64,000 bases of DNA from positions 1 to 64,000 of IMG/VR virus record IMGVR_UViG_3300037200_000120. One strand, written 5' to 3'. The translations under genes were made by a program, and so were the position numbers. The notes beneath the pieces were generated by a model. It worked only from the letters and a program-made list of their open reading frames with translations. It did no database searches and was not told the DNA's origin. Each line of letters begins with the position of its first letter. Within the stretch, counting starts at the first letter, position 1. Source of the stretch: a virus. Positions 1-64,000 of the stretch are shown one piece after another.

Positions 1-2
1 CC

Positions 3-443
3 AAATCCCTCTACGCGAGCGGTTGCACCGCCCTGACGGCGATCGACGCGCCTGCGGCCGAAACCCTCGACGCGAGCGGTTGCACCGCCCTGACGGCGAT
101 CGACGCGCCTGCGGCCGAAACCCTCGACGCGAGCGGTTGCACCGCCCTGACGGCGATCGACGCGCCTGCGGCCGAATACCTCTGCGCGAGCGGTTGCACC
201 GCCCTGACGGCGATCGACGCGCCTGCGGCCAAATACCTCTGCGCGAGCGGTTGCACCGCCCTGACGGCGATCGACGCGCCTGCGGCCGAAACCCTCGACG
301 CGAGCGGTTGCACCGCCCTGACGGCGATCGACGCGCCTGCGGCCGAATCCCTCTACGCGAGCGGTTGCACCGCCCTGACGGCGATCGACGCGCCTGCGGC
401 CGAAACCCTCGACGCGAGCGGTTGCACCGCCCTGACGGCGATC
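3..443 (+). repeat. Tandem repeat, 57-bp (19-codon) unit, about 8 copies
   Basis: Units start at 3, 60, 117, 174, 231, 288, 345 and 402 and are identical except at three codons. Confidence 0.95.
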
Positions 444-662
444 GTTCACGGCGGCGAGGATTCGCGCAGCTACTATTTCTACGCCTACCCCATCGCGGGG
501 CAATACCGGATTTTCGCGGGTTGCCGCAATTTCTCGCTCGCCGACGCGCGCAAACATTGGGGTCCGCGCGGAAACAGCGACCGTCCTGATTGTCTTGCCT
601 TAGTCGAGAAGATCGCTGCCGAGATCGAGCGACGCGAATCGCTCTCGCAAGCGGCGGAGTAG
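3..662 (+). CDS. Leucine-rich-repeat protein (5'-truncated by the window edge) with a C-terminal xAGCRxF...HW domain
   Basis: Not in the ORF track because it has no start in the window. The frame from nt 3 reads KSLYASGCTALTAIDAPAA x8, then VHGGEDSRSYYF...IFAGCRNFSLADARKHWG..., to TAG at 660-662, 8 nt before the next ATG. Confidence 0.8.
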   Translation, partial: KSLYASGCTALTAIDAPAAETLDASGCTALTAIDAPAAETLDASGCTALTAIDAPAAEYLCASGCTALTAIDAPAAKYLCASGCTALTAIDAPAAETLDASGCTALTAIDAPAAESLYASGCTALTAIDAPAAETLDASGCTALTAIVHGGEDSRSYYFYAYPIAGQYRIFAGCRNFSLADARKHWGPRGNSDRPDCLALVEKIAAEIERRESLSQAAE

Positions 663-670
663 CTCGCGCC

Positions 671-1414
671 ATGAAGCTCAGCACGCAAGTCCTGAATATC
701 CTCGATTCTTCCGCTCTCGACGGGCAAGCTCTCCGGTTGCCCGGCCAACTCGACCGCAAGGTTTATCTCGAGGTCGCCCAAGTCATCGAAGCGGCGGGCG
801 GGAAGTGGAATCGCAAAGCCGGCGCGCACCTGTTCGAAGTTCCGGCCCAGGATGCGATCGACCAAATCATCGCGACGGGCGGAGTTACGACGCGGCAGGA
901 GTTGCAGCAATTTTTTACACCGCCCGCACTGGCGAATCGAATGGTGGAAGTCGCCGACATCCAACCGAAACACTATGTTTTAGAGCCGAGCGCCGGTAGG
1001 GGAGCGCTCGTCGGCGCCGCATGTCATATCGCTGACAAGGCGAATATATGCGCCATCGAGATTGATGAAAGCCTCTGGAGCATGTGGGCGGGGGCCTTCG
1101 GTGAAACCCGTTACGCCGACTTCCTTTCCATCGCGCCAAAGCCGCGATTCGACCGCATCATCGCAAATCCGCCATTCTCCCAGCAATCTGATATTCATCA
1201 TGTGCGGCACATGATCAGCTTTTTGAAGCCGGGAGGCCGTTTGGTCGCCATCATGTCGGCAGGAACGCTGTTCCGAGAAAACCGGCTCGCGGTCGACTTC
1301 CGCGCCGAGATTGCGGCGCTCGACGGACGGTTCGAACCTCTGCCGGAAGGATCATTCAGGGAATCCGGGACGATGGTCAATACCTGTTTGCTTGTTGTTG
1401 AAGCGCATCAATGA
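671..1414 (+). CDS. SAM-dependent DNA (N6-adenine) methyltransferase
   Basis: QFFTP, motif I LEPSAGRG and catalytic NPPF. ATG 671 is preferred because the upstream gene ends at 662. Confidence 0.85.
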   Translation: MKLSTQVLNILDSSALDGQALRLPGQLDRKVYLEVAQVIEAAGGKWNRKAGAHLFEVPAQDAIDQIIATGGVTTRQELQQFFTPPALANRMVEVADIQPKHYVLEPSAGRGALVGAACHIADKANICAIEIDESLWSMWAGAFGETRYADFLSIAPKPRFDRIIANPPFSQQSDIHHVRHMISFLKPGGRLVAIMSAGTLFRENRLAVDFRAEIAALDGRFEPLPEGSFRESGTMVNTCLLVVEAHQ

Positions 1415-2148
1415 TGATCACCACAGAATTGCCAGCGATTGTGCGGCGGCTTCCATCTGACCGTAGGAGTAAGTTGATGTCTGCCATCGGCTTTCGTGAC
1501 GACAAGAATCCCCAATTGAGCGACGAAGAGGCTCTCAGGCGCATCCTCGATCCCTTCGACGTCATGCGCTCGACGCGCGCGCTGGCGCCCCACGACCCCA
1601 AGCTCAATGATATCCGCTGGCTGATCGGCGAAGCGTTGCGGCGCGTGCATCAGCGCGCCAAACTTAGCGCTCGCGAAGCGGCGAGAGCATCGACTGGCGC
1701 CATGCACTTCCCCCTAACCGAAATCGCGCTGCACGCCCGCGACAAGATCCGCGCCGCCGAACAGACGGTCGGCCCCGACGAATGGCCTATCGTGGTTAGT
1801 ATCGTCATCGAAGGCGCCTGCGTGCGCGATTGCCGCAGTCTCGTGCCTGAAGTCGTGACGCCATGGCGAGCCGACGCCGTAGTGATGGACAGGCTTCGCG
1901 TCGCTCTGGACCAACTCGGCGGCCTCATGGGGGTGACTGCGGGTAGAGCGGGATTGTCGGGCGGCAAGCCCTTCGCGCCGAACGAAGCAACCATTGTCTC
2001 GCGAGCCGATTACGCCGCGCTTCTTGCCATCTTGAAACGAGCCCACGAAGAACTTTGCCTGATCCGCATGAAGGATTGCGCCGCAGTCTATGACACCACA
2101 CTGCGCGCGGAGATCGGTATCGCCCTGTCGAAGGTTGCTGCGCCGTGA
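1411..2148 (+). CDS. Hypothetical phage protein; C-terminus paralogous to 2411..2638
   Basis: ATGA overlap with the upstream gene. RADYxAL and ALxKVAAP* are shared with 2411..2638. Confidence 0.65.
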   Translation: MMITTELPAIVRRLPSDRRSKLMSAIGFRDDKNPQLSDEEALRRILDPFDVMRSTRALAPHDPKLNDIRWLIGEALRRVHQRAKLSAREAARASTGAMHFPLTEIALHARDKIRAAEQTVGPDEWPIVVSIVIEGACVRDCRSLVPEVVTPWRADAVVMDRLRVALDQLGGLMGVTAGRAGLSGGKPFAPNEATIVSRADYAALLAILKRAHEELCLIRMKDCAAVYDTTLRAEIGIALSKVAAP

Positions 2149-2414
2149 GCCGTTCCCTCGCGACAAGAAAGGCGACGACAGCGCAAGCCAAGTTCCTAGC
2201 GCTCTGCTGGTCCGGCGAGCGGAATCCGACAGTCGGCGCGGAGGCCACGCCGACGATCCGTGTGTGCATCGCAAACGGGTGGCTCCAGAAGACCGGCAAG
2301 ACGGGAACATACCCTAACGGCTCGCTCTATGAAGCTTACGAGATAAGCGATGTCGGCGTCGATACGATCGAGAATTATCTTTTCCACGCCAGATCCAAAC
2401 GAGTTGCGCCATGA
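2145..2414 (+). CDS. Hypothetical protein
   Basis: GTGA/ATGA coupling on both sides. Confidence 0.6.
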   Translation: MSRSLATRKATTAQAKFLALCWSGERNPTVGAEATPTIRVCIANGWLQKTGKTGTYPNGSLYEAYEISDVGVDTIENYLFHARSKRVAP

Positions 2415-2638
2415 AATTGCCAAAAGACCTATCCGACGATCCAAAGGACGTCGATGTGGCTTACGCCGTCATCCCCCGCGCAGATTACGACGCGCTGGTC
2501 GCGGCGCTGCGGAAGGCGCGCATTGCCGTGGATTTTGCAGTGAATATCGACGATATCCGTGGAAGCATCGCAGCTTTGCAAATCAGAGACACGCTCGCCG
2601 CGATCGACGCCGCCCTCGCGAAGGTCGCCGCGCCTTGA
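2411..2638 (+). CDS. Hypothetical protein
   Basis: ATGA coupling; paralogous to the end of 1411..2148. Confidence 0.6.
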   Translation: MKLPKDLSDDPKDVDVAYAVIPRADYDALVAALRKARIAVDFAVNIDDIRGSIAALQIRDTLAAIDAALAKVAAP

Positions 2639-2732
2639 TCGCCGCCATCGCAATCATCGCCGCGACGCTCGCCATTCACGTCGCCTTGGCGCTCGAGCCA
2701 TTCCTGCGGGCGAAGCCCTGGAGGAAGTCCTG

Positions 2733-2876
2733 ATGCGCTCGAAAGCCGGAACAGCCATAATCATTCTTGCCGTCGCTGCCGTCCTCGCTCTTGGCGGCTG
2801 GTATGAAGTTTCAGTCTGGCGCGAATGCCTCACCACGAACAGTTGGTTCTACTGCGCTCGCGTTCTCAGTCATTAG
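2733..2876 (+). CDS. Small membrane protein
   Basis: GGAGG RBS; hydrophobic helix AIIILAVAAVLALGGWY. Confidence 0.55.
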   Translation: MRSKAGTAIIILAVAAVLALGGWYEVSVWRECLTTNSWFYCARVLSH

Positions 2877-2879
2877 GGG

Positions 2880-3305
2880 GTGAACATGACGATGCCATTT
2901 TGGAAGGCTCTCGACGGGTCCGAGCATGCGACCGAAGCCGCTTCCCGCACTCACGAGGCCAAAATCCCCGAGTATGTCGTCGCAAATCGCTCGGTTGCTG
3001 AAATCAGGGCTGCGATTTCGCGCGAGGATCTGTATCTGGCAGACGCGCTCGAAACCATCGGTTTGGCATGCCGAGACGCGAGGATCGCCGCGCGCGACCT
3101 GAAACGACGCCCGAGCGCCGCGCCAGAAACCGCAACGCCGCTCGCCATCACCGGCCCGCGGGCGACCGAGGAAGAACTGTTACACGCCCTCAAAGGTATG
3201 GCGCCGCCAAAAGACACTGACGCCGAGACAGGCTCGGGAAGCTCGATCTCGACGGGCGAATCCAGGTCCAATCCAGACGATGAACCCGAAGAGAGGGCTG
3301 TATGA
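2880..3305 (+). CDS. Hypothetical protein
   Basis: In operon order; ATGA overlap with the next gene. Confidence 0.6.
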   Translation: MNMTMPFWKALDGSEHATEAASRTHEAKIPEYVVANRSVAEIRAAISREDLYLADALETIGLACRDARIAARDLKRRPSAAPETATPLAITGPRATEEELLHALKGMAPPKDTDAETGSGSSISTGESRSNPDDEPEERAV

Positions 3306-3643
3306 AGACTTATTCAGCCGACCAGGTTCGCCAGAAGATTCGCCGCGCCTGCGTATCCGAAACCAAACACCTGCTTGCCAAGCGAGCCAAATGCACCATA
3401 GCACACATCGATATGTTGCTCAACGGTTCTCGGGCGCCGGGGCCAAAGATTTTGAAGGCTTTGGAACTGAGGCGGTTCATGGTCTATGCCGACGCCGAGC
3501 CGAAGAAGCCCAAGCCGGTTAAGCCGCAAAGGGGAAGCTCAGAGGGCCGGGCCAAGGGCGGACTCGCCCGCGCCGCCAGCCTTACGGCCAAGCGCCGAAA
3601 GGAAATCGCACAAAAAGCCGCCGCCGCGCGCTGGGGCCGTTGA
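3302..3643 (+). CDS. Putative HTH DNA-binding protein with a basic C-terminal tail
   Basis: HTH-like LAKRAKCTIAHIDMLLNGSRAPG; tail KGGLARAASLTAKRRKEIAQKAAAARW. Confidence 0.6.
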   Translation: MKTYSADQVRQKIRRACVSETKHLLAKRAKCTIAHIDMLLNGSRAPGPKILKALELRRFMVYADAEPKKPKPVKPQRGSSEGRAKGGLARAASLTAKRRKEIAQKAAAARWGR

Positions 3644-3669
3644 CAAAGCATATATGCTTGCTTTATAAG
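3640..3669 (+). promoter_or_regulatory. sigma70 promoter with a palindromic operator in the spacer
   Basis: TTGACA at 3640-3645, perfect palindrome AAGCATATATGCTT at 3646-3659, TATAAG at 3664-3669. Confidence 0.7.
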
Positions 3670-3725
3670 CGATCTCGACGGGCGAGACGCGCACCAATCC
3701 GGATGACGACAGAGAGGCCGCTTAG

Positions 3726-4808
3726 ATGAACGAGATCGCTCGCGCCGAGTCATTCGAACCGGAAGTCGACCAATTCTCCGCGTGGCGGGAAGCGCTCGCC
3801 ACCGGCAAGCCTGTCGCCTATGAGCGCGGCGCGCCGACGGCCGGCTGTTACAAGCGCATGCGCCGGGTCAGCGCAACTGACCGCACCAAGATTTACGACG
3901 TGATCGGCATCTGGTTCGAGGATGGGGAATGGACCTGCCGCGGAAGTGGCGGATTTATCCCTAGGGACGGAGATACGGACGAAATCGAAGGCCTGTTCGT
4001 ATCGATCAACTCTCAGCCAATTTCGTTCGAGCTCTACGAGTCCATCATGGCCGGCGGGACCTGGCCCGAGGAAGTCGCCAAGGTCGAAGATCCGGAGCCG
4101 GAGTTGGCCCCACACGAGGCCGCTGCGGCCTACTTCAAAAAGCACAAGGCAATCGCCGATGCATGGCTCGCCGGGCTTAAAGACGCCGACGGCAAGCCGA
4201 GGAAGCCGAACACGAAAGAAGAGTCTGATCTGGCCGCGAATTACGCCGACACGTTCGGCAAGATCGAAACCCGCGCCGAGAAAGCTCGCGCGGCCGAAAA
4301 GGCGCCGCACATTTTGGCGGGAAACGAAGTCGACGCCAAATGGAATCCCATTAAAGAAGCAGCCAAGCTCGCCAAGGTTAACGCCAAGGCGCTGTCCGAG
4401 GAGTTCGCCAGGGCGGAAAACGCCCGCCGTAAGCGCGAGGCGGACGAAGAGAACGTCCGGCGCCAGCGCGAATTCGACGCCGCAGAGGCCGCCAGGCTCG
4501 CCAGGGAAGCCGAACTCCGCGCCAAGGGCGTCAAGGTTCCCGAGATGGCGCAAGCGCCGGCCCCAGAGCCGCCCAAGGCCGTTGTCGCCGAGCCGGTTCG
4601 CGTCGGAACAGTCGGGCGCCGGCAATCGCTTCGGACCTTCACGACATATGCGCTCGACGATTCGCGGGCAACGCTAGAATTTCTCGCCAAGCGGAATATC
4701 AAATCTGCCGCCCTGCTCGAGGCGGCGCTCGCCGACGCTAAGGCGCTCCACGCGATCGGGACAGAGGTTCCAGGCCTCAAGGTTGGAACAGAGGAGCGCA
4801 TGGTATGA
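3726..4808 (+). CDS. Coiled-coil phage protein of the recombination module
   Basis: 360-aa ORF with a GAGG RBS, coupled to the recombinase gene. Confidence 0.7.
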   Translation: MNEIARAESFEPEVDQFSAWREALATGKPVAYERGAPTAGCYKRMRRVSATDRTKIYDVIGIWFEDGEWTCRGSGGFIPRDGDTDEIEGLFVSINSQPISFELYESIMAGGTWPEEVAKVEDPEPELAPHEAAAAYFKKHKAIADAWLAGLKDADGKPRKPNTKEESDLAANYADTFGKIETRAEKARAAEKAPHILAGNEVDAKWNPIKEAAKLAKVNAKALSEEFARAENARRKREADEENVRRQREFDAAEAARLAREAELRAKGVKVPEMAQAPAPEPPKAVVAEPVRVGTVGRRQSLRTFTTYALDDSRATLEFLAKRNIKSAALLEAALADAKALHAIGTEVPGLKVGTEERMV

Positions 4809-5803
4809 ACCAGATCGCCAGCAATCGCCAGCTCACTACAGCGGTTAAATTCAACAACATGCGCCTTCCTTATATGGAGGAATTCGCAGAGTTAGGCGTA
4901 GATAATATTCGATGGAAGGTGCTGATAGACACAATCTATCCTTCAGCGCAGTCTATCGACTCAATTGCGATGGCTCTAAGTTATTGCCGCGCCCGCAACC
5001 TGGATATATTCAAAAAACCTGTTCACATCGTCCCTATGTACTCAAGGGCGGCGGGAGGGATGGTCGAAACCATCTGGCCCGGAATATCCGAGCTGCGCAC
5101 GACCGCCGCGCGCACGGGAGAATATGCCGGCTGCGAGGCTGCGGTATTCGGCCCGACGATCAAGCGCGCTTTCACGGGCATGTCCGAGGTTTGGGAAAAC
5201 CGCAAGAAAATCGAAAAGGAAATCACAGTCAATGTCGAGTTCGCCGAATGGTGTCAGCTCACTGTCACGAGGCTCGTGAAGGGGCGCGAGTGCAAATTCG
5301 TGTCGCCCAAGGTGTTCTGGATGGAGGCATACGCTCGCCTGGGCTACTCTTCCGAGTTGCCGAACGACATGTGGCGCAAGCGCACTTTCAGCCAACACGA
5401 AAAATGCACCGAAGCAGCCGCGCTCCGCCGCGCCTTCCCCGAAGAGATCGGGAACGAATACGCCGCCGAGGAGATGGAAGGACAAGTTCTTTTCGCCGAA
5501 AGAGAGGCCGCGCCGATCAAGCTGGACAAGCCCGCCAACGGCGCCACGGGCAAGCCCAAGGGAATGCCGAACCCGAACAAGCCAGCTAGCGCCCCGCCCC
5601 AGGCGAAGCAAGCCGCCACCGGCCCGATCGACTTCGACGTTTTCCGCAAGGCGCTGGACGCGGCCGAGACCCAAGAAGCTGCGAATGTAATTTATGAGCG
5701 CGAGGCGACGAACCGGCAACCACCGCTGACGGACGAAGAACTCGACGAATGCGACGCGCTCTTGCGGGAGTCGTGCGCACGGTTTTGGAAGGACGAGGAA
5801 TGA
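4805..5803 (+). CDS. bet: Single-strand annealing recombinase, RecT/Red-beta family
   Basis: YCRARNLDIFKKPVHIVPM, GISELRTTAARTGEYAG, MW...KCTEAAALRRAFP...YAAEEM. Confidence 0.85.
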   Translation: MNQIASNRQLTTAVKFNNMRLPYMEEFAELGVDNIRWKVLIDTIYPSAQSIDSIAMALSYCRARNLDIFKKPVHIVPMYSRAAGGMVETIWPGISELRTTAARTGEYAGCEAAVFGPTIKRAFTGMSEVWENRKKIEKEITVNVEFAEWCQLTVTRLVKGRECKFVSPKVFWMEAYARLGYSSELPNDMWRKRTFSQHEKCTEAAALRRAFPEEIGNEYAAEEMEGQVLFAEREAAPIKLDKPANGATGKPKGMPNPNKPASAPPQAKQAATGPIDFDVFRKALDAAETQEAANVIYEREATNRQPPLTDEELDECDALLRESCARFWKDEE

Positions 5804-6117
5804 ACCTCCTCTTCGAAACCGCGCAACAGTTGGTTGCGGAAAACCATCGCGTCATAGACGATCTACGCGGCCAACTCGCCGCGCGAGACGCTACGATCGC
5901 TACTTTGCGCGAGGCGATCCTTCGCCCAAAGGACAAGACACCAGCCTCGCGCCAACTCGTCAACCTCTCGGAAGGCTTGCGAGTGGACGCCGAGGAAGAC
6001 GCCGCCGAGTTGCAGATGGCACTGAAGGATTTGCTCCGCGTTGCGGAGGCCACTGGACCGTTCGGACATCCGGCTATCGCCAAGGCTCGCGCCCTCATTG
6101 CGAAGATCGAGGGATAG
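5800..6117 (+). CDS. Hypothetical protein
   Basis: GAGG RBS, ATGA overlap. Confidence 0.6.
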   Translation: MNLLFETAQQLVAENHRVIDDLRGQLAARDATIATLREAILRPKDKTPASRQLVNLSEGLRVDAEEDAAELQMALKDLLRVAEATGPFGHPAIAKARALIAKIEG

Positions 6118-6120
6118 ACC

Positions 6121-6567
6121 ATGTCAGATCTCGACGGGGTTTGCCTGATAAAGCTTGGCGGGCGCCTTACCGGCGCCGATTTGCGGGCTGACGAGTTTCT
6201 CGCTGGGATCAAGGAACGCTCCGAGGTCATCGTCACGATCCGGCGCCCCAGGAATCCAAAACATCATAGGCTTGCGTTCGCTGTGATGAAAAAAGTCGTC
6301 GACAACTGCGATTTATGGCCGTCAGTCGAAATCCTCCTCGACGACCTGAAGCTCGCCACGGGCCACGCCGAGCTGCGCATCAACGCCTTCACGGGCGAGC
6401 GCCAGTTCAAGGCGAAGTCCATCAACTTCGCCGCCATGTCGCAAGATGAATTCCGCCCATGGTTCGACAAGGTGATCGACAAGCTGGCTGGGGTTCTCGG
6501 GACCGAATCCGAAGCGCTACTCGCCGAAGTGCTGGCGATGGTCGAGCCGCGAAAGGACGCCGCGTGA
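6121..6567 (+). CDS. DUF1367-like (NinB-related) protein
   Basis: RPRNPKHHR...LKLATGH...KSINFAAMSQDEF motifs. Confidence 0.7.
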   Translation: MSDLDGVCLIKLGGRLTGADLRADEFLAGIKERSEVIVTIRRPRNPKHHRLAFAVMKKVVDNCDLWPSVEILLDDLKLATGHAELRINAFTGERQFKAKSINFAAMSQDEFRPWFDKVIDKLAGVLGTESEALLAEVLAMVEPRKDAA

Positions 6568-6785
6568 TCGACATGGAAACTGACGAGATCATAGCCGAGT
6601 TCGTCGCGCGCGACACCAACAGCATCGGAGTCCGGTTCGAAGAGAACGCGCCGACCGTCTGGTTCTGGCTGCCGCAGTCAGGAATCGAGGTTCACGTCGG
6701 CGATCCGATACCTGGATTCGCCTCGCTGAAATTGCCCGCCGATCTGGCGAGAAAACATGGAATCGTCGAATGCGAACCCTATTGA
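6564..6785 (+). CDS. Hypothetical protein
   Basis: GTGA overlap; WLPQS...LPADLARKHGI. Confidence 0.55.
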   Translation: MIDMETDEIIAEFVARDTNSIGVRFEENAPTVWFWLPQSGIEVHVGDPIPGFASLKLPADLARKHGIVECEPY

Positions 6786-7012
6786 GCGCGCCTCGCGATC
6801 CACGCATCGCCCCGATCAGCGGCGACATTCTACGCTCCGCCGCAGGCCGGGAACGCCACGTCAATTCGGTTCATGGCGGCGATGAAATCTCATATCGCTC
6901 CTTGGGCGGAGGCGGCGTCGCCTCTCGCAATGTGTGTTCGCTGAGGGCTTGGCGATTTTGGTGTGCGCAGGAGAAGGCCGAAGTCGTGGAGCTCGGGGCG
7001 ACGTTCGGATGA
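6770..7012 (+). CDS. Hypothetical protein
   Basis: Fills the operon gap and is coupled to the HNH gene. Confidence 0.5.
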   Translation: MRTLLSAPRDPRIAPISGDILRSAAGRERHVNSVHGGDEISYRSLGGGGVASRNVCSLRAWRFWCAQEKAEVVELGATFG

Positions 7013-7413
7013 CCGAGGAAGTCTACGCCACGCCGCGCAAGCCGCTGACCCCGCGCCAACGGCTGAAAATGTGGGAGAGTCACCACGGCTGCTGCGTCGT
7101 CTGCCACCGCAGGATCACGGAGACGTCGTGGGTAGACGAGCACATCGTTCCGTTGGGGCTCGGCGGGACAAACGATCCGGCGAACCGAGGACCCGCCCAT
7201 GCGGGTTGCGCTCGGGACAAGACCAAGGGGGACATGGCCCGCATTAACAAGGCCAAGGACCAAAAGGCGGCCCACGTCGGGGCCGCGCGTCCCGCGGGCA
7301 TGATCAAATCGCCGGGCTTCGCTCCGCCGCCCGCGAAAGACCGAACCGTCTCCAAGACCGCTGCGGGCGATCCCGCCATGGCTCGACGCTTCGTCGCAAC
7401 GACTGCCAACTGA
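7009..7413 (+). CDS. HNH endonuclease
   Basis: CVVC...DEHIVPLGLGGTNDPAN...HAGCARDKT. Confidence 0.85.
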   Translation: MTEEVYATPRKPLTPRQRLKMWESHHGCCVVCHRRITETSWVDEHIVPLGLGGTNDPANRGPAHAGCARDKTKGDMARINKAKDQKAAHVGAARPAGMIKSPGFAPPPAKDRTVSKTAAGDPAMARRFVATTAN

Positions 7414-7426
7414 AAGACACCCCCCC

Positions 7427-8647
7427 ATGCGAACCGCAACCATCGGACTCGAACACTATTGGAAGCGTCGCGCCGAGAAAGCCGAATCTGAACTCGCCGA
7501 CCTCCGCGCTGCGCTCGATCCGCACCCCGCCGCGCGTGAGGCTCTCAACCAGAAACACGGTCCAGCGCCAGACATCAGCGATGATGCGATAGCCAAGTTC
7601 GCCGGCCAACAGTACATGTGGGGCCACTATGCCGTCTGGCGAACTATGTTGGCGCAGAAGGCCGATCGGCACGCGTGGCGGAAACGCGCGATTGCGGCGG
7701 AGGATTTGGTTGCCGAAGCTGTAATCGCAGTTCGTTCAGCATACAAACTGGCAGTTGATCGAGCCGCCGAGCTGTATGACGCATGCACCGAACTCAACGC
7801 CGTCCGCCGTCAGAATCAAGACTTGCTCGCCGCCAAGGCGTTCGTTGAAGGCGCATTGTTCTGCGGGTTCGAAAAGGGCGAGCCGATCCAGAAGACCGGC
7901 GGCGACTATGACGCCGACGCTCTGTTCGTCTGCGCTTTCGAATGGGAGGGCGTTGTCCGCTTCGTTGGCGCGATCCCGCAAAAGCGGGGATTCCTGTTTT
8001 TCATCTTCAACCCGAAACAGGTCAAGGCCGGCTCGGCCCCGGCGGCCACACCGGAAATCAAGCCGCCGCAAATGACCAATGCCGAACTCAGAGCCGAGAT
8101 CGAACGACTCGACGCTCAATTCCTTGCGTCGCGCTCCGGCGACGACGCGGGCCACTGTGGCTCTCCTGGCGAATGGATGTACGAACGCATCAACGAACTG
8201 GAGACCGAATTGAAACGACGTGGGGCGCCAGCAACCGTAGTGCCGGCCGAGACGCCCGCTCCGCGTCGCTTCCGCCATCGCAAACGCGGATCGATCGAGG
8301 TGCTGATCGGAGAGGCCGAAATGCTTCTGACGCGCTCCGTCTCTGAGGACGCCACGCTGACCGTGTGCCGTCGCAAATCCGACAACCGCCTCGTCGCGAA
8401 GCCCGTTTCCGAACCCGGTCCTGATGAACAATTACACACTTTGATCGGGTTCGCTCTCTTGCAGAGCGAACGCACGCTCGGCGGGGATGGTGGCTGTAGT
8501 CTCGTCAAGCTGACTATCTATCGAGGCGAATCCGACGGCAAGCTTTGGGCGCGTCCGACTGCGGAATTCAATGATGGGCGCTTCGAGGAGCTTCCGCCCG
8601 CTCCGGGCGTGGAGACTGCGAAGGGAGACGTCATCAATGGCCGGTGA
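7427..8647 (+). CDS. Mosaic hypothetical phage protein
   Basis: 406-aa ORF; C-terminal RHRKRG...YRGESDGKLWARPTAEFNDGRF (DUF1653-like motif). Confidence 0.65.
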   Translation: MRTATIGLEHYWKRRAEKAESELADLRAALDPHPAAREALNQKHGPAPDISDDAIAKFAGQQYMWGHYAVWRTMLAQKADRHAWRKRAIAAEDLVAEAVIAVRSAYKLAVDRAAELYDACTELNAVRRQNQDLLAAKAFVEGALFCGFEKGEPIQKTGGDYDADALFVCAFEWEGVVRFVGAIPQKRGFLFFIFNPKQVKAGSAPAATPEIKPPQMTNAELRAEIERLDAQFLASRSGDDAGHCGSPGEWMYERINELETELKRRGAPATVVPAETPAPRRFRHRKRGSIEVLIGEAEMLLTRSVSEDATLTVCRRKSDNRLVAKPVSEPGPDEQLHTLIGFALLQSERTLGGDGGCSLVKLTIYRGESDGKLWARPTAEFNDGRFEELPPAPGVETAKGDVINGR

Positions 8648-9554
8648 CACAAGTATAGAATGGTGCGACAAAGTATGGAACCCTATAGTCGTGTGTTCTA
8701 TAGTTTCGCCGGGGTGTACAAATTGCTATGCCATGAAGATGGCAGGAAGATGGCGATTGAAGTCTGGCTCAATATATGCTGGCCTTACTAATCCGTCGCA
8801 CGGAGGGCCAGTCTGGAATGGCAAACTCGCACTCGCTAGCGAGGAGACATTGACTATTCCGCTGCGATGGAAGCGCCCGAAAAGAATTTTTGTAAATTCC
8901 ATGGGCGATTTATTCCACAAAGACGCACCCGAAGCCTGGGTCGACCGCGTGTTTGCTGTGATGGCGCTGGCGCCGCAGCACACGTTTATTGTTTTGACGA
9001 AGAGAAGCGCGCGGATGCGAGAATACCTCGGAACTGTCGGGCCTGATGATGCCGAGGATCGGATTTTTCGCGCGCAATTCCATATCGCGCCAGCGTCTGG
9101 GCACGAGGTCAAAGACTGGCCCCTCCCCAACGTCTGGCTCGGCGTCTCCTGCGAGCGCCAGGCCGAAGCCGACGAGCGCATTCCCGACCTGCTTGCGACC
9201 CCGGCGGCGGTAAGGTTCGTCAGTGCCGAACCACTACTCGGGCCAGTCGATTTCACCAATCACGATCCAACTGGCATTCAAGCCGGAATGAAGGCGCACG
9301 GCTGGTCGTCGATCTGGCGGAACAATCTCATCGGCCGACCGTGGCTCGACTGGATTATTGTCGGCGCCGAAAGCGGCCCGCACGCGCGCCCGATGGAATT
9401 GCAATGGGCCGGCGACATCCTGGCGCAATGCAAAGGCGCTGGCGTTGCCGCCTTCATGAAACAACTCTCCGGCCCCGGCGGTCGCGCCATCAAGGACATA
9501 GCGAAGTTTCCAAATGGTCTACGCGTCCGCGAATACCCGAGGGCGGCGTCATGA
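8637..9554 (+). CDS. Phage Gp37/Gp68 (DUF5131) radical-SAM-like protein
   Basis: TSIEWCDKVWNP..CSIVSPGCTNCYA, FVNSMGDLFH, SAEPLLG, WIIVGAESG, FMKQ. Confidence 0.9.
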   Translation: MAGDTSIEWCDKVWNPIVVCSIVSPGCTNCYAMKMAGRWRLKSGSIYAGLTNPSHGGPVWNGKLALASEETLTIPLRWKRPKRIFVNSMGDLFHKDAPEAWVDRVFAVMALAPQHTFIVLTKRSARMREYLGTVGPDDAEDRIFRAQFHIAPASGHEVKDWPLPNVWLGVSCERQAEADERIPDLLATPAAVRFVSAEPLLGPVDFTNHDPTGIQAGMKAHGWSSIWRNNLIGRPWLDWIIVGAESGPHARPMELQWAGDILAQCKGAGVAAFMKQLSGPGGRAIKDIAKFPNGLRVREYPRAAS

Positions 9555-9656
9555 GCCGGAACGTATGGGACGGCAAGCCGTCGATCCGCATCCGGAAGCG
9601 GCGGAAGTCGGCACGATGCCGGACTGCGGAGACCCGAAGGTAGGAGGAACGGCGCG

Positions 9657-10124
9657 ATGAATATGAACAGACTATACGAAATCCTCAAGGCGACCACGAT
9701 CCAACTTCGCAAGGGTGAAGCGGTCGTCACCAAGCAGCCGGGCGTAACCGAGATATTCGCGATGCCGCACGTCGATGAAATACCGGCCGGGTTCGTGCCT
9801 GTCGATATGGAATTTCTGACGATCGGCGTCAATCTTTCGGAGGCTGAACGTCATAGAGGCGATCTGATCGAGATTCTGAAAACCTACCCTGACCAGCGCC
9901 TTGCCCTTGGGCCGTCCTACATCGAAGTCGGCGGCGAGATAGGCGATCAGGGCGCGGCGTTTCAGCTTTTCGCGCTCGGGTCTGTCCTGGGCCTTTGGAA
10001 TCTCATCACGCCGACCTCGCTTGGGTTTGACAGTGATGAGGCCAGAGAAATTGCCGGCCGCGGCTACATCATGATCACCGGCTTCGATCCTGACGGAAAG
10101 AGACCAGAAGGAACGGCGTCATGA
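9657..10124 (+). CDS. Hypothetical protein
   Basis: AGGAGG RBS; GPSYIEVGGEIGDQG motif. Confidence 0.7.
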   Translation: MNMNRLYEILKATTIQLRKGEAVVTKQPGVTEIFAMPHVDEIPAGFVPVDMEFLTIGVNLSEAERHRGDLIEILKTYPDQRLALGPSYIEVGGEIGDQGAAFQLFALGSVLGLWNLITPTSLGFDSDEAREIAGRGYIMITGFDPDGKRPEGTAS

Positions 10125-10182
10125 CGGATGCGAGACGGACGAAGACGCTTACCGATACGGATATCTGGACGGCGTATCGCAG

Positions 10183-10638
10183 ATGAAAGACGCCATTTGC
10201 GCGCTTCCCCTCCCCGAGGCGACGCCCGACCCGCGCGATGAAATCCGCCGCGAGTTGATCGAACACCTCGATCGGCAAATCGAGCACGCGAAAGAAAACT
10301 CAGCAAGTCTCATTGCTTGGGAAGCAGATTATCCAGACAACAGAAGACCGAGCGAGGGTCGTTGTCGAGAGAGGGCCGGACAGTACCTCGAAGAGGTCCG
10401 CATGCTGTTCGCGGGCTGGCCTGAGAAGCCGATTCCGCTGCCGAGTCCCGACCCGCGCGACGCCCTGCTGGCGTTGGCAAAAGAAGCCTTGATCCATGTT
10501 CGCGAGACCATAGACGCGGTGGATCACGTTATCCCTGATTGGGCTAAAGAAGAGTCGGTCGCGATTCACGAAGCCGGGATCGTCGTTACGGAAGCCATCG
10601 CCGCCATCGAAGAAGACAATAATGGAACAGATCAATGA
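10183..10638 (+). CDS. Hypothetical protein
   Basis: In operon order; ATGA overlap with the next gene. Confidence 0.55.
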   Translation: MKDAICALPLPEATPDPRDEIRRELIEHLDRQIEHAKENSASLIAWEADYPDNRRPSEGRCRERAGQYLEEVRMLFAGWPEKPIPLPSPDPRDALLALAKEALIHVRETIDAVDHVIPDWAKEESVAIHEAGIVVTEAIAAIEEDNNGTDQ

Positions 10639-11927
10639 CCGAACCATCAATCCCTGGCCACTGGTATCTCGGCGTGGCGTCGTTCATCGCGGCTCACAAC
10701 GCCGTCATCGGCGACAAAGACGCCAAGATCGCCAGGCTCTCCGCCGAGCTGGAGGTAATGACGCGCGACCGAGACGCATGCAAAGCGCTTTTTGGGCCGA
10801 GCGAACGCGCCGCTCAAATTGCGACCGACCGGAATGTGATGCTGTCCGCTGAACTGGTCGAAGCGAAGCGGCAATGGAGCAACTACGAGTCGGCTGCGTC
10901 AGACTGGTTTGCTCGGGGGAATGCCTTAATGGCGGCTCTGGAGCGCACGATCCCGGGGCTTGAAGATAGAGCCGCGAGAGTGCGCGCCGACTGGGAAACT
11001 ACGGATGAGCAGGAGGCCGACGCCGAAGAGGATGTAGCGACCGCCCGCGCCGCCATCGCCAATATCCACGCGACGAAGGGTAGAGGGCGCCCGACATATA
11101 ACATCACCATCAGGGCAGAGCCTCGTGAGGGCGGATACTACTTTATATCGAGTCCAGAGTTAAAAGGGTTTACTCTTTTGCTGGAGCCGGGAAACTATGA
11201 CGATTTGAAGACGTTTATTGACGCTATTTATGAACCGCTAACGAAGTATTTGACAATACTCAATCGTGCTCGCAGTAACGCGCAAGCGAAAAATGTTCGT
11301 ATGCGTTCTCTGAAGATGAGCGACGGCACCCAGATGGTAGAGCTGTCCACCCAGTTGGAGGCGGCGCGGGAGGCGGCAACGCGGGCCGATCGCATCGCCA
11401 AAATGACACAACGCGGGCGGCGGTTCGCCAGCGAGCAATGGGCGAGAGCCGCTCAGGAAGCCTTGGACGGCAAGCCTCAAAACCTGCGCAATCGCGTCGA
11501 ACTACAGCGGGTGTCGATAGCTGCGGTCGGCCGTGATCAGACGGACGGTTCCCCGTTAATCGAATTGGACGAAAATAATCTGGCGTTTATCGACGAAGGG
11601 TTGGAGGCGGCGCGGGAGGCGCTGGAGCCGTTCGCGAAGATCGCGGACACAATCCCAGATGGCCTCTCAGACAACTGGATTCTCGAAGGCGCTTGGGCAG
11701 AAGGAGTTTTTTCGACAGTCACTAACGGCGACTTCCGCCGCGCCCGCGCCGCGCTCGGCAAGCTCGCCGCGACGAAGGGGGCGCCGCAGGACGAAACGCC
11801 GCGATGGCCCCACGGATGCCCTCACCCCAACTCGTGCGCCCGCCATGGTCAATGCGGGTATCTCGGTTGTCGATATGAGGGCATGGACATCAAGGCCGAC
11901 ATTCTCGCCGCGACGAAGGGGGAGTGA
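10635..11927 (+). CDS. Mosaic protein with an internal HicB-like module
   Basis: 430-aa ORF with internal DNA repeats; AT-richer module YNITIRAEPREGGYYFISSPELKGF. Confidence 0.65.
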   Translation: MTEPSIPGHWYLGVASFIAAHNAVIGDKDAKIARLSAELEVMTRDRDACKALFGPSERAAQIATDRNVMLSAELVEAKRQWSNYESAASDWFARGNALMAALERTIPGLEDRAARVRADWETTDEQEADAEEDVATARAAIANIHATKGRGRPTYNITIRAEPREGGYYFISSPELKGFTLLLEPGNYDDLKTFIDAIYEPLTKYLTILNRARSNAQAKNVRMRSLKMSDGTQMVELSTQLEAAREAATRADRIAKMTQRGRRFASEQWARAAQEALDGKPQNLRNRVELQRVSIAAVGRDQTDGSPLIELDENNLAFIDEGLEAAREALEPFAKIADTIPDGLSDNWILEGAWAEGVFSTVTNGDFRRARAALGKLAATKGAPQDETPRWPHGCPHPNSCARHGQCGYLGCRYEGMDIKADILAATKGE

Positions 11928-11928
11928 C

Positions 11929-12189
11929 GTGACGCTAGATCAAGCTCGCCGAACCGCCGCATTGATCAAGGCTCACGACCGAGCAACCAAGATTATTTCG
12001 ATCATGGAACAGAGCGACAAGCCTTACGTCTACGCCGAGTTGTCCTGTCGAGATAGCCCGGCCGCTGACGTCGAGGGGAATCACCCCTATAATATCCTCG
12101 CCGTTCCGCGCGACCTCGCAATCAAGATGCTGACGGCGCTGCGTGCCGACGCGATCCAAGAGATGCAGGCTTATGGAGTTGATGTTTGA
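11929..12189 (+). CDS. Hypothetical protein
   Basis: GGAG RBS, GTG start right after the upstream stop. Confidence 0.55.
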   Translation: MTLDQARRTAALIKAHDRATKIISIMEQSDKPYVYAELSCRDSPAADVEGNHPYNILAVPRDLAIKMLTALRADAIQEMQAYGVDV

Positions 12190-12200
12190 CAGATCGTCCC

Positions 12201-13779
12201 TTAACGTCTTCCCCGCCCTAAAGGACGGGGATTTCCACAACCGGAGGCGAACGTTCTCGCCCGACACGTAGAATATTCCAAGCCGCGTTAACGTCGCGAT
12301 CATGCGACGCCCCACAGTCGGAACAAGTCCAGTGCCTCACTCCAAGCGCGCCCATACCTTTCGGACTGCTGGCGGGACGAGTCCCACAGCACGAGCACGT
12401 TTGGGAAGTCCATCGTTCGTCAGCTTCGATGTAGCGAGCGTTGTGCCTTCTGGCCTTGTACGCAAGCTGGCTACGGAAGGTCGTCCAACTCGCGTCGAGC
12501 ACGGATTTAGCCATCCGAGTCTTTGCCAGTTGAGCCGCCTTCACATTGCCGACGACGATCAGTTCGTTCTCGCGAGCAATCCGCGTGGACTGTTCGTGAA
12601 GGTGGTGGCGGCGCGTGTTGGCGATCTTGGCGTGGATCGCCTTGACGCGGGCCGAATTGTTGGCGCGTTGCGCTATCGCAAGCTGCGCTTCGTATTGCCG
12701 GTAATGTTGCAGCGCCGGAACCTCGGACCCGTCCGTGCAGACCGCCAGCGTCTTCAACCCAAGGTCAATGCCGATTTCGCCATTGCCGGTCGGAAGGTTG
12801 CCTTCGACCTCGCATTGAAAGGCCACGTACCAGCGCCCGCGCGCATCCTGAGTGAAGCAACCTGCCTTGATAGCGCCGCCGAGGTCGCGCGACTTCCAGA
12901 ACAGAAACCGCCGCTTGAGATAGGTGACGGCGTTTCCGGCGACTTGGACGGCGCGCGGAATAAACGGAACCCACCCAAGCGCCCGCTTCGGGCCGCCGCT
13001 GGCGCGGAACCGCAAGTGGCCTTTCTTGGCGTCGCGGGAGACGGCGAACTGGCGGCAGATCGCGGCCACGGTGTCGGAGTGCAAGCCAAGGTCTTTCGCC
13101 GCGCCGGTGCAAAGCTTGATCAGGTCGAAGCCGGTCGGCCACTTGGTGGCGCGCCCGGCTTTCCATCGCTGCTCAGCCTCGCGCTGAATTTGGCAGCAAT
13201 AGTTCCAGACCTGATTGCACGCCCAAGCGTGGCGGGCGAGATGCTTTCCGGCCCCGCTGTCCTTGACGCGATATTTGAATGTGAGCATCATCCCGGCCGG
13301 TGTAATTGGTCTGAGGCCGAAATGCAAGACTTTCGTACAGGGCGGCATGTTGTCTACGAACTACACGTCCACTTGGTCTTTGTCACGAAATACCGCCGCG
13401 ACGTGCTGTCGGCGCTCGCTATCGACGACATGTCGCGCATCTTCGCCAAGGTCTGCAAAGACTTCGGGGCCGAACTGATCGAGTGTAACGGGGAAGACGA
13501 TCACGTCCATCTTCTCGTGAACTATCCGCCCAAGGTCGCGATTTCCAATCTCGTCAATTCCCTCAAGGGCGTGTCGAGCCGGCGACTTCGCGAGGATAGG
13601 CCCGAAGTGAGCGGGCGCTATCGGCAAGGCGTCCTGTGGTCGCCATCCTACTTTGCAGCGTCATGCGGCGGAGCGCCCCTATCGGTGATTTCACAATATG
13701 TCCGATCCCAAAGAGAGGCGCTTACGCGCCCCGCTATCCCTCCCCGGCCTGAAGGCCGAGGTTTCTCGCGGAGAAACAG
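12201..13779 (-). mobile_element. Complete IS200/IS605-family element (divergent tnpA and tnpB)
   Basis: Subterminal hairpins CCCCGCCCTAAAGGACGGGG (12211-12230) and CCCCGGCCTGAAGGCCGAGG (about 13742-13761). On the - strand the right end finishes GAAGACGTTAA and the left end follows CCAT. Exact ends are inferred. Confidence 0.85.
12218..13291 (-). CDS. tnpB: RNA-guided endonuclease TnpB
   Basis: GIDLGLK RuvC-I, TSQTCSCC...CSDC zinc finger, DRDVNAAWNI RuvC-III. RuvC-II reads IVVGNV. Confidence 0.95.
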   Translation of the reverse strand: MMLTFKYRVKDSGAGKHLARHAWACNQVWNYCCQIQREAEQRWKAGRATKWPTGFDLIKLCTGAAKDLGLHSDTVAAICRQFAVSRDAKKGHLRFRASGGPKRALGWVPFIPRAVQVAGNAVTYLKRRFLFWKSRDLGGAIKAGCFTQDARGRWYVAFQCEVEGNLPTGNGEIGIDLGLKTLAVCTDGSEVPALQHYRQYEAQLAIAQRANNSARVKAIHAKIANTRRHHLHEQSTRIARENELIVVGNVKAAQLAKTRMAKSVLDASWTTFRSQLAYKARRHNARYIEADERWTSQTCSCCGTRPASSPKGMGALGVRHWTCSDCGASHDRDVNAAWNILRVGRERSPPVVEIPVL

Positions 13780-13834
13780 ATGGCTGACCCATCAGAAACA
13801 ACCACAGGATTCCGGCGCTACGCCATTACCGTGA
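13322..13834 (+). CDS. tnpA: Y1 HUH transposase TnpA
   Basis: HLVFVTKYRR, EDDHVHLLV, LKGVSSR, LWSPSYF, QYVRSQ. The ORF runs through the element end. Confidence 0.95.
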   Translation: MQDFRTGRHVVYELHVHLVFVTKYRRDVLSALAIDDMSRIFAKVCKDFGAELIECNGEDDHVHLLVNYPPKVAISNLVNSLKGVSSRRLREDRPEVSGRYRQGVLWSPSYFAASCGGAPLSVISQYVRSQREALTRPAIPPRPEGRGFSRRNRWLTHQKQPQDSGATPLP

Positions 13835-14151
13835 TTTTCTGGATTCTCAAGGGATGGTGGAGCGTGAGAGACGATCTGCTGAAGCCCGGGCGGCACGCGG
13901 CTGGTGCCGGCAACCCAATCGAACGCGTCACCATCGAAACAACCGTCGCCGTCGATATAGAAGAAGGCGAGGCCGGTGGCTGGTACGCGTCGAGCCCCAT
14001 GGTCAAGGGATTACTGCTCTTCGGCCATAGCCGCGATGAATTGCTCGCGAGGATTCCCGGCGCCATCCGCGAACTCACCGCCGCGAACATGGACCCGGAG
14101 ATTATCGCGTTGCAGCGGGTCGCGAACGCTAGCGGAACGGGCCGCGCATGA
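13780..14151 (+). CDS. HicB-like / DUF1902-like protein
   Basis: VDIEEGEAGGWYASSPMVKGLLLFGHSRDELLARIPGAI; paralog at 22241. Confidence 0.65.
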   Translation: MADPSETTTGFRRYAITVIFWILKGWWSVRDDLLKPGRHAAGAGNPIERVTIETTVAVDIEEGEAGGWYASSPMVKGLLLFGHSRDELLARIPGAIRELTAANMDPEIIALQRVANASGTGRA

Positions 14152-14411
14152 CCCGCCGCGCGATCCCGCAAGCCGAGCCGGGCAATGAGAAGATCGACCT
14201 CTATACGAAGCCGGCCGATATCGGGGATGGTCTATGATCCGCAGCGTGCTTCCTCCCTTTCCCGACGCGGCTTTTGTCCTGCGGAACTATCTTCCGGTAT
14301 TATGTAGCAACCGTCCAAAGCAATTTTGCGGCGCCGCCCCCACCTATCACAAAGGAAAACTGAGATAGGAGGCGCGCCATGTGGGCGCGCGCGGCGATGG
14401 CCGTACTGCTT

Positions 14412-15212
14412 TTATTTAACGTAACCCCCGTCGCAAAATTGGATTGCTCCGGACAGGAGTTTTGTCAGACAAACACTAGTCTCATGCGACTTGGCGCTTG
14501 TCCCGAAATAGATAAATGTCGCTTTGATACTGATTCCACGTTCTGTTTTAGAGATAGAATCGATAGCTTCTTGCGTCATGGGAGCGGAAATAATCGTAAA
14601 GAACTGATCGTCCGTGGGCGCAATTGGGGTCAGTTTGTTGGCATCGGATTGCCCATAAGATCTGACGAACTGCCCGTTGCCAAGCTTTATAAAGGTCTCG
14701 TAAGTTCCGCCAGTTACAAATCCTTTCCCGTCGTTTGTAAAATGGAAGCTCCAGTATACTTGAATCATTCCGGTTTTTTCATTTCGAAAACGTTCTGGTG
14801 CTCCCAAATTCTTTCCAGCCCAGATTATGGGTATTTGCTCGTCACGCATTTCGTCAAGTTGCCCCTCGATGGCGCGGAGAGTCCTATACGCGACGAGAGC
14901 GCCTATTATTCCAACGAAGACCAAGGCAAGCGTGAGTCTGCTTATGGATTTGGTGGATTCGGCGACAGTTCGTTCATAACGATGGCTATCGTCTTCTGTG
15001 TCGGGTTTTTTGCTTCCCTTCAGGCAGGCGAAGAGTTGTTTTATTTTAAAAATAATCTGCTTGGTTGGGTGTGGTCTGGGTTGGCCACCAGTTGCGTGGC
15101 GATTATTTGGTGGTTTTTGTTTGAAATCGTCCCGTAAAGTGCGAATCCCAACGCTTGCGCAATAGAGGGTCGCCGCGGCGACTAGCGCGGCAATAGCGTA
15201 TAAAACACTCAT
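14412..15212 (-). CDS. Membrane-anchored passenger protein
   Basis: Low-GC 266-aa ORF with three hydrophobic segments and TLRAIEGQLDEMRDEQIPII. Confidence 0.65.
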   Translation of the reverse strand: MSVLYAIAALVAAATLYCASVGIRTLRDDFKQKPPNNRHATGGQPRPHPTKQIIFKIKQLFACLKGSKKPDTEDDSHRYERTVAESTKSISRLTLALVFVGIIGALVAYRTLRAIEGQLDEMRDEQIPIIWAGKNLGAPERFRNEKTGMIQVYWSFHFTNDGKGFVTGGTYETFIKLGNGQFVRSYGQSDANKLTPIAPTDDQFFTIISAPMTQEAIDSISKTERGISIKATFIYFGTSAKSHETSVCLTKLLSGAIQFCDGGYVK

Positions 15213-15224
15213 GGTAGGGCCTGA

Positions 15225-15464
15225 CTAAATTTCCTCCAACCTTACCGCGTCCCGCTCCAAAACCGCTAGGCAGGCCACGAAGAAAGTTGCCGGGAACGTT
15301 CCGCGGGCCAACTTGCTCGTGACGCCGGCCTCGGTTTCCTCCAGGCCGTGCGAGGTCAATCGTTCCGCCAAGTCTTTGTAGCTGAGTTCCGCTCGCTTCA
15401 ATTCCGCTTTCAAGAACCGTCGAATTCGGTTGGCGTATTCCAATTCCTTAGCCGGCATAACCAT
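15225..15464 (-). CDS. DUF6471-like HTH protein
   Basis: LKAELKRAELSYKDLAERL...SKLARGTFPATFF, divergent from the transposase. Confidence 0.8.
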   Translation of the reverse strand: MVMPAKELEYANRIRRFLKAELKRAELSYKDLAERLTSHGLEETEAGVTSKLARGTFPATFFVACLAVLERDAVRLEEI

Positions 15465-15568
15465 GATGGCTTCTCCATGTGCAATTTATCTTGCACATAT
15501 GCCATTTTCCTGTTGACTATGCAACGCCAGTATCCTATCATATGTGCACGGTCAAGGGCACATATGCA

Positions 15569-16552
15569 ATGTCGCAACACTTCCTTCTTTCCTCTAGCGC
15601 CCGCACTCTCAGCCTCGCCCAAGTGCTGCGCATGAGCGATACGGAAGCCGAGACGCTGTTCGCCTCGCTCCGCTGGCCCGATACCAAGGGCGAGCCGGTT
15701 TGCCCAGGCTGCGGTTGCCTCAAGCCCTATACCGATCGCCGCCCAAGCGGCTCGCTGCGCTTCCGTTGCCGCGATTGCGAGGCTTCCTACTCTCTCACCA
15801 GCGGGACACTGTTCGCCTTCCACAAGCTCCCACTCCGCACCTATCTCGCCGCGATTGCAATCTCGGTAAACGAGGTCAAGGGCAAGAACGCGCTCGCCCT
15901 CTCGCGCGATCTGGACGTGCAATACAAAACCGCTTTCGTCCTTTCCCACAAAATCCGCGAAGCCGTCGCCTCGGAAATGAAGGGCGCGCATGTCGGCGGC
16001 GAGGGCAAGGTCGCGGAAGTCGACGGCGCATATTTCGGCGGATATGTGAAGCCCGCCAATCATGCCGAGAACAGAGTTGATCGCCGGTTGGCAGTCAATC
16101 AAAATGGCAAGCGTAAGGTCGTCGTCGTCATTCGCGAACGCGACGGGCGCACGCTCACTCAGGTGTTTAAGAGTGAACTTCAATCAACCACGTTCATTCG
16201 CTCGAGAGTCGCCAAGGGAACCGAGCTGATGGCCGACGAAGCCAACTCTTGGAACAACCTAGAAGCGAGCTTTCCAATCAAGCGCATCAATCATCAAGAG
16301 GCTTACAGCGAAGATGGCGCTTGCACGAATGATGCGGAGAACTTTTTCAGCCGCATGCGTCGCGCCGAGCTTGGCCACTTCCATCATATTGCTGGCGTCT
16401 ATCTCGGTCGCTACGCCGCTGAGTCCGCTTGGCGCGACGACCATCGCGTAGAGCCGAACGGGATGCAGTTCCGCGCCATCATCGGCCTTGTCGCTAAGAA
16501 CAAGCCTAGCGTGGATTTCTGTGGATATTGGCAGAGGGCGAATGGCGCGTAG
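15569..16552 (+). CDS. IS1595-family DDE transposase
   Basis: RWP..PVCPGCG...CRDC zinc ribbon, SGTLF, EVDGAYFGG, LMADE, INH, TNDAENFFSRMRR. Confidence 0.95.
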   Translation: MSQHFLLSSSARTLSLAQVLRMSDTEAETLFASLRWPDTKGEPVCPGCGCLKPYTDRRPSGSLRFRCRDCEASYSLTSGTLFAFHKLPLRTYLAAIAISVNEVKGKNALALSRDLDVQYKTAFVLSHKIREAVASEMKGAHVGGEGKVAEVDGAYFGGYVKPANHAENRVDRRLAVNQNGKRKVVVVIRERDGRTLTQVFKSELQSTTFIRSRVAKGTELMADEANSWNNLEASFPIKRINHQEAYSEDGACTNDAENFFSRMRRAELGHFHHIAGVYLGRYAAESAWRDDHRVEPNGMQFRAIIGLVAKNKPSVDFCGYWQRANGA

Positions 16553-16703
16553 TCGCGCAGAGCCCTGGAAAAGCCCATTGTGCGCAGATATGGCGTTCTT
16601 GCTTCGTCCAGAAAAGCCCCCATTGCGCATTCAATGGGAATGAGGTACATGGCAACCTGGTCAACGCCCCGTCATTTGGGGAACGATTCGGGACAAATGT
16701 AGT

Positions 16704-17081
16704 TTGCGGGACATTCGGCGGGATTTGCAGGAACGGTTGGCCGACGCGGAAGCGCGACGGGCATTCCATACTGCCGAACTCGATATCGCCAATAGCGAAG
16801 TCACCGCTATCATGGGGCTGATGGATATCGAAGACCGCCGTATGTCTAACGCGAATGATGCTGCCGACGATGGCGGCGAAAAACAGCCCCTGAAAGATTT
16901 CATCTTGCACTCAATCGGGGCTGGTAAAGCTACCAAAGCCGATCTTTTGCTCATGGCCAAAGCCCGAGGCTACGAGATCGATGGACGCAACATCCATTTG
17001 ACGCTCGTAAATCTTTTGCATGCGGGGATAGTGAGGGAAGGTCCCTCAGGGAGATACTCGATTCAGTCAGCGCCGAACTAA
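16704..17081 (+). CDS. Coiled-coil plus winged-helix passenger protein
   Basis: RDIRRDLQERL...GRNIHLTLVNL; paralog of 18968..19456. Confidence 0.7.
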   Translation: MRDIRRDLQERLADAEARRAFHTAELDIANSEVTAIMGLMDIEDRRMSNANDAADDGGEKQPLKDFILHSIGAGKATKADLLLMAKARGYEIDGRNIHLTLVNLLHAGIVREGPSGRYSIQSAPN

Positions 17082-17271
17082 GAATTGGGCTGCGGCTTGC
17101 TCCCGCAGCCCCTTATGTGGGGAGTTCTAGAACCCCCGCTTAACCTCCCCGGTCGCCACAACCGGGTAACAGGGACGGCGGTGCATCGGGTCCAAACCGA
17201 TGCATCGCCGCGCACTACATTAGAAATATAGCATGGTCACTCGGCGATGGGAATCCCCATATTTAACATTA

Positions 17272-17703
17272 TTAACTTGCTTTATTTAGAGTCCATACCC
17301 GCGACCCCCTCACCTTCCCCTCGCCGTCGATCAGCCCCCGCCGCCACTGTTGCCGCAGCGCATGGATCATCCGCGTTGCCATAGCCCGCGCCAGCACCTT
17401 ATCGCCGATGTCCAAGCCCTTCGCCGCCATGACGCAAAGGGCCAGCTCCTTGGTCGTCTTTGGCCCGCTGGCGAGCGCGTCCTTGCACAAGCGCATCATC
17501 TCGCCGCGAGCGAACAGCCGGTGAGTGTCGACATAGGGATTGATCGCGCTCGGCTCGCCCGTCGCTTCGAATAATGCGATGCAGGCGTTGACGTGCGAGA
17601 GGTCGGCCCGCGCCTGGCCGATGCGCTTTTCGTATTGCGCGATCGAGGCGAGGATTTCGGTTCGCTTGTAGCGGAGCGTGGTGACGGTGCGGATTTCGGC
17701 CAT
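17272..17703 (-). CDS. Coiled-coil plus winged-helix passenger protein
   Basis: Close paralog of 20734..21180 (AEIRTVTTL..KR.EI..SIA.YE...QARADLSHVNA). Confidence 0.8.
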   Translation of the reverse strand: MAEIRTVTTLRYKRTEILASIAQYEKRIGQARADLSHVNACIALFEATGEPSAINPYVDTHRLFARGEMMRLCKDALASGPKTTKELALCVMAAKGLDIGDKVLARAMATRMIHALRQQWRRGLIDGEGKVRGSRVWTLNKAS

Positions 17704-17969
17704 ACCGGAAAATATAGGCCGGCACCGTGGATTTTCCTTGGACCGATGCTACATAATACCGCTATCTTCCGCCGTTTCACGTGGAACGCGCCTAGAATTT
17801 GCTCGGATTCTCCGATATCGTCGGAGATCGTCCCCTCATTCGCCCCCACAGCCCGTCGCTACCCGTCAGAGGCGGCAATATTTACGATGCTTGTTCTCCC
17901 CCCGCTCGCTCTCCCCCTTCCCTGCCATGTCGGGAGGCTATTGGACTATATTGGCGCTGAGTTGCCGTC

Positions 17970-18518
17970 ATGACCATCATCGACCGAGCCCGAGAATTTG
18001 CTGTTGACGCCCACGACGAGCAAAAGCGCCGGTACACCGGAGAGCCATACGTTTCCCACTGCGATGCAGTCGTGGCTATTCTACGAAGCGCTGGTATCAC
18101 GGATGAAACGACGATCGCGGCGGCATTCCTGCATGACGTTTTGGAGGACGCGCCCGTCACCTTCTATGAACTCGAGCGGGCCTTTGGTTCGGATATCGCA
18201 GGGCTTGTATCCGATCTAACTGACTACGGTCCTGGAACCGGCAACCGGGCTAAGCGGAAGGCCATGGATCGAGAACGACTCTCCCGCGCGCCCGCCAAAG
18301 CCCAAACCATCAAAGTCGCTGACATGATCGACAACACGTCCTCTATCGTGGAGCACGATCCTGATTTCGCTGTGACGTATATGAGGGAGAAGGCATTGCT
18401 GTTGCCCTTGCTGACGAAGGCGGATGAAGGGTTGCTACGCCGAGCGGCGGGGTTGCTGGCGGATTATGAGAATCGCGGGGCGATCACCTCGCTAATGGTA
18501 GCCCGGAAACTCTCATGA
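17970..18518 (+). CDS. HD-domain hydrolase, small alarmone hydrolase (Mesh1/SpoT-HD-like)
   Basis: AH..QKR..GEPYVSH, AAFLHDVLED, VSDLTD, IKVADMIDN. Confidence 0.85.
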   Translation: MTIIDRAREFAVDAHDEQKRRYTGEPYVSHCDAVVAILRSAGITDETTIAAAFLHDVLEDAPVTFYELERAFGSDIAGLVSDLTDYGPGTGNRAKRKAMDRERLSRAPAKAQTIKVADMIDNTSSIVEHDPDFAVTYMREKALLLPLLTKADEGLLRRAAGLLADYENRGAITSLMVARKLS

Positions 18519-18967
18519 GCGCGACCAAATCCTGCCTCGAACGAACGCCGTTTTTCTGCCACGAGGAAGACCGCCCATGCGCCGGATGGCTGGCGATGCG
18601 GGCACCGGCGGACGGCACTGTGGAAATGCCCGGTATTATGTAGCAACCTCACCCCACAAAAACGCTCGACTTATGGCCGGCCCGCTGACACCGAAAGGGG
18701 CTGGTGAATGAGTGCGACGCCGCGCCGTCTGCGCATAGATTCTGTGTCCCTCAAGAACTATTTGGTACCTGGTCGTCCCCCGGACCGCCTCATGTCGTCA
18801 CGTTTCCCTTGCGGGGCGGCCGATTTCGCGTCAGTTATTTATAGCGGCGATTCCTCATTGGGGTGCTTTTTGAACTGTCCACAGGCCATTGAGCCTCAAT
18901 GCGCCCATCGGGATTTACTCATTCGTTAGAATCACCGTATTGCGGTTGCCGATTGGGAGGTAGCCCA

Positions 18968-19456
18968 GTGATTCGCGATATTCGAGACGACCTCATCGAC
19001 CGGCTTAACTCGCTGGATGCGAGGCACATGCAAGCGATGATGGCTTTCGCTCAGCGCTACGAAGAGATGCAGCGCGAGCATCGCAAGGAGGTCGAAGCCA
19101 TCGGTCGGGAGAGGGAAGCGATAAAAGCCATGTTGGCGCTAGAGGACGATCGTTTAGGCGAGGGGCGCGGAGCCTCTCGCGCGGCAGAGCGGTCTCTCAT
19201 GCCGTTGGGCGAATTCATCATCACCACGCTCTGCGCTCGCGGCCCGATGGAAAGGGAAGATATCAAGATCGAAGCCAACGCAGCCGGCTATTTCGGCAAT
19301 GGAGCCAACGGCCGCACGTTTAATACGACCTTAATGAATCTCGTGAAACACGGAAAGTTACTATCGCACGGGACCGTTTACTCCGCTCGAGGCGTCCCGA
19401 GCTACCCGCTGTTTCAAAGCGAATCGGTCGCTGATGGAGATCGCCCTCTAATGTGA
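18968..19456 (+). CDS. Coiled-coil plus winged-helix passenger protein
   Basis: GGAGG RBS, GTG start; IRDIRDDLIDRL...GRTFNTTLMNLVKHG. Confidence 0.75.
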   Translation: MIRDIRDDLIDRLNSLDARHMQAMMAFAQRYEEMQREHRKEVEAIGREREAIKAMLALEDDRLGEGRGASRAAERSLMPLGEFIITTLCARGPMEREDIKIEANAAGYFGNGANGRTFNTTLMNLVKHGKLLSHGTVYSARGVPSYPLFQSESVADGDRPLM

Positions 19457-19636
19457 GGGGCGCCTGAGAACTTCGCCCCTACACACTCAAAGTCTGGGAA
19501 GGCTGGTGTGTAGGGGCGCCGTAGCAAGCTCGTTAAGCCGAGCTAGGAGGTGGGACATGAGAAGATAGATCATCGGGCGAGGCGGTCGCTTTCCAGAGTG
19601 ACCGCCGAACCTCTTGGTCGTTTCACACGCCGCCGT

Positions 19637-19707
19637 GGGGGCGGATGGTCGGGTCGCAGCCTATCCAAGTTGCACGCCCGCGGGTTCGAGGTCCCGCCGC
19701 CTCCACC
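19637..19707 (+). ncRNA. tRNA-like domain lacking a D-arm, with a G3:U70 acceptor pair
   Basis: GGGGGCG/CGCCTCC-A-CC acceptor stem, T-arm GCGGG-TTCGAGGT-CCCGC, one internal hairpin. Confidence 0.5.
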
Positions 19708-19757
19708 TTTGGCCCTTATAGGAATCCAAGGATTCCGTCTATAGTTCCGCGTCCTTT

Positions 19758-20180
19758 TCAGGCGCGGAAAAGGTGATCCCGCATGCCTTTTGCACACCAT
19801 TCTCGTCGGCGAAGGGGAAACCAATCCCTTCCCGCGCCAGAGCAGCTTGCATAAGCGGCCACAAAGCCCAAAATCCTCTCGGCTTGCTTGCCCCAAAAAT
19901 CAGACATGCTGTTGTCGCGATATACAGCTATATAGCACGCTACAACCAAGAGTAGCCCAAATATAGCGCACATGGCAGCTACATATGAAGGAACACTATC
20001 GTCACTCCCGAATATCCTAGAGAAGGAACTTCGCATTGTTTCCTTATGACGATTCTGTTCTTTTATTAACCCTAATTGGAATTGATGGGCGTTTCCTAAC
20101 GCCTCATCCAAATCTGGATCAGCGGTCTCGCGAGATACTATTGCGCCCTTAGCTGCGCCTCTATCCAATTCCATACTCAA
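19758..20180 (-). CDS. Small membrane protein (C-terminus possibly truncated)
   Basis: Overlaps the peptidase stop; TM helix YVAAMCAIFGLLLVVACYIAVY. Confidence 0.55.
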   Translation of the reverse strand: MSMELDRGAAKGAIVSRETADPDLDEALGNAHQFQLGLIKEQNRHKETMRSSFSRIFGSDDSVPSYVAAMCAIFGLLLVVACYIAVYRDNSMSDFWGKQAERILGFVAAYASCSGAGRDWFPLRRREWCAKGMRDHLFRA

Positions 20181-20661
20181 AGGAAAGCCTGTTCTTTACC
20201 ATAGGTACGGATACGGCAAAAAGCGTGGACAATTGCTCGACATTGAGGCGAGTATAATATTTGTCTAACATAAAACGGGGTACAAGCAGATGCGCCGCAA
20301 ACGCGTTTGCCTCCTTCTCGTGCGGCTCGCCCGCGTCATAGTCAGAATCTCTCAGTAAGACCCTATATTCATTAGAGCGAGCCCATTCCTCATGTAGGAG
20401 CTTATGACCCAATTCGTGAGCAATCGTAAATGTCTGCCGGAGAGGGTACTCTTCTGCGTTTACGAAAATTGCTCTTTCGTCATAGTCCAGAAACCCGGAG
20501 ACATTCTTTTTCTCCGGCTCAAATCTAACAAAATAGACCGCCAGACCTAACCCGCGGGCTATGCGCACAGGATCGACCGGAGGTTCGGTTATGCCGAACT
20601 CTTCGTGAATACGACGAACCTCCCGCTTAACGCGGGCGTAATCTGGCTTTTCCAGAATCAT
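20161..20661 (-). CDS. ImmA/IrrE-family Zn metallopeptidase
   Basis: PPVDP..IA, RQTFTIAHELGH, EKEANAFAAHLLVP. Confidence 0.9.
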   Translation of the reverse strand: MILEKPDYARVKREVRRIHEEFGITEPPVDPVRIARGLGLAVYFVRFEPEKKNVSGFLDYDERAIFVNAEEYPLRQTFTIAHELGHKLLHEEWARSNEYRVLLRDSDYDAGEPHEKEANAFAAHLLVPRFMLDKYYTRLNVEQLSTLFAVSVPMVKNRLSFEYGIG

Positions 20662-20733
20662 GACGCCAACGTCCCCGCTTCCATCGGGGATAGATACCAA
20701 CAATAAGATCAATAATCAAGATAAAACATATAC

Positions 20734-21180
20734 TTACATAAGGCTTTGATTCGACTCGGCTATTGACCAAACAATCGCCCCGCGTTCCTTCCCTGCAATC
20801 GCGAGCTTCCCGCGTTTGGCCTGCATGCGCAGCGCATGGATCAGCCGCTCCGCAACCGACTTCGCCAAGACCCTGTCGCCGCCGTCCAGCCCCTTCGCCG
20901 CGAGAATATGCGTCACCAGCGCCCGCGTGTTCATCGGGCCGTGCTCGGCCAGCGCTGCCTTGCAGATGGCCGTCAGCTCGCCCCGCTGAAAGAGACGATG
21001 GATGTCGGTGTAAGCCGTTGTCGAGTCCCGATCGCCGGCCGCTTCGAAAATCGAAATCACTGCATTGACGTGCGAGAGGTCCGCGCGAGCTTGCTCCAAG
21101 CGAGCTTCGTAGTTCGCTATCGATCGCTCGATTTCGTCGCGCTTGGCCATCAGAGTCGTGACGGTGCGGATTTCTGCCAA
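20734..21180 (-). CDS. Coiled-coil plus winged-helix passenger protein
   Basis: TTG start; paralog of 17272..17703. Confidence 0.75.
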   Translation of the reverse strand: MAEIRTVTTLMAKRDEIERSIANYEARLEQARADLSHVNAVISIFEAAGDRDSTTAYTDIHRLFQRGELTAICKAALAEHGPMNTRALVTHILAAKGLDGGDRVLAKSVAERLIHALRMQAKRGKLAIAGKERGAIVWSIAESNQSLM

Positions 21181-21509
21181 GGGCCAGCGTTCCCGTTTTA
21201 GTCGCCTTACGTAACCCGGTTGTGTTTTCGCTATGTAACGCCAACACAACGGCAACATATCGTGAATTGTTTCCTAGCGTACAGTCTGCGGCGGGTTCGG
21301 CTTGGTAGGCTCGGCGCCTAGCAGCGCGGCGCGCAAGATCGCGAGCTTCGCGGCGATCGACAGCGGCCGACGCGAGACGCGCTTGATCCGAGGCGACCGC
21401 TTCAACTTGATTGATGCCGGCATGGTAGGCGCTCCCAAAAGAGCGCCAGCATAGCGGATTACTGTTATTTTTCAAGATGTTATCCAGGTGTGTTTGCTAC
21501 ACAATACCG

Positions 21510-22077
21510 CGGAATCGTCAACATTGCCGCCAGCAGCGACGGCAAGGTCTACACCGGTGCGGCGATCGAGCGGATGCGGGCTCGTCTCGCCAAGCGCCGC
21601 AAGGGACTGCAAAGCGTCGGGACGAAAGCCGCCAAGCGCCGTCTCGTCAAACTCTCCAAAAAACAGAAAAGGTTTCAAGCCCACCACAACCACTGTATTT
21701 CGAAGGCTATCGTGTTGGACGCCGAACGCACTGGACGCGGAATCGCGGTCGAGGAATTGACCCACATTAGCACTCAGGTCACGGCCCGTCGCGCCCAACG
21801 CGCCCGCTTGAGCAACTGGTCTTTCGGACAGCTTCGCGGTTTCTTGGCGTACAAAGCCAAGCGCGCGGGCGTGCCGCTGGTCGCGGTCGATCCTCGCAAT
21901 ACGAGCAAGGGCTGCTCGGTTTGCGGCTGCATCGACGCGAAGAACAGACCGAATCAAGCTACCTTCTCCTGTACCGCCTGCAAACACACTGAGCTTGCAG
22001 ACTTGAATGCCGCGCGGAATATCCGCGCTAGAGCAATTGTAACCACGCTTGAAAGTTCTCAGGCCAACGCGGCCTAG
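21510..22077 (+). pseudogene. tnpB: 3' half of a second tnpB, cut at RuvC-I
   Basis: Begins GIVNIAASSDG directly after a TIR; IAVEEL, TSKGCSVCG...CTAC, ADLNAARNI. Confidence 0.9.
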
Positions 22078-22083
22078 GGAAAA

Positions 22084-22114
22084 AGCCCCGTCCTTCAGGG
22101 CGGGGATCGGTTAC
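22084..22114 (+). mobile_element. IS605-type right end (hairpin plus TTAC)
   Basis: AGCCCCGTCCTTCAGGGCGGGGATCGGTTAC right after the tnpB remnant. Confidence 0.85.
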
Positions 22115-22240
22115 TTGTGACGAATGCGTTGACGCGTGCGTCGAGATTATGCGTCACAACACTCTGGCGCGAGCTTGCCAGCGGCCGAAGGATATGGCGC
22201 CGGCGAACGACGCGTAACGCAACGAAAAGGAACAACCCCG

Positions 22241-22492
22241 ATGACCGACAAACTCGAATTCCCCGCAACCGTCGTCGTAGACATCGAATATCACGACAGC
22301 GGCCTCTGGTACGCGTCTTCTCAGATGATGCGAGGCCTGTTGCTTTGCTGCGGCCATTCTCGCGAGGAATGCGTGGCCAAAATTCCAGGGGCGCTCGCGG
22401 ACTTCACGACGATTTGTCGCGAAATGGATGCGCCGCCGAGAATAATAGCAAAGCCGCCGCCGGCAGACGCGGCGGCTGAAATGGAGGAATGA
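22241..22492 (+). CDS. HicB-like / DUF1902-like protein
   Basis: VVDIEYHDSGLWYASSQMMRGLLLCCGHSREECVAKIPGAL; AAGGA RBS. Confidence 0.7.
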   Translation: MTDKLEFPATVVVDIEYHDSGLWYASSQMMRGLLLCCGHSREECVAKIPGALADFTTICREMDAPPRIIAKPPPADAAAEMEE

Positions 22493-22701
22493 TGATATCG
22501 ATCGATCAGAGGCAAATTGAGGCAGCCGCAGCCGCGATTGCGAACGAACGGGCTATGCGCCGAGGTTCGCCGCCGATTTCAAACGTCTTGGAGGTCCTCA
22601 TGAATTTCCGAGACGGCAAGCTTTATCGCGAAGTCATGGAGGATGCAGAGGCTGCATTGCAAGCTGCCGCGGCGGTCATCCCCGCACCGCCCACCACATA
22701 G
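22489..22701 (+). CDS. Hypothetical protein (last gene of the early arm)
   Basis: GGAGG RBS, ATGA overlap. Confidence 0.6.
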   Translation: MMISIDQRQIEAAAAAIANERAMRRGSPPISNVLEVLMNFRDGKLYREVMEDAEAALQAAAAVIPAPPTT

Positions 22702-22899
22702 CCGCCGTCCACGCGGGCCGCCGCGCCCGCCCCCAACCCCCACCCCCCCCGAACGCAAATAGCCGCCCAAGCGAGCCTCACGGCTCGCTTGGGCGGCTTG
22801 AAAGGAGATGGACGATGTGGTCGACGAAAAGGCTAGAACGCTATCCGACGAAGCCCCCACATATTTCTGCTGGGCGGAACGCGCTCCAGCCGTTCGCAC

Positions 22900-23118
22900 T
22901 CAAGTGTCGCGCCAACCCTTGAACTTCAGTTGCTCGCCGTCTACAATCAATTCTTGCATCATAGGGCTATCGTGAGCAATCAAATCGCTCCTGATGTACG
23001 CCAGGAATGTCCCGTCGCCGTTGTCCGTCGCGCCCACGACGATCGCTTGCCTGGCGAACGGCGCAGCTTTGATCTTATCCAGGACTTCGGCGTCGATCTC
23101 GACATAGGCGGAGCCCAT
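22900..23118 (-). CDS. Hypothetical protein
   Basis: Follows 23122..23499 closely. Confidence 0.55.
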   Translation of the reverse strand: MGSAYVEIDAEVLDKIKAAPFARQAIVVGATDNGDGTFLAYIRSDLIAHDSPMMQELIVDGEQLKFKGWRDT

Positions 23119-23121
23119 GGC

Positions 23122-23499
23122 TCAGTCTTCCCGCCGTCTCGGCAGCACTTCGTCAATCCTACGATTTATCTCACGGAAAAGAGGATCTAGCCTCATCATG
23201 ATCGCATCTGGCAATCCGGCGATTGATAACCCCAAACTGTGATAATTCTCTCTGAGCTTGGATATTTCCGAGTCGAAATGTGCGGCGCGCTCGACGTTCT
23301 CTCTGTGTTTGGTGTCTATTTCCAACCGCATCGCGGCGAATTGCGTTTGATAGGTTCCGACTTTGGTCCCAAGACGCCAGAGAAGTCCGGCGACGACACC
23401 TAAGGCTGTAACCGAGGCTGTTATCGACCATTCGATAAAGCCCCATGAGGCGAAAATTCCAGTTCCCATCACGAGCGGTCCGTCAGCCATGAGTATCAC
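23122..23499 (-). CDS. Membrane-anchored coiled-coil protein (lysis region)
   Basis: N-terminal TM segment followed by a coiled coil. Confidence 0.6.
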   Translation of the reverse strand: MILMADGPLVMGTGIFASWGFIEWSITASVTALGVVAGLLWRLGTKVGTYQTQFAAMRLEIDTKHRENVERAAHFDSEISKLRENYHSLGLSIAGLPDAIMMRLDPLFREINRRIDEVLPRRRED

Positions 23500-23693
23500 G
23501 CTCCATCTAGTCTGAGATCGGTCGTCGCCTCGTCGTATTTGAGCATGTCGACGATCGCGGGGTTTGAGGGGAGCGGCGATGCGGGCCGGCCTGGGGATTC
23601 ATAGCGGAAGATCCAGTTTTCGAGCTTGTCGATGCGCGCGCGGTGTTCGGCGACCTCGCGCTGCAGCGCCTCGATCTCGGAGCGCTCGCCCAT
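23496..23693 (-). CDS. Hypothetical protein
   Basis: GAGGAG RBS, GTGA overlap. Confidence 0.55.
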   Translation of the reverse strand: MGERSEIEALQREVAEHRARIDKLENWIFRYESPGRPASPLPSNPAIVDMLKYDEATTDLRLDGA

Positions 23694-23772
23694 GGGTTGA
23701 CTCCTCGATTATTCAACAAAAGAATTGCGGCACGCTGCATAATCTTTGTGCAACTCTTATTGCATTATTCTG

Positions 23773-23801
23773 TTGACGGAAGCACAAAATAAGCCTATGT
23801 T
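23773..23801 (+). promoter_or_regulatory. sigma70 promoter
   Basis: TTGACG-N17-TATGTT followed by ATTGAAACGGAG. Confidence 0.7.
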
Positions 23802-23826
23802 ATTTTCATTGAAACGGAGCAAGCCA

Positions 23827-24060
23827 ATGACCAAACCTCGCATGATCGGAAGCATCGGTTGCTACAGCGCATCGCCTGCCAGGCTCGGCCGCAAGGCCTT
23901 CGAATTCAACGGCACCACGCTTGACCTGGTTCGCTGCGCGGTGCGCCTCGGCGCCAAAGACGGCGACAAAGTTATGGCCAACTTCGGCGGCGGATTCCGC
24001 GCAATGACGATCAAGAGCGCGCCCCACGACAATCGCGCAAACGGCTTTTGGGCCGACTGA
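23827..24060 (+). CDS. Small early-type hypothetical protein
   Basis: Own promoter and GGAG RBS. Confidence 0.6.
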   Translation: MTKPRMIGSIGCYSASPARLGRKAFEFNGTTLDLVRCAVRLGAKDGDKVMANFGGGFRAMTIKSAPHDNRANGFWAD

Positions 24061-24107
24061 CCCGCACGGCAATCCCGCCAGCGCCTCAAGCTCGAAAGGA
24101 GCTTCCC

Positions 24108-24377
24108 ATGTCCTACCGCTTGCCCTCCGCCGACCATCCGGCCCGCGCCTATTTCGATATGCCTTCGCTTGTCGAGATTCTGGCGCCCGCCAATGCGGCG
24201 CGCCTGCCCTCGCTGTCTCGCGCCTTGTGCGAGGCCCGCAAGCAAGTAGGCCAAGGCGCGGTGCGCGGCCTCGCTTATGTCTGCCGACGCGACTCGACCG
24301 ATGATCGAGTCCTTATCCTGGTCGGCCCGCGCGGGGGCTGGAAACAGCTTTGGAACTTCGGCAACGGGCGCAACTAG
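24108..24377 (+). CDS. Small early-type hypothetical protein
   Basis: AAGGAG RBS; ends VGPRGGWKQLWNFG. Confidence 0.65.
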   Translation: MSYRLPSADHPARAYFDMPSLVEILAPANAARLPSLSRALCEARKQVGQGAVRGLAYVCRRDSTDDRVLILVGPRGGWKQLWNFGNGRN

Positions 24378-24387
24378 CGCCGACCGA

Positions 24388-24416
24388 AAGAGGGGCTTCG
24401 GCCTCTCTTTTTTTTT
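24388..24416 (+). terminator. Rho-independent terminator
   Basis: AAAGAGGGGC-TTCG-GCCTCTCTTT followed by a T tract. Confidence 0.85.
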
Positions 24417-24437
24417 GGCCTAGGCTTCATTTTGTTG

Positions 24438-24465
24438 TTGACATAAGAGCGGAATATGGTAATTT
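24438..24465 (+). promoter_or_regulatory. sigma70 promoter (extended -10)
   Basis: TTGACA-N16-TAATTT with TG, followed by ATTGAAACGGGAG. Confidence 0.65.
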
Positions 24466-24493
24466 GTGACTTATTGAAACGGGAGATACGGAA

Positions 24494-24880
24494 ATGGCTA
24501 AGACTTTCGACTGCCCCAAATGCAACGGGATCGGACATATCCAAGGCTACGCTCATATCGCGGGCGGAGTTTGCTTCCAGTGCAAGGGCGAAGGCCGCTT
24601 GGCCTATCGGCCGACCGCGAAGTTTGTCGAGCCACATCCCGAACTCTTGGTTCCCGCCCACCTTCGCGCGACCATGGCGCAATGGAATGAACTCGAGGCG
24701 CTCTGCCATGGCCGATACGGAATCAGCGACGATGCTTTTTGCGCGCTGGTTGAAAAGCGGGCCGGCGGCCAAGCTTGCCTGAAATATTTGACCGCAGAAG
24801 CCGCTCACAAGGCGATCCAGATCGGCAACTCGGCGGAGTGGAAACGCTACATGAACAAGCGGGATGGAATCGCCGCATGA
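24494..24880 (+). CDS. DnaJ-like zinc-finger protein
   Basis: CPKCNGIG...GGVCFQCKGEG. Confidence 0.7.
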   Translation: MAKTFDCPKCNGIGHIQGYAHIAGGVCFQCKGEGRLAYRPTAKFVEPHPELLVPAHLRATMAQWNELEALCHGRYGISDDAFCALVEKRAGGQACLKYLTAEAAHKAIQIGNSAEWKRYMNKRDGIAA

Positions 24881-24890
24881 TACCAGAAAA

Positions 24891-24910
24891 CGAGAGGCTT
24901 CGGCCTCTCG
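24891..24910 (+). terminator. Terminator-like hairpin
   Basis: CGAGAGGC-TTCG-GCCTCTCG, the same core as the 24388 hairpin. Confidence 0.6.
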
Positions 24911-24940
24911 AATTATTTTCTCGGAACCTCAAAATACTTG

Positions 24941-24968
24941 TTGACATAAACGCATAATATGCTATTGT
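24941..24968 (+). promoter_or_regulatory. sigma70 promoter (extended -10)
   Basis: TTGACA-N16-TATTGT with TG. Confidence 0.65.
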
Positions 24969-24985
24969 CTAATCACTGAAGGGGA

Positions 24986-25096
24986 TGAAAGAGTTAGGCG
25001 AATCCAGCAAAAGACCCCGCTCACCGGACATTCTCAGCCGGGTAGAGGCCTCTGAAACCGAGGATTTGCTTAGTCTGGATTCACCTAACTCTTTCA
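24986..25096 (+). ncRNA. Structured 5' leader or small RNA
   Basis: TGAAAGAGTTAGGCGAATCCAG (24986-25007) pairs with CTGGATTCACCTAACTCTTTCA (25075-25096) at 21 of 22 positions. Confidence 0.55.
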
Positions 25097-25116
25097 AACC
25101 AAACGGAGCAACTAAA

Positions 25117-25428
25117 ATGACCATTCCGATGTTGAGGGCTTTTTATGCCCGTAATACCGACTCCCACTATGTGGTTCCCGTCATCGCTGCGCCCACAGAA
25201 CACGGCTGGACGCAAGACGCACTCGCCGCTCATTCGGCGCAGCATCCGAATTGCCCGATTTGGGTTGATATCGAGATCGTAACAATCATGTCTGGCCCCA
25301 ACAAAGGCAAGCGGGCCATCATCAAATGGGGAGGCCAGCCGGAAACGCATACCGCGCTGACGGCGCTCTATGTGAGCGAACAGGGCGCGGAGACGCGGTG
25401 GAGCCGAGTGCTAGGCTTTGTTCCCTGA
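25117..25428 (+). CDS. Small early-type hypothetical protein
   Basis: AAACGGAG RBS. Confidence 0.6.
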   Translation: MTIPMLRAFYARNTDSHYVVPVIAAPTEHGWTQDALAAHSAQHPNCPIWVDIEIVTIMSGPNKGKRAIIKWGGQPETHTALTALYVSEQGAETRWSRVLGFVP

Positions 25429-25498
25429 TCGCTTCCGCGGGCTTACCGGAGTAAGGACGATGAATCGAGAAATCTGGCAACCAAACGGAGAAACGGAA

Positions 25499-25714
25499 AT
25501 GGCTAAGAAATATGATGTTGTCTGGGATATTGAGGACCAGACCAAGATTAAAAGCTACGAGTCTCGGAATGAGGCTTACGATAAGTTCAAATCGCTTCGC
25601 GAAGCGCCGGGAGTTGTCGCTGTAACAATGCAAACCTTCGATGGTCGCAATCTGCACTGGTGGCAGATTGACGGACACGATAGCCGCGACGGCAAGCCAT
25701 TTAGAGCGGCCTGA
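25499..25714 (+). CDS. Small early-type hypothetical protein
   Basis: AAACGGAG RBS. Confidence 0.6.
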   Translation: MAKKYDVVWDIEDQTKIKSYESRNEAYDKFKSLREAPGVVAVTMQTFDGRNLHWWQIDGHDSRDGKPFRAA

Positions 25715-25764
25715 CGATCAACCCGGCGCCCCACGCGGGTGCCTCTCAAACAGGAGAAACGACG

Positions 25765-26034
25765 ATGGATGGTTCAACTTTCTTCGCGGACACCAAGCGC
25801 CTCGCTACGAAAGGCCATCGCACTTGGCTTATATTCCGCGATCGGAACGGCTGCTATCAGCGCGCGCTCTACGGTGCCGACGCGATCAAATCCGCCATGC
25901 TCGCAGTTGGGACTGCGGGGAGATTCTACTGGATCAGCCCAGACGGCAACTCGAATATCTGCCGCTCTTGGAACTACGCGCTGCACCTTCTCAAATGCGC
26001 GCGCAGCAATGCAAAATACGCCGCCTTTCAGTGA
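25765..26034 (+). CDS. Small early-type hypothetical protein
   Basis: AGGAG RBS. Confidence 0.6.
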   Translation: MDGSTFFADTKRLATKGHRTWLIFRDRNGCYQRALYGADAIKSAMLAVGTAGRFYWISPDGNSNICRSWNYALHLLKCARSNAKYAAFQ

Positions 26035-26046
26035 GGTATCCCGCGC

Positions 26047-26295
26047 ATGGCTACCCAGACGCAGCTAGAAATTTCTATTGACTGGCTCTTGTGCAACGAA
26101 GGCGACGCGCGAGAATGCGGCGCATGCCGGGCTGGCGCGAAGTTCCTGCGCGCTCAACTTTTAGCTCTGAAAATGATTGAGGCTGAAAGAATCCTTGTCA
26201 GCGAGACAGGACACTGCCGGACCAAGATACGCCAGTTTCCCGCATATCGAAAGATGCGGAAAGCTTTGGCTGCACAAACCTACCCCGACATATGA
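26047..26295 (+). CDS. Small early-type hypothetical protein
   Basis: GAGGT RBS. Confidence 0.55.
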   Translation: MATQTQLEISIDWLLCNEGDARECGACRAGAKFLRAQLLALKMIEAERILVSETGHCRTKIRQFPAYRKMRKALAAQTYPDI

Positions 26296-26311
26296 GGATT
26301 TCACCTTGACC

Positions 26312-26566
26312 TTGAAGCCTTCCCCCGCCCCGCCACGCTCCCGAGGCCGCCCGCGCCTTGTCCTACCCGAGGCCGACCCGCCGATGGCCCCTGCATCCTT
26401 CACGGCCTGGCGCGAGCGCCTGCATTTCAGCAAGTCAGACGCCGCGCGCGCTCTCGGCGTTAGTCGGAACTGGATCATCAAGTTCGAGACTGGGGATTCG
26501 GTGATCCCGGATCACATCGCGCTCGCCACGGCGGCGATAGCCTACGGGCTACCGAGGCCCGAATGA
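26312..26566 (+). CDS. HTH transcriptional regulator
   Basis: FTAWRERLHFSKSDAARALGVSRNWIIKFETG. Start is uncertain. Confidence 0.75.
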   Translation: MKPSPAPPRSRGRPRLVLPEADPPMAPASFTAWRERLHFSKSDAARALGVSRNWIIKFETGDSVIPDHIALATAAIAYGLPRPE

Positions 26567-26567
26567 C

Positions 26568-27098
26568 CTACCTTACCTCCCGCCGCTCGACCGGATGCAC
26601 AATCACGCCGTCCCCGGCCATTCCCGACAGCATCAGCAAGAGATCGCGTGGCGAAACTCGATGGGCCGCCTCGGTGAGCGGCTTTTTGAAGAAACCTATA
26701 TCCCTGAGAACCAGTGTTTGCAGCGCCGAGCAAATGACGTGCCCCCGCATATGGAGATCGCGATGCGCGACAAAGCCCGCGATGGCGAGAAAATCATAGG
26801 GCTCGCCGCGATGGGATTTCAACGCGGCTTCCCACTTCTCGACGTCGACCAATGCGATATCGACGAAGGTCTGTGACGTTGATGTCGTGTCGTAATCGAT
26901 TGGACGCAATGCGACGCCGGTCTGCATATAAGCGCCGATTATACCTTCAGAAACCACGGCCTCGACATGCGAAGCTCTCTGACTGTCTGTCTCCCAAAGG
27001 GTTCCGAGACTGAGCGGATCTTCGGAATCGACGACGAACCTGAGACGGGCGAACCCGGGAGGCGCGCGCGTCACGACGAGGGGAGCGGAAGCGGTCAT
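26568..27098 (-). CDS. Permuted papain-like NlpC/P60 (YiiX/YebB-type) amidase
   Basis: SHVE...PYDF...ICSAL...VSPRDL in permuted His...Cys order. Confidence 0.75.
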   Translation of the reverse strand: MTASAPLVVTRAPPGFARLRFVVDSEDPLSLGTLWETDSQRASHVEAVVSEGIIGAYMQTGVALRPIDYDTTSTSQTFVDIALVDVEKWEAALKSHRGEPYDFLAIAGFVAHRDLHMRGHVICSALQTLVLRDIGFFKKPLTEAAHRVSPRDLLLMLSGMAGDGVIVHPVERREVR

Positions 27099-27211
27099 TT
27101 GGCTGATTCCTCGCCTGAGGATATTTCGCATGAAAATGCGGAAATGTCAATATTTAGCTTGCCGTGACTAGCCCATAGGGTTATACCAAATCATCGAAAC
27201 GGAGAAGCACG

Positions 27212-27529
27212 ATGAAACATACACCCGGCCCATGGACCATCATGGAGCATTCATGGAAAGACACCGGCATTTACGGCGCCGACAACTCGCATGTCGCGGC
27301 CCTTTCGCTCGGAGTTGAGGACGAGGAAGATGACGATGCGATCGAGGAGGAAGGCCAAATCGTCAACGCCAACGCGAGGCTGATCGCGGCGGCGCCGGAC
27401 CTTCTCGAGGCTCTCGCCGACGTTATCGAAATGGCCGAAGCCTGGGCCAGAGGGAAGCATCAAAGCCATCCCGACAACGAGCGTTGCGAGGCCGCTCGCG
27501 CCGCTATCGCAAAGGCGACCGCGCTATGA
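27212..27529 (+). CDS. Conserved small phage protein
   Basis: KHTPGPW...NARLIAAAPDLLEAL; GAAACGGAG RBS. Confidence 0.8.
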   Translation: MKHTPGPWTIMEHSWKDTGIYGADNSHVAALSLGVEDEEDDDAIEEEGQIVNANARLIAAAPDLLEALADVIEMAEAWARGKHQSHPDNERCEAARAAIAKATAL

Positions 27530-27756
27530 GCGACGGACTTCACGGCCAAATGCGAGCTCTTGCCGACCGAGGCCATCCGCGGGCCATCGAACTGCGCGCC
27601 AAAGCCGACGAGTTCGAAGCGAAAGCAACAGCGTTGTACGGAAGCCCGAAAGAAAGCACGAAGGCCGAGCTGGACGCGCGCACCAAATCCATGATGGGCG
27701 CATGGGCGCGAGCGCGGCGACTTTGGTCGGAATGCACTGGGGAACCGATCCTGTGA
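27526..27756 (+). CDS. Hypothetical protein
   Basis: ATGA/GTGA coupling. Confidence 0.6.
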   Translation: MSDGLHGQMRALADRGHPRAIELRAKADEFEAKATALYGSPKESTKAELDARTKSMMGAWARARRLWSECTGEPIL

Positions 27757-27935
27757 CCGGCCCCGAACTCCGCGCGACCCGCAAGCGCTTGGGCCTCACT
27801 CAAGTCCAACTTGCCTCCCTTGTCGGCGTCCTTGGATCCATGACCGTCAGCAAGTGGGAACGCGGGGAGCGGAAGATTCCCCGCTCTGTCGAGATCATTT
27901 TGGCGGACGCAGCGAAGGCCAAGAGAGGCAAATGA
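27753..27935 (+). CDS. XRE-type HTH protein
   Basis: ELRATRKRLGLTQVQLASLVGV...TVSKWERGERKIP. Confidence 0.85.
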   Translation: MTGPELRATRKRLGLTQVQLASLVGVLGSMTVSKWERGERKIPRSVEIILADAAKAKRGK

Positions 27936-28156
27936 GCAAGTGGATCAATGATCGCTACCCAGAATTAGGTCCGAAGAAGCGCTATGAGGATCTACTGGAC
28001 GTGATCGTTGCCTTCCGCAGCACAAGGCACGATCCGATCGTTATGGAAGGCTCGACGGGGCCGGAACGAACCTTCTGGTCGAAAGGCGAGTTGGTTGGAC
28101 ACGCTTGGCCGACCGACATGGGATTGAAATCGTATTGGGCCAGAATCACCCCGTGA
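27932..28156 (+). CDS. Hypothetical protein
   Basis: GAGG RBS, ATGA overlap. Confidence 0.55.
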   Translation: MSKWINDRYPELGPKKRYEDLLDVIVAFRSTRHDPIVMEGSTGPERTFWSKGELVGHAWPTDMGLKSYWARITP

Positions 28157-28163
28157 CGCGCCC

Positions 28164-28778
28164 TCAGTTTGCCGTAGGCGCGGGCGATAGCGTTGGGGCC
28201 GGCGTTGCCGTGCTGGCACGAACCGCTGTAAGCGCAATCGGCGTGATCTTCGAGCATGCCGCCGAAAGCGACGGAAGAGGCATCCCGATTCCGAAAGCCG
28301 AAATCTGGTTCGTTTCTTCGTTGAAGACCTGCGTACAAGCCGAGTTCTCGCAAAGCTGCTTGAGCGCTATTTGAAGCGAGCGGAGCGCCTGGAAATCCGT
28401 TGCCAGGTGCAGGGTGACGGGCAGCGGATGCGCCTTGATCAAGGTCGCGATCGGCGTCATAGCCTGCCAGCAGGCCGCGCCGTTGCCGTCGCCAGCGGAA
28501 ACCGCGAGCGCTTGAGCTGACGCGAAATCGCTCGTCACGAAATCGATCAGCGGTTGCAGCGCGCTCGTCAGGCTGGCCTCGCCGTTGGTGATTGCGGTTG
28601 TGACGTCGGCCACCGGATTTCCGGTGACGAGGACCGGCAATGACGGCAGAGTGACCAACGGGTGCTTTTTGAGCCCATTGATCGCGTCGATGCTGTCGGC
28701 GTGGGCGAAGGTCGCGGCAAAGCATAGCGCGGCGAACGCGCCACAAAAGACGTATTTTCTCATGGTCATTGTTAGCAT
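28164..28778 (-). CDS. Secreted Cys-containing protein of the lysis region
   Basis: Signal peptide MRKYVFCGAFAALCFAATFAHA. Start is uncertain. Confidence 0.65.
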   Translation of the reverse strand: MLTMTMRKYVFCGAFAALCFAATFAHADSIDAINGLKKHPLVTLPSLPVLVTGNPVADVTTAITNGEASLTSALQPLIDFVTSDFASAQALAVSAGDGNGAACWQAMTPIATLIKAHPLPVTLHLATDFQALRSLQIALKQLCENSACTQVFNEETNQISAFGIGMPLPSLSAACSKITPIALTAVRASTATPAPTLSPAPTAN

Positions 28779-29019
28779 ATCCTATTGACTTGTCAAGAGT
28801 TTTCAGGCTACTGTGCGGGTGGCGTTCAATTCCTTTGGAAGCGCGCGCGAAGCCAATCCATGTCCCAGACCGGCGAGATTGTCTGACGCCGGCCGTATCT
28901 ATCGTCGACAAGCATGCACGGCCCTTCGAGCCCGTAAGGGCCGAAGCAAAACGACCATGCCTTGACCTTGACCAACCGGCAATCGTCGCCGGCTAGCCAG
29001 AGAAAGAATCGGCCTAGGA

Positions 29020-29235
29020 TCATGACAGCGTCTTGATTTCCGTCGTCGCGAATTCGTTCACGAGCGCCAGAATGCCGGGAACGGAACTCGCCCACATCGG
29101 GCCGAGCGCCGACCAATCGACGCCAGACAGGTATTTGAAGAAGACGGGGATGAGCGCGCCGGCCATGCCGATCAAGATATGCCGCCAGTCGAGTGCGGGC
29201 TTGGCGGGAGGCGTGGGAGTTGATGCGTTGGACAT
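29020..29235 (-). CDS. Holin-like two-TM protein
   Basis: 71 aa with two hydrophobic segments, GAGG RBS, downstream of the endolysin. Confidence 0.55.
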   Translation of the reverse strand: MSNASTPTPPAKPALDWRHILIGMAGALIPVFFKYLSGVDWSALGPMWASSVPGILALVNEFATTEIKTLS

Positions 29236-29254
29236 TTGGTCTTTTCCTCTTGGT

Positions 29255-29611
29255 TTATGATTGTTTGGTCAGTTCGTACCCCCAACCCCACCTTGTTCTG
29301 ATGACGATTCCGTGCGGGGCCAGTTTCGGCCGCATGCGCGTTATCAGCACGTTCAAGTGGTTCGGGGAGGCGGAATCGTCGGTCCGCGATGTCGGGACAT
29401 TCTTGATCGCGCCCTCTAGTACTTCTCTTGAAGCCGATCCGCTGCGCTGCAGCGTTCTGAGAACGGCGAGTTGCTGCGGAGACAGCCTGTGTGGATTGTC
29501 GGCCGGCTCAGGCGCGAGTTGCGCTTTCAGGGATTTGACCTGGTCGCGAAGGCCCTCGTTTTCGTCCTCCAAATCCGATATTCGGCGCGCGAGAAAATCG
29601 GAAAGCGCCAC
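29255..29611 (-). CDS. Coiled-coil plus OmpR/CtrA-type winged-helix protein
   Basis: LNVLITRMRPKLAPHGIVIRTRWGWGYEL. Confidence 0.75.
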   Translation of the reverse strand: MALSDFLARRISDLEDENEGLRDQVKSLKAQLAPEPADNPHRLSPQQLAVLRTLQRSGSASREVLEGAIKNVPTSRTDDSASPNHLNVLITRMRPKLAPHGIVIRTRWGWGYELTKQS

Positions 29612-30096
29612 GAGGCCTTACGCCGCGTTCTGCGGTTTCATTTCCGCGAGCACGATGTATCCGAATCTTTCGAATTCCGCTCGCGTCTTTTCATCGCGGC
29701 GTCGACCGATCGCACGGCCAATCAAGAGGAAGACGACCGCCGTGACGAGGTTAGATCCGACGAAAGCGAGGATCAAGCGGACGCCCTTTCGGGTAGTGGT
29801 ACAGTTTGAATTCTCCGCCGCTTGACAGCCCTTTGAGGCGACCCGCCATCCGTGCCATAATTCCGGCATGACAGAAAAACGCCTCCCCCGTCCACGCGAC
29901 CCCATACAGCTCGGCAAATTGCTCGGCGATATCCTCACCGGAAAATCGCGCAAGACGCGGCAAAAAAGCGTTGGGGAAAATAAGGCGAAATCTTCGCTTT
30001 CATCCCCTACCTATCGACTCCCTATTTTTTCCCTTGCGCCCATCGCTAATTCGTCTATATGGCGAAATTGGACGCGAGGCTTGGCTATGAACATGG

Positions 30097-30571
30097 ATGA
30101 GCAAGAGCGAGGTTCTTCTGACCGCCAGCGACCTTCTAAAGTGGCGCGAGGAAGATAAGCGATTAGACGAGCAAATTCGCGAGCTGCAACAGAGGCGTAG
30201 CGAGAACAAGCGCAGGCTGGATGCGGCGGAAGTTTTCGCCGATGTCTTGGCAATCGCGCCAGCGCCGGCTCCCGCCCCCACGGAGGAAAACGAGCGCGAG
30301 TCGGACGAGCCCTCCGATTCGCTACCGGTTCTCTTAGTCGCTAATCTCCTTGAGACGGGCGATTCTCTCCAACATCAAGCAAATTAAACAGCGCCTGATC
30401 GACATGGGGCACGGAGATAGGGTCAAGGCGCAGCCGAATTATCACTATGCCACCACGTATCGTCTGACGAGGAGTGGCAAACTAATAAAGCGCGGCTCAA
30501 AATATCGGGCAGCGCCGATCAGTTCCTCGGAAGAGGAAACGGAGGCCGTGGGGGCCTCCGTCCGTCCGTAA
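30097..30571 (+). pseudogene. Frameshifted coiled-coil plus winged-helix gene
   Basis: 30097..30387 and 30350..30571 join into one plausible protein if one C near 30370 is removed. Confidence 0.6.
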
Positions 30572-30733
30572 AGTCACCCGCTAGAGGAAGTGTAGTAGGC
30601 CCCCTGGCCGGGGCCTCGAAAGGGGTATGGGGTACATGACATAGACCTAGGCCATATAGGCTCCCACAGCCCGCGCGCGATCCGAAAGGCTAGCGCGCGG
30701 GTGCCTTTTTATCACAATCGAATCTTTTTGGCA

Positions 30734-31027
30734 ATGGCTAGTTCAAAGAACTTTGAGGAACAAAGAGCCGAGCGGTTGCGGCAGTTGGATCAAGAAGCGC
30801 GCGAGCTTAACATAAAGCTGGCGCGCGCGAATGCTGACAAGGCGCGCATCGATAGCGAGACGGCGCGCATAAAGGATGGCAAGCCGCCAGGCTACTTTTG
30901 TCCTGACTGCTGGTTGCATGATGGCGTAGTTCATCCGCTTGTCTCCGTGTCTGTGGATAACCCGATTCCGCGAACCGACACCTTTCGCTGCAATGGGTGC
31001 CGCTATGAGGAAGTTAGGAATGTTTGA
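30734..31027 (+). CDS. Zinc-finger passenger protein
   Basis: Coiled coil, then CPDC...CNGC. Confidence 0.55.
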   Translation: MASSKNFEEQRAERLRQLDQEARELNIKLARANADKARIDSETARIKDGKPPGYFCPDCWLHDGVVHPLVSVSVDNPIPRTDTFRCNGCRYEEVRNV

Positions 31028-31148
31028 AAAATCGATGCGCACTCGGGAGGCTGAAAAAGAGCGAAATAAATAGACCCCTCGACTCGACTCGGCACCGTTC
31101 CCGTGCTTCAATATCCATTAAAAATTAGGATACGCGAATGGACGGAAC

Positions 31149-31400
31149 ATGGGGAAAATCTCAATAGCGCTGATATCCGCAGCCCTTCTTTCCGGATGCG
31201 TTACGGCTCAGGATATCGCAGCGAATGACGATGATGCGTGCCAGTCCTACGGCGCCCAACCTGGTAGCCAAGCCTACTTCCAATGTCGGATGGCTAAGGA
31301 CCAGCAGCGGCAGGCGAACAATGCGGCGCTTGTCGGCGCCTACCTAAGCCGGCCACAGCCGCAGCCATATGTGCTCCAAATACCGCAACAACATTATTGA
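31149..31400 (+). CDS. Small lipoprotein
   Basis: Lipobox LLSGC; DDDACQSYGAQPGSQAYFQCRM. Confidence 0.75.
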   Translation: MGKISIALISAALLSGCVTAQDIAANDDDACQSYGAQPGSQAYFQCRMAKDQQRQANNAALVGAYLSRPQPQPYVLQIPQQHY

Positions 31401-31408
31401 GGGGTATC

Positions 31409-31594
31409 ATGTCGGATCGATACACGAAGACCGTTCTCACTGTAATCGCCATTTGTCTAGTGGTAATAGCCTTCCAAGGCCGCGCCACTGACCATGCTTA
31501 CGCCCAAACCGGTCCTGTCCACGTTATCGTGGACAGCGTCGCTTCGTTCGCGCTTCAGTTTGCGGGACCGCTCGCGGTAAAAGTCCAACCCTAA
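31409..31594 (+). CDS. Small exported protein
   Basis: MSDRYTKTVLTVIAICLVVIAF signal-like start; GAGGGG RBS. Confidence 0.6.
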   Translation: MSDRYTKTVLTVIAICLVVIAFQGRATDHAYAQTGPVHVIVDSVASFALQFAGPLAVKVQP

Positions 31595-31638
31595 AGGCGC
31601 GAGGGAAAAATCCCGCGCCTCAAATTCAAACTGTACCA

Positions 31639-32481
31639 CTACCCCCTTTCGAGAGCGGCCCACGTCTTCGGCCCGATCAGACCGTCGATATAGAGCCCAT
31701 GAGCCCCTTGAAACTTGGCGATAGCGTTGCGTGTCAGCGTCCCGGCCTGCCCGTCGACCGTGAGCGGCGGCTGCGCGCCGGCTTTGTTGAGTCGGAACTG
31801 CAGGTCTGCCACAGAGCCGAGCGGATAGGTCGATGCTGTCGGATGAACGATCGTGTCGCCTGGCTCATTCCGCGCCGCGCCGCCGTGGGACGGTTCAGGC
31901 AGGACGTTCGGCGGCAGTTCGACCTGATGGGGGGCGGGCAACCCGTGGAGCGCCCAAGTCGGCAGCGGATCGCCGGTGCCGAGATTGGCGTAGTGGATTC
32001 CGACGTGAGTTTCGAAGCTCCGCCACGTCGCATCGCCGACGCCGCAGATATCCACATGCCCTCCGCCGGCCCCGCCGAGATCGTGGTGGCAGCAATAGCC
32101 CCGTCCCTGGCCGCCCTCGGCCCACTGGCGAGGAATCCCATAGGCGTGCAGCAGCCAGGCCACCGCCCACGCGAGGCCGTCCAGCGTCTTGTCGGCGACG
32201 CCCTTGGCGGTGAAGCCGGGCGCCTCGATCGAAACGCCCCGCGAGTTGAACGCGCACTGCGCCCAGGCCTTCATCGACAGCGGGACCAGCTGGGTGAATT
32301 CCGAGCCGTCGTCGTTCATGCACAGATGCGCCGACGCGCCGGCCTGACCAGAACAGAGCCACGAAATCGATCCCAGATAGCCACCCTCCATAAGATGGCA
32401 AATCACCAAATCATGCGAGATCGGCGTTGGAGAATAGTTTGGAGATGGTATTTGTTTTATGACGGGGAGGTCAAACGCCAT
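31639..32481 (-). CDS. Endolysin: N-acetylmuramoyl-L-alanine amidase plus peptidoglycan-binding domain
   Basis: SPNYS..ICHLMEG..SAH..AW..SIE..HHDL..HVD; VDGQAGTLTRNAIAKFQGAHGLYIDGLIGPKTW. Confidence 0.9.
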   Translation of the reverse strand: MAFDLPVIKQIPSPNYSPTPISHDLVICHLMEGGYLGSISWLCSGQAGASAHLCMNDDGSEFTQLVPLSMKAWAQCAFNSRGVSIEAPGFTAKGVADKTLDGLAWAVAWLLHAYGIPRQWAEGGQGRGYCCHHDLGGAGGGHVDICGVGDATWRSFETHVGIHYANLGTGDPLPTWALHGLPAPHQVELPPNVLPEPSHGGAARNEPGDTIVHPTASTYPLGSVADLQFRLNKAGAQPPLTVDGQAGTLTRNAIAKFQGAHGLYIDGLIGPKTWAALERG

Positions 32482-32494
32482 GCGTAATTTCCCA

Positions 32495-32523
32495 TTGCGG
32501 TTTTCGCGCGGATTCGCTATTGT
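32495..32523 (+). promoter_or_regulatory. sigma70 promoter of RNA-1
   Basis: TTGCGG-N17-TATTGT; the stem's first G is 7 nt after the -10 box. Confidence 0.65.
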
Positions 32524-32529
32524 TTTCGC

Positions 32530-32716
32530 GGATGCGCGGCGTCGCGCCAACGGCGGATGATAGAGTAACCATCCTCGATTCAAACATCCGCGGATAGACG
32601 GGAAACTTTGTTGGCGAGTGTCCGAAGCCGCCAAACCTGCCAGCCGGAAGGCAGTAGTCAAAAAGATCGGGTTAAATCGGACAGAAAGCTGCTGTTGAGC
32701 CGTCCGCGCATCCACC
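32530..32716 (+). ncRNA. Candidate ncRNA-1 (187 nt) with terminal 10-bp stem and ACC end
   Basis: GGATGCGCGG...CCGCGCATCC-ACC; no credible ORF. Confidence 0.6.
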
Positions 32717-32751
32717 TACAACCCCCGCAAATTCATTTTGCAAGGCCGCAC

Positions 32752-32780
32752 TTGCGATTCCGCTGAGATTTCGCTATTGT
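32752..32780 (+). promoter_or_regulatory. sigma70 promoter of RNA-2
   Basis: TTGCGA-N17-TATTGT with the same spacing to the stem. Confidence 0.65.
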
Positions 32781-32786
32781 TTTCTC

Positions 32787-32918
32787 GGATGCACGGCAGC
32801 GTGGAGATCGCCCCCTGAAAAGCCTAGGGTTGGCCTGATCGGGCGGAGAGTTTGGCAGTAGCTAAGCCAAGTTGAGATAGAACCAAGTTCGGGTAATGCC
32901 CGGCCCGCGCATCCACCA
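32787..32918 (+). ncRNA. Candidate ncRNA-2 (132 nt) with terminal stem and ACCA end
   Basis: GGATGCACGG...CCGCGCATCC-ACCA. Confidence 0.6.
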
Positions 32919-32925
32919 ACTGAAA

Positions 32926-33065
32926 ACGTGTAGCTCAAGGGTAGAGCGATTTCGCAGAAACAGAGGAAATAGCTGCTGTTCTTGGCCATCGGCCGATGGT
33001 TGCAGGTTCACATGAATAAAACTCTGCGGAGCGATCTATGGAACCGGGTTCGAGTCCCGGCGCGT
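32926..33065 (+). ncRNA. tRNA-like RNA with an expanded anticodon domain
   Basis: D-arm TAGCTCAAGGGTAGAGC, T-arm CCGGG-TTCGAGT-CCCGG, 5-bp acceptor ACGTG/CGCGT, about 88-nt branched insert. Confidence 0.6.
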
Positions 33066-33341
33066 AGCCTACAACCCCCGCAAATTGATGACCCGCCAGC
33101 ACAGCCACGCCACGAACAGACATCCCGCGATATCCCATCCATGTTGCTGGATCGCTTGGAGCACCATCGACAAACCTAACCTACAGAGAGGTATCCATGC
33201 CGATCGACTGGCAGCCCTACGACAGCATGCCCCGAGACGGGACCTGCATCGAACGTCGCGTCAGTCCTTCAACGGCCTCGATGATCGCCTGCTCGCCGTG
33301 CGGGGCGGCGGCGCGGAGTTGGGCGGGGGTGAGGGTGGGCA

Positions 33342-34910
33342 TCACGGTTTCCTTCGCCGCACAACGACAAATGTCAGCCCCGCGCACCAAAGCGCGAGAA
33401 TGCCTACCGCGATCATCAACAGATCGACGCGTCGTTTTTCCTCACTGATTGCTGCCACGAGAACCGCCGTCAATTCCTGATAGCGAACCCCGTGAAGTTT
33501 TCCATCCGCATCGTGGGCAACCAAACGCGGGTCGATACTCTCTAGTTGATGCGCTCCTAGGAATGGCTGCTCTTCTTTGTCACCCGCGTATTCTGGTGTA
33601 TCTTTCTTCCATGTTCCCCAGAATGGTTGCATCTGCGTAACTTCATCGAGGGCTTTTGCTCCATCGAGCGCTTCTGTCTTATCCTTCAATTCTTCCAACG
33701 AGAGAAGACATGTCGTGGTCGTGTCTACCGTTAGGTTTCCAGTACCGGTCGTCCAGCACACCGTCCCCGTTGTCGCTAGGCTAGAAGAAACAAGCGCTGG
33801 CATTGTTACTGCCCCCGGAAGTGTTGCGACTGATGTTGATGGCGTTCCGGCTCCAGAGATCGTGAAGACCCGTCCACCGCCTGCGCACAGCGCTACGACG
33901 TTGCTCTCGTTGCCGTTAGCACAAGCGTCTGCCCCCGTTCCAGCATTTACGATAAAATCATTGTTGCCGGACGTGATCGCCGAGCCGGAGCGTTCGCCTA
34001 TGAGAATATCGCTCGCGCCGGAAGTGAGAGCGCTTCCTGACAGATAGCCGATCACAACCGACGTATTGCCGGAAACTGTGCCAGCCGAATTTGTCCCGGA
34101 GCTCCCTCCAGCTTCGTATCCGATGTAGACGGACCCTATGTTTGCTGCATTTCGCCCTGCGCCGCTGCCGAACGCAGTCAGAAAATTCGCCTGAGTTTCT
34201 ATGTTCCGCAGGGCATCAGTACCAAACACCGACATGCCTTGAACGGCAATCGCAGAAAGCCCGCTTCCGCTGCCGCCGGCGTTAAGACCGAAACACGAGT
34301 TGTAGAAAGATGCGCCCCCAACGCCGAAGCAAGATCTTTCCCCGAACGCGGTATTTTCGGCTCCAGCTATAGAAAAGCTCGACGCCGCATCAAGCTGACT
34401 GAAGTTGAGGAAGAAATTTCCGTTCGATTGCGCCGAGCCGCCTTGCGAAAGACCTGCTGGTTGAACATAAGATGCAATGACGCCGAGTAGCCCTGTAACA
34501 TTCAGCCCCGTACCGCTTCCTGTCGTTGCCGCCTGCGAGCAACTGACCAGCCCGCTAGGAACCGCGCCTGACGAAATGCCTGGGTTCTGCACTACTACCT
34601 GCGTAGGAGATCCTGTCGTAACCGCGAGTATCCCTATCGTCGGAGAGGTTGAAAAACTCACTCCAGGACATTGAAGTGTAACCTGATCCCCCGCTGCATA
34701 ATTCGTCATCGTTCCGGTCGGAGCGCCGATGCCGCTCTGAGCAAGACCGAATTGAAGGCCTCCGAAGTTGGCCACCGCAGAGCCCAAAGGTGTCGGCCCA
34801 CCCGGCGCCATCGGGCCGCCCTGCCCAGGAACCTGCGCCATGCAAATCTGCGCGCCGAGAACGACGGCGAGCACAGCGGTGAAGAGGCGGGAAAGAATGA
34901 ACCTGATCAT
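33342..34910 (-). CDS. Fibre-like protein with a C-terminal S74-type intramolecular chaperone
   Basis: Gly-rich beta repeats; LSLEELKD...FLGAHQLESIDPRLV...GVRYQELTAVLVAAISE; signal peptide and C-terminal TM. Confidence 0.8.
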   Translation of the reverse strand: MIRFILSRLFTAVLAVVLGAQICMAQVPGQGGPMAPGGPTPLGSAVANFGGLQFGLAQSGIGAPTGTMTNYAAGDQVTLQCPGVSFSTSPTIGILAVTTGSPTQVVVQNPGISSGAVPSGLVSCSQAATTGSGTGLNVTGLLGVIASYVQPAGLSQGGSAQSNGNFFLNFSQLDAASSFSIAGAENTAFGERSCFGVGGASFYNSCFGLNAGGSGSGLSAIAVQGMSVFGTDALRNIETQANFLTAFGSGAGRNAANIGSVYIGYEAGGSSGTNSAGTVSGNTSVVIGYLSGSALTSGASDILIGERSGSAITSGNNDFIVNAGTGADACANGNESNVVALCAGGGRVFTISGAGTPSTSVATLPGAVTMPALVSSSLATTGTVCWTTGTGNLTVDTTTTCLLSLEELKDKTEALDGAKALDEVTQMQPFWGTWKKDTPEYAGDKEEQPFLGAHQLESIDPRLVAHDADGKLHGVRYQELTAVLVAAISEEKRRVDLLMIAVGILALWCAGLTFVVVRRRKP

Positions 34911-35392
34911 TTGAAATACACCGCAGTCCAAGTCCCCGTCGAGGCGACTTGGTTTATGAGGGAGAAGCTGGAAAGGACGGTCGCCCCTTGCTCGAAAAGA
35001 CAACTCCCCGACAGCAGCGGCGTGCCGACAGTCGGTGCAACTCCTGTCGTCGGCGTGCCGTTCGTGGAGTCGACGAAATTGAACGCGCCCCCGATTGCGC
35101 AGACGCGGACGTAGAGAGCTCCGGATGGGATGGTCAGTGTGGTCGCTGACGTGGCTGTCTGGTTGTATTGACCGCCGGCCATTGCCGTGAACGGATACGG
35201 GACGGCGTAGGCATAGGTCGGCGTGCCTGAACTTCCCGCCGGCCCCGTGCAAGGCCCCCCGCCCGTAGGGCAACCTCCCAAAGGCACGACGCTAGGCACG
35301 ATCGTTCCCCCGCTGTCCTTATACGTCTGCCCCATCGCCGGCAGCATCAACCACGCGAGCGCGAGCGCCGCGAGAAGCGGTTTGCGAAGCAT
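34907..35392 (-). CDS. Virion-region protein with a signal peptide
   Basis: MLRKPLLAALALAWLMLPAMG-Q; LTIPSGA..VRV...F.D.....PT...VGTPL. Confidence 0.7.
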   Translation of the reverse strand: MLRKPLLAALALAWLMLPAMGQTYKDSGGTIVPSVVPLGGCPTGGGPCTGPAGSSGTPTYAYAVPYPFTAMAGGQYNQTATSATTLTIPSGALYVRVCAIGGAFNFVDSTNGTPTTGVAPTVGTPLLSGSCLFEQGATVLSSFSLINQVASTGTWTAVYFK

Positions 35393-35421
35393 TGTCAGAG
35401 CCTTTCGGGGGAGATTGTTTC

Positions 35422-36471
35422 CTAGGATACCGGATAAATGCATTCGAATATCACCTGAGCCCCTGTCAGCGTTACGTTAGTTACCTGGCCCGCGTTAGTG
35501 AAAAACTTCGCCGTCGTGGAGGCCTGTACGGGTAGAAGGTACAGTGCCCCAGCCAACGAGGCATAGGATATCTGACACTGCTGTGCATAGGGCGCATTCG
35601 CAACCGTCAAGGGAAAACCGCCAATGATCGCGTTCGACGCGCTGGCCGTCGACGGGTAGGTTAACTGCGCGTAGGCGAACACCATGTTGCCGAGACGGGT
35701 GTAGCCCGCCGAGACGCCCGTGAAAGTCAGGCTGGCTCCGCTGGCATCGGTCGGCGTCCACGATCCCGGGCTTACCGTTTGATTTGAGATCGCCCCGACT
35801 GTCGTCGAGAGCGACCCCGCCGTGTTCGTAACGTCGCCTGTCAATGCCGGGAATTGTGCCGCCTGAAGCGTTCCGGTCAGCGACGACGCTGCCGGAGTGA
35901 TCGTCGCCGAACTGACGGCCGTAAGCTGACCAGCCGCGTTGTAGGTGATGATTGGGGCGACCGTCGCGGACCCTGTCGGGCCGCCTGCCGAAATGACGCC
36001 GCCGAGCGGGACGGTGGACGACGACGTCCCCGTGGGAATCTGAGCAATCGGCACCGTGCCGGAGTTGACCTCGGAGCCCGCGATCGACTTATTGGTCAGC
36101 GTCTGCGCGTCCGTCGTCCCGACGATCGCGCCTGCGGGAAGGCCTTTGCCGCCGTCCTGGATTGTTTGACCTGTTGTCCCGCTGAACGTCGCCACGTCGC
36201 CGTTCGTCGATGATACGGGGCCAGCAATACATGGTCCACTGCCCGGTCCGAGCACTCCAGAGGCGAACGCGGCGCAAGCCGTGCCGGCCCCGGTGACGGC
36301 CAGATCTCCGGTCCCGAATGTTTGCAGCGCGAGCCAGTTGTAGGCGATCCCGATAATCGCAGGGAGCAGCGGGATCGCGGGCGAATCCTGTTGCGCCGAC
36401 GCAGCCGACGCGAAGATGAACAGCCACGCCGCGAGCAGCGCGCGGGCGAGTATGCTCGCCGATCTCATCAT
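35422..36471 (-). CDS. Tail-fibre-like protein
   Basis: IVGTTDAQTLTNKSI, LTGDVT, GSWTP...AGYTRLGNMV receptor-binding-type C-terminus; signal peptide. Confidence 0.75.
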   Translation of the reverse strand: MMRSASILARALLAAWLFIFASAASAQQDSPAIPLLPAIIGIAYNWLALQTFGTGDLAVTGAGTACAAFASGVLGPGSGPCIAGPVSSTNGDVATFSGTTGQTIQDGGKGLPAGAIVGTTDAQTLTNKSIAGSEVNSGTVPIAQIPTGTSSSTVPLGGVISAGGPTGSATVAPIITYNAAGQLTAVSSATITPAASSLTGTLQAAQFPALTGDVTNTAGSLSTTVGAISNQTVSPGSWTPTDASGASLTFTGVSAGYTRLGNMVFAYAQLTYPSTASASNAIIGGFPLTVANAPYAQQCQISYASLAGALYLLPVQASTTAKFFTNAGQVTNVTLTGAQVIFECIYPVS

Positions 36472-39416
36472 GGCAACATCCCTTGCGTGCCGGAAACCGA
36501 GGCTGTCGGGGGAGTGACGTTGCCGGCGTTGACCGGGAACAGCCTCCTTGCGAAGATTCCGCAATCGGTCTCTATTTCGATTGTGAACATTTGCCCTGGA
36601 TTGTTGTTTGTGGCATGAAATATCCATAGGCCGCTGAGCACGCGGCCGACCGGCAGATACGAAGACCCCCCGCCGCCAACCGTTATGCCGTCGGAGCCAG
36701 TCTTTCCTGCGAAAGACCCCTGCGTTATGACACGCTGGCCGCCCGTGCCTATCTGTAGGGTAACGATCGTCCCGCCGCTGTCGGCGGCATAGTTCGAGGC
36801 TGAGTTGTAGGTAGGGAAGGTAAGCTGAATTGTCGCCGAACTGTTGCTCCCCAACTGGGTCGGCGTCACCGTGATTTTTGTAATGCTTCCGTACAGCTCT
36901 GCGGTGAATTCATTGACGGCCGCATAATTCCCGGCAAACTCATAAATCCGGTATTCCCAGAACTTCTTGCCCTTCTTGTAGGCGTACGATGCGCTGCGGA
37001 CTCGGTCGCTTTCGGTGCAGTCGATGAAATCGTAACCCGCGTCCGCGAACGTCGCCATATTCGCTTTCAGCGGGAACGAAAAACCAGTCGTCCCGCCGAT
37101 ATTCCCGCTCGAGGCGGACATGACATCGCCTGTGAGATAGCCGCCGGAGCCAAAGTTTGTAATGCTGACGCCGGCCACGCCGCCGCCGGCGCCCACCGTA
37201 ATGGTGGCAATCATCCCGGACCCGGAGCCGCCTGTCAGCGCGACGCTGGTATAGGAGCCCGGCGTGCCGCCCGACCCTCCCGTCAAGGTTCCAGGCAGCA
37301 GCGTCCATTGCGGAACCGTCACGTAGCCCGACAGCGACGTGGTGACATAGAGATAGGTCGAATCTTCGGTCACGCTGAGAATGACGCCGGTCCCCGCATC
37401 GCCGACGAAGACGCCGCTCGGACCAAACAGGGTGAGCGTCTGCCCGGGAACCGCGCCGAACAGACCCGCCCCGGTGCCTGCGGATTTCAGGACGCTGAAT
37501 ATCCCGTTGGCGAAACTGAGGTTCGTACCGTCGATCGATCTCGTGACGATCGCGTCGAGCAGCGTCACTGAAAATTGCGTATTGAAGATGCGACAGGCGT
37601 TGAAAATCGCCTCGCTGCGAAAGCCGGCGCCACCCGTTGCGGTGAGCTGGCCGATGTCGCAATTGCGTGCGTAGAAGGTCTTGCACGCCCCGAGTTGCAG
37701 CGTGCCGCTGACCTTGTAGTCGGCCAGGCTGACCCGATCCTGCGAAGCGCTCGCAAAGACCAGCGACGTTCCGCTCAGGTATTCTCCGCCACGATACTCG
37801 ACGGAGCCGAGCAGCTTGTCGGTTTCGGCCACCTGTAAATTTTTGGGGTCCTCGTGAATGACATGGTCTGACATCGTCTCCGAGAAACCGACGCCCTTGA
37901 AATTGACGGTTTTGATCCGCCGCAAGGCCATGTAAAACCAATATTGGACGGCGTAAAGCGGACAGCCGACAAAGAGGTCGTAGTATTCGTGATCGCAATC
38001 CCACTCGACGGTCGTAAAAGTGACCGAGGTTGGGGTCGGCGCCTGAACATTGCCTAGATTGAGAGTGTAGGTGTACGGCCCCGTCGTCGTTGCCCACACG
38101 CGGCCCTTCCCGCAGGGAGTGAATCCGGCTCCAGCCGCGGCCCAATCCGGGAAGTCGGGGCGATGCTGATAGCGGATCGTCTGGTCGGTGGTCGCGATGG
38201 CCGTTGCCGCGAGCGTGCCGCCGGAAAGGGTCAGCGAGCCTAGGCCTGGGGTCGCCGCCAGATTGATGACCGTTCCCGCCGATGCGATCGAGGAGATTGC
38301 CCAGCTTCCATTGACGCTCCCGCCGGTTATCCCGCTGACGGTGACGAAAATCCCGTTCAGCGAAACGCCGACGCCAGCGCCGAACGGAGCGGAGGCGAAG
38401 GTCAGCGATAGGACGCCGGTCGACGACGTGTAGGTTGCCGTCGCCGCGAGCGTGCCGGCGTACGAGTTGACTGCAGTGACGAGCACATATTCGTGCTGCT
38501 GAACATTGATCGGAAAACCGCCATATTGGATGTCGAGCGAGCCCAGCATGTACCAACTGCCAGCCGTGACATTGGTGTAGTCAGAGGCGGTTACGAACGA
38601 AAATCCCTTCGCCCCGACCGTTGTTTGTTGGATGAACCAGTTTTGACCGACGGATGCTGCGTTGAATAGCGGAAGAGACAGCGCCCCAAACGGGTTCTGA
38701 TAGTACGCATTGCCGCCGCTTATGCCTGCATTATAAATGTTCTGCCAGAGCGTGCCGTTACTATACCAGCGCAGATACGAAATATTGAATAGGAATCCCT
38801 GGCACTTGGAATGGTCGAAACAATAGGCGTTCCCCGTCGTCGGCTGCGCCTCGACGATAACCTGAATGCCGAGCGAGCTCTGATAGCGCGCCCATGTCGC
38901 CCAATTGTTCAGCGCCGTCGAATTGTCGGTGCCTGGATTGACGATGGTCGGGATGCCGAATGGAATGGCCTGCGTGACGACGCCGTCGCCGAGCGCGCCG
39001 AACCAGTTGATGAATTCCGGGCCGAAATATTGCCGGACCCAACAACCCGAAGCCCCGCTCGTATCTGCGGAAGGCGCAATATTTATGCCCTGGCCGGGAT
39101 CATTGGCGACCGCCGTGGACATATTTGAGTATGTCCAGGCGAAGTACCCAGCCCGACCGCTCGGAGATCCAAGATAACATGTCGCCCCCGCCGCCGGCGC
39201 GGCATTGCCGACGATCGGAAGCGCCTGCATCTGAGCGATGCTGGCGACCGTGAACGAATATTGCGGGGTTGCGGCGGAGGCTAATTTGGTTGCGCCCAGT
39301 CCCGCTACGCCGAAGCCGAGCAGCCCCAGCAGCGAGCGGCGATCCTTCGCGGAGTCGAGCGGAGCTCGCGGTTCGGGATCGGGACGTGGCGCTTTCTTCC
39401 TCCATACAAAGCTCAT
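36468..39416 (-). CDS. Tailspike-like protein with a Tat-like leader
   Basis: GASGCWVRQ..INWFGALGDG...TDNSTALN spike-neck motifs; DRRSLLGLLG leader. Confidence 0.75.
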   Translation of the reverse strand: MSFVWRKKAPRPDPEPRAPLDSAKDRRSLLGLLGFGVAGLGATKLASAATPQYSFTVASIAQMQALPIVGNAAPAAGATCYLGSPSGRAGYFAWTYSNMSTAVANDPGQGINIAPSADTSGASGCWVRQYFGPEFINWFGALGDGVVTQAIPFGIPTIVNPGTDNSTALNNWATWARYQSSLGIQVIVEAQPTTGNAYCFDHSKCQGFLFNISYLRWYSNGTLWQNIYNAGISGGNAYYQNPFGALSLPLFNAASVGQNWFIQQTTVGAKGFSFVTASDYTNVTAGSWYMLGSLDIQYGGFPINVQQHEYVLVTAVNSYAGTLAATATYTSSTGVLSLTFASAPFGAGVGVSLNGIFVTVSGITGGSVNGSWAISSIASAGTVINLAATPGLGSLTLSGGTLAATAIATTDQTIRYQHRPDFPDWAAAGAGFTPCGKGRVWATTTGPYTYTLNLGNVQAPTPTSVTFTTVEWDCDHEYYDLFVGCPLYAVQYWFYMALRRIKTVNFKGVGFSETMSDHVIHEDPKNLQVAETDKLLGSVEYRGGEYLSGTSLVFASASQDRVSLADYKVSGTLQLGACKTFYARNCDIGQLTATGGAGFRSEAIFNACRIFNTQFSVTLLDAIVTRSIDGTNLSFANGIFSVLKSAGTGAGLFGAVPGQTLTLFGPSGVFVGDAGTGVILSVTEDSTYLYVTTSLSGYVTVPQWTLLPGTLTGGSGGTPGSYTSVALTGGSGSGMIATITVGAGGGVAGVSITNFGSGGYLTGDVMSASSGNIGGTTGFSFPLKANMATFADAGYDFIDCTESDRVRSASYAYKKGKKFWEYRIYEFAGNYAAVNEFTAELYGSITKITVTPTQLGSNSSATIQLTFPTYNSASNYAADSGGTIVTLQIGTGGQRVITQGSFAGKTGSDGITVGGGGSSYLPVGRVLSGLWIFHATNNNPGQMFTIEIETDCGIFARRLFPVNAGNVTPPTASVSGTQGMLP

Positions 39417-39438
39417 TGGCGCGCCTCAGTTATGGTGG

Positions 39439-39834
39439 TCATGGCGCACATGCCACGAGGTAAACTAAGCCGAACCCGGTTACGTAGGCTGGGATAAAAA
39501 GCCCAGTCGTCAAGTTGGAGCAGGGGGAATTGCCAAAAGTCTGCGTCCCAAGCCCAGTCGTCGATGAGGGCATTACGAGCGATCCGGATATCGTCACGAC
39601 TCCCGTGAACGTCGGGGAATCCAAGGGAGCGCCCCATGTCGAAAATACGCTGACGTCAGTGTTCCAAAGAGCTTGTTGATCTGCTCCTGTGATCAACCCG
39701 AGATGGTTGGTCCAGGGCAATGCGTTGACTTGCGACTGCAGCGTACTCGGCGGCGTCGATGTCGCTAGCGCCGGCGCCGACAGGCTTACCGAGCACAGCG
39801 CCGCAATCGCGCCGATCGCGCGTTTCAGGATCAT
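39439..39834 (-). CDS. Fibre-associated protein with a signal peptide
   Basis: MILKRAIGAIAALCSVSLSAPALA; APLDSPTFTG fibre motif. Confidence 0.65.
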   Translation of the reverse strand: MILKRAIGAIAALCSVSLSAPALATSTPPSTLQSQVNALPWTNHLGLITGADQQALWNTDVSVFSTWGAPLDSPTFTGVVTISGSLVMPSSTTGLGTQTFGNSPCSNLTTGLFIPAYVTGFGLVYLVACAP

Positions 39835-39863
39835 TCCGAAAATCCTTTGCTCAACCGACGTGG

Positions 39864-40403
39864 TTACGGCGTTTTCTTCTTCGTCACCGGATCGAGCGCG
39901 GCCAGCACGCTCGGCGCGAGCGTGGCGACCTTCAGTTCTTCCCGGGTAAGTAGCGTGATGACGATCTTGAAAGGCTTTTTCATGAGATCGTCAGAATAGT
40001 CGCCGACAGCGAGATCCCACTTTTTCTGCTGGTTTTTCATTTCTGGCGTAGGATCAACTCCCGACGATGGAGTCGGCCGATCCCCGATGTTTCGCATGAA
40101 CGCCTTCGCCTTGGCCTGTTCGTCGTCGATAATGACCTTGAACGCGATTTCATCGTCGGCAATAGCCTCTCGCGTCGGTTCGGCAAAATCGTAGGGCTGC
40201 GGAACGGCTCTCGATTTGCCCCCTTCCTCGATGATTTTCTGATAGCCGTCGAGGGCCGCGAGGCCTTGATAGGCGGACACAATTTGGGCGTAGGTCAGTT
40301 CCGTCGACTTGTCGGGGACCATGGGCGAGGGAGTCGCGGCCTGCGCGAACGCAAGCGCGGGGAGAGCGCAGCACAATGCAGCGGCGATGACGATCTTCTT
40401 CAT
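39864..40403 (-). CDS. Exported hypothetical protein (possible fibre chaperone)
   Basis: MKKIVIAAALCCALPALAFA-Q. Confidence 0.65.
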   Translation of the reverse strand: MKKIVIAAALCCALPALAFAQAATPSPMVPDKSTELTYAQIVSAYQGLAALDGYQKIIEEGGKSRAVPQPYDFAEPTREAIADDEIAFKVIIDDEQAKAKAFMRNIGDRPTPSSGVDPTPEMKNQQKKWDLAVGDYSDDLMKKPFKIVITLLTREELKVATLAPSVLAALDPVTKKKTP

Positions 40404-40447
40404 TTCTTCAAGATATCCCTTCTTCTTCGCGAAATCGCTAGCAACTA

Positions 40448-42790
40448 TCAGTAAAACGGCACATACCGGAGAAACCCATTCACCCTGATCTGCATACACG
40501 CCGTCGCAGAGCCACCGCCGCAACCGGACGCATTGCCCGTAGATGTTCCGCCGATGCTGATTTGATTGGTCGTGTCGGTCGGCGCGGGATTTCCGCCAAA
40601 CACCGCTCCTCCGTAAAGATTGGATACGCCCGCGACGCTGAGCGCGAACGCGCCGCTCGCCGATATTGTCAGGTCCCCGCTGTTGTCGGTCGTAAATCCG
40701 GGCATGCAGAGCACGCATCCGGTGAAGTTGACCGCCGTAGCGACGATGCCGTTGACGAAATTTCCGCCTGAACTCGTGCCAAAGGTGATGCCGTTGTCTA
40801 CCGTTACCTGATTGTTTATTCCGAGCGCCAGCAGCCTCGAGATATGAACGCCCGGGTCTGGCGATCCATTCGTCCCGCCGTTGATCGCGACGCCGATGCG
40901 CTGTCCGTTCGAGTCGGTCCCGGAACCCGCGTTGGAGTAAACGTCAATTTCTGCGGCTTGAATAGGCGAAGTCGGGTTTACGACATTTGTTTGATCTATG
41001 GCTTGTACGTAAAGGCCCATAGCCCAAGCCATCGACGTCCCTGGGGCTTGCCCGTTCAGGATTTTGATTGCGCTTGCCGACACGCCAATCCCGAGCAATC
41101 CCGTCGAGGCCAAAGTCCCGACATATGTGATGGAACTGACGCCGTATTCGCTGCCCGTCTCGTGGAGACCCGTGCTAGTCTGGAAATAGGCAACGTCGTA
41201 GACGGTGCTGCCTCCCGACGCCGGAGCTATCCTGAGCACCTGGAGAGGGGTGTAGCTGGCGGCATAGTTCGTAGGGGCCGAATATATTTCCCAACCGCAA
41301 GTGACGAGCGTGGAGCAACCGCTCATATCCAGGCCAGGGCTGCCGGCGCCAGCAACGTTGTTGGACAGACCCGGAAGTCCGGGCGTCGCGAAAGAATATG
41401 GTGCAGTTACTAGTCCGTTGGCGTTTGCGGTCAGGACCGTCGCACCGTTGGCGAACGACAGGGAGAAGCTGTTCGAGTTCGATCCCAAACTGACGAAATT
41501 GTACACGAGTTGTACGAGATTGTTGCTGCCTGTTCCCGTGATGCCTAGCCCGAGATATACTGGATGCCCGCCCCCGAGCGTCGGGTCCAGAAAACTTGCG
41601 ATCAGCTCCCCGCCGGCCGCCCCGGCGCTGATTGTCTGTGGAGCGGAGAATATATTGTTGATATTGTCTTCAGTGATCGTTCCCGAATTCGCCGGAAGGA
41701 TGGCGAGCGACGTCCCGAGCGCACCCGTCGCCGGTTGAAGCGCGACATATCCGCTGGTCAGATTTTCGAAAACCAAGTTGCCGGTCTCCGACCCGGCGAT
41801 GCCAAGCGTCACTTCGCCGCCGGGAACAACGACGCTCGTCGCCGTCGATAGCGTTACTGGCCCGACTTGGGCCGAGATCGTGAGGCCCCCGGTCAAGCCG
41901 GTATCGGATTGAACGTATCCGGTCGGCGTTGCGCCGCCATTGGCGTAAAGATAGGAGTTGCAAAAGCTGCACCCGCTCAGGGCCGCAGTGAATATCGCCC
42001 GCGTGGAGCCATTCGAACTGGTTCCGGAATTCTGGGCCTGGAAATTATTTTCAAACCCCGTATTGGCGGAGGTCCAAATAGTGTTCTCATTCCCCCCTGT
42101 CGCGAATGCCCCGCCGACGCCGGCGGGAATGGTCGTCGTGAGCCCGGGGACGCCGCCGGCGGAGGTCGCCAGGATGCTATTCGCCGTGGTCGTCAGCGGC
42201 GAAATCGTATTGCCGCCCACCGCATAGAAGCCTAGATTGTTGGCGAGACCGGTCGCGACCGTCCCACTGCCGCCACCGCCTCCGCCGCAAGCCCCGCCGG
42301 AATCGATCAGGCCGCCGCTGCCGTCGATCTGCGGGCAATGGCCGGATACGAGCGCTCCATCGGCCGTGAGGAAGGCATGTGTGTTGCCGGAGATCGTCCC
42401 CGCCGTGACCGCGCCTGAGCCGTTGCCGAGCAGGGGACCGCTGAGGCCGGAAAATACCGCGCCCGTGATCGTCGGACTCTGGATCGTCAGCCCGATCGGA
42501 AGCGTGGGCGAGCAAAAAGTCGGGCCGGCGCCGGCGCCCTGAACGAGGCCGGTGCAGGGGAAGATCGGCATTTGAAGGAAGACGTTGACGTCAGCCTGCG
42601 TCGCCGAACTGGCGATCATATTGCTGGTCAGGGCATTGAGCGACTGAGGGGTGATGGCTCCCGAAACGTTGGGAAAGATCGTACTGTTGTTCTGAATGAG
42701 GAGTTGCGAACGCGTTTCCGAGGTCTGCGCCGAAGCGCCCCCGAGAAGTCCCAGCAGACAGCAAGCCGCGAGAAGCCCGCGACGGAACAT
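40448..42790 (-). CDS. Tail-fibre-like protein with a signal peptide
   Basis: 780 aa, Gly/Ser/Thr-rich; GGGGSGTV linker; ends GFLRYVPFY. Confidence 0.75.
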   Translation of the reverse strand: MFRRGLLAACCLLGLLGGASAQTSETRSQLLIQNNSTIFPNVSGAITPQSLNALTSNMIASSATQADVNVFLQMPIFPCTGLVQGAGAGPTFCSPTLPIGLTIQSPTITGAVFSGLSGPLLGNGSGAVTAGTISGNTHAFLTADGALVSGHCPQIDGSGGLIDSGGACGGGGGGSGTVATGLANNLGFYAVGGNTISPLTTTANSILATSAGGVPGLTTTIPAGVGGAFATGGNENTIWTSANTGFENNFQAQNSGTSSNGSTRAIFTAALSGCSFCNSYLYANGGATPTGYVQSDTGLTGGLTISAQVGPVTLSTATSVVVPGGEVTLGIAGSETGNLVFENLTSGYVALQPATGALGTSLAILPANSGTITEDNINNIFSAPQTISAGAAGGELIASFLDPTLGGGHPVYLGLGITGTGSNNLVQLVYNFVSLGSNSNSFSLSFANGATVLTANANGLVTAPYSFATPGLPGLSNNVAGAGSPGLDMSGCSTLVTCGWEIYSAPTNYAASYTPLQVLRIAPASGGSTVYDVAYFQTSTGLHETGSEYGVSSITYVGTLASTGLLGIGVSASAIKILNGQAPGTSMAWAMGLYVQAIDQTNVVNPTSPIQAAEIDVYSNAGSGTDSNGQRIGVAINGGTNGSPDPGVHISRLLALGINNQVTVDNGITFGTSSGGNFVNGIVATAVNFTGCVLCMPGFTTDNSGDLTISASGAFALSVAGVSNLYGGAVFGGNPAPTDTTNQISIGGTSTGNASGCGGGSATACMQIRVNGFLRYVPFY

Positions 42791-43212
42791 CAGCGAACCG
42801 CCTTGTGGAATGGGAATCCAACCACGATCTCGGAACGGTCCCTGTCGTTGATGACGCCGACGGGATCGCCGATGATTTTCGAAAGCGCATCCGCAATGGC
42901 GTGGGAAGCGGGGGTATCCGGGCTCAGCCAGATCCCCTCGTGGCCATCGAGCGCGGCTTCCTCGACGGCGGAACCTCCCTTTTCTCGGATCGCATCGGCC
43001 AAGAGATATGGGAAGGCTCCGGAGCCAGGCCCCGCGAGAACGCGATATCCCGTCTTTTCGAACGGAATTGCGCTCAACGCAACCGGATCGGCGTGATAAA
43101 CGGCCGAGACCTGATCGACCGACGGCTTGCCCGACAGACCAAACATGACGCCCGCCAAGGCAATCGCAGCCAGCCCATGCAGCCCGTAATGAACCGGATC
43201 ATGGTTATCCAT
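42790..43212 (-). CDS. Hypothetical membrane-anchored protein
   Basis: TGATG coupling; N-terminal hydrophobic helix. Confidence 0.55.
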   Translation of the reverse strand: MDNHDPVHYGLHGLAAIALAGVMFGLSGKPSVDQVSAVYHADPVALSAIPFEKTGYRVLAGPGSGAFPYLLADAIREKGGSAVEEAALDGHEGIWLSPDTPASHAIADALSKIIGDPVGVINDRDRSEIVVGFPFHKAVR

Positions 43213-43217
43213 TTATT

Positions 43218-44651
43218 TCATCCCCTCACTGCGACGCTCAACGAAGTCCGGCTCCCCTGCGACCCGCCGCCGGACCATACCGGCGCTCCCGCGCTGGTAA
43301 GTCCTAGCAATGTGGCGTAGTGAAAACCCTCAGCCAGACCGCCGAACGCCCGAGAAACTACGGTCGCCATGAACTGGTTTGCGCCTGTCACCGTGCCCTG
43401 CGTATAAGCGTCCTGCGGGGTCGACGTACTGTCGATGCTTATCGCCGTCGCGACCGACATGGCCGTATTTGATTCGACGCTTCCGTTGATCTCTATTTGC
43501 GCCGAATCGCCGCTCCAAACAAGGAATTGGCACCTTATCTCGCTATTCACTTCTGCATACGAACCCGACGTTGTCGAGCGTCCGGCCGTGAAAATGTTGA
43601 TGGCCGCGAGACCGCTTTTGTTGAACCACGACAAAACAAGCTGATTGGCCCCGGAATAGCCCAGGACAGGCCCGGAAGTCGGATACACCATGCCAACAAG
43701 CGAATAGGCGTTGTCGCCGGTCATGATTTCTACGCCGACGTTTCCAGCCGTGGTATCGGTCGCGTGCGCCGTGGTCGAAAAATTCAGCGTCAGGACGCCG
43801 GCGAGCATAAAGGCATAGACGTAATACAGCGTGCTCGCGGTCAAAGCCGTGGCCGCAACCCCATTGACGTACGTGCTGGTTATCGTGGCTGCGACGCCGC
43901 CGGATGGAACGGGATAATCGACCCCTGCGATGGTGAGATAAGCCCCGCCTTTCGGGACGAGAGCTACTGCGGTGGTGCTCGTGGCCGCAAAATGGACTTG
44001 GCCGAAATTCAGCCCCAACAGCCCCGCCGCAGCGCCGGTAGTCGAAGCCTGGAGGGCCGGCCCGATAGCCGGGCTAATTCCCAACGGGGAAGTCAACTGG
44101 AAACCGCCCGCATCGCTGTTCAGCGCCGAAAGCCATATGCTGAAATATGTCGTTCCGACCGTGACTTCGCTGCCGGTCAGAACTTGCGGGCCATCTGGCC
44201 CAGGCTGATAGACCTGAAAGCCGCTGAGCGTCATCGCGCCCGTATTTGTATAGCCCGCCGTCCATTCGAAAATTTGGCCGTTGGAAAACGTCGAGTAGCC
44301 GTTGAGGATTTGCGCGTCTGCGGACCCTGCCGTGGTTCCGGCATTGGTGATACCCGAGATCGCGGCGTCCGCGAAGGGATAGACCGGATCGTAAGTCCAG
44401 ATCAGATCGCCGGCCGAATCCTCGAGGACGACTTTATAGACGATCGTAGGGTCGAGGAAGACATTCCCGATATTGCCTGCCGAATCCAGCGGTAGCGGAT
44501 TCAGATTGTCGATGGATAGGCCGGAATCCTGATAGGTCGGCGTCGGAGTGCTGGTCCCGGTCAGATAAAAACCGAGCGTACCCCCGAAATAGGGCAGTCC
44601 CGTCGCTTGAATCGGCTGCTGAGAGGGGAGGACAAAACGGCTACCGGACAT
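43218..44651 (-). CDS. Tail fibre with an N-terminal head/tail-attachment domain
   Basis: G.PY.GG.L.FY..GTSTP..TYQD......NP..LDSAG...VFL....YKVVL.D attachment motif. Confidence 0.8.
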   Translation of the reverse strand: MSGSRFVLPSQQPIQATGLPYFGGTLGFYLTGTSTPTPTYQDSGLSIDNLNPLPLDSAGNIGNVFLDPTIVYKVVLEDSAGDLIWTYDPVYPFADAAISGITNAGTTAGSADAQILNGYSTFSNGQIFEWTAGYTNTGAMTLSGFQVYQPGPDGPQVLTGSEVTVGTTYFSIWLSALNSDAGGFQLTSPLGISPAIGPALQASTTGAAAGLLGLNFGQVHFAATSTTAVALVPKGGAYLTIAGVDYPVPSGGVAATITSTYVNGVAATALTASTLYYVYAFMLAGVLTLNFSTTAHATDTTAGNVGVEIMTGDNAYSLVGMVYPTSGPVLGYSGANQLVLSWFNKSGLAAINIFTAGRSTTSGSYAEVNSEIRCQFLVWSGDSAQIEINGSVESNTAMSVATAISIDSTSTPQDAYTQGTVTGANQFMATVVSRAFGGLAEGFHYATLLGLTSAGAPVWSGGGSQGSRTSLSVAVRG

Positions 44652-47600
44652 TCGCCGCTCCCTTTCTCGCATCTTGTCTGTTAGAAATCGCCCGGGACGC
44701 CGCTATGGCCGCTACGCGGTTCAATTGCTGAGTGAATTTGATGTCGCGGCTGATCAACTTGGTCGGAGCCGCCTGTTCCAAAGCAGTGCGCGCCATTTCT
44801 GGATAGAGGATCATCTTCTGCATCAGCGCGGAAACGTCATTCATTCCAGCCGCGCGCTTGGCCTGGATCAGTTTCTTCGCCACGGCGGAGCCAGCCCCGA
44901 CGGCGGCGCCAATTGCTTTCGTCATCGGGCCCCCGGGGATTTCTTTTCCGGCGTCGGCGCCGAGCAACATTTCGGCGAACAACGACAAGTGGCCGTGTCT
45001 GCTTTCATTAGCGGTTTTCAGATACTTGACGATATCTTGCGCCGTGGTCGGGCGTCCGGGAAGCCCCTGCTCGTCAGCGAGCGTCGAGACGTGCTTCAGT
45101 TCGGCCGCGACCGCATCGATGCCCTTCAGTTCGTCTTTGTCGAATATCTGCGCCAAGACAGTCCGATTCTGTTTGACGAAATTTTGAAAGACGTCGCCCT
45201 TGACCTTGTCCTTGTTCGAAATCGCTTTGCTTTCGAGGAAATCAGCGACGGCTTTCCTCAAACCATCACGGGCATCGGGATTGTCTTTCACTTCCGCCGC
45301 GAGTTGGCGCATTGCTTGAATGCGATCCGAGCGAGCGAAAAGTTTACCGATTTCGTCAGTGACGCCTTGGGCATCCGAAAGTCCCATGATTTTGCCGAGC
45401 GCGCCCTTCTGATAGGCGTCTAGCGTTGCGGCGCGCATCGCCGTGGCGTCGGCCACGGCTTCGCCCGCTTTCGCTGCGGTCGCGAATTGCTCGGGAGAGC
45501 CGCCGACCTCGCCGAGGGCTCGCAAGGCATCCGAATGGCTCTTGGCCCAAGCGGCATATTTCGCAGGGTCCATCACACCCTTGTCGTCGACTGCGGCTTT
45601 GCGGAGCGAAAGCGCGGCGGCGTCTGACAGGGTTTGGATCGCGTCGACGTCGTTACCCGTCGCGGTGGCGAACGAGCGAACGGCATCGGCGCCACCGGGG
45701 CCCGGCTTCCAAAACTTGCCTCCGAAACCAGAATCAAGGATGCGGAAATCGTCCTTGGCGCCGCGCTCGGCGAGGAAATCGCCGACAGGGCCCTTTTTGA
45801 ACGTGTCGTTCTTTTCTTTCGTGGCTTCCGAAGCGGCCTTGATCCGATCGGCCGCCTCGGCGTCCATATTAGCCTCGAGCGGCGGTTTGGGCTCGCCGAC
45901 AATATATCCGGCTTGCCTGGCATTCTCGATCGATCGCTCGTCCATCGAAACCGGCGCGGTCTTCATGCCGGCGTCGCGCATCGCGGCGAAACGGTTGCGG
46001 CCATCGTCGAAGCCGGTCACGGTTCCATCGGAGAGTCGCTGTACCCCGAGCGAGGGAGCGGCGAAGGTATCGCCGTCTTTCAGCGAACCTAGGAAGTCGG
46101 CCGCGCCTTGCGCTTTGCCTCCCGAGCCTGGAGCGACGTGAAACCCGGTGTCCTTCCAATCCCGATCGACTTTGGCGACATCGACATTAACGACGCGCTC
46201 GCCCTCTTGGGCGGGGCGAGCGGCGGCTAGGACGCGGGCTTGCTGATCAGGCGAAGATAGGCTTTCACTTCCCGCAGCATTTCCAGATCGCACGCTAGGC
46301 GGTACTTCTGTTCCAGAAGCGCCACGAACGCCTTCCGATCGGAGTCCGACATTCCGCGCACCGTCTCCGCCAATGTTGATCCTGGCGTTTTCTGCTGCGG
46401 CTTGCTCGAATCCATGCCTTTCCGCCTCTAGCCGAGCTGCCATCGTGTCTTTGGCACGCATGGCATTCGCTTTGACCGCGACGGATTCTTGCGCGGCCTT
46501 ATGCTCGGCGGCATCGACAATAGCTTGTTCGATAGCCCCACGCAATTGGGTTAGACGAGCCAGGACGGTAGGCGATCCGTTCGGCCCGCGCTGCGCCCGC
46601 ATCTCTTCGGAAACCAGTGAGCGTAGATCGGTGACTTCCTTCAATTTTGAAACCGGGCCGAGGGCTTGAGCTGCATCGAACAGTTTCCGCTCCGAGCCCT
46701 CGATCGGCTTGGCCTTCTTCGCAGTTTCGCTCATGCCGGATTCGATCCGACGTGCGGCGCCGGAAATTGGCGCGGTTCCTAAAGCCAATTTTCCGTCGGG
46801 ATCGATCGCATCCCAAAGCGTTTTTTCCCACGCTTTAGCGCCGGCATGGTTCGCCGCGAGTTGGGTTCGGGCGACATTGCCTATGTCTTCCGGTGCGGCG
46901 GTTCCACCGATTTCGGCGGTTTTGGCTTGCGCATGCGTCGTCGCCTGGCGCTGGACGCCAGCCAAAGCATCGTCGAGTTCGGCCAACTGATCGCGGATAT
47001 GCGCGGAGACAGCCGCAGGATCGCCGGTCGGTTGCAATGCCTTGATGACGCCGACGCGGGCTTCGTTCTGTTGGGCGCGGCGCTCGTTAAACGGGGCTGG
47101 ATTGGCTGTCTCAGCCTCGCGCTCCATGGAGCCGATGCCGCGATCCCCTATCGACTGATAGCTAGTGAGAGGAACGCCGCCAACGCCGGTATCACCGTTT
47201 GTTCGCGAATTTTCCAACGCCTGATTTCGATCAGCAACGCCCTTGACGAAAAGGCGTTGCGCGAGCGCGAGCTTTTGCGGACTGTTGGCGTCGCCTTGGA
47301 ACGGAGCGGCGTAGTCGCGGATGGCGCTGGCGCCCTCTCTCGCCAGCGTGGGCGCTTCGGCCAGCCCAGCGCCGGCAACGCCGCCAACGAGGTTCCCTGC
47401 CAATCTGGCTACGGGCTGCAAAGGCTCGGGGACGACAGCCGCGGCGCCTTCGCCAGTTCCTCCGGATAGGCCCCCAATAGCGGCGTTCGTCGCAGTCTGC
47501 GCTCCACTGGACCCGGACCCAAACGCGCTTTCGAGCGCCTTCGCCGCCATCGGATAGGCGTTCGCCAGTCCAGTCTTTCCGAGTCCAACGACGCCAGCCT

Positions 47601-48210
47601 CGGGAACGAGCGCGGATGAAACACCGGACCCAATACCGCGTGCGATCGATTCTGCCGGGGTTTGCGCGACCGTGCTCTCCGGATTCATGCGCGGATCAAC
47701 CGCGCCGAAAGCCTGCTTGATCGATTGTGAGCCCCCGACGGGGTTATCGATCGTCGGGATGGTCGACCCCGTCGCCGAGTTGACGGCTTGGATGCCTTTG
47801 TTCATCAGCCATGCAGTGGCGTCGACCGGCACGCCGAGCGTGTCGATCGCACCTTCGCTCAGCCCGGCGCCGAAATTGCCGACGATCGAGCCAGCGGTCG
47901 CGGGTGTCGTTTTCTTCGGAGGTGGCGGAAGTTTTCCGTCGATGCCGGATTGCAAGAGGTCGAGCGTGCTCTGTCCTGGAGGTGAAGGTGCAGCGATCGG
48001 GGCAGCAGTCGGAGTGGGCGACCCGCTCGGCACGGGCACTCCCGACGGCTTCAGCGTGCCGTCGATCCCGCTCTGCAACAGATCGAGCGTCGCCTGTCCA
48101 GGCTGGCCGGAAACGACTTGGTCGCCGGCAGAGACAGGGCCCGGTGCGCCAGTCGCGTCCGAAGGCGCGGCAGGCGTCGGTGCTTTTGTGACGTAGATAT
48201 CGCCGGACAT
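44641..48210 (-). CDS. Large internal virion / DNA-ejection protein with a ParB/Srx-like insert
   Basis: 1189 aa in the ejection-protein position; GFDDGRNRFAAMRDAGMKTAPV. Confidence 0.75.
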   Translation of the reverse strand: MSGDIYVTKAPTPAAPSDATGAPGPVSAGDQVVSGQPGQATLDLLQSGIDGTLKPSGVPVPSGSPTPTAAPIAAPSPPGQSTLDLLQSGIDGKLPPPPKKTTPATAGSIVGNFGAGLSEGAIDTLGVPVDATAWLMNKGIQAVNSATGSTIPTIDNPVGGSQSIKQAFGAVDPRMNPESTVAQTPAESIARGIGSGVSSALVPEAGVVGLGKTGLANAYPMAAKALESAFGSGSSGAQTATNAAIGGLSGGTGEGAAAVVPEPLQPVARLAGNLVGGVAGAGLAEAPTLAREGASAIRDYAAPFQGDANSPQKLALAQRLFVKGVADRNQALENSRTNGDTGVGGVPLTSYQSIGDRGIGSMEREAETANPAPFNERRAQQNEARVGVIKALQPTGDPAAVSAHIRDQLAELDDALAGVQRQATTHAQAKTAEIGGTAAPEDIGNVARTQLAANHAGAKAWEKTLWDAIDPDGKLALGTAPISGAARRIESGMSETAKKAKPIEGSERKLFDAAQALGPVSKLKEVTDLRSLVSEEMRAQRGPNGSPTVLARLTQLRGAIEQAIVDAAEHKAAQESVAVKANAMRAKDTMAARLEAERHGFEQAAAENARINIGGDGARNVGLRSEGVRGASGTEVPPSVRSGNAAGSESLSSPDQQARVLAAARPAQEGERVVNVDVAKVDRDWKDTGFHVAPGSGGKAQGAADFLGSLKDGDTFAAPSLGVQRLSDGTVTGFDDGRNRFAAMRDAGMKTAPVSMDERSIENARQAGYIVGEPKPPLEANMDAEAADRIKAASEATKEKNDTFKKGPVGDFLAERGAKDDFRILDSGFGGKFWKPGPGGADAVRSFATATGNDVDAIQTLSDAAALSLRKAAVDDKGVMDPAKYAAWAKSHSDALRALGEVGGSPEQFATAAKAGEAVADATAMRAATLDAYQKGALGKIMGLSDAQGVTDEIGKLFARSDRIQAMRQLAAEVKDNPDARDGLRKAVADFLESKAISNKDKVKGDVFQNFVKQNRTVLAQIFDKDELKGIDAVAAELKHVSTLADEQGLPGRPTTAQDIVKYLKTANESRHGHLSLFAEMLLGADAGKEIPGGPMTKAIGAAVGAGSAVAKKLIQAKRAAGMNDVSALMQKMILYPEMARTALEQAAPTKLISRDIKFTQQLNRVAAIAASRAISNRQDARKGAANVR

Positions 48211-51132
48211 TTACGGCAGCAATCCGGCGGTCTGCGCGAGTTTGACCTGAGCGGCCAAGGATTTCAGCACATCCTTGCCTCCAGGCTGAGCCGCCATTCT
48301 CGCCACCAAGGTCTGAGCCTCGGTCGGATTGTCGAGTTGCATCCGATGTAGAACGAAAGCGGCCGGGCTGATGTTCTCGTTCCAATAGGCTTGGAAATCT
48401 CGCCCTTCGGATTGCGGCATCGGACCGAGCGAATTATTGTTCGCAGCACGCCATCCAGCGGCGGCTTGCTGCTTGGCGATGGTGAAATCGCCGAGTCCCT
48501 TCATTTGCGGAATGACGAGCCCGATACCGCCTTCGCTCATTTCCGGGCTCGGCAGCGATTTGTTGATGAGTTGCATTTCCTGCACGCCCACGCGCGAACT
48601 CGTCTCATGCGCGGCCGCTCTGGAAACATTCCCTGCCATCTTGACGAAATCCTGATAGTCGGCGATCGACTGATCCAACCCAGGGGTAGAAATGCCGAGA
48701 CCCTTGGCGACCGATTGCAGGCCCTCGCGAGCGCTTTCCGCGAACGGCGCCCATTTGCCAGGCGTCCATGTTCCGCCCGCTGCGGCTTGCGCCACTTCAT
48801 CGAGCGTTGTGTTCATTGTCCGCGCCGAGGATGCGGCTTGATCGAGTTGCGCCGGAAGTTCTCCGTAAGCTTTGCCTTGGCCCTCCTGTTCTTCTTTTTG
48901 CGCGATGGTCATCCCCGGCTGTAGCGTCGTCCATCCTAGAGGCGCGTTGCCGGCGGCGGCCGAGGCGGCGGGAGCGGCGGGCGAGACGCCGGGAGGCGCA
49001 ACAGGAGCGGCCACGGGAGCCGGGGCATTCGCCGCGACAGGCTGAACGACAGGCGCTTGACCGGGCGGACCAGCCGCCGGAGCGATATTCGTCGGCGATG
49101 GCACGATGGGCGCGACGGTTCCTTGTGCGGGGGCGACGGGAGCGAGAGGGCTGGTTCCTCGTGCGGGGGCGACAGGAATCGGCGGCACAGGAATATTGGC
49201 CGCTTGAGCCGTCGTCCCGACCCCTTGGTTGCTTCCGAAAATAGCGGGGCGCGCCCCCGGCGCACCTGCGCTCGGCGGAGGCGCGACCAGATTCCCGACC
49301 GGGAATTTTCCATTCGCGATCGACTCGGCATAGGCTAGCCGCGTCGGTTCGGAATTGTTGCCGTAACGGATATAGCCGTGAAGCGCCTGATTGGCCGACG
49401 CGAGATCGGTGGCTTTGAGGAACGGCGCGGCAGAAGCGCTTTCCGGCCCACCCATCTCGTATTTGACGAAATCCAATTGCGTATTGAGGTCGGTAGGAGA
49501 AGCGCCGCGCGCGGCGGCGAAAGCATTCAGTGCGTTTCGGCGATCGAGACGCCATTGCAGAAGCCCGATACCGCCCTCGGTCGGGTTCGGCGCGGCTGGG
49601 TTGAATTCGCTTTCCTGCTTCATATTGCCGGTCAGCGCGGCGGCTTGGACCGGCGTGAATCCCCTCTGGATGAGGCCGGTGTAAATTCGCTGTCCGATAT
49701 TTTGTGGTGTCACCCCCGCGGTTCCGCCCGCAGTTTCTCGCTGCGCGATGGTCTGCGCGCCTTGCGCATTGTCGGCCAAGACTTGAGCCTTGGTGGCACC
49801 CGCCGTTCCCCCCGCGCTCGGCGCCGCAGGGCCGATCATATTCTGGGGAACTTCGTTCGCGTTGCGGATCGTGCCGGGGACCGCAGGAGCGAATGAATTT
49901 GCTGATGCAGGAATAGGCGCCGCGCCCGTTGTGGTCAATCCCGTCTTCGGATCGATCGCGTTGCCGCGCGCGTCAGTAGCGACCGGCGTTCCGTCTGCCG
50001 CGCGAGCGGTAGGCCCGCCAGCGGAACCGACAGGCAGCGGCGCGGAAGCCGCTTGAAGCCCGGGAGGCCCGAGCACGCGCCCCGGCGCAACCGGAGCCGC
50101 AGGAAGCCCTTGCGAATTAGCAGGAGGGGCTCCAGGCGGCGGAGAGAGCGGACCTGACGGCAAACCGTTGAACGGCGATGCTGCAAACGGCGCACCGCCC
50201 GCAGGTGTGTCGGACAGCCCGGGGGGCAACCGTACAGTTTGTTGCGGCTCGGTTACGAGCGGCTTGTTCAGTGTCTCAGCGCGCGTGGTCGCCGCTGTTT
50301 TCGCCCCCGCGACCGTAGGCGTATCGGTCGGGGCTATGCCCCCCTGCTGCATTCCCTTGGCAAGCGGCACGAGAGAGGATACCGGCGCCTGCCACAGATA
50401 TTGCTCGGTCGCGGCGTCCATCGGCTGACCGGAAGCGGCGCGAACGGCCTTGAACCTTTGGATCAGGTCCGATCTGACTTCGGGAGGCAATGTTTGCGTC
50501 CCGTCAGGATCGGTGACTATTCCGCCGAGGAGTTCCGATGCGATCTGAGCTTTTTGCGTGGCGATGTCGGCTTGCGTTGCGACTGCGGTTTTGGTGGCGC
50601 CAGCCACCGCGCCGACGCCCGCCGCGCCCCCCTCTAGACCAGCGGCCGAGAGGCTTGTGGGATTCTGTGAAAGCCCAATACGTCCTGTGTTTTGAAGATT
50701 GGCCGTTGTCGTATCGGCCATCGTTTTGGCCGCGGTAGCCGCCGTCCCGACGAGGGCCGGCCCGGCCGGAGCCGCAGACATCGGATTGTTCGGATTGGCT
50801 GCATAGGCTCGGTTGCCAGCGATAGTCATCCCGCTCTGGACGTTCCCCAAAATCGCCGTCGATCCCGCCGGATCGGTTGCGCCGAGTCCGCTATGGATAA
50901 GCGCGCCTTCCGGCTGCTCGCCGTTGGCGATACGGGAATTATAATCCTGAAGCGCGTTGAGCCCGATCGCGCCACGTTGAACATTCTGTCCCGTCAGAGC
51001 GGCTTGCGCTTGCGCTTCCTGCCCGCGCGCGGCCATATATTGCAACTGCGCCAGTGACGTGATCTGTCCGACGACGTCCGGCGGAGGGGCAACCTTACCC
51101 TGAAGCGCGATCGTATTGTCGATCTCGGCCAT
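48211..51132 (-). CDS. DNA-ejection protein with a phage tail-tip lysozyme domain
   Basis: GFTPVQAAALTGNMKQESEFNP...GLLQWR..RR...QLDF. Confidence 0.8.
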   Translation of the reverse strand: MAEIDNTIALQGKVAPPPDVVGQITSLAQLQYMAARGQEAQAQAALTGQNVQRGAIGLNALQDYNSRIANGEQPEGALIHSGLGATDPAGSTAILGNVQSGMTIAGNRAYAANPNNPMSAAPAGPALVGTAATAAKTMADTTTANLQNTGRIGLSQNPTSLSAAGLEGGAAGVGAVAGATKTAVATQADIATQKAQIASELLGGIVTDPDGTQTLPPEVRSDLIQRFKAVRAASGQPMDAATEQYLWQAPVSSLVPLAKGMQQGGIAPTDTPTVAGAKTAATTRAETLNKPLVTEPQQTVRLPPGLSDTPAGGAPFAASPFNGLPSGPLSPPPGAPPANSQGLPAAPVAPGRVLGPPGLQAASAPLPVGSAGGPTARAADGTPVATDARGNAIDPKTGLTTTGAAPIPASANSFAPAVPGTIRNANEVPQNMIGPAAPSAGGTAGATKAQVLADNAQGAQTIAQRETAGGTAGVTPQNIGQRIYTGLIQRGFTPVQAAALTGNMKQESEFNPAAPNPTEGGIGLLQWRLDRRNALNAFAAARGASPTDLNTQLDFVKYEMGGPESASAAPFLKATDLASANQALHGYIRYGNNSEPTRLAYAESIANGKFPVGNLVAPPPSAGAPGARPAIFGSNQGVGTTAQAANIPVPPIPVAPARGTSPLAPVAPAQGTVAPIVPSPTNIAPAAGPPGQAPVVQPVAANAPAPVAAPVAPPGVSPAAPAASAAAGNAPLGWTTLQPGMTIAQKEEQEGQGKAYGELPAQLDQAASSARTMNTTLDEVAQAAAGGTWTPGKWAPFAESAREGLQSVAKGLGISTPGLDQSIADYQDFVKMAGNVSRAAAHETSSRVGVQEMQLINKSLPSPEMSEGGIGLVIPQMKGLGDFTIAKQQAAAGWRAANNNSLGPMPQSEGRDFQAYWNENISPAAFVLHRMQLDNPTEAQTLVARMAAQPGGKDVLKSLAAQVKLAQTAGLLP

Positions 51133-51138
51133 CAGCTA

Positions 51139-52002
51139 TCAGTTCAACAGATACGAGGTGTCGGGATTGTCTTGAATAGCGTCCTGGCCAGCGTCGGAAA
51201 GCCCCCCATAATTGCCCGTTGAATTCTGATATGCGCTGGCCAGATTCGTATTGCCACCCAGACCCAACTTATTGACGAGAAGAGAGCTCGTCAGGCCGCT
51301 ACCCAAGCTGGAAAGACCGCCGGAAAGCGCGCTTGCGGACCCAACCGTTCCCGACGCCTGCGCCTGTCCGATCGCCTGTTGCGTATTGCCCTGCGAATTT
51401 CCTGCATTGGCCGAAAGGTTCGCGACTCCCGACGCCGCGCTCTGTCCCATACCAGCCAGCGATTGCAATCGGCTGAAATAGTTGCCGAATTGTTGCGAGG
51501 CCAAGCCTTGGCCATATTGTTCTGCGCCGATCGCAGCGCCGCCGCCGCCTACGGACAAACCCGGCGTGGTTCCCGCCGCAGCCGAGCGATCCAAGGCTTG
51601 CAAACCCTGCTGGAAAGCGAATTGATAGTCTGGCGATTGTGTGAAAGCTTGATCCGCTGCCGCCTGGACTTGTGGGCCGCCTGGGCTGGAAATCGCCGAA
51701 TAGATATTGCCGGGCGTCACGACCCCTGTCGGCGACACGGTCGCAGCGCCAGTCCCAGACGCGCCATAGGCGATCCCGTACAGGTTTGCGAGTTGATCCT
51801 CGGCGCCGAGGCCTACGGTCTCGTAAGGCGCTTCCGCCGCAAGTCCCGTGTTTTCCGCGGCGACTTGAGTGGCCAACGCATTTCGAGCAGCCGTCGCCTG
51901 TTGTGAAGATGCATTATTGGCCGCGCCAGCTTGAAGCGCCGAGCCGCCGAGCCCCAGAACGCCAGCTCCGACGACGGCGGTAGGAAGAGAGATGCTCGGC
52001 AT
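51139..52002 (-). CDS. DNA transfer / pilot protein (P22 gp7-like)
   Basis: SPDYQFAFQQGLQALDRSAAA...YGQGLASQQFGNYFSRLQSLAGMGQ. Confidence 0.8.
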   Translation of the reverse strand: MPSISLPTAVVGAGVLGLGGSALQAGAANNASSQQATAARNALATQVAAENTGLAAEAPYETVGLGAEDQLANLYGIAYGASGTGAATVSPTGVVTPGNIYSAISSPGGPQVQAAADQAFTQSPDYQFAFQQGLQALDRSAAAGTTPGLSVGGGGAAIGAEQYGQGLASQQFGNYFSRLQSLAGMGQSAASGVANLSANAGNSQGNTQQAIGQAQASGTVGSASALSGGLSSLGSGLTSSLLVNKLGLGGNTNLASAYQNSTGNYGGLSDAGQDAIQDNPDTSYLLN

Positions 52003-52005
52003 TTT

Positions 52006-52482
52006 CTACTCCCTTCCGATCCAGAGGAAAAATTCGCGCTTGATGAATATGGCCTTGATCCGGGCGAACAGCGAACCGAGCCGCGCGCCACGCCCCAACA
52101 TCCGATGATGCAGCAAGAGATAATCGACCCCGAACGCCCTCAGTTCATGAATCGAGAAATCCAGCATCCGCCTGCACAGATTCAGCCCAGCGAAGCCGTC
52201 GGCGGCATAGATCGCGCCTTGGTTCGCCATTACGAGCCCCCACGACTCGACATCCGGCTGTACGTTCCAAGTGCAATAAGCGAGCAATCGTCCGTCCAGC
52301 CTCGCCGTGACGAGCCGCAAGATCCCCGCATCGTTGATCGCCTGCATCGCCTCGACGTGGACGCGGAACGGGCGTTTCAGGGCCAATTGACCTTCGACCT
52401 CGGCGTAATGCGCGCGGGCCAGGGGTTCGGCGTCAGGCCACATCGAGGCCCACGATTCCCAACCGACGACGAGATCGCTCAC
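52006..52482 (-). CDS. GNAT-like acetyltransferase
   Basis: LVTARLDGRLLAY beta core; usual position before the ejection genes. Confidence 0.6.
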   Translation of the reverse strand: MSDLVVGWESWASMWPDAEPLARAHYAEVEGQLALKRPFRVHVEAMQAINDAGILRLVTARLDGRLLAYCTWNVQPDVESWGLVMANQGAIYAADGFAGLNLCRRMLDFSIHELRAFGVDYLLLHHRMLGRGARLGSLFARIKAIFIKREFFLWIGRE

Positions 52483-53033
52483 GCGAGAAGCTGCGCTTTC
52501 AGTCCTTCGATCCTCGCCTGATTATCGGCGAGATATTTCATGCGGGCGTGGACGTCGATCTGGACGTTGCGCCAAGCCATCTCGCGGTCCCAAGCCTCGT
52601 CCCACGGAATTTGCAGGCAATGCTCGAACAGAACCGCTCGCGTTCTGGCCTGACACAGATCGTCAAATTGAACGGTCAAGACGCCGGGATGCCCCGATAT
52701 CTCGTTCAACATCGAGGCGCGCGCGATCAGTTCCCCCATCTTGGCCTCTATTCCAAATTGGGAAAGACTACGCTCGACTTCGGAGACAGGGCGCCGGATC
52801 ACCGCGAACTTGGCCTCCGGCATCCGCTCACGGATCAGGCGCCAGCCCAACATCGCGGCGGTTTCGACGGCGCCGATCATTTCGCCGTCGAATTTATTGA
52901 AGAAATCATTTGGCGTCGAGCACGTCGCCGCGATGTCATGGCCAACACGCCAGTTGCCGCTGATCGGATAGCGAAGATATTCGCGCGTCCATGCCGTCCT
53001 GCTCCGAGGTAGTGCGAAGACGATGAAGGTCAT
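52479..53033 (-). CDS. Sulfotransferase-like P-loop protein
   Basis: FIVFALPRSRTAW; VIRRPVSEVERSL. Confidence 0.6.
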   Translation of the reverse strand: MTFIVFALPRSRTAWTREYLRYPISGNWRVGHDIAATCSTPNDFFNKFDGEMIGAVETAAMLGWRLIRERMPEAKFAVIRRPVSEVERSLSQFGIEAKMGELIARASMLNEISGHPGVLTVQFDDLCQARTRAVLFEHCLQIPWDEAWDREMAWRNVQIDVHARMKYLADNQARIEGLKAQLLA

Positions 53034-53449
53034 GCCACGCGCCGTTTCGGCACGACACGAATTACGGACTTGTTCGACACTATGAGGCGGGAATAGACGT
53101 ACCAGCGGATTTCTGTTTCGTCCGCGCCGACAGTGTCCTCATTGATCGCGGCGACGCGGATTTTGAAGGCTTCCAGTTCAGGTTTGACGCGCCAATAGAG
53201 AACGCCGGGCCGCTTCGCCTCGTAGTCGAGAACCGCCAGTCGCCAAGTCGCGACCGCGATTTCTTTCGTCGCGCACAAACACGGCTCTTTGGCGTCGCTG
53301 TCTCTGACGCCGCCGCTGCAAAACTCGATGTAGGCTTCGCCCGTGGGCGCCTTCCATGGCTCGCGGTTTTCATCGCCGTCCCAGTCGACACAGGTAATTC
53401 GTTGCGTGATGTCGCGGAGCGCTTCGTCGAGAGTCACTTGTTCACCCAC
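53030..53449 (-). CDS. Hypothetical protein
   Basis: Overlaps both neighbours in operon order. Confidence 0.55.
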   Translation of the reverse strand: MGEQVTLDEALRDITQRITCVDWDGDENREPWKAPTGEAYIEFCSGGVRDSDAKEPCLCATKEIAVATWRLAVLDYEAKRPGVLYWRVKPELEAFKIRVAAINEDTVGADETEIRWYVYSRLIVSNKSVIRVVPKRRVA

Positions 53450-53763
53450 CCGGTGCGCGAGCCGTTGACGCCGCTTTCTTTAACCCAGAACGTATTCGTC
53501 GATCCGCCCTGATTGTTCGAATAGAAATCGCCTAGATTGCCGGCGATGACGTTTTCGGGGGAACCTACCCCGGAACTCCATTTCTGGCCATTGCCGAGCG
53601 TCACCGTCGAAGTCGTTCCGGCCACGGTTCCGTTCAGCGCGTTCGTGATGTTGGTCAGAAAGCGCAGCCCTTGACCGGTAAGCAGATGCTGGGCGCCAGT
53701 CGCCATGTCTTTGGTCAGAGCGAGCGCGGCATTGGCCGAGGTGACGAGAGGCTTGTTTACCAT
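53434..53763 (-). CDS. Small tail protein (tail-needle position)
   Basis: GSPENVIAGNLGDFY...FWVKESG....TGW. Confidence 0.7.
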   Translation of the reverse strand: MVNKPLVTSANAALALTKDMATGAQHLLTGQGLRFLTNITNALNGTVAGTTSTVTLGNGQKWSSGVGSPENVIAGNLGDFYSNNQGGSTNTFWVKESGVNGSRTGWVNK

Positions 53764-55442
53764 CAGACTTCTTCGATGTCGGCCGTGGCATACGCCGCGA
53801 TGAATGTCCTGGGAACCGGATCAGACACCACGATCCTAAACCGCCAGTCCCGAGCCGCGCCCAACTTCTTCCAGATCAGGCGCGTCGCATAGGCCCCGGT
53901 CTTCCCCAAACTCATCCAGAGTTGCCTGATGCCATAGGTTCTGCCTTGATCCTTGGAAATCATCAGCATGATTTGAGGGTCCGAGCCCTGCCCGGTCTGT
54001 GGCGCGTCGCCGACTTGCATGTTCAGTTCGAGTTTGGAGATGAAGACCCGCTTCCGGTCTTTGTGAACCGGGGGCGAATCGGCAAACCCGATCATCGGCG
54101 ATCCGAACTCGGTGTAAACCGAGTCGGAGAGGTAGCCGATCTGGCCGGATTGAGAATCCCCGATCAGGGTTTGATTGTTGAACACGACCGAACAGTTGCC
54201 GCGCCACGCCCCGTCGAACGGCGTCGCGGCGACATACGATGTCCGCTCATGCCAGAGGCTGGTCGCGATGTCCAGTTCCCACGTCGCGTTGTTGCTGGGA
54301 AATTGCACTGCGACGAACTTGTGGCCGTTGAACGTGTAGGAGAACGCATAGGCATCTCCCGTGTTGGCATATTTCTGCCACGCGCCTTCGATAGCGTGCG
54401 TGCTCATGCGCCTGAGTAAGACGCCGTCGAGGCGGTAGAACACCAGATCGTTGCCGAGAAAGAAAACCCCGTTGTCTTCCTTGACGATCGCCAGCGCAGC
54501 CGCGCAACCACGCTCGATCGTCGCCCCGTCATACCGGGAGAACGGATCGTTGTTCGCCCCGGTATCGTACCAGGTCTCGATCGTCTTCTGTTTGAAGATC
54601 AGAAGATTTTCTTGCTGGTTTACCGTCGCGAGAACGTAACTGGAATCGACGGAGGCCTCGTTGTAATCCAGCGCCGTATAAGTGGTTCCATCATTATTGT
54701 TGGAGTAAACCCACTGGTTTGTTCCGGTGACGTCGTTGGTAAAATAGGTATCGAAGAATGTCGTCGTGGCTGCATCAGCGAAATTAGGGATCTGAGAAAA
54801 CCCGACCGGAGGGCCAGTAAATGTCAGGTTGAAACTGGCCCCAGAACCGACGCCGGTGGTCGCCGCCTGTTCGGCTGGATTTGTGGGTTCGGTTCCATAT
54901 TGGCCCGGCGAGTAGATCGTGAACGAAGCCGCAGCCGAGCCGCTGAGTGTGGCGACTTCGAGGATCGCCGGGTTCGTATAGGTTCCCCCGGCGACCGTGA
55001 TCTGATCGCCGATCGCATAGTCCGAGCCGGAAGACCCGCCGACCGGCGTCGCGGCCGAGACATTGAACACGGAAGTCGGAGCATAGATCCAACCGGCGAC
55101 GCCGTTGACGATCTGGACTTGCGTTCCGTTGTTGGCCATCGAAACCGGGCCGAACCCGGCGATGCCAGAGCCCAACTCCGTCACCGTGTCGGCGACGGTC
55201 ACGCTGTAGAGCGACTGTCCCGACACGAGGTAGAGGACGTTGTTCATGACGCTGAAGCCGCGGATCGGGCCGTTGCCCACCGTGACCAAAGTAATGATCC
55301 CAGGAGAGGCAATCACAGCGATGTCGGTTTTGGCGTCAGGCGGCTCTTTCTCGGCGTAGAGATTGACACAGCGTTGCGAGGATACCGGGAGGGAGTCGAG
55401 TTTGTACGATTGTGTCGACCATTGGATACGGAGCGGTTCCAT
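53763..55442 (-). CDS. Tail hub / packaged-DNA stabilization protein (P22 gp10-like)
   Basis: QRCVNLY, GPVSMANNG, TIETWY, STHAIE, GHKF, LWHER, SKDQGRTY..LGKTGAY..R..W.KLG.ARD. Confidence 0.85.
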   Translation of the reverse strand: MEPLRIQWSTQSYKLDSLPVSSQRCVNLYAEKEPPDAKTDIAVIASPGIITLVTVGNGPIRGFSVMNNVLYLVSGQSLYSVTVADTVTELGSGIAGFGPVSMANNGTQVQIVNGVAGWIYAPTSVFNVSAATPVGGSSGSDYAIGDQITVAGGTYTNPAILEVATLSGSAAASFTIYSPGQYGTEPTNPAEQAATTGVGSGASFNLTFTGPPVGFSQIPNFADAATTTFFDTYFTNDVTGTNQWVYSNNNDGTTYTALDYNEASVDSSYVLATVNQQENLLIFKQKTIETWYDTGANNDPFSRYDGATIERGCAAALAIVKEDNGVFFLGNDLVFYRLDGVLLRRMSTHAIEGAWQKYANTGDAYAFSYTFNGHKFVAVQFPSNNATWELDIATSLWHERTSYVAATPFDGAWRGNCSVVFNNQTLIGDSQSGQIGYLSDSVYTEFGSPMIGFADSPPVHKDRKRVFISKLELNMQVGDAPQTGQGSDPQIMLMISKDQGRTYGIRQLWMSLGKTGAYATRLIWKKLGAARDWRFRIVVSDPVPRTFIAAYATADIEEV

Positions 55443-55522
55443 GGGCTAAAAAATCGCCCACACCTGTTGATTGGTGTTGCATCTCATATTATATACACTC
55501 CCTCAATCGAGGTGGATCATTC

Positions 55523-56071
55523 ATGGAAGAAATATGGAAACCCGTCACTGGCTTTGAATTAGACTACGAAGTTTCTAACCTTGGCCGCGTAAAGCGCATC
55601 AGCCCGAACCGGGCTGGAAATACAAGGTTCGTCGGGCACATCATAAAACCAATGATGAGGACGCGCGGTTACCTCGGAATCTGTCTATGGAAAGATAGGA
55701 AGCCACACTCCAAACTTATCCATCGTATCGTTATGGAAACATTCGTTGGTCCGAGAGGGAACAACACGACGAACCACAAAAACGGAATAAAAATAGATAA
55801 TATGCTAGATAACTTGGAATACGTGACTCACTCCGAAAACATACAGCACGCATTGAACGTGCTTAAATCATTCAGACCAAGAAGTGGTGAAACTCATCAT
55901 CGCGCGACGATATCTGATGTTGACATGATCAGTATATGCAACAGACTCGACGCTGGAGAACGGCCCGGACCCATCGCTTCAGAATTTGGAGTAGCATACG
56001 GAACCATACGCGATTTCAGAGATCGAAATGGGAGATCAAAAAACGTTACGAAGAAATCATCCGCGCCCTGA
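55523..56071 (+). CDS. Free-standing NUMOD4-HNH homing endonuclease
   Basis: EIWKPVTGFELDYEVSNLGRVK, HRIV..TF, NHKNGIKIDN..DNLEYVTHSEN; GAGGT RBS; low GC; opposite strand to its neighbours. Confidence 0.9.
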   Translation: MEEIWKPVTGFELDYEVSNLGRVKRISPNRAGNTRFVGHIIKPMMRTRGYLGICLWKDRKPHSKLIHRIVMETFVGPRGNNTTNHKNGIKIDNMLDNLEYVTHSENIQHALNVLKSFRPRSGETHHRATISDVDMISICNRLDAGERPGPIASEFGVAYGTIRDFRDRNGRSKNVTKKSSAP

Positions 56072-57022
56072 TTGATCGAAATCAACACCGAAAAGCATGG
56101 ACTCAGGCTCGCGGTCCCATCCTTGGACTATCTCTAGCCAATAGGCAGCTTTCTGAGCGATCTTTTGAGCCCTAGCCTGCCCCACCCCGTACTCGGGAAC
56201 AAGCTCGTCTGCAAGTCCCCAAGTGAGAGCATTCGTCCACTCTTGCGGGAAATTTGGAGTGTCGGACGCATTTGAAAAGTCTCCCAGCGCCTGTAGGTAA
56301 GTGAACTTCATCGCCGAAAGCGAGTCTTGCGGCGCGGGCCACGCCCAGAACTTGCCGATGGTCTGTTGCGGATCATAGAAGAACGTCGTGATCGTGCCGC
56401 CGGTATATTTGTTCGGCAGATCGCGATAATCGAGCCGGGACGACACGGTCAGTTCGGTCTCGATCAACGACGGCAGATAGAACCGCCGCGCGTTCGGAAT
56501 CCGCAACGGCCGCGTCAGTTTGTTGGCGACGGGATAATCAACGACGATGGCGTTCAGATTGGCTTGGAGCGGAAGCGCAGCGGCCAGATTGACGATCCCA
56601 TTGGCGGGAGCGCCGGAGACCGTCGTCCAGAACAGGGTGTTCGTCGCCAACATCACGCCGATATTGTCGCCGGCGCCAAAACCTGCCGTCGAAACCAGAG
56701 AAATCGAAGTCGCGCCTTGGCCGGCCGCCGAAACGAGGGCGCCTTGCGTCCAGTTCGCATCGGTGCAGGCCTGATCCGTATTTGTCCCACCGAGCGAATA
56801 GCTGATTTGCGTCGGCTGAGTGAAGAGAACGCCTTCCGTTTCGGTCCAGACATGGAGTCCCGTGGCTTGCCACCCCGCTACGAGGGCGTTCAACGCATCG
56901 TAGGCGTCGCTGATTTCCTGGTTGCCGGGGATTTCCCCGGCTTGGATCGCGTTGCACTGCCGGAGCGCCCGCAACATGATCGAGTTGACCGAGGGCGAGT
57001 AGACCGAAGAAGCTATCGCCAT
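56057..57022 (-). CDS. Head-to-tail adaptor (P22 gp4-like)
   Basis: ALRQC.....GE......DA.DALN.LV..W; WPAP; FPQEW..AL.WGLA.EL.PEYG. Confidence 0.8.
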   Translation of the reverse strand: MAIASSVYSPSVNSIMLRALRQCNAIQAGEIPGNQEISDAYDALNALVAGWQATGLHVWTETEGVLFTQPTQISYSLGGTNTDQACTDANWTQGALVSAAGQGATSISLVSTAGFGAGDNIGVMLATNTLFWTTVSGAPANGIVNLAAALPLQANLNAIVVDYPVANKLTRPLRIPNARRFYLPSLIETELTVSSRLDYRDLPNKYTGGTITTFFYDPQQTIGKFWAWPAPQDSLSAMKFTYLQALGDFSNASDTPNFPQEWTNALTWGLADELVPEYGVGQARAQKIAQKAAYWLEIVQGWDREPESMLFGVDFDQSGRG

Positions 57023-57624
57023 CAGGAAACCGAACTCAGCGCGTCGGCGAGCGATACTTGCGGCGCGCTCAGATTTTGCACGAGGTTTCCCGCCGATGCA
57101 GCGAAGGGGATAGCCGGAGAGATCGCGACTCCGGTATAGCCCTGCGTGCCGACCTGAGAGGGAAACCCAATGCTGAATCCAGCACTGAAAGAACCTGGCA
57201 CTGGATTTGGCTGGAATCCCGTGGCAAAATCGCTATTCCAATCACTGTTGTAATCCCCAGAGGTCAGATCGACGACGGTCGTGAAGAAGTTGCTTCCATC
57301 GTCCAGAATGATAGCGATGGTGTTCCCGGCCACCGCGTCGATCGAATTTTGGAGATAGAGCACATTGTTCTGAATAGCTGCAGCAAGCGCCAGCGTGGTT
57401 TCGAGGCCGAGGAACTGGTTTGCTTGACGCGGGCGCGCTTCGGGAGCGATTTGATTGTCGCGACGGCCGCGCACCCAATCTTGTGAATTACGGGCTTCCC
57501 ACTCGCTGGTCGTAACCCAGTACCCCTGCCACGTTTTGCGAGTATTACCTTCTCTTTCTGCAAAACCGCTGAAATCCGAAATGCGGTACCATGAGCCAGG
57601 CTTGTACCTCAACTTCGTTGACAT
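57022..57624 (-). CDS. Conserved virion-module protein
   Basis: YKPGSWYRISDFSGF...WEARNSQDWVRG..D......ARP. Confidence 0.7.
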   Translation of the reverse strand: MSTKLRYKPGSWYRISDFSGFAEREGNTRKTWQGYWVTTSEWEARNSQDWVRGRRDNQIAPEARPRQANQFLGLETTLALAAAIQNNVLYLQNSIDAVAGNTIAIILDDGSNFFTTVVDLTSGDYNSDWNSDFATGFQPNPVPGSFSAGFSIGFPSQVGTQGYTGVAISPAIPFAASAGNLVQNLSAPQVSLADALSSVS

Positions 57625-57747
57625 TATATACCCTCCGTCAACTTAGTTGGAACAGCCACATATGAAAATGAAGAGAATAAATCACAACCTTTGGCATCAC
57701 CGCTTGATTAGAGCGAGCTATTTCAACGCCCGTGAGACAAGCCTAAT

Positions 57748-58137
57748 TCACACCCCAGCGATACAATCTAGGCTTATCACGAAGCCGGCCGTCGCAGAAT
57801 TTATAGTCGTCGCGCTGATCAGGATATTCCCGTTCGGCGTGCCGGCCGCGTTGGGCAGGCCGGCGGAATAGCTATTCGACCAATCGATGATATCCTCGCC
57901 CTGTCCGAGATAGGCCAGCGTGGCGGGGGTTCCACCCCCCCACGTCAGCGTAACAACCATGTTGGTGATTGAATATTTGATCCGCTTGACCTTGAGATGA
58001 CCAAGCGGATTTTTGACGCACAGCGACCCGTTGAGGAACACGTAGTTGGTCAGACCCGTTCCGTCGGAGACGTCCGCGAGCGTGACGTTGATATTTCTGA
58101 CGCCGTAATAAGGCGTGAACGTCAGCGCGTCGGCCAT
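57748..58137 (-). CDS. Virion structural protein
   Basis: GGAGG RBS; beta-rich 129 aa. Confidence 0.65.
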   Translation of the reverse strand: MADALTFTPYYGVRNINVTLADVSDGTGLTNYVFLNGSLCVKNPLGHLKVKRIKYSITNMVVTLTWGGGTPATLAYLGQGEDIIDWSNSYSAGLPNAAGTPNGNILISATTINSATAGFVISLDCIAGV

Positions 58138-58160
58138 CTCGGCGACCCTCCCTTACAGCC

Positions 58161-59579
58161 TTACGAGACCGTCACGCCTTCGGCGAGCGGCCGATAGCGG
58201 ATGTACGGCTTCCAAGTGCCGGTCACGGTCGGGCCCGAACCAACAACGATGTTGATAGTTCCCGCCGGCGCCATGATCGTGCCTGGATTGGCAATCAAAT
58301 TGGGACCGTTGGCATTTAGCAGCGCCGCCGTGGCTAGCGCCGTGCCGGCCAGGGTAATGGAGGCGCCCGCTGCGGAGCTAGCCACAGAGGCGGAAGCCGC
58401 GCTGATGGTCTGCGTGCTTCCCGTCGTCGGGATCACTTCGAACTGCACCGTCGCCGCCGTCGAATCGCCGCCGACCGCGCAAATCAGGAACAGCGCCTCA
58501 ATCAGAATTGGGCCACCGGCCACGGTGAACAGCGCGGCACCCGTGGTGAGCAGAATCGCCGCTTTAGTGATGGTCTTGGGCTGCAAGTCGACGACGCCTT
58601 GGAGCAGCGCGTCGATCGAGGCCGTAGCGCTCGGCAGATAGACCGCAGCATCGGTCTTGTTGCCGATGACGTCACGCTCGAGGACGTTGGCCGACGAGTT
58701 CTGCGCCGGCACGGCAAAAGTCGCCGCCGAAGGGAGCCCAGCCGGGGTGACAGCGGAGCCGCCCTGGAAAGCCACGCCACCGATTCCATCATACCCGCTG
58801 ACGAACCATGTCGAGCCGCCGACAGTATCGACCACGTTCTTGGTAATGGCGGTATTGTAGTTGTAGAAATAGCCGCTGACCTGAACGTCCACGCAGGCGG
58901 TCGTGGCGAAATCGACGACCGCGGTCGACCAGGCGCCGTAGGCATTGACGACGATATCGGCATTGACGACGCCGACCAATTTGACCATCGTGACGCCGAT
59001 GGTCGAGGCTGTGAACCCTTGATGGGTGAGGTTGAGCGTGAGATTCGACGCCGCCGCAGTCGTGATGACGTCCGTCACCGCCCCAACCGTCGACGAAACG
59101 TCCTGGACCAGCGCCGAGATATTGACGCCAGCGGCCTGAATCGCGAAGATCGTCGCCAGCGAGGCGATGTTGGCGACGAAGACGGGGAGCGCGCCGGGAG
59201 CGCCGCCGATAAAAGTATTCGCCCCCGTGATCAGAATGGTTGCGGTAGTCGCTGTTCCCAGCGTGAATGTCGCCGCCTCGGCGCCGACGCCTAGATTCCA
59301 GAAGGTCAGACCCGCTTTGCTGATCGTGAGGCCGCCGGCCGCGCTGATCGTCTCCGCATGCCCCGCCATCCAGACGATGACGTCGCCGGGGCTCGCCAGC
59401 GTGATCGCGCGCTGCGTCGTCTTGAGCGGCTGCGCGAACGAACCCGCGTTGCCGTCGACGCCCGTCGCCGAATTGACGAACCAGACCGAACCGGAAGTCG
59501 GAGGAATCCCCGCCGTTCCCATGGTAGGAACGCCGAACGAGGTGACGCCGAAAGGAAAATTGGTATAACCCATTGTCAT
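58161..59579 (-). CDS. Virion structural protein (head fibre / decoration candidate)
   Basis: TNFPFGVTSFGVP, WFVNS..G.DGNAGS..QP..T, GHAETIS. Confidence 0.7.
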   Translation of the reverse strand: MTMGYTNFPFGVTSFGVPTMGTAGIPPTSGSVWFVNSATGVDGNAGSFAQPLKTTQRAITLASPGDVIVWMAGHAETISAAGGLTISKAGLTFWNLGVGAEAATFTLGTATTATILITGANTFIGGAPGALPVFVANIASLATIFAIQAAGVNISALVQDVSSTVGAVTDVITTAAASNLTLNLTHQGFTASTIGVTMVKLVGVVNADIVVNAYGAWSTAVVDFATTACVDVQVSGYFYNYNTAITKNVVDTVGGSTWFVSGYDGIGGVAFQGGSAVTPAGLPSAATFAVPAQNSSANVLERDVIGNKTDAAVYLPSATASIDALLQGVVDLQPKTITKAAILLTTGAALFTVAGGPILIEALFLICAVGGDSTAATVQFEVIPTTGSTQTISAASASVASSAAGASITLAGTALATAALLNANGPNLIANPGTIMAPAGTINIVVGSGPTVTGTWKPYIRYRPLAEGVTVS

Positions 59580-59687
59580 GACTCCGAGAGTGCCCGGCGT
59601 GATTCGAACCGCCGCTTACCCGACCAGGGACACAGAGAGGATTGCGCTACGCGCCGCTGACGCCGGGTTTTGAGCCTTCGGGAGGGC

Positions 59688-60398
59688 TTAGAGCTTGTGC
59701 TTCGCTAGATAGGCGATGGCGCGTTGGAGAATGGCCTGATCGTCTCGACCGTAGCCGAGCATTCGATTGCAGCGGACGCAAAGGAGACCGCGAACCTTGC
59801 CGGTGTCGTGATCGTGGTCTACGGACAACTCTTGGACTACTTTCGTCCTCGAGTTGATGAAACTCTCAGGATTGCCGCATATGTCGCAAACATACCCTTG
59901 AGCTTTCGCCAGGGCGGCATATTCCGTCACGTCGATGCCGAACTTTTTCTTCAGCGTCCAATTGCGGACGTAATCGGCACGCTCTTGCGGCGTGAAGTAG
60001 TCCTTGACGGGAACCTCAGGCGGCGGCAACCAGAACAGATTGTCTTTCACCCACGGGCCGGTAGGATCGATCAGCCTGAGAACATGCTTTGGGCCTGGAC
60101 GCTCCCCGACATCGGCGAGGAAGGCGTCAAACCAGCGCCAGGAGGCCGGATAGTTGCCGGCCCCTAAGCGCAGCCTCGTATTTTTCCAGAGCGGCTTTAA
60201 CGGGTGACTGTCCCGCGCGTAATGGTGCGAGCAAAGCTTCTTGGCGAAAACGATTTCCGTGCATCCCTCGATATCGCACGTTCTCGTCAATTCCGAGTAT
60301 TCAGACAACGTACCGCTGGTGCGCTCGCTTTCGTAGCACCCAGTGCATAATCCGCGCCCTTGGTTGCGCTTATCTCTACCGCATTTCCTGCATATCAT
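59688..60398 (-). CDS. Free-standing endonuclease VII-family (homing) endonuclease
   Basis: LKKKFGI...EY......QG..CDIC...LSVDHDHDTGKVRGLLCVRCNRMLG; two N-terminal zinc fingers. Confidence 0.9.
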   Translation of the reverse strand: MICRKCGRDKRNQGRGLCTGCYESERTSGTLSEYSELTRTCDIEGCTEIVFAKKLCSHHYARDSHPLKPLWKNTRLRLGAGNYPASWRWFDAFLADVGERPGPKHVLRLIDPTGPWVKDNLFWLPPPEVPVKDYFTPQERADYVRNWTLKKKFGIDVTEYAALAKAQGYVCDICGNPESFINSRTKVVQELSVDHDHDTGKVRGLLCVRCNRMLGYGRDDQAILQRAIAYLAKHKL

Positions 60399-60479
60399 CC
60401 GGTTACGGCCATGGTAGGCCCCTCTGTTGAAGGAAGCCAACCATGTACCTTTTTGTTGACGACCAATCAAGATCAATCG

Positions 60480-62597
60480 TCAGACGCCAGGCCATTATTT
60501 CACCCTCGGTCGCTATCCCGAAGATCGTCCACTGAGGACTGCTGAACGTTTCCGCTCAGAGAAGACCATATCATGATCTCTCGAAAGAGACCCTGCGCAC
60601 TTCCCGCCGCTTGGCGGTACTCCCCGAAGGGATGGCCGTTGAACCTTCCGCTCATTGAGCGGCTCGGCTGCTGATTGTCCAATCTAGTTGCTTTTCAAAC
60701 TATCGCGCCCGCCGTTGCCGGCCACGCTGTAGTGAACTAGCTCTAAGGATGTTCCAGCAATTCACGCAGTTATTCGACAGTAGTCGCCTACTGAAGGACC
60801 CAATATGTGGCGTCACATATAGTAACGAGTCCCGTAGATCCCGCGGAAGTCGCTCCAACCGCAAGAATAACGCTCGTAACAAGCCGCTTTGGCGTTCTTG
60901 GTATCGACGCTTATGTTCGATTTGGATAGCAACTCCAAACCCGTCCTAAGTGGACTGCCTCATATTACTATGAGGGCCAGACTATATCATCATCCTGAAT
61001 ACTCAGGAGTGGGGCGCTTCGGCTCGCTTGAGCCTACGATCTCGCGATCTAGTCGTTGCACCTTCCGTCTCTCGACGGCTTGGCTCAGGATTGTCCCCGG
61101 CACCACCCGGTAGGAGATTCCCTGAGTTCACCCCATTCTTCGATGCGAGTCACCCCGCAAAGGACCTAATTCCAAAGAATTGAGTCGTTGTCCTGATCGC
61201 TAACTATTCGAAATGAATCGCTAATTCATCCCCGGCTTGCGCCTGCTGCACGTTTCCGCGCAGAGTGGACTATATCTTCATCTATTCAATACTGAATAGA
61301 GCTAGGAACTTCGGCCCGCTTGGGCCTACGGTCTCGCGACCTAGTCTCTGAACCTTCATCACGATATTACATGATGCTTGGCTGCTGATTGCCCAATCCT
61401 GCAAATTTTCAAACCGTCACGCTCGCCGTTACCAGCCACGTTGTGGTTTTGCAGGCTCTAAGGGTGTTCCAGCAATTCACCTAGTTTAGACAGCTCCAAT
61501 CATTAAAGCTGATGCCCTCGCGCTCGTACCACATCATCCCGCGCGGGATATTCGTCCTGATAAACCAGGCGGTCGCGCTGGAGAAATAGTGGCTGGCGAA
61601 GATCCCCTTCGGGAAAGCTCCCATGGCGCGCATCACGTTGATGTTGTTGTTCGCCGTGTCGCTCTGAAGCACGCTCTTGTAGATGCGGTTAGCTTCGAAG
61701 ATGAGCTGATAGGGGATATGGAGGGACTGAGGAAGCGCGGAGATTTTCAGCCCGCGCGAATTGACCGTGAGGCCGACCTGGATCAGCAGATCCTCGATTG
61801 CGGTTTCGGACAAGTCCGCCGCCGTCGTGAGGAGATTCGACTGAGAGCCGCCGACAGTCGGATGCGCATTGTTGATCATGCACGTTCCGTCGCCGCCCGT
61901 ATAGGCCGTGTTGAATGCACGGTTGTAGACGTTGGCCGCGATGTTTTCCTTGGTCTGCCGCATCGAGAACGCCAATTGCTGGGCGCGACGCTTGCTGACC
62001 ACTTCGTAGAGATCGTCTTTCAACTCTTCGTACGTGACGATGTAGCCGAGAGCATAGGCGACGTTCGTATAGCGAGTGACCGAACCCTGGGTTTCGGTGT
62101 CGTACACGATCGAAGTGCCTTCGTTCTTGACCGGCGCCAAGCCGAAGCCGGTGATTTCGACCTCTTCTTCGTACGCCTTGTCTGAGGTGTCCTGCTCGAA
62201 CAGATCCGACCATTCGGAAACGTGTTCGTCGTAGGAACGCCCCCACCAAGCCGCGATTCCTGGCCAAAGGGCCTTCGCTTGTTTGTTCGACGCAATTCGC
62301 TAGATTGCGCCCGTCGCTCTAAACGCGACCGCTGCATATCGCTATGCAGGCCTGACTATCTCTTGCCCCTCAATTGATCGATAGGGGCCGCACCATTTCG
62401 GCTCGCTTGAGCCTACGGCCTTTCGGCCTAGTCGATGAACCTTACGACGTGCTATGATCGTCGTCTTGGCTGCTGATTGTCCGATCGTCGGAATCAGAAC
62501 GAGCGGAGTTCCCGGCAATTAAATGCGATCCCATTGCGCATTACGGCGCAATGGCCCGAGTTTATGCAGGATGTGTGCCTGTAGTAATAACGGCCAT
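60480..62597 (-). CDS. Major capsid protein, 5 exons: 62568-62597, 61506-62275, 61183-61199, 60828-60907, 60480-60491 (302 aa)
   Basis: GGAGG RBS. The splice gives MAVITTGTHP|KALWPGI...REGISF|DQDNDF|DTKNAKAACYERYSCGWSDFRGIYGT|PGV*, 909 nt in frame. Confidence 0.9.
60492..60827 (-). ncRNA. Group I intron 4 (336 nt, no ORF)
   Basis: 5' exon ends in U, intron ends in G; AATTGCTGGAA, AATCAGCAG, TTCAACGGCCA, ATGATATGGTC; P1 GGGACU/GGUCCU. Confidence 0.9.
60908..61182 (-). ncRNA. Group I intron 3 (275 nt, no ORF)
   Basis: AACTCAGGGAA, AATCCTGAG, TGCAACGACTA, ATGATATAGTC; U|...G| boundaries. Confidence 0.9.
61200..61505 (-). ncRNA. Group I intron 2 (306 nt, no ORF)
   Basis: AATTGCTGGAA, AATCAGCAG, TTCAGAGACTA, AAGATATAGTC; P1 CAGCUU/GAGCUG and P10 UGAUUG/CGAUCA. 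Confidence 0.92.
62276..62567 (-). ncRNA. Group I intron 1 (292 nt, no ORF)
   Basis: AATTGCCGGGAA, AATCAGCAG, TTCATCGACTA, AAGAGATAGTC; boundaries CCU|...GCG|AAG. Confidence 0.9.
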
Positions 62598-62627
62598 GTC
62601 GGCCTCCTATGTTTCTCCAGCCAGCCC

Positions 62628-63257
62628 TTATTCGCCGGTGGTGTTGGTGAACTGATGCAGGTTGATCGATGTCAGCCACTTGGCGTTGGTCCCAAGAACG
62701 TTGTCGGCCTGTTCCAGCAATCTGAGAACGCGCATCTGAAGCGCGCTGGTCGAGAGCGAGGCGGAACCCAACTGCCAGCCGGAATATCCGGTGACGGTGG
62801 AACCCGCGCCCGCGACGAGATCGACGTTCTTGCCGGGCCCCGGAACGGAGCCGGCGGTCGGGGTCGCGCCCGCCATGTTGCCGTTTTCCTGCGCCTCGAA
62901 GAGCAGGAACGGATCGTCGGCGACCAGGATATACCCGGCCGTCAGCGCCGGCAGATAGACGTTGCTGGCCTGAGTAATCGGGATGATCGGCTCGCCGCCG
63001 TTGACCCGACCCACGACGGAGCCGATCAGGCCATAGGTGCCGATGCCGGAATCGGTGCCGTTGCCAGCGGTGATGATTTGAACGGCGGGGATGCCGTTAC
63101 CGTCGGCCGAACCGCTCAGGATTTGAACGGGATCGCCGATGTAGAGCGCCGTAGCATTGGCCGCCGGAACGTAATAGATGTTCGCGGCGCCGTTGTACGG
63201 GGCTCCTGACCTGTAGCGGTAGGGGATGAGCCCGCGCGCTACGACAGCGTTAGCCAT
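62628..63257 (-). CDS. Head structural protein upstream of the capsid gene
   Basis: MAN....GL.P...LYIGDPV...VADDP.LLFEAQ...NLHQ. Confidence 0.75.
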   Translation of the reverse strand: MANAVVARGLIPYRYRSGAPYNGAANIYYVPAANATALYIGDPVQILSGSADGNGIPAVQIITAGNGTDSGIGTYGLIGSVVGRVNGGEPIIPITQASNVYLPALTAGYILVADDPFLLFEAQENGNMAGATPTAGSVPGPGKNVDLVAGAGSTVTGYSGWQLGSASLSTSALQMRVLRLLEQADNVLGTNAKWLTSINLHQFTNTTGE

Positions 63258-63366
63258 GGGGCTAATCCTTCATGTCGGAGTTTTGGTAGCCGCTGGCATG
63301 ATTGGCTGCGGCGCGAAATCGCTGTTGATTGACCCGGAAGAACGAGCCGGGGCCGATGCTCTATGG

Positions 63367-63954
63367 CTATCGACGGGCGTGCGTGGTCGAGATCTTGATC
63401 CCCCGACCTTCCGAACTGGGGTAGAAACGTTTCTGATCCACCGCGTCCTTGGCGTTGACCATGCCGCGGCGAATGGCGTCCTCGCGCTGGGCGACATCCT
63501 GCTCTTGAGCGGCCATGTCGTCGGCGTGCCATTCCTCGGGGATTTCAAGGAGATGGGAATATTGCGGGACGCCGCCTTCGCGGACGCCGGTCACGCGCTG
63601 GACGTTCTTGCCTCTGGCATCCTTGACCGGAGTCCAACCGCCTTCTTCGAGTGCGAATTCGATACGACCTGGATTGTCGACGAACCAGTGACGATAATAG
63701 CCGGGACGGGAGGGATAGGCGAGCTTCTGTTGCGTGGACCCGAACGGGCGCCGATTGGCGCGGGTGCGGCGCGGCGCGTCCGAGGAGGCGTCGGCCGTGA
63801 CGCCAGCGCCGACAGGGAGGGCATCCGAAGGCAACGGAGAGGCGCTGGCTCCTTCGAGGCCCTGATTGGCCGCTGAGGGGCTCTGAGCGGCTTGCTGGGC
63901 TTGCGGCGGAGCTGGGTTGACCCCCGCGAGTTGAACGGCGCGGGCGGCGCGCAT
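63367..63954 (-). CDS. Conserved head-module hypothetical protein
   Basis: RPGYYRHWFVDNPGRI...GW.PV...LLEIPEEWH..D; AAGGA RBS. Confidence 0.7.
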   Translation of the reverse strand: MRAARAVQLAGVNPAPPQAQQAAQSPSAANQGLEGASASPLPSDALPVGAGVTADASSDAPRRTRANRRPFGSTQQKLAYPSRPGYYRHWFVDNPGRIEFALEEGGWTPVKDARGKNVQRVTGVREGGVPQYSHLLEIPEEWHADDMAAQEQDVAQREDAIRRGMVNAKDAVDQKRFYPSSEGRGIKISTTHARR

Positions 63955-64000
63955 TTCCTTGGTGAAACCGCGAGGGCGCGGAGCGTCGTGTTGGGCTGCG

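Follow-up and report, generated by a model that had tools for sequence, protein, structure and literature searches.

A free-standing DHHRN homing-type nuclease gene beside an intron-rich major capsid gene in a peat virus, and the plausibility of collaborative homing

The DHHRN family of nucleases was defined around F-CphI of cyanophage S-PM2 (Fang et al. 2018, PMC6083498); in that work, proteins whose catalytic motif is C-terminal were placed in a homing and restriction ('endonuclease') clade, whereas resolvases have the motif at the N-terminus. Within the literature covered, collaborative homing is proven only for F-CphI and the psbA intron, which are also the only DHHRN system whose biochemistry has been worked out (PMC6083498). 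Collaborative homing has been proposed as the first step in uniting group I introns and homing nucleases as one mobile unit.

The window analyzed here is a stretch of 64,000 nt, part of a 98,892-bp virus record from a peat metagenome with an estimated completeness of 95%. Its minus strand carries a major capsid gene that ends in a TGA at 60482-60480 and is followed, after 81 nt, by the ATG (60398-60396) of a nuclease gene, in close agreement with an earlier note on this DNA, which had placed an EndoVII-family gene 82 nt past the capsid stop (Table 1). The gene caller had opened the nuclease gene at a TTG (60440), which, judging from the alignment, is probably wrong; the ATG at 60398 was taken as the start because 16 of the 17 full-length homologues begin at an aligned M-x-C-x-x-C.

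Table 1. Features of the capsid-nuclease locus and of related loci. Coordinates with an L prefix are those of the related locus named; all others are those of the window.
Feature	Coordinates	Strand	Basis or carriers
Free-standing DHHRN (F-CphI-type, EndoVII-motif) homing endonuclease gene, 236 aa (probable function)	59688..60398	minus	Pfam, PHROG, F-CphI homology
C-terminal nuclease domain (predicted beta-beta-alpha-Me fold), CxxC...VDHDH...R...CxxCN	59706..59957	minus	Alignment, PDB matches, AF2
Nuclease N-terminal region: two zinc modules and W/F/R-rich conserved middle domain	59958..60398	minus	Invariant alignment columns
Five-codon uORF MAVTG* (ATG GCC GTA ACC GGA TGA)	60395..60412	minus	Read from sequence
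Hairpin hiding SD and uORF AUG	60407..60449	minus	dG -22.7 kcal/mol, z -3.7
11-bp hairpin starting at capsid stop codon	60457..60482	minus	Folding
Major capsid gene (PF25209)	60480..62597	minus	Rfam, Pfam, tblastn mapping
Capsid exon 1	62597-62568	minus	30 nt
Capsid intron 1	62567-62276	minus	Group I
Capsid exon 2	62275-61506	minus	770 nt
Capsid intron 2	61505-61200	minus	Group I
Capsid exon 3	61199-61183	minus	17 nt
Capsid intron 3	61182-60908	minus	Group I
Capsid exon 4	60907-60828	minus	80 nt
Capsid intron 4	60827-60492	minus	Group I
Capsid exon 5	60491-60480	minus	12 nt
Second free-standing homing-type nuclease (NUMOD4 + HNH_3), between two structural genes	55523..56071	plus	Pfam, PHROG HNH
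HNH genes on the 5' side of the capsid gene	L087:4981-5862, L088:5191-5841, L096:4429-5043, L102:5012-5851, L138:5208-5858, L141:5032-5859, L145:5024-5860
EndoVII ORF/group I loci	L047/L049:7133-8324, L054:6286-8321, L080:8001-8451, L041:18-997, L204:55-533
Intron site after P10			Window
Intron site L13			L295
Intron site W20			L245/L246; probably also P0244
Intron site F267			Window
Intron site after D270			P0126, P0127, P0244
Intron site F273			Window, L245/L246; probably also P0128, P0193, P0240, P0242, P0245
Intron site T299/P300			Window

The Pfam family Endonuclease_7 (PF02945) matched residues ~148-231 of the 236 in the nuclease (E = 4.9e-22), and the PHROG annotation was 'endonuclease VII'. 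The catalytic motif lies at the C-terminus, the feature by which PMC6083498 recognizes its endonuclease clade. In an alignment of 18 sequences, D220, H221, H223, R229, N237, C197, C200 and C233 were invariant and C236 nearly so (at least 90%; numbering of alignment A1, from which 26 is subtracted for the 236-aa protein), and the D-H-H-R-N and CxxC residues aligned to T4 EndoVII, Hpy99I and F-CphI (VDHDH); the catalytic residues and zinc ligands are, in the alignment, intact. The catalytic domain was 37% identical to F-CphI over 98 aa (BLASTP, E = 4e-18; hhalign probability 99.6%). By sequence, the best match of solved structure in the PDB was Hpy99I (3.6e-10), followed by T4 EndoVII (6.8e-7), of which only residues 9-74 of 157 aligned, to the C-terminal end of the nuclease. 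The AF2 model exceeded a pLDDT of 90 in the catalytic domain; with the whole protein as query its top Foldseek matches were T4 EndoVII (probability 0.92-0.96, E about 0.03) and Hpy99I, and VIA-align gave McrA (Z = 6.5) and T4 EndoVII (Z = 3.7), all of them modest scores.

The invariant columns of the N-terminal region, 140 residues long, outline two zinc modules (C3, C6, C18, C21 and C41, C46, C56, H59). No Pfam family matched this region at E < 0.1, a PHROG 'HNH endonuclease' family matched residues 3-65, and fold searches identified no clear match for the N-terminal and middle domains; target DNA recognition is the presumed role of the region. By domain order and alignment, the gene classes as a free-standing homing-type nuclease and not as a resolvase-type endonuclease VII. 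The 'EndoVII-family' label of the earlier note stands for the Pfam domain match but not for the resolvase type, the motif being C-terminal and the protein closer to F-CphI and Hpy99I.

A total of 93 distinct capsid 3' ends were gathered from IMG/VR, 84 of which were informative; the nuclease was found in 17 of these 84 loci and was absent from the 67 others (~80%), all with enough downstream sequence. The 17 sequence variants of the full-length subfamily in IMG/VR all lay 50-150 nt past the major capsid stop, a search with the N-terminal domain only returned 18 full-length matches, every one of them 50-150 nt after a capsid stop, and the position held even beside capsids only 36-42% identical to that of the window. 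In the nearest relatives (L081-084 and L247), which have no nuclease, the capsid stop is followed by a 181-nt spacer and the next gene; compared with these, a 792-nt cassette of leader and ORF (60479-59688) replaces the first ~66 nt of the spacer, and homology restarts directly past the nuclease stop. Single-sequence scans with the nuclease gave no match in IMG/VR or in GTDB genomes, the N-terminal profile found no copy in GTDB (185,579 genomes, one per species), and a metagenome scan with A1 returned, among the matches listed, mostly distant EndoVII domains.

On terminal branches the nuclease accumulated about 1.2 substitutions per site versus 0.086 for the capsid (~20 times faster), capsids 99% identical were paired with nucleases just 47-50% identical, and shortened copies were observed in L257 (206 aa), L155 (186 aa) and P0048 (178 aa, with a cluster mate of 246 aa). 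A fixed site, a patchy presence and a fast decay form the pattern of a free-standing homing endonuclease, unlike that of a core resolvase. The window and L245/L246 were sisters in both the nuclease and the capsid trees; the nuclease tree was too star-like to yield a supported conflict with the capsid tree that would prove horizontal movement. Sliding identity against the nearest relatives revealed no co-conversion tract, with values of ~80-87% along the whole capsid gene and no local jump. In the spacer, just before the next structural gene, there is a conserved element with a tRNA T-arm-like GGTTCGAATC motif (59590-59650, minus strand), 81% identical to L247/L251; it was not called as a tRNA, and it folded no better than its shuffles.

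The run GAGGGG (60424-60419) is the only Shine-Dalgarno-like (SD) sequence in the nuclease leader, and in the predicted hairpin it is paired with CCUUC, the AUG of the short upstream ORF (60412-60410) being paired too; none of 200 shuffles folded as well. The earlier note had described an RBS hairpin (at 60410-60445) and a uORF MAVTG* whose stop overlaps the nuclease start as ATGA, and both were recovered, the former over a slightly wider span and the latter by direct reading (Table 1). Among the homologue leaders, conservation of the five-codon uORF was not apparent. For the fold, 60 nt around the nuclease start in 12 homologous loci were compared with 81 capsid starts of the same loci: the mean SD/AUG pairing probability over -16..+3 was 0.64 versus 0.47 (p = 1e-5), and the mean z of the start-region fold was -3.5 versus -0.1 (p = 9e-8). 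The structure occluding the SD and AUG recurs across homologues beyond chance, and the nuclease is best read as having a conserved translational brake. RBS-sequestering hairpins are known on T4-type homing nuclease genes (I-TevI, Aeh1 mobE).

No U-run follows the hairpin that starts at the capsid stop codon, so this is no typical terminator; most homologues have at the same position, between the capsid and nuclease genes, a GC-rich terminator-like stem and then a U-run, which the window lacks. No promoter-like or terminator-like sites were found in 59500-60700, and contigs from three peat metatranscriptomes left 59500-60462 uncovered, a result uninformative for expression. The initiation region of the uORF (GAGGGGCC..ACCATGGCCGT, MAV..; 60405-60430) resembles that of the capsid gene (GGAGGCCGACATGGCCGT, MAV..; 62590-62612), both on the minus strand, a likeness that could be a partial copy or chance.

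The four inserts in the capsid gene were group I introns (Rfam RF00028: 82, 68, 52 and 50.5 bits; gathering score 50), and the same model detected none elsewhere in the 98.9-kb record. At 275-336 nt they are too short for protein coding and all four are ORF-less, as had been claimed; the claim that three introns fall in the last 110 coding nt also agrees with exons 3-5, which sum to 109 nt. Exon borders were set by tblastn with the intron-less homologue P0121 (302 aa, 92% identical). The joined exons comprise 909 nt, or 302 codons plus TGA, a length equal to that of P0121, and intron removal yields a full-length capsid frame of the PF25209 family. This capsid protein is highly conserved and abundant in metagenomes (>7,800 matches, mostly of 302-303 aa).

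In one contig from a peat metatranscriptome (run X3), 96% identical to intron 2, the terminal G of the intron (61200) is followed directly by its eighth base (61498); this is the junction expected of a truncated circular excised group I intron RNA, indicating that the intron 2 type is active in nature. Other peat metatranscriptome contigs, from a sample and study different from the source run and 93-95% identical to the exons, cross the sites of introns 1-4 uninterrupted (60828-60907, 62080-62277), and their 3' end is a different one (GTG TAA...). With their 5-7% divergence from the window and their other 3' end, these RNAs come from intron-less relatives in other peat samples, and they were rejected as proof of splicing here. 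In a separate peat DNA run, fragments of the nuclease gene, intron 2 and intron 3 were present with identical sequence.

At least seven intron sites were found in the capsid family (Table 1). At the DNA level the gene is most conserved in the block FDQDNDFDTKNAKA; the 3' sites lie in or beside this block, and three of them (F267, after D270 and F273) fall inside 20 nt of that block (FDQDNDF). The F273 introns of the window and L245 are orthologous and each other's closest relatives (75% identical), and the P0127 and P0244 capsid proteins break after FDQD. A strict sequence pattern for the F273-site intron recovered solely the L246 contig, and a back-translated pattern of the P0127 read-through peptide had no match in IMG/VR. 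At L245:5668-5760, and also in L246, there is a 13-nt insert with an in-frame TGA exactly at the L295 intron site (codon L13), followed by a possible GTG restart ahead of WPGIKA; P0193 likewise begins MWPG. The insert may be the scar of an imprecise intron loss.

Other nuclease genes were observed in the window and its relatives. In several relatives an HNH gene on the opposite strand, with repeated 'YFTG-PC-RGH' modules, separates the capsid start from the 209-aa gene upstream, which marks a second nuclease landing site on the 5' side of the capsid gene; both capsid-flanking nucleases are present in L088 and L096. The NUMOD4 + HNH_3 gene of the window is antisense to the flanking structural genes, and relatives (32% identical) occupy the same gene gap in L116, L286 and L290, with a further one in L142 in reverse orientation. 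Further HNH-motif ORFs occur in the same phage record at 7093-7227 (plus strand) of the window and, outside it, at 81401-81523 (minus strand). In unrelated IMG/VR and metagenome loci, EndoVII-domain ORFs abut group I intron cores or lie a few hundred nt from them, consistent with DHHRN nucleases being intron-encoded or intron-adjacent elsewhere.

We regard the gene as probably a selfish free-standing DHHRN homing endonuclease that always lands in the short spacer directly behind the major capsid gene. On co-infection, the enzyme would cut nuclease-less genomes in or near the conserved capsid 3' end, and break repair would then copy the cassette in; the three ORF-less introns lie within about 1 kb of the cassette, and co-conversion would for that reason carry them along (trans-homing). 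At least one of the introns might split the recognition site and so shield the carrier, which would amount to collaborative homing, and the hairpin, possibly together with uORF coupling, would hold nuclease synthesis low or late. A fair reading is that the nuclease itself has no need of the introns, and that neighboring introns would travel along by co-conversion. Collaborative homing here is plausible; that any of these introns also blocks self-cleavage, as in S-PM2, is an analogy to which we would give somewhat less than an even chance.

In its strict form, collaborative homing would have the recognition or cleavage site in the conserved capsid 3' block, with introns at F267, F273 and/or T299 giving immunity and three introns piled up by repeated attack; we consider this possible, though less likely than not. 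Gene order and type of nuclease are those of F-CphI/psbA, in which the intron blocks self-cleavage, and the F267, D270 and F273 sites cluster within the most conserved block. All three lineages with 3'-proximal (FDQDNDF-block) introns and a known neighborhood carry the nuclease (the window, L245/L246 and P0127/P0244), and 3' capsid introns were found in none of the 67 nuclease-less loci. Two of these three lineage links are, however, based on equal-sized contigs only, the P0127 and P0244 capsids having been linked to a nuclease through contigs equal in size (137,305 and 19,903 nt) to those of nucleases P0048 and P0012; as sister lineages, the window and L245/L246 count as one event; and Fisher's test on the IMG/VR sample alone gave p of about 0.045 before correction for relatedness. 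Group I introns, moreover, prefer conserved sites anyway.

Also against the strict form, 15 of the 17 nuclease variants adjoin uninterrupted capsid genes, with an intact FDQDNDFDTKN block whose DNA is like that of nuclease-less phages, and introns are thus not generally needed for self-immunity. In a comparison by eye, no DNA position in the last 132 capsid nt separated nuclease-bearing intron-less loci from nuclease-less ones, and neither an immunity signature nor a cleavage target could be derived from the capsid 3' DNA. The co-occurrence of nuclease and introns to which the earlier note had looked was thus found from the side of the 3' introns, but not from that of the nuclease, most of whose variants are intron-less; and its proposal of collaborative homing is supported in part, by the free-standing homing-type nuclease, the RBS hairpin and the F-CphI/psbA-like layout, with the same intron-less majority counting against it.

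A broader and rather unlikely interpretation is that the capsid gene is the site of an arms race, in which the 3' DHHRN nuclease and the unrelated 5' HNH nuclease repeatedly attack its two most conserved blocks, and ORF-less introns were selected as insertional 'armor' against successive specificities. If true, it would explain the number of intron sites in the family and the crowding of three introns into the last exons here, and would make one trans-acting nuclease the shared mobility engine of several introns.

It is improbable that nuclease and introns are independent parasites, the former homing on the spacer or next gene or excluding rival phages, and the latter arriving separately (by reverse splicing or by intron-encoded nucleases since lost) and clustering by block conservation only. 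Such independence would suit the spread of the intron sites, some of them 5' and ~2 kb of genomic sequence (~0.9 kb coding) from the nuclease, the distinct HNH gene that flanks the capsid 5' end in other relatives, and the intron-less state of most nuclease carriers. It is also favored by L295, the sole intron-bearing phage without the nuclease, whose intron lies at the capsid 5' end and makes intron 1 and its 5' neighbors look independent of the nuclease. Against it, every known 3'-intron lineage has the nuclease, and any double-strand break beside the capsid stop would be expected to co-convert introns 12-1025 bp away, by extension from the T4 mobE/I-TevIII trans-homing described in PMC2790892.

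Finally, it is very improbable that the gene encodes a housekeeping endonuclease VII, resolving Holliday junctions or serving in packaging, and lies near introns by chance: although Pfam and PHROG name it endonuclease VII, and the phage record has no RusA or RuvC match, so that this alternative can be dismissed only by architecture and distribution and not by redundancy, the motif is C-terminal, the dimerization part of T4 EndoVII is missing from the match, the sequence-specific Hpy99I scores better, the gene is missing from the closest relatives and from most related loci, it evolves fast and has shortened copies, and PMC6083498 puts C-terminal-motif proteins in the homing/restriction clade.

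If the gene is a selfish homing endonuclease, as preferred here, 'endonuclease VII' annotations beside structural genes can mask homing nucleases. The presence of the same nuclease at one spot in some related phages and not in others offers a natural system for studying teamwork between nucleases and introns. The phage family constitutes a natural comparison series, in which ~17 divergent nuclease alleles share a single fixed site, the capsid alleles beside them have zero, two or four introns, and several of the intron sites lie in one conserved 20-nt block; it would allow tests of intron protection, of specificity drift and of whether one nuclease mobilizes several introns.

Among known systems, T4 endonuclease VII (gp49), a Holliday-junction resolvase, shares the zinc ligands and the D-H-H-N residues with the present nuclease, for which its beta-beta-alpha-Me core is predicted too, but its motif is N-terminal and followed by dimerization helices, whereas here it is C-terminal, behind a presumed DNA-binding region; in addition, gp49 belongs to the core genome of its phages and the present gene is sporadic. 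Hpy99I, which has the same motif and cuts duplex DNA at specific sequences, is the best solved match, reaching the C-terminal helix; it differs in that the present nuclease has no methylase partner, a phage context and another N-terminal region. The T4-type free-standing homing endonucleases (seg and mob, including the trans-homing of the I-TevIII intron by mobE), as described in PMC2790892 and PMC2988022, resemble the present gene in being optional genes between conserved genes and in their mobility without an intron of their own ('intronless homing'), by which neighboring introns can be carried along; they are GIY-YIG or HNH proteins, whereas the present enzyme is DHHRN.

The closest likeness is with F-CphI and the ORF-less psbA intron of S-PM2 (PMC6083498). 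Both nuclease genes are free-standing and lie in the same orientation a short gap past an intron-bearing conserved gene (66 nt in S-PM2, 81 nt here), both enzymes have a C-terminal EndoVII/DHHRN motif, with identity extending over the whole catalytic domain, and the introns are ORF-less in both. The neighboring target gene is psbA there and, presumably, the major capsid gene here; one intron is found there and four here, with exons as short as 17 and 12 nt; F-CphI has 142 aa, whereas the present nuclease, with its two zinc modules and extra middle domain, has 236; and, in contrast to F-CphI, most relatives of the present nuclease adjoin intron-less genes, and the enzyme itself is known from sequence. 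Collaborative homing at this locus would repeat the principle known from F-CphI/psbA, but with another gene, several introns and a presumed DNA-binding architecture that is new.

Follow-up and report, generated by a model that had tools for sequence, protein, structure and literature searches.

An uncultured peat phage with four ORF-less group I introns in its major capsid gene

The window analysed here is a stretch of 64,000 nucleotides, positions 1 to 64,000 of the 98.9-kb virus record IMGVR_UViG_3300037200_000120, and it comes from an uncultured peat phage of ~99 kb. The sole major capsid gene of this phage is located on the minus strand, where it consists of five exons and four introns, and it belongs to a head module with the order terS-terL-portal-capsid, so that terS, terL and portal lie upstream of it. 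The features of the locus and the evidence for each are listed below in the direction of transcription.

62603..62608, minus strand: Shine-Dalgarno sequence AGGAGG, 5 nt ahead of the capsid ATG (reading of the sequence).
62568..62597, minus strand: exon 1, 30 nt, encoding MAVITTGTHP; N-terminus as in intron-less homologues (blastn to the intron-less relative L005).
62276..62567, minus strand: intron 1, group I, 292 nt, ORF-less; RF00028 match at 62573-62332, 50.5 bits; follows U, final G; P1 AUCCU/GGGAU with U.G.
61506..62275, minus strand: exon 2, 770 nt; PF25209 and phrog_371 major head protein; 81% nucleotide identity to intron-less L005.
61200..61505, minus strand: intron 2, group I, 306 nt, ORF-less; RF00028 match at 61515-61246, 82.1 bits, E 2.4e-19; P1 CAGCUU/GAGCUG; P10 CGAUCA/UGAUUG; an RNA contig joins 61200 to 61498.
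61183..61199, minus strand: exon 3, a 17-nt micro-exon with the (F)DQDND(F) codons; homologues read SFDQDNDFDTK, and an RNA contig of a relative has exons 4, 3 and 2 joined at the exact borders.
60908..61182, minus strand: intron 3, group I, 275 nt, ORF-less; RF00028 match at 61187-60958, 67.7 bits; P1 GACU/GGUC and AAUUC/GAAUU; same insertion site as intron B of the related locus L123.
60828..60907, minus strand: exon 4, 80 nt (blastn to L005; homologue alignment).
60492..60827, minus strand: intron 4, group I, 336 nt, ORF-less, with P7 GGCCA/UGGUC; RF00028 match at 60837-60542, 52.0 bits; P1 GGGACU/GGUCCU.
60480..60491, minus strand: exon 5, 12 nt, PGV plus TGA (9 nt coding); intron-less homologues end in GTPGV or GTAGV.
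59688..60476, minus strand: free-standing Endo VII-motif (DHHRN-type) nuclease gene; PF02945, 6e-22; phrog_2914, 8e-33; likely start ATG at 60398.

Joining the exons gave a coding sequence of 909 nt, which translates into a protein of 302 aa. An earlier note, made from the sequence alone, had claimed inserts of 292, 306, 275 and 336 nt whose removal restores a 302-aa frame. The group I matches and the homologue alignment agree with all four lengths. The spliced product showed zero gaps in global alignment to the intron-less 302-aa homologues P0002, P0003, P0004, P0006 and P0017, across all four junctions, and the best of these, P0002, was identical at 286 of 302 residues. The junction peptides named in the note (THP/KAL, ISF/DQDNDF/DTK and YGT/PGV) are all present in intron-less homologue sequences, and the share of the gene span taken up by introns is 57% as stated (1209 of 2118 nt). 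The unspliced frame does end after 11 codons (CCT GCA TAA), and the description of the introns as ORF-less holds, as an endonuclease ORF would not fit in any of them. One border had to be corrected, namely that of the micro-exon, which had been given as 16 nt. Two placements of intron 2 yield an identical protein; given that the intron must follow a U and end in G, the final-G rule picks 61505-61200, which splits a Phe codon as TT/C and makes the micro-exon 17 nt long. Three of the four introns are thus found within 110 nt of the 3′ end of the gene, and the fourth is at its 5′ end. Standard gene callers yield a fragment of 219-257 aa at this locus and would miss the true 302-aa capsid protein. 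Relatives are prone to the same misannotation, as illustrated by P0007 and P0008, whose database entries are truncated.

The identity of the protein was assessed with profiles and homologues, and the position of its gene after terS, terL and portal supports it as well. Exon 2 alone matched PF25209 (Phage_capsid_4) at 27.3 bits against a cut-off of 27 and also matched the phrog_371 major head protein family, while the full-length, ~94% identical P0002 reached 34.2 bits (cut-off 27) over profile positions 28-260 of 262. Homologues from cultured phages are annotated as major capsid proteins and have the gene in one piece. Sequence and profile searches of the PDB with the capsid protein returned no match, and an AlphaFold2 model of P0002 built from a 30-sequence alignment (mean pLDDT 44.9) was too poor for fold comparison. 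The capsid exons share 94% protein identity and 81% nucleotide identity with L005, which shows that they are under clear purifying selection. A promoter and terminator scan of positions 59000-64000 gave nothing exceeding chance.

The covariance-model search bore out the group I assignment. Four RF00028 matches, all on the minus strand and each covering the full model (1-253), scored above the Rfam gathering score of 50 bits, and no further group I match was found in the whole 98.9-kb record. The scores of introns 1 and 4 are barely above this threshold (50.5 and 52 vs 50 bits). As the earlier note had stated, every intron is preceded by U and ends in G, with the 3′ borders set independently by the homologue alignment. 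Each of the four has a P1 of 4-6 bp with a U.G wobble at the 5′ splice site. A 6-bp P10 is present in intron 2, and inspection of the guide pairings did not find a convincing P10 in introns 1 and 4. The four introns belong to subgroup IA, having the extra hairpins P7.1 and P7.2; the site of these hairpins appears in all four Rfam alignments as an insert of 31 nt that separates the 5′ strand of P7 from the 3′ strand of P3. Their pairwise identity is just 51-63%, which rules out that they are recent copies of one another.

Covariation was assessed in an alignment of 26 related introns, in which 88.7% of cells were paired compared with 68.7% in shuffles, and the covariation score was 0.526 against 0.183, with none of 500 shuffles scoring as high. 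The covarying helices were P7, P7.1, P7.2 and P9, with P7 98.5% and P7.2 100% paired; P3-P6 and P8 were assessed from the Rfam alignment only, P8 being 62.5% paired in the MAFFT alignment. The P7 variant of intron 4 (GGCCA/UGGUC) that the note had pointed out is real and compensatory, as a U-A to C-G change is carried by 11 of the 26 introns, intron 4 among them, and a C-G to U-A change by four.

These results bear on whether one or more of the introns might be splicing-dead, in which case the capsid gene would be dead in a defective phage, or would need a protein cofactor or a neighbouring ribozyme acting in trans. The near-threshold scores of introns 1 and 4, their weak or absent P10 and the tiny size of two exons (17 and 12 nt), a possible cause of mis-splicing or exon skipping, lend this some weight. 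Against it, none of the core helices is disrupted, the P7 C-G pair is intact and the changes are compensatory, the exons are under purifying selection (94% protein vs 81% nucleotide identity to L005), and there is no second capsid gene in a genome that is ~95% complete and covered at ~24x depth in its sample. In addition, an independent RNA library contained a piece of exon 2 with 0 differences and a piece of intron 4 with 1 difference. We therefore consider a dead intron very unlikely.

Environmental RNA was also informative on the fate of the introns, with RNA contigs giving partial cover of the stretch. A 292-nt contig from the peat metatranscriptome run X3, 96% identical, runs through positions 63-306 of intron 2 and continues with positions 8-55. 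The terminal G of the intron is thereby joined to intron nucleotide 8 (61200 to 61498), which corresponds to a circle of 299 nt, as expected of an excised and circularised intron. A circular intron-2-like RNA thus occurs in nature, seen as a single contig of depth 6.8 that is 96% and not 100% identical to the window. RNA contigs with joined exons (X3 records 5 and 9) were rejected as proof of splicing, as they are 93-95% identical to the window and intron-less relatives could be their source.

Given the fact that the window is a metagenome assembly, and that related intron cores occur on other contigs of the same sample (X1 record 2), intron-like repeats could in principle have been joined chimerically into a normal capsid gene. 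The probability of such an artefact is negligible. The inserts are too different from one another (51-63% identity) to be collapsible repeats, their boundaries are exact to the nucleotide with the frame restored, and contigs from other samples (L123 and L124) have the same kind of architecture. One 86.9-kb Logan contig also spans the whole stretch with 0 differences, though it may derive from the source sample itself.

The distribution of the introns across the capsid family was patchy. Thousands of capsid homologues exist at ≥70% identity, and among the related capsid loci that were sampled, more than 95% have no intron at all, including the nearest relatives (L005-L008, ~94% protein identity). 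In related capsid genes, Rfam-confirmed introns were located at CDS nt 37, 58 and 817, and a further intron at nt 45, detected with our own nhmmer profile, holds a GIY-YIG-like ORF. The family therefore has at least seven insertion sites, which cluster at the gene ends (30, 37, 45, 58 and 800, 817, 897). Site 817, that of intron 3 in the window, is also occupied in L123 by intron B; L123 and L124, from two different samples, are identical over the compared capsid locus (L123 4001-7000). The read-through tails of the truncated proteins P0007 and P0008 hint at a possible additional site near CDS nt 810. When the insertion sites were compared with the most conserved nucleotides of the capsid gene, they fell at percentiles 52, 88, 87, 60, 97 and 22, with no consistent pattern.

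The nuclease ORF begins 4 nt behind the capsid stop, with the PF02945 match at its residues 175-258. The CX2C, DHDH, R, CX2C-N motif of the F-CphI family (PMC6083498) is visible at the C-terminus of its translation. The gene is missing from L005, the nearest intron-less relative, as a 792-nt indel, and of 77 related loci, 9 carry it after the capsid gene. It was present in both capsid alleles with C-terminal introns (2/2) and in 8 of 75 without such introns, a co-occurrence in two independent alleles with P ~0.015 by our own count. Eight intron-less genomes likewise have the nuclease. A comparison of capsid 3′ ends between nuclease-positive and nuclease-negative intron-less loci revealed no target-site signature, as relatedness swamps the signal. 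The adjacent nuclease gene suggests that the ORF-less introns may move by trans or 'collaborative' homing.

Taken together, we conclude with a probability of roughly 90% that the major capsid gene is split by four ORF-less IA-type group I introns that are selfish and most likely spread in trans. The primary late transcript is untranslatable past codon 11. Each intron would then fold, form P1 between its guide sequence and the 5′ exon, which ends in U, take up a guanosine and splice itself out, and exons of 30, 770, 17, 80 and 12 nt would be joined into the 909-nt frame of the 302-aa capsid protein. We infer from the ribozyme features, the exact junctions, the covariation and the circular RNA that all four introns self-splice in this phage. 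As selfish mobile elements, they would be tolerated owing to efficient splicing. Carrying no endonuclease of their own, they would be spread by the downstream Endo VII-motif nuclease or by the nucleases of co-infecting relatives, and, as in 'collaborative homing', an intron would also shield its own genome from the cut. A link between the introns and the nuclease is suggested by the gene neighbourhood and the co-occurrence.

The introns could instead be kept for the benefit of the phage, either because splicing that depends on GTP and Mg2+ times or throttles capsid synthesis, or because the inserts break sites for host nucleases, CRISPR spacers or the homing endonucleases of competitors. The earlier note had suggested gating of late expression or break-up of nuclease or CRISPR targets. 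The genome has its four introns all in the capsid gene, whose family is abundant and very conserved and hence a good target for a nuclease or spacer; relatives have sporadic free-standing nuclease genes beside the capsid gene, and a published case demonstrates that an intron-encoded endonuclease can count in phage-phage competition (PMC11620839). However, more than 95% of the sampled related loci, the nearest relatives included, do without introns, and both insertion sites and intron sequences vary by lineage, as they do for mobile parasites. Shielding from the phage's own nuclease is already part of selfish 'collaborative homing' and requires no phage benefit. A benefit to the phage is therefore unlikely, and the proposal of the note was left unsupported, as patchy introns with a neighbouring nuclease better fit selfish elements.

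Within the reading of the introns as selfish elements, a more specific and rather doubtful proposal is that the Endo VII-motif nuclease and the ORF-less introns clustered in the final 110 nt of the capsid gene, three in number, act as one homing cassette. In co-infecting relatives, intron-less capsid alleles would be cut by the nuclease near their 3′ end; the nuclease gene and the nearby introns would be copied together during repair, and in its own genome each intron would abolish a target site.

The finding adds one more case to a phenomenon known from other phages and leaves the kinds of phage-borne elements unchanged. The background given in the earlier note, that phage group I introns lie mostly in DNA-metabolism genes at one to three per gene, was too narrow, as capsid-gene introns have been published for lactococcal phage Tuc2009 and mycobacteriophage LittleE (PMC3706429). 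There, as here, a capsid-subunit gene holds a group I-type intron that is preceded by U, has a final G and is missing in close relatives. Free-standing HNH genes are common in the LittleE and Tuc2009 genomes; in contrast, each has a single intron, that of LittleE encodes an endonuclease, and splicing was confirmed by RT-PCR and N-terminal sequencing (PMC3706429). The closest layout is that of crAss-like phages, in which the Delta group has capsid-gene group I introns and the Zeta-group cMAG OLRF01000054 has its capsid gene split into five fragments (Yutin et al., 2021, PMC7886860). Both cases concern an uncultured tailed phage whose major capsid gene is in five pieces separated by four group I-type intervening sequences. 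The crAss-like introns were recognised via endonuclease domains (in three of four spacers) and their genomes are full of introns and inteins, whereas the introns described here are ORF-less, 275-336 nt long, confirmed at the level of the ribozyme and the only ones of their genome; the capsid family (PF25209 here), habitat (peat here) and G+C content (~59% here) are also unrelated.

According to the account in PMC11878797 of Landthaler and Shub (1999), orf142 of Staphylococcus phage Twort contains three ORF-less group I introns. Twort, as described there, resembles the present phage in that one gene holds several small ORF-less IA-type introns near one another, with short internal exons. The gene described here differs in having four introns, in encoding the major capsid protein and in its 17-nt internal exon and last exon with 9 nt coding; bench experiments demonstrated splicing and exon skipping in Twort, and the evidence here is indirect, from environmental RNA. 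Intron-dense jumbo gut ('Jug') phages have also been published (PMC12880540). In these, many small ORF-less group I introns likewise split essential genes and metatranscriptome reads back their splicing, but ~18 introns are distributed across many genes, terL being in two or three fragments, compared with four introns in the capsid gene only of a 99-kb phage (PMC12880540).

Collaborative homing itself was described for the psbA intron of cyanophage S-PM2 and the free-standing Endo VII-motif nuclease F-CphI (PMC6083498; reviewed in PMC3984707). The nuclease of the present phage shares the C-terminal CX2C / DHDH / R / CX2C-N motif and the sporadic occurrence among relatives (PMC6083498), and as a free-standing Endo VII (DHHRN) nuclease gene it adjoins a gene with ORF-less introns. 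F-CphI was shown to cut the allele that lacks the intron, and the intron was shown to protect against it. The present locus has three 3′-end introns and one 5′ intron, and some intron-less genomes have the nuclease too.

The results present a phage in which four ribozymes, with exons as short as 17 and 12 nt between or after them, are needed for the virion gene of highest expression, which makes it a natural case in which to test splicing fidelity and the skipping of exons. Thousands of near-identical alleles that lack introns, seven or more insertion sites and a neighbouring nuclease gene of sporadic occurrence further provide a good system for the study of ORF-less intron mobility among environmental phages. 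If the homing cassette is real, it would take collaborative homing beyond a single intron, to an 'armoured' gene end with several introns, and would explain the build-up of introns at both ends of the genes of this capsid family.

The capsid gene on the minus strand was resolved into five exons (E1 to E5) separated by four introns (I1 to I4). The exons are listed below with their start signals and with the matches to RF00028, the Rfam covariance model for group I introns.

Features of the capsid gene, in the order of transcription
62608-62603, minus strand, Shine-Dalgarno sequence AGGAGG preceding the capsid ATG
62597, minus strand, capsid start codon ATG
62597-62568, minus strand, E1, 30 nt
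62573-62332, minus strand, RF00028 match of I1, 50.5 bits
62275-61506, minus strand, E2, 770 nt
61515-61246, minus strand, RF00028 match of I2, 82.1 bits, E 2.4e-19
61199-61183, minus strand, E3, an internal micro-exon of 17 nt
61187-60958, minus strand, RF00028 match of I3, 67.7 bits
60907-60828, minus strand, E4, 80 nt
60837-60542, minus strand, RF00028 match of I4, 52.0 bits
60491-60480, minus strand, E5, 12 nt, of which 9 nt are coding

Once joined, the exons form a 909-nt frame with a 302-aa product. The unspliced frame reads MAVITTGTHP, one further codon and TAA; the unspliced message therefore ends after 11 codons, as had been read earlier. The translation of E2 (257 aa) matched Pfam PF25209 (Phage_capsid_4) and phrog_371 (major head protein), and its thousands of homologues in a large protein collection were mostly uninterrupted proteins of 302-303 aa. 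The nearest of these begin with MAVITTG.HPKALWPG and end with ...SFDQDNDFDTKNAKAACYERYS.GWSD.RG..GT.GV. The earlier note had named homologues that fail to align across the junctions as evidence against a split gene; the spliced product aligned end to end with five intron-less homologues, with zero gaps, and shared 286 of 302 residues with the full-length homologue P0002. This protein covers nearly the entire PF25209 profile (34.2 bits), and its predicted structure was of too low a quality for a fold assignment. Cultured-phage homologues with 37-52% identity, including those of Alcaligenes phage vB_Af_QDWS535, Pelagibacter phage HTVC023P, Roseobacter phages CRP-901/902 and Caulobacter phage RW, are annotated as major capsid or head proteins and have the gene in one piece. 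The terS, terL and portal genes lie upstream on the same strand and a tail-fibre-like ORF lies downstream. A spliced capsid gene at 60480-62597 is supported.

The portal region is separated from the capsid gene by two minus-strand ORFs, 62628-63257 and 63367-63954, which, judged by position, could encode scaffold or decoration proteins; the sole match of the former was phrog_37556 (function unknown).

The covariance-model search proposed in the earlier note gave four matches above the gathering score of 50 bits, each covering the whole model. No other group I match was found by RF00028 in the entire 98.9-kb IMG/VR virus record (estimated completeness 95%), whose first 64 kb make up the window, and an in-house profile built from seven related introns again returned the four only. 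The described lengths of 292, 306, 275 and 336 nt for I1 to I4, which amount to 57% of the 2118-nt gene span, were borne out, as was the lack of ORFs, since an endonuclease ORF fits in none of the four. The claim that each intron follows a U and ends in G holds for all four, with a one-base correction to I2. Placed naively, I2 has C as its last base; when each border is moved by one base, to 61505-61200, the protein stays unchanged, a Phe codon is split as TT|C, and the preceding U, the terminal G and the 17-nt micro-exon are obtained. The sequence ...AGC TTC GAT C... found over this junction on a relative's RNA contig is consistent with the shifted borders. Apart from this correction, the observation of a four-intron capsid gene is confirmed.

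In all four introns a guide sequence pairs with the end of the 5' exon, and the pair formed at the splice site is the canonical U.G wobble.

P1 pairings of the four introns
I1: AUCCU/GGGAU
I2: CAGCUU/GAGCUG, with an adjacent 6-bp P10, CGAUCA/UGAUUG
I3: GACU/GGUC, extended by AAUUC/GAAUU
I4: GGGACU/GGUCCU

Within the 17-nt E3, nucleotides 1-6 are taken by the P10 of I2 and nucleotides 14-17 by the P1 of I3, and the two pairings therefore do not compete. The RF00028 alignments placed a 31-nt insert between the P7 5' strand and the P3 3' strand of I1 to I4, which is the P7.1 and P7.2 hairpin pair that marks subgroup IA, the usual type of group I intron in phages. Covariation was analysed on the aligned P6-to-P9 part of 26 related introns (the window's four, another three that interrupt related capsid genes, and 19 located by the P7.2 motif on other IMG/VR contigs), with pairs counted on a hand-written structure that treats P7 as a pseudoknot and with 500 shuffles as control. 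Paired cells reached 88.7%, against 68.7% in the shuffles, and 21 of the 27 pairs had changed on both sides. The covariation score was 0.526, against 0.183 in the shuffles (0/500 as high), and pairing fell to 31-46% when the partners were slid by 1 to 3 columns. P7 was 98.5% and P7.2 100% paired. The P7 variant noticed earlier in I4, GGCCA/UGGUC instead of GACUA/UAGUC, amounts to one A-U to G.U and one U-A to C-G change, the latter common to ten other introns of the set; the central C-G pair is retained.

The window stretch was detected in 16 public sequencing runs, mostly from peat and lake water. We compared the contigs, not reads, of four of them, namely a DNA run, X1, which probably represents the source sample, and three metatranscriptomes from peat. 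A single 86.9-kb contig of X1 spans the whole stretch with zero differences. The RNA run X3, from another study, contained a 176-nt piece of E2 with 0 differences and a 149-nt piece of I4 with 1 difference, so a near-identical phage was present in it. A further X3 contig of 292 nt, 96% identical to the window, runs from 61443 down to 61200 and then from 61498 down to 61451, or, in RNA sense, through I2 positions 63-306 and directly on to positions 8-55, with no letters between the segments and none shared. This permutation is that expected of a 299-nt circle formed when the terminal G attacks the bond after I2 nucleotide 7. Excised group I introns, such as those of Tetrahymena and T4, classically circularise via their terminal G as a side reaction. 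The joint has no repeat by which an assembly error could have produced it. The sequence of this one contig is good evidence that I2, or a relative 96% identical to it, is probably excised and active in nature. Two other X3 contigs join E1-E2 and E2-E3-E4-E5 precisely where the borders were predicted. As 5-7% of their positions differ from the window, mostly by synonymous changes, they may stem from intron-less relatives; we discounted them as proof of splicing.

Very abundant contigs of the peat RNA runs X5 and X6 (depth 2343 and 35) matched the window only at 61444-61477 (34 nt, 3 differences), in the P4-P5 region of I2; a different, highly expressed peat group I intron RNA has this core segment. 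Record 2 of X1 (60.5 kb) matched two short segments of intron core, 60661-60681 and 61014-61037, at a spacing of 234 nt instead of 332, which indicates that another phage of that sample carries a related intron.

The introns are sparsely distributed among capsid relatives. The best 80 IMG/VR loci for the window capsid were all uninterrupted, with no intron-like match. They include L005-L008, which are 98% identical to P0002; L005 shares 94% of protein and 81% of nucleotide positions with the window. Intron-bearing alleles surfaced when another homologue was used for the search. In L123 and L124, two loci from different samples that are identical over the compared capsid region (L123 4001-7000), introns of 260 and 293 nt follow CDS nt 58 and 817, respectively (Rfam 87 and 57 bits); the second lies exactly at the site of I3 and is 66% identical to I3. 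Locus L179 is interrupted after nt 37 by an intron of 313 nt (Rfam 79 bits). A metagenome scan with an in-house nhmmer profile added L231 (264-1095), where an insert of ~830 nt after nt 45 holds a 228-aa GIY-YIG-like ORF (IYCITN...KRYVGQT) and is an intron with an endonuclease of its own that is presumably mobile. In total, seven insertion sites were verified, including 30, 800, 817 and 897 in the window, and they are grouped at both gene ends; only about four distinct alleles with any intron were seen among roughly 200 loci examined. Site 817 is filled in the window and in L123 (~82% protein identity) and empty in the closer L005-L008 (94%), which requires at least two gain or loss events. 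Mutual identity of I1 to I4 is only 51-63%, and we therefore rejected the idea that they are recent copies of one another.

The related capsid gene of L123 (4698-4712; same in L124 and L195) also has a 13-nt insert, GAACCATTATATG, which follows a U, ends in G and lies exactly at the L179 intron site (CDS nt 37/38). It brings a TGA after codon 12, a full intron lies only 21 nt downstream, and GCCU is the end of either candidate 5' splice site. The insert could be what is left of an intron, or a 'mini-intron' that lacks a core and needs the neighbouring ribozyme; if it is left in, the conserved capsid N-terminus is lost. The database proteins P0007 and P0008 (277 and 280 aa) are capsid homologues that follow the family as far as SFDQD, diverge from there and reach a stop; they appear to be gene calls that continued into an intron near CDS nt 810, an eighth site if so.

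A nuclease gene adjoins the capsid gene.

60476-59688, minus strand, nuclease ORF starting 4 nt past the capsid stop; likelier start at ATG 60398

Its product ends in an Endo VII domain (PF02945, 6e-22; phrog_2914, 8e-33), and the translation shows the residues of the F-CphI ('DHHRN') family of homing endonucleases, namely CX2C, DHDH, R and CX2C-N (PMC6083498). The gene is absent from L005, the nearest intron-less relative, where homology downstream of the capsid stop resumes after 66 nt, against 792 nt in the window. Of the 77 distinct related loci whose flanks were long enough, 9 have a homologue in the same position, namely L123/L124 and eight loci free of introns. The nuclease thus accompanies both independent alleles with C-terminal introns and 8 of 75 others (P ~0.015 by our own count, uncorrected for relatedness). 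A target-site signature for the nuclease was looked for in capsid 3' ends and not found. The window shares its layout of an intron-bearing gene and an adjoining nuclease gene with the collaborative homing system of the S-PM2 psbA intron and F-CphI (PMC6083498, PMC3984707). That the nuclease moves the introns in trans in this way is a tentative reading, to which we give slightly less than even odds. The earlier note had proposed that the introns gate late expression or break up nuclease or CRISPR targets; we consider this less likely than selfish mobility.

Introns with the P7.2 motif were also located in unrelated genes.

Related introns with the P7.2 motif
L085, L099 and L106: major head genes of three other families
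L100: tail sheath gene
L112: RNA polymerase subunit gene
L118: DNA polymerase gene
L096: adjoining a transposase

Their occurrence in several head-gene families indicates that capsid genes are common targets of this intron group. In a second class of elements with the motif (L086-L088, L092, L093, L097, L103-L105, L111, L113, L115, L117, L119 and L120), GGTGTTTTTTTAATGGAGTAGA replaces the usual J6/7-P7 sequence; most copies come from one sample (3300045988), and the intron-profile match is limited to their 3' halves.

Capsid-gene introns confirmed by RT-PCR are known from Tuc2009 and mycobacteriophage LittleE (PMC3706429). They are typical of the Delta group of crAss-like phages, and one Zeta-group capsid gene lies in five fragments; three of the four spacers between them contain endonuclease domains of group I type (PMC7886860). 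As many as three introns in a single gene are reported for orf142 of Twort and for polymerase and terminase genes of Bastillevirinae (PMC11878797), and small group I introns, supported by metatranscriptomes, average 18.5 per genome in jumbo gut phages (PMC12880540). Given these cases, the window locus is not new in kind. A full-text literature search returned no paper that mentions 'four introns' together with phage, capsid and group I introns. The specifics of the locus are a capsid frame of 909 nt that holds all four introns of the genome, each ORF-less, an internal exon of 17 nt and a last exon with 9 coding nucleotides, a circular intron RNA found in nature and an adjoining candidate trans-acting nuclease. 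It is therefore a clean, well-documented further case of an already known phenomenon.
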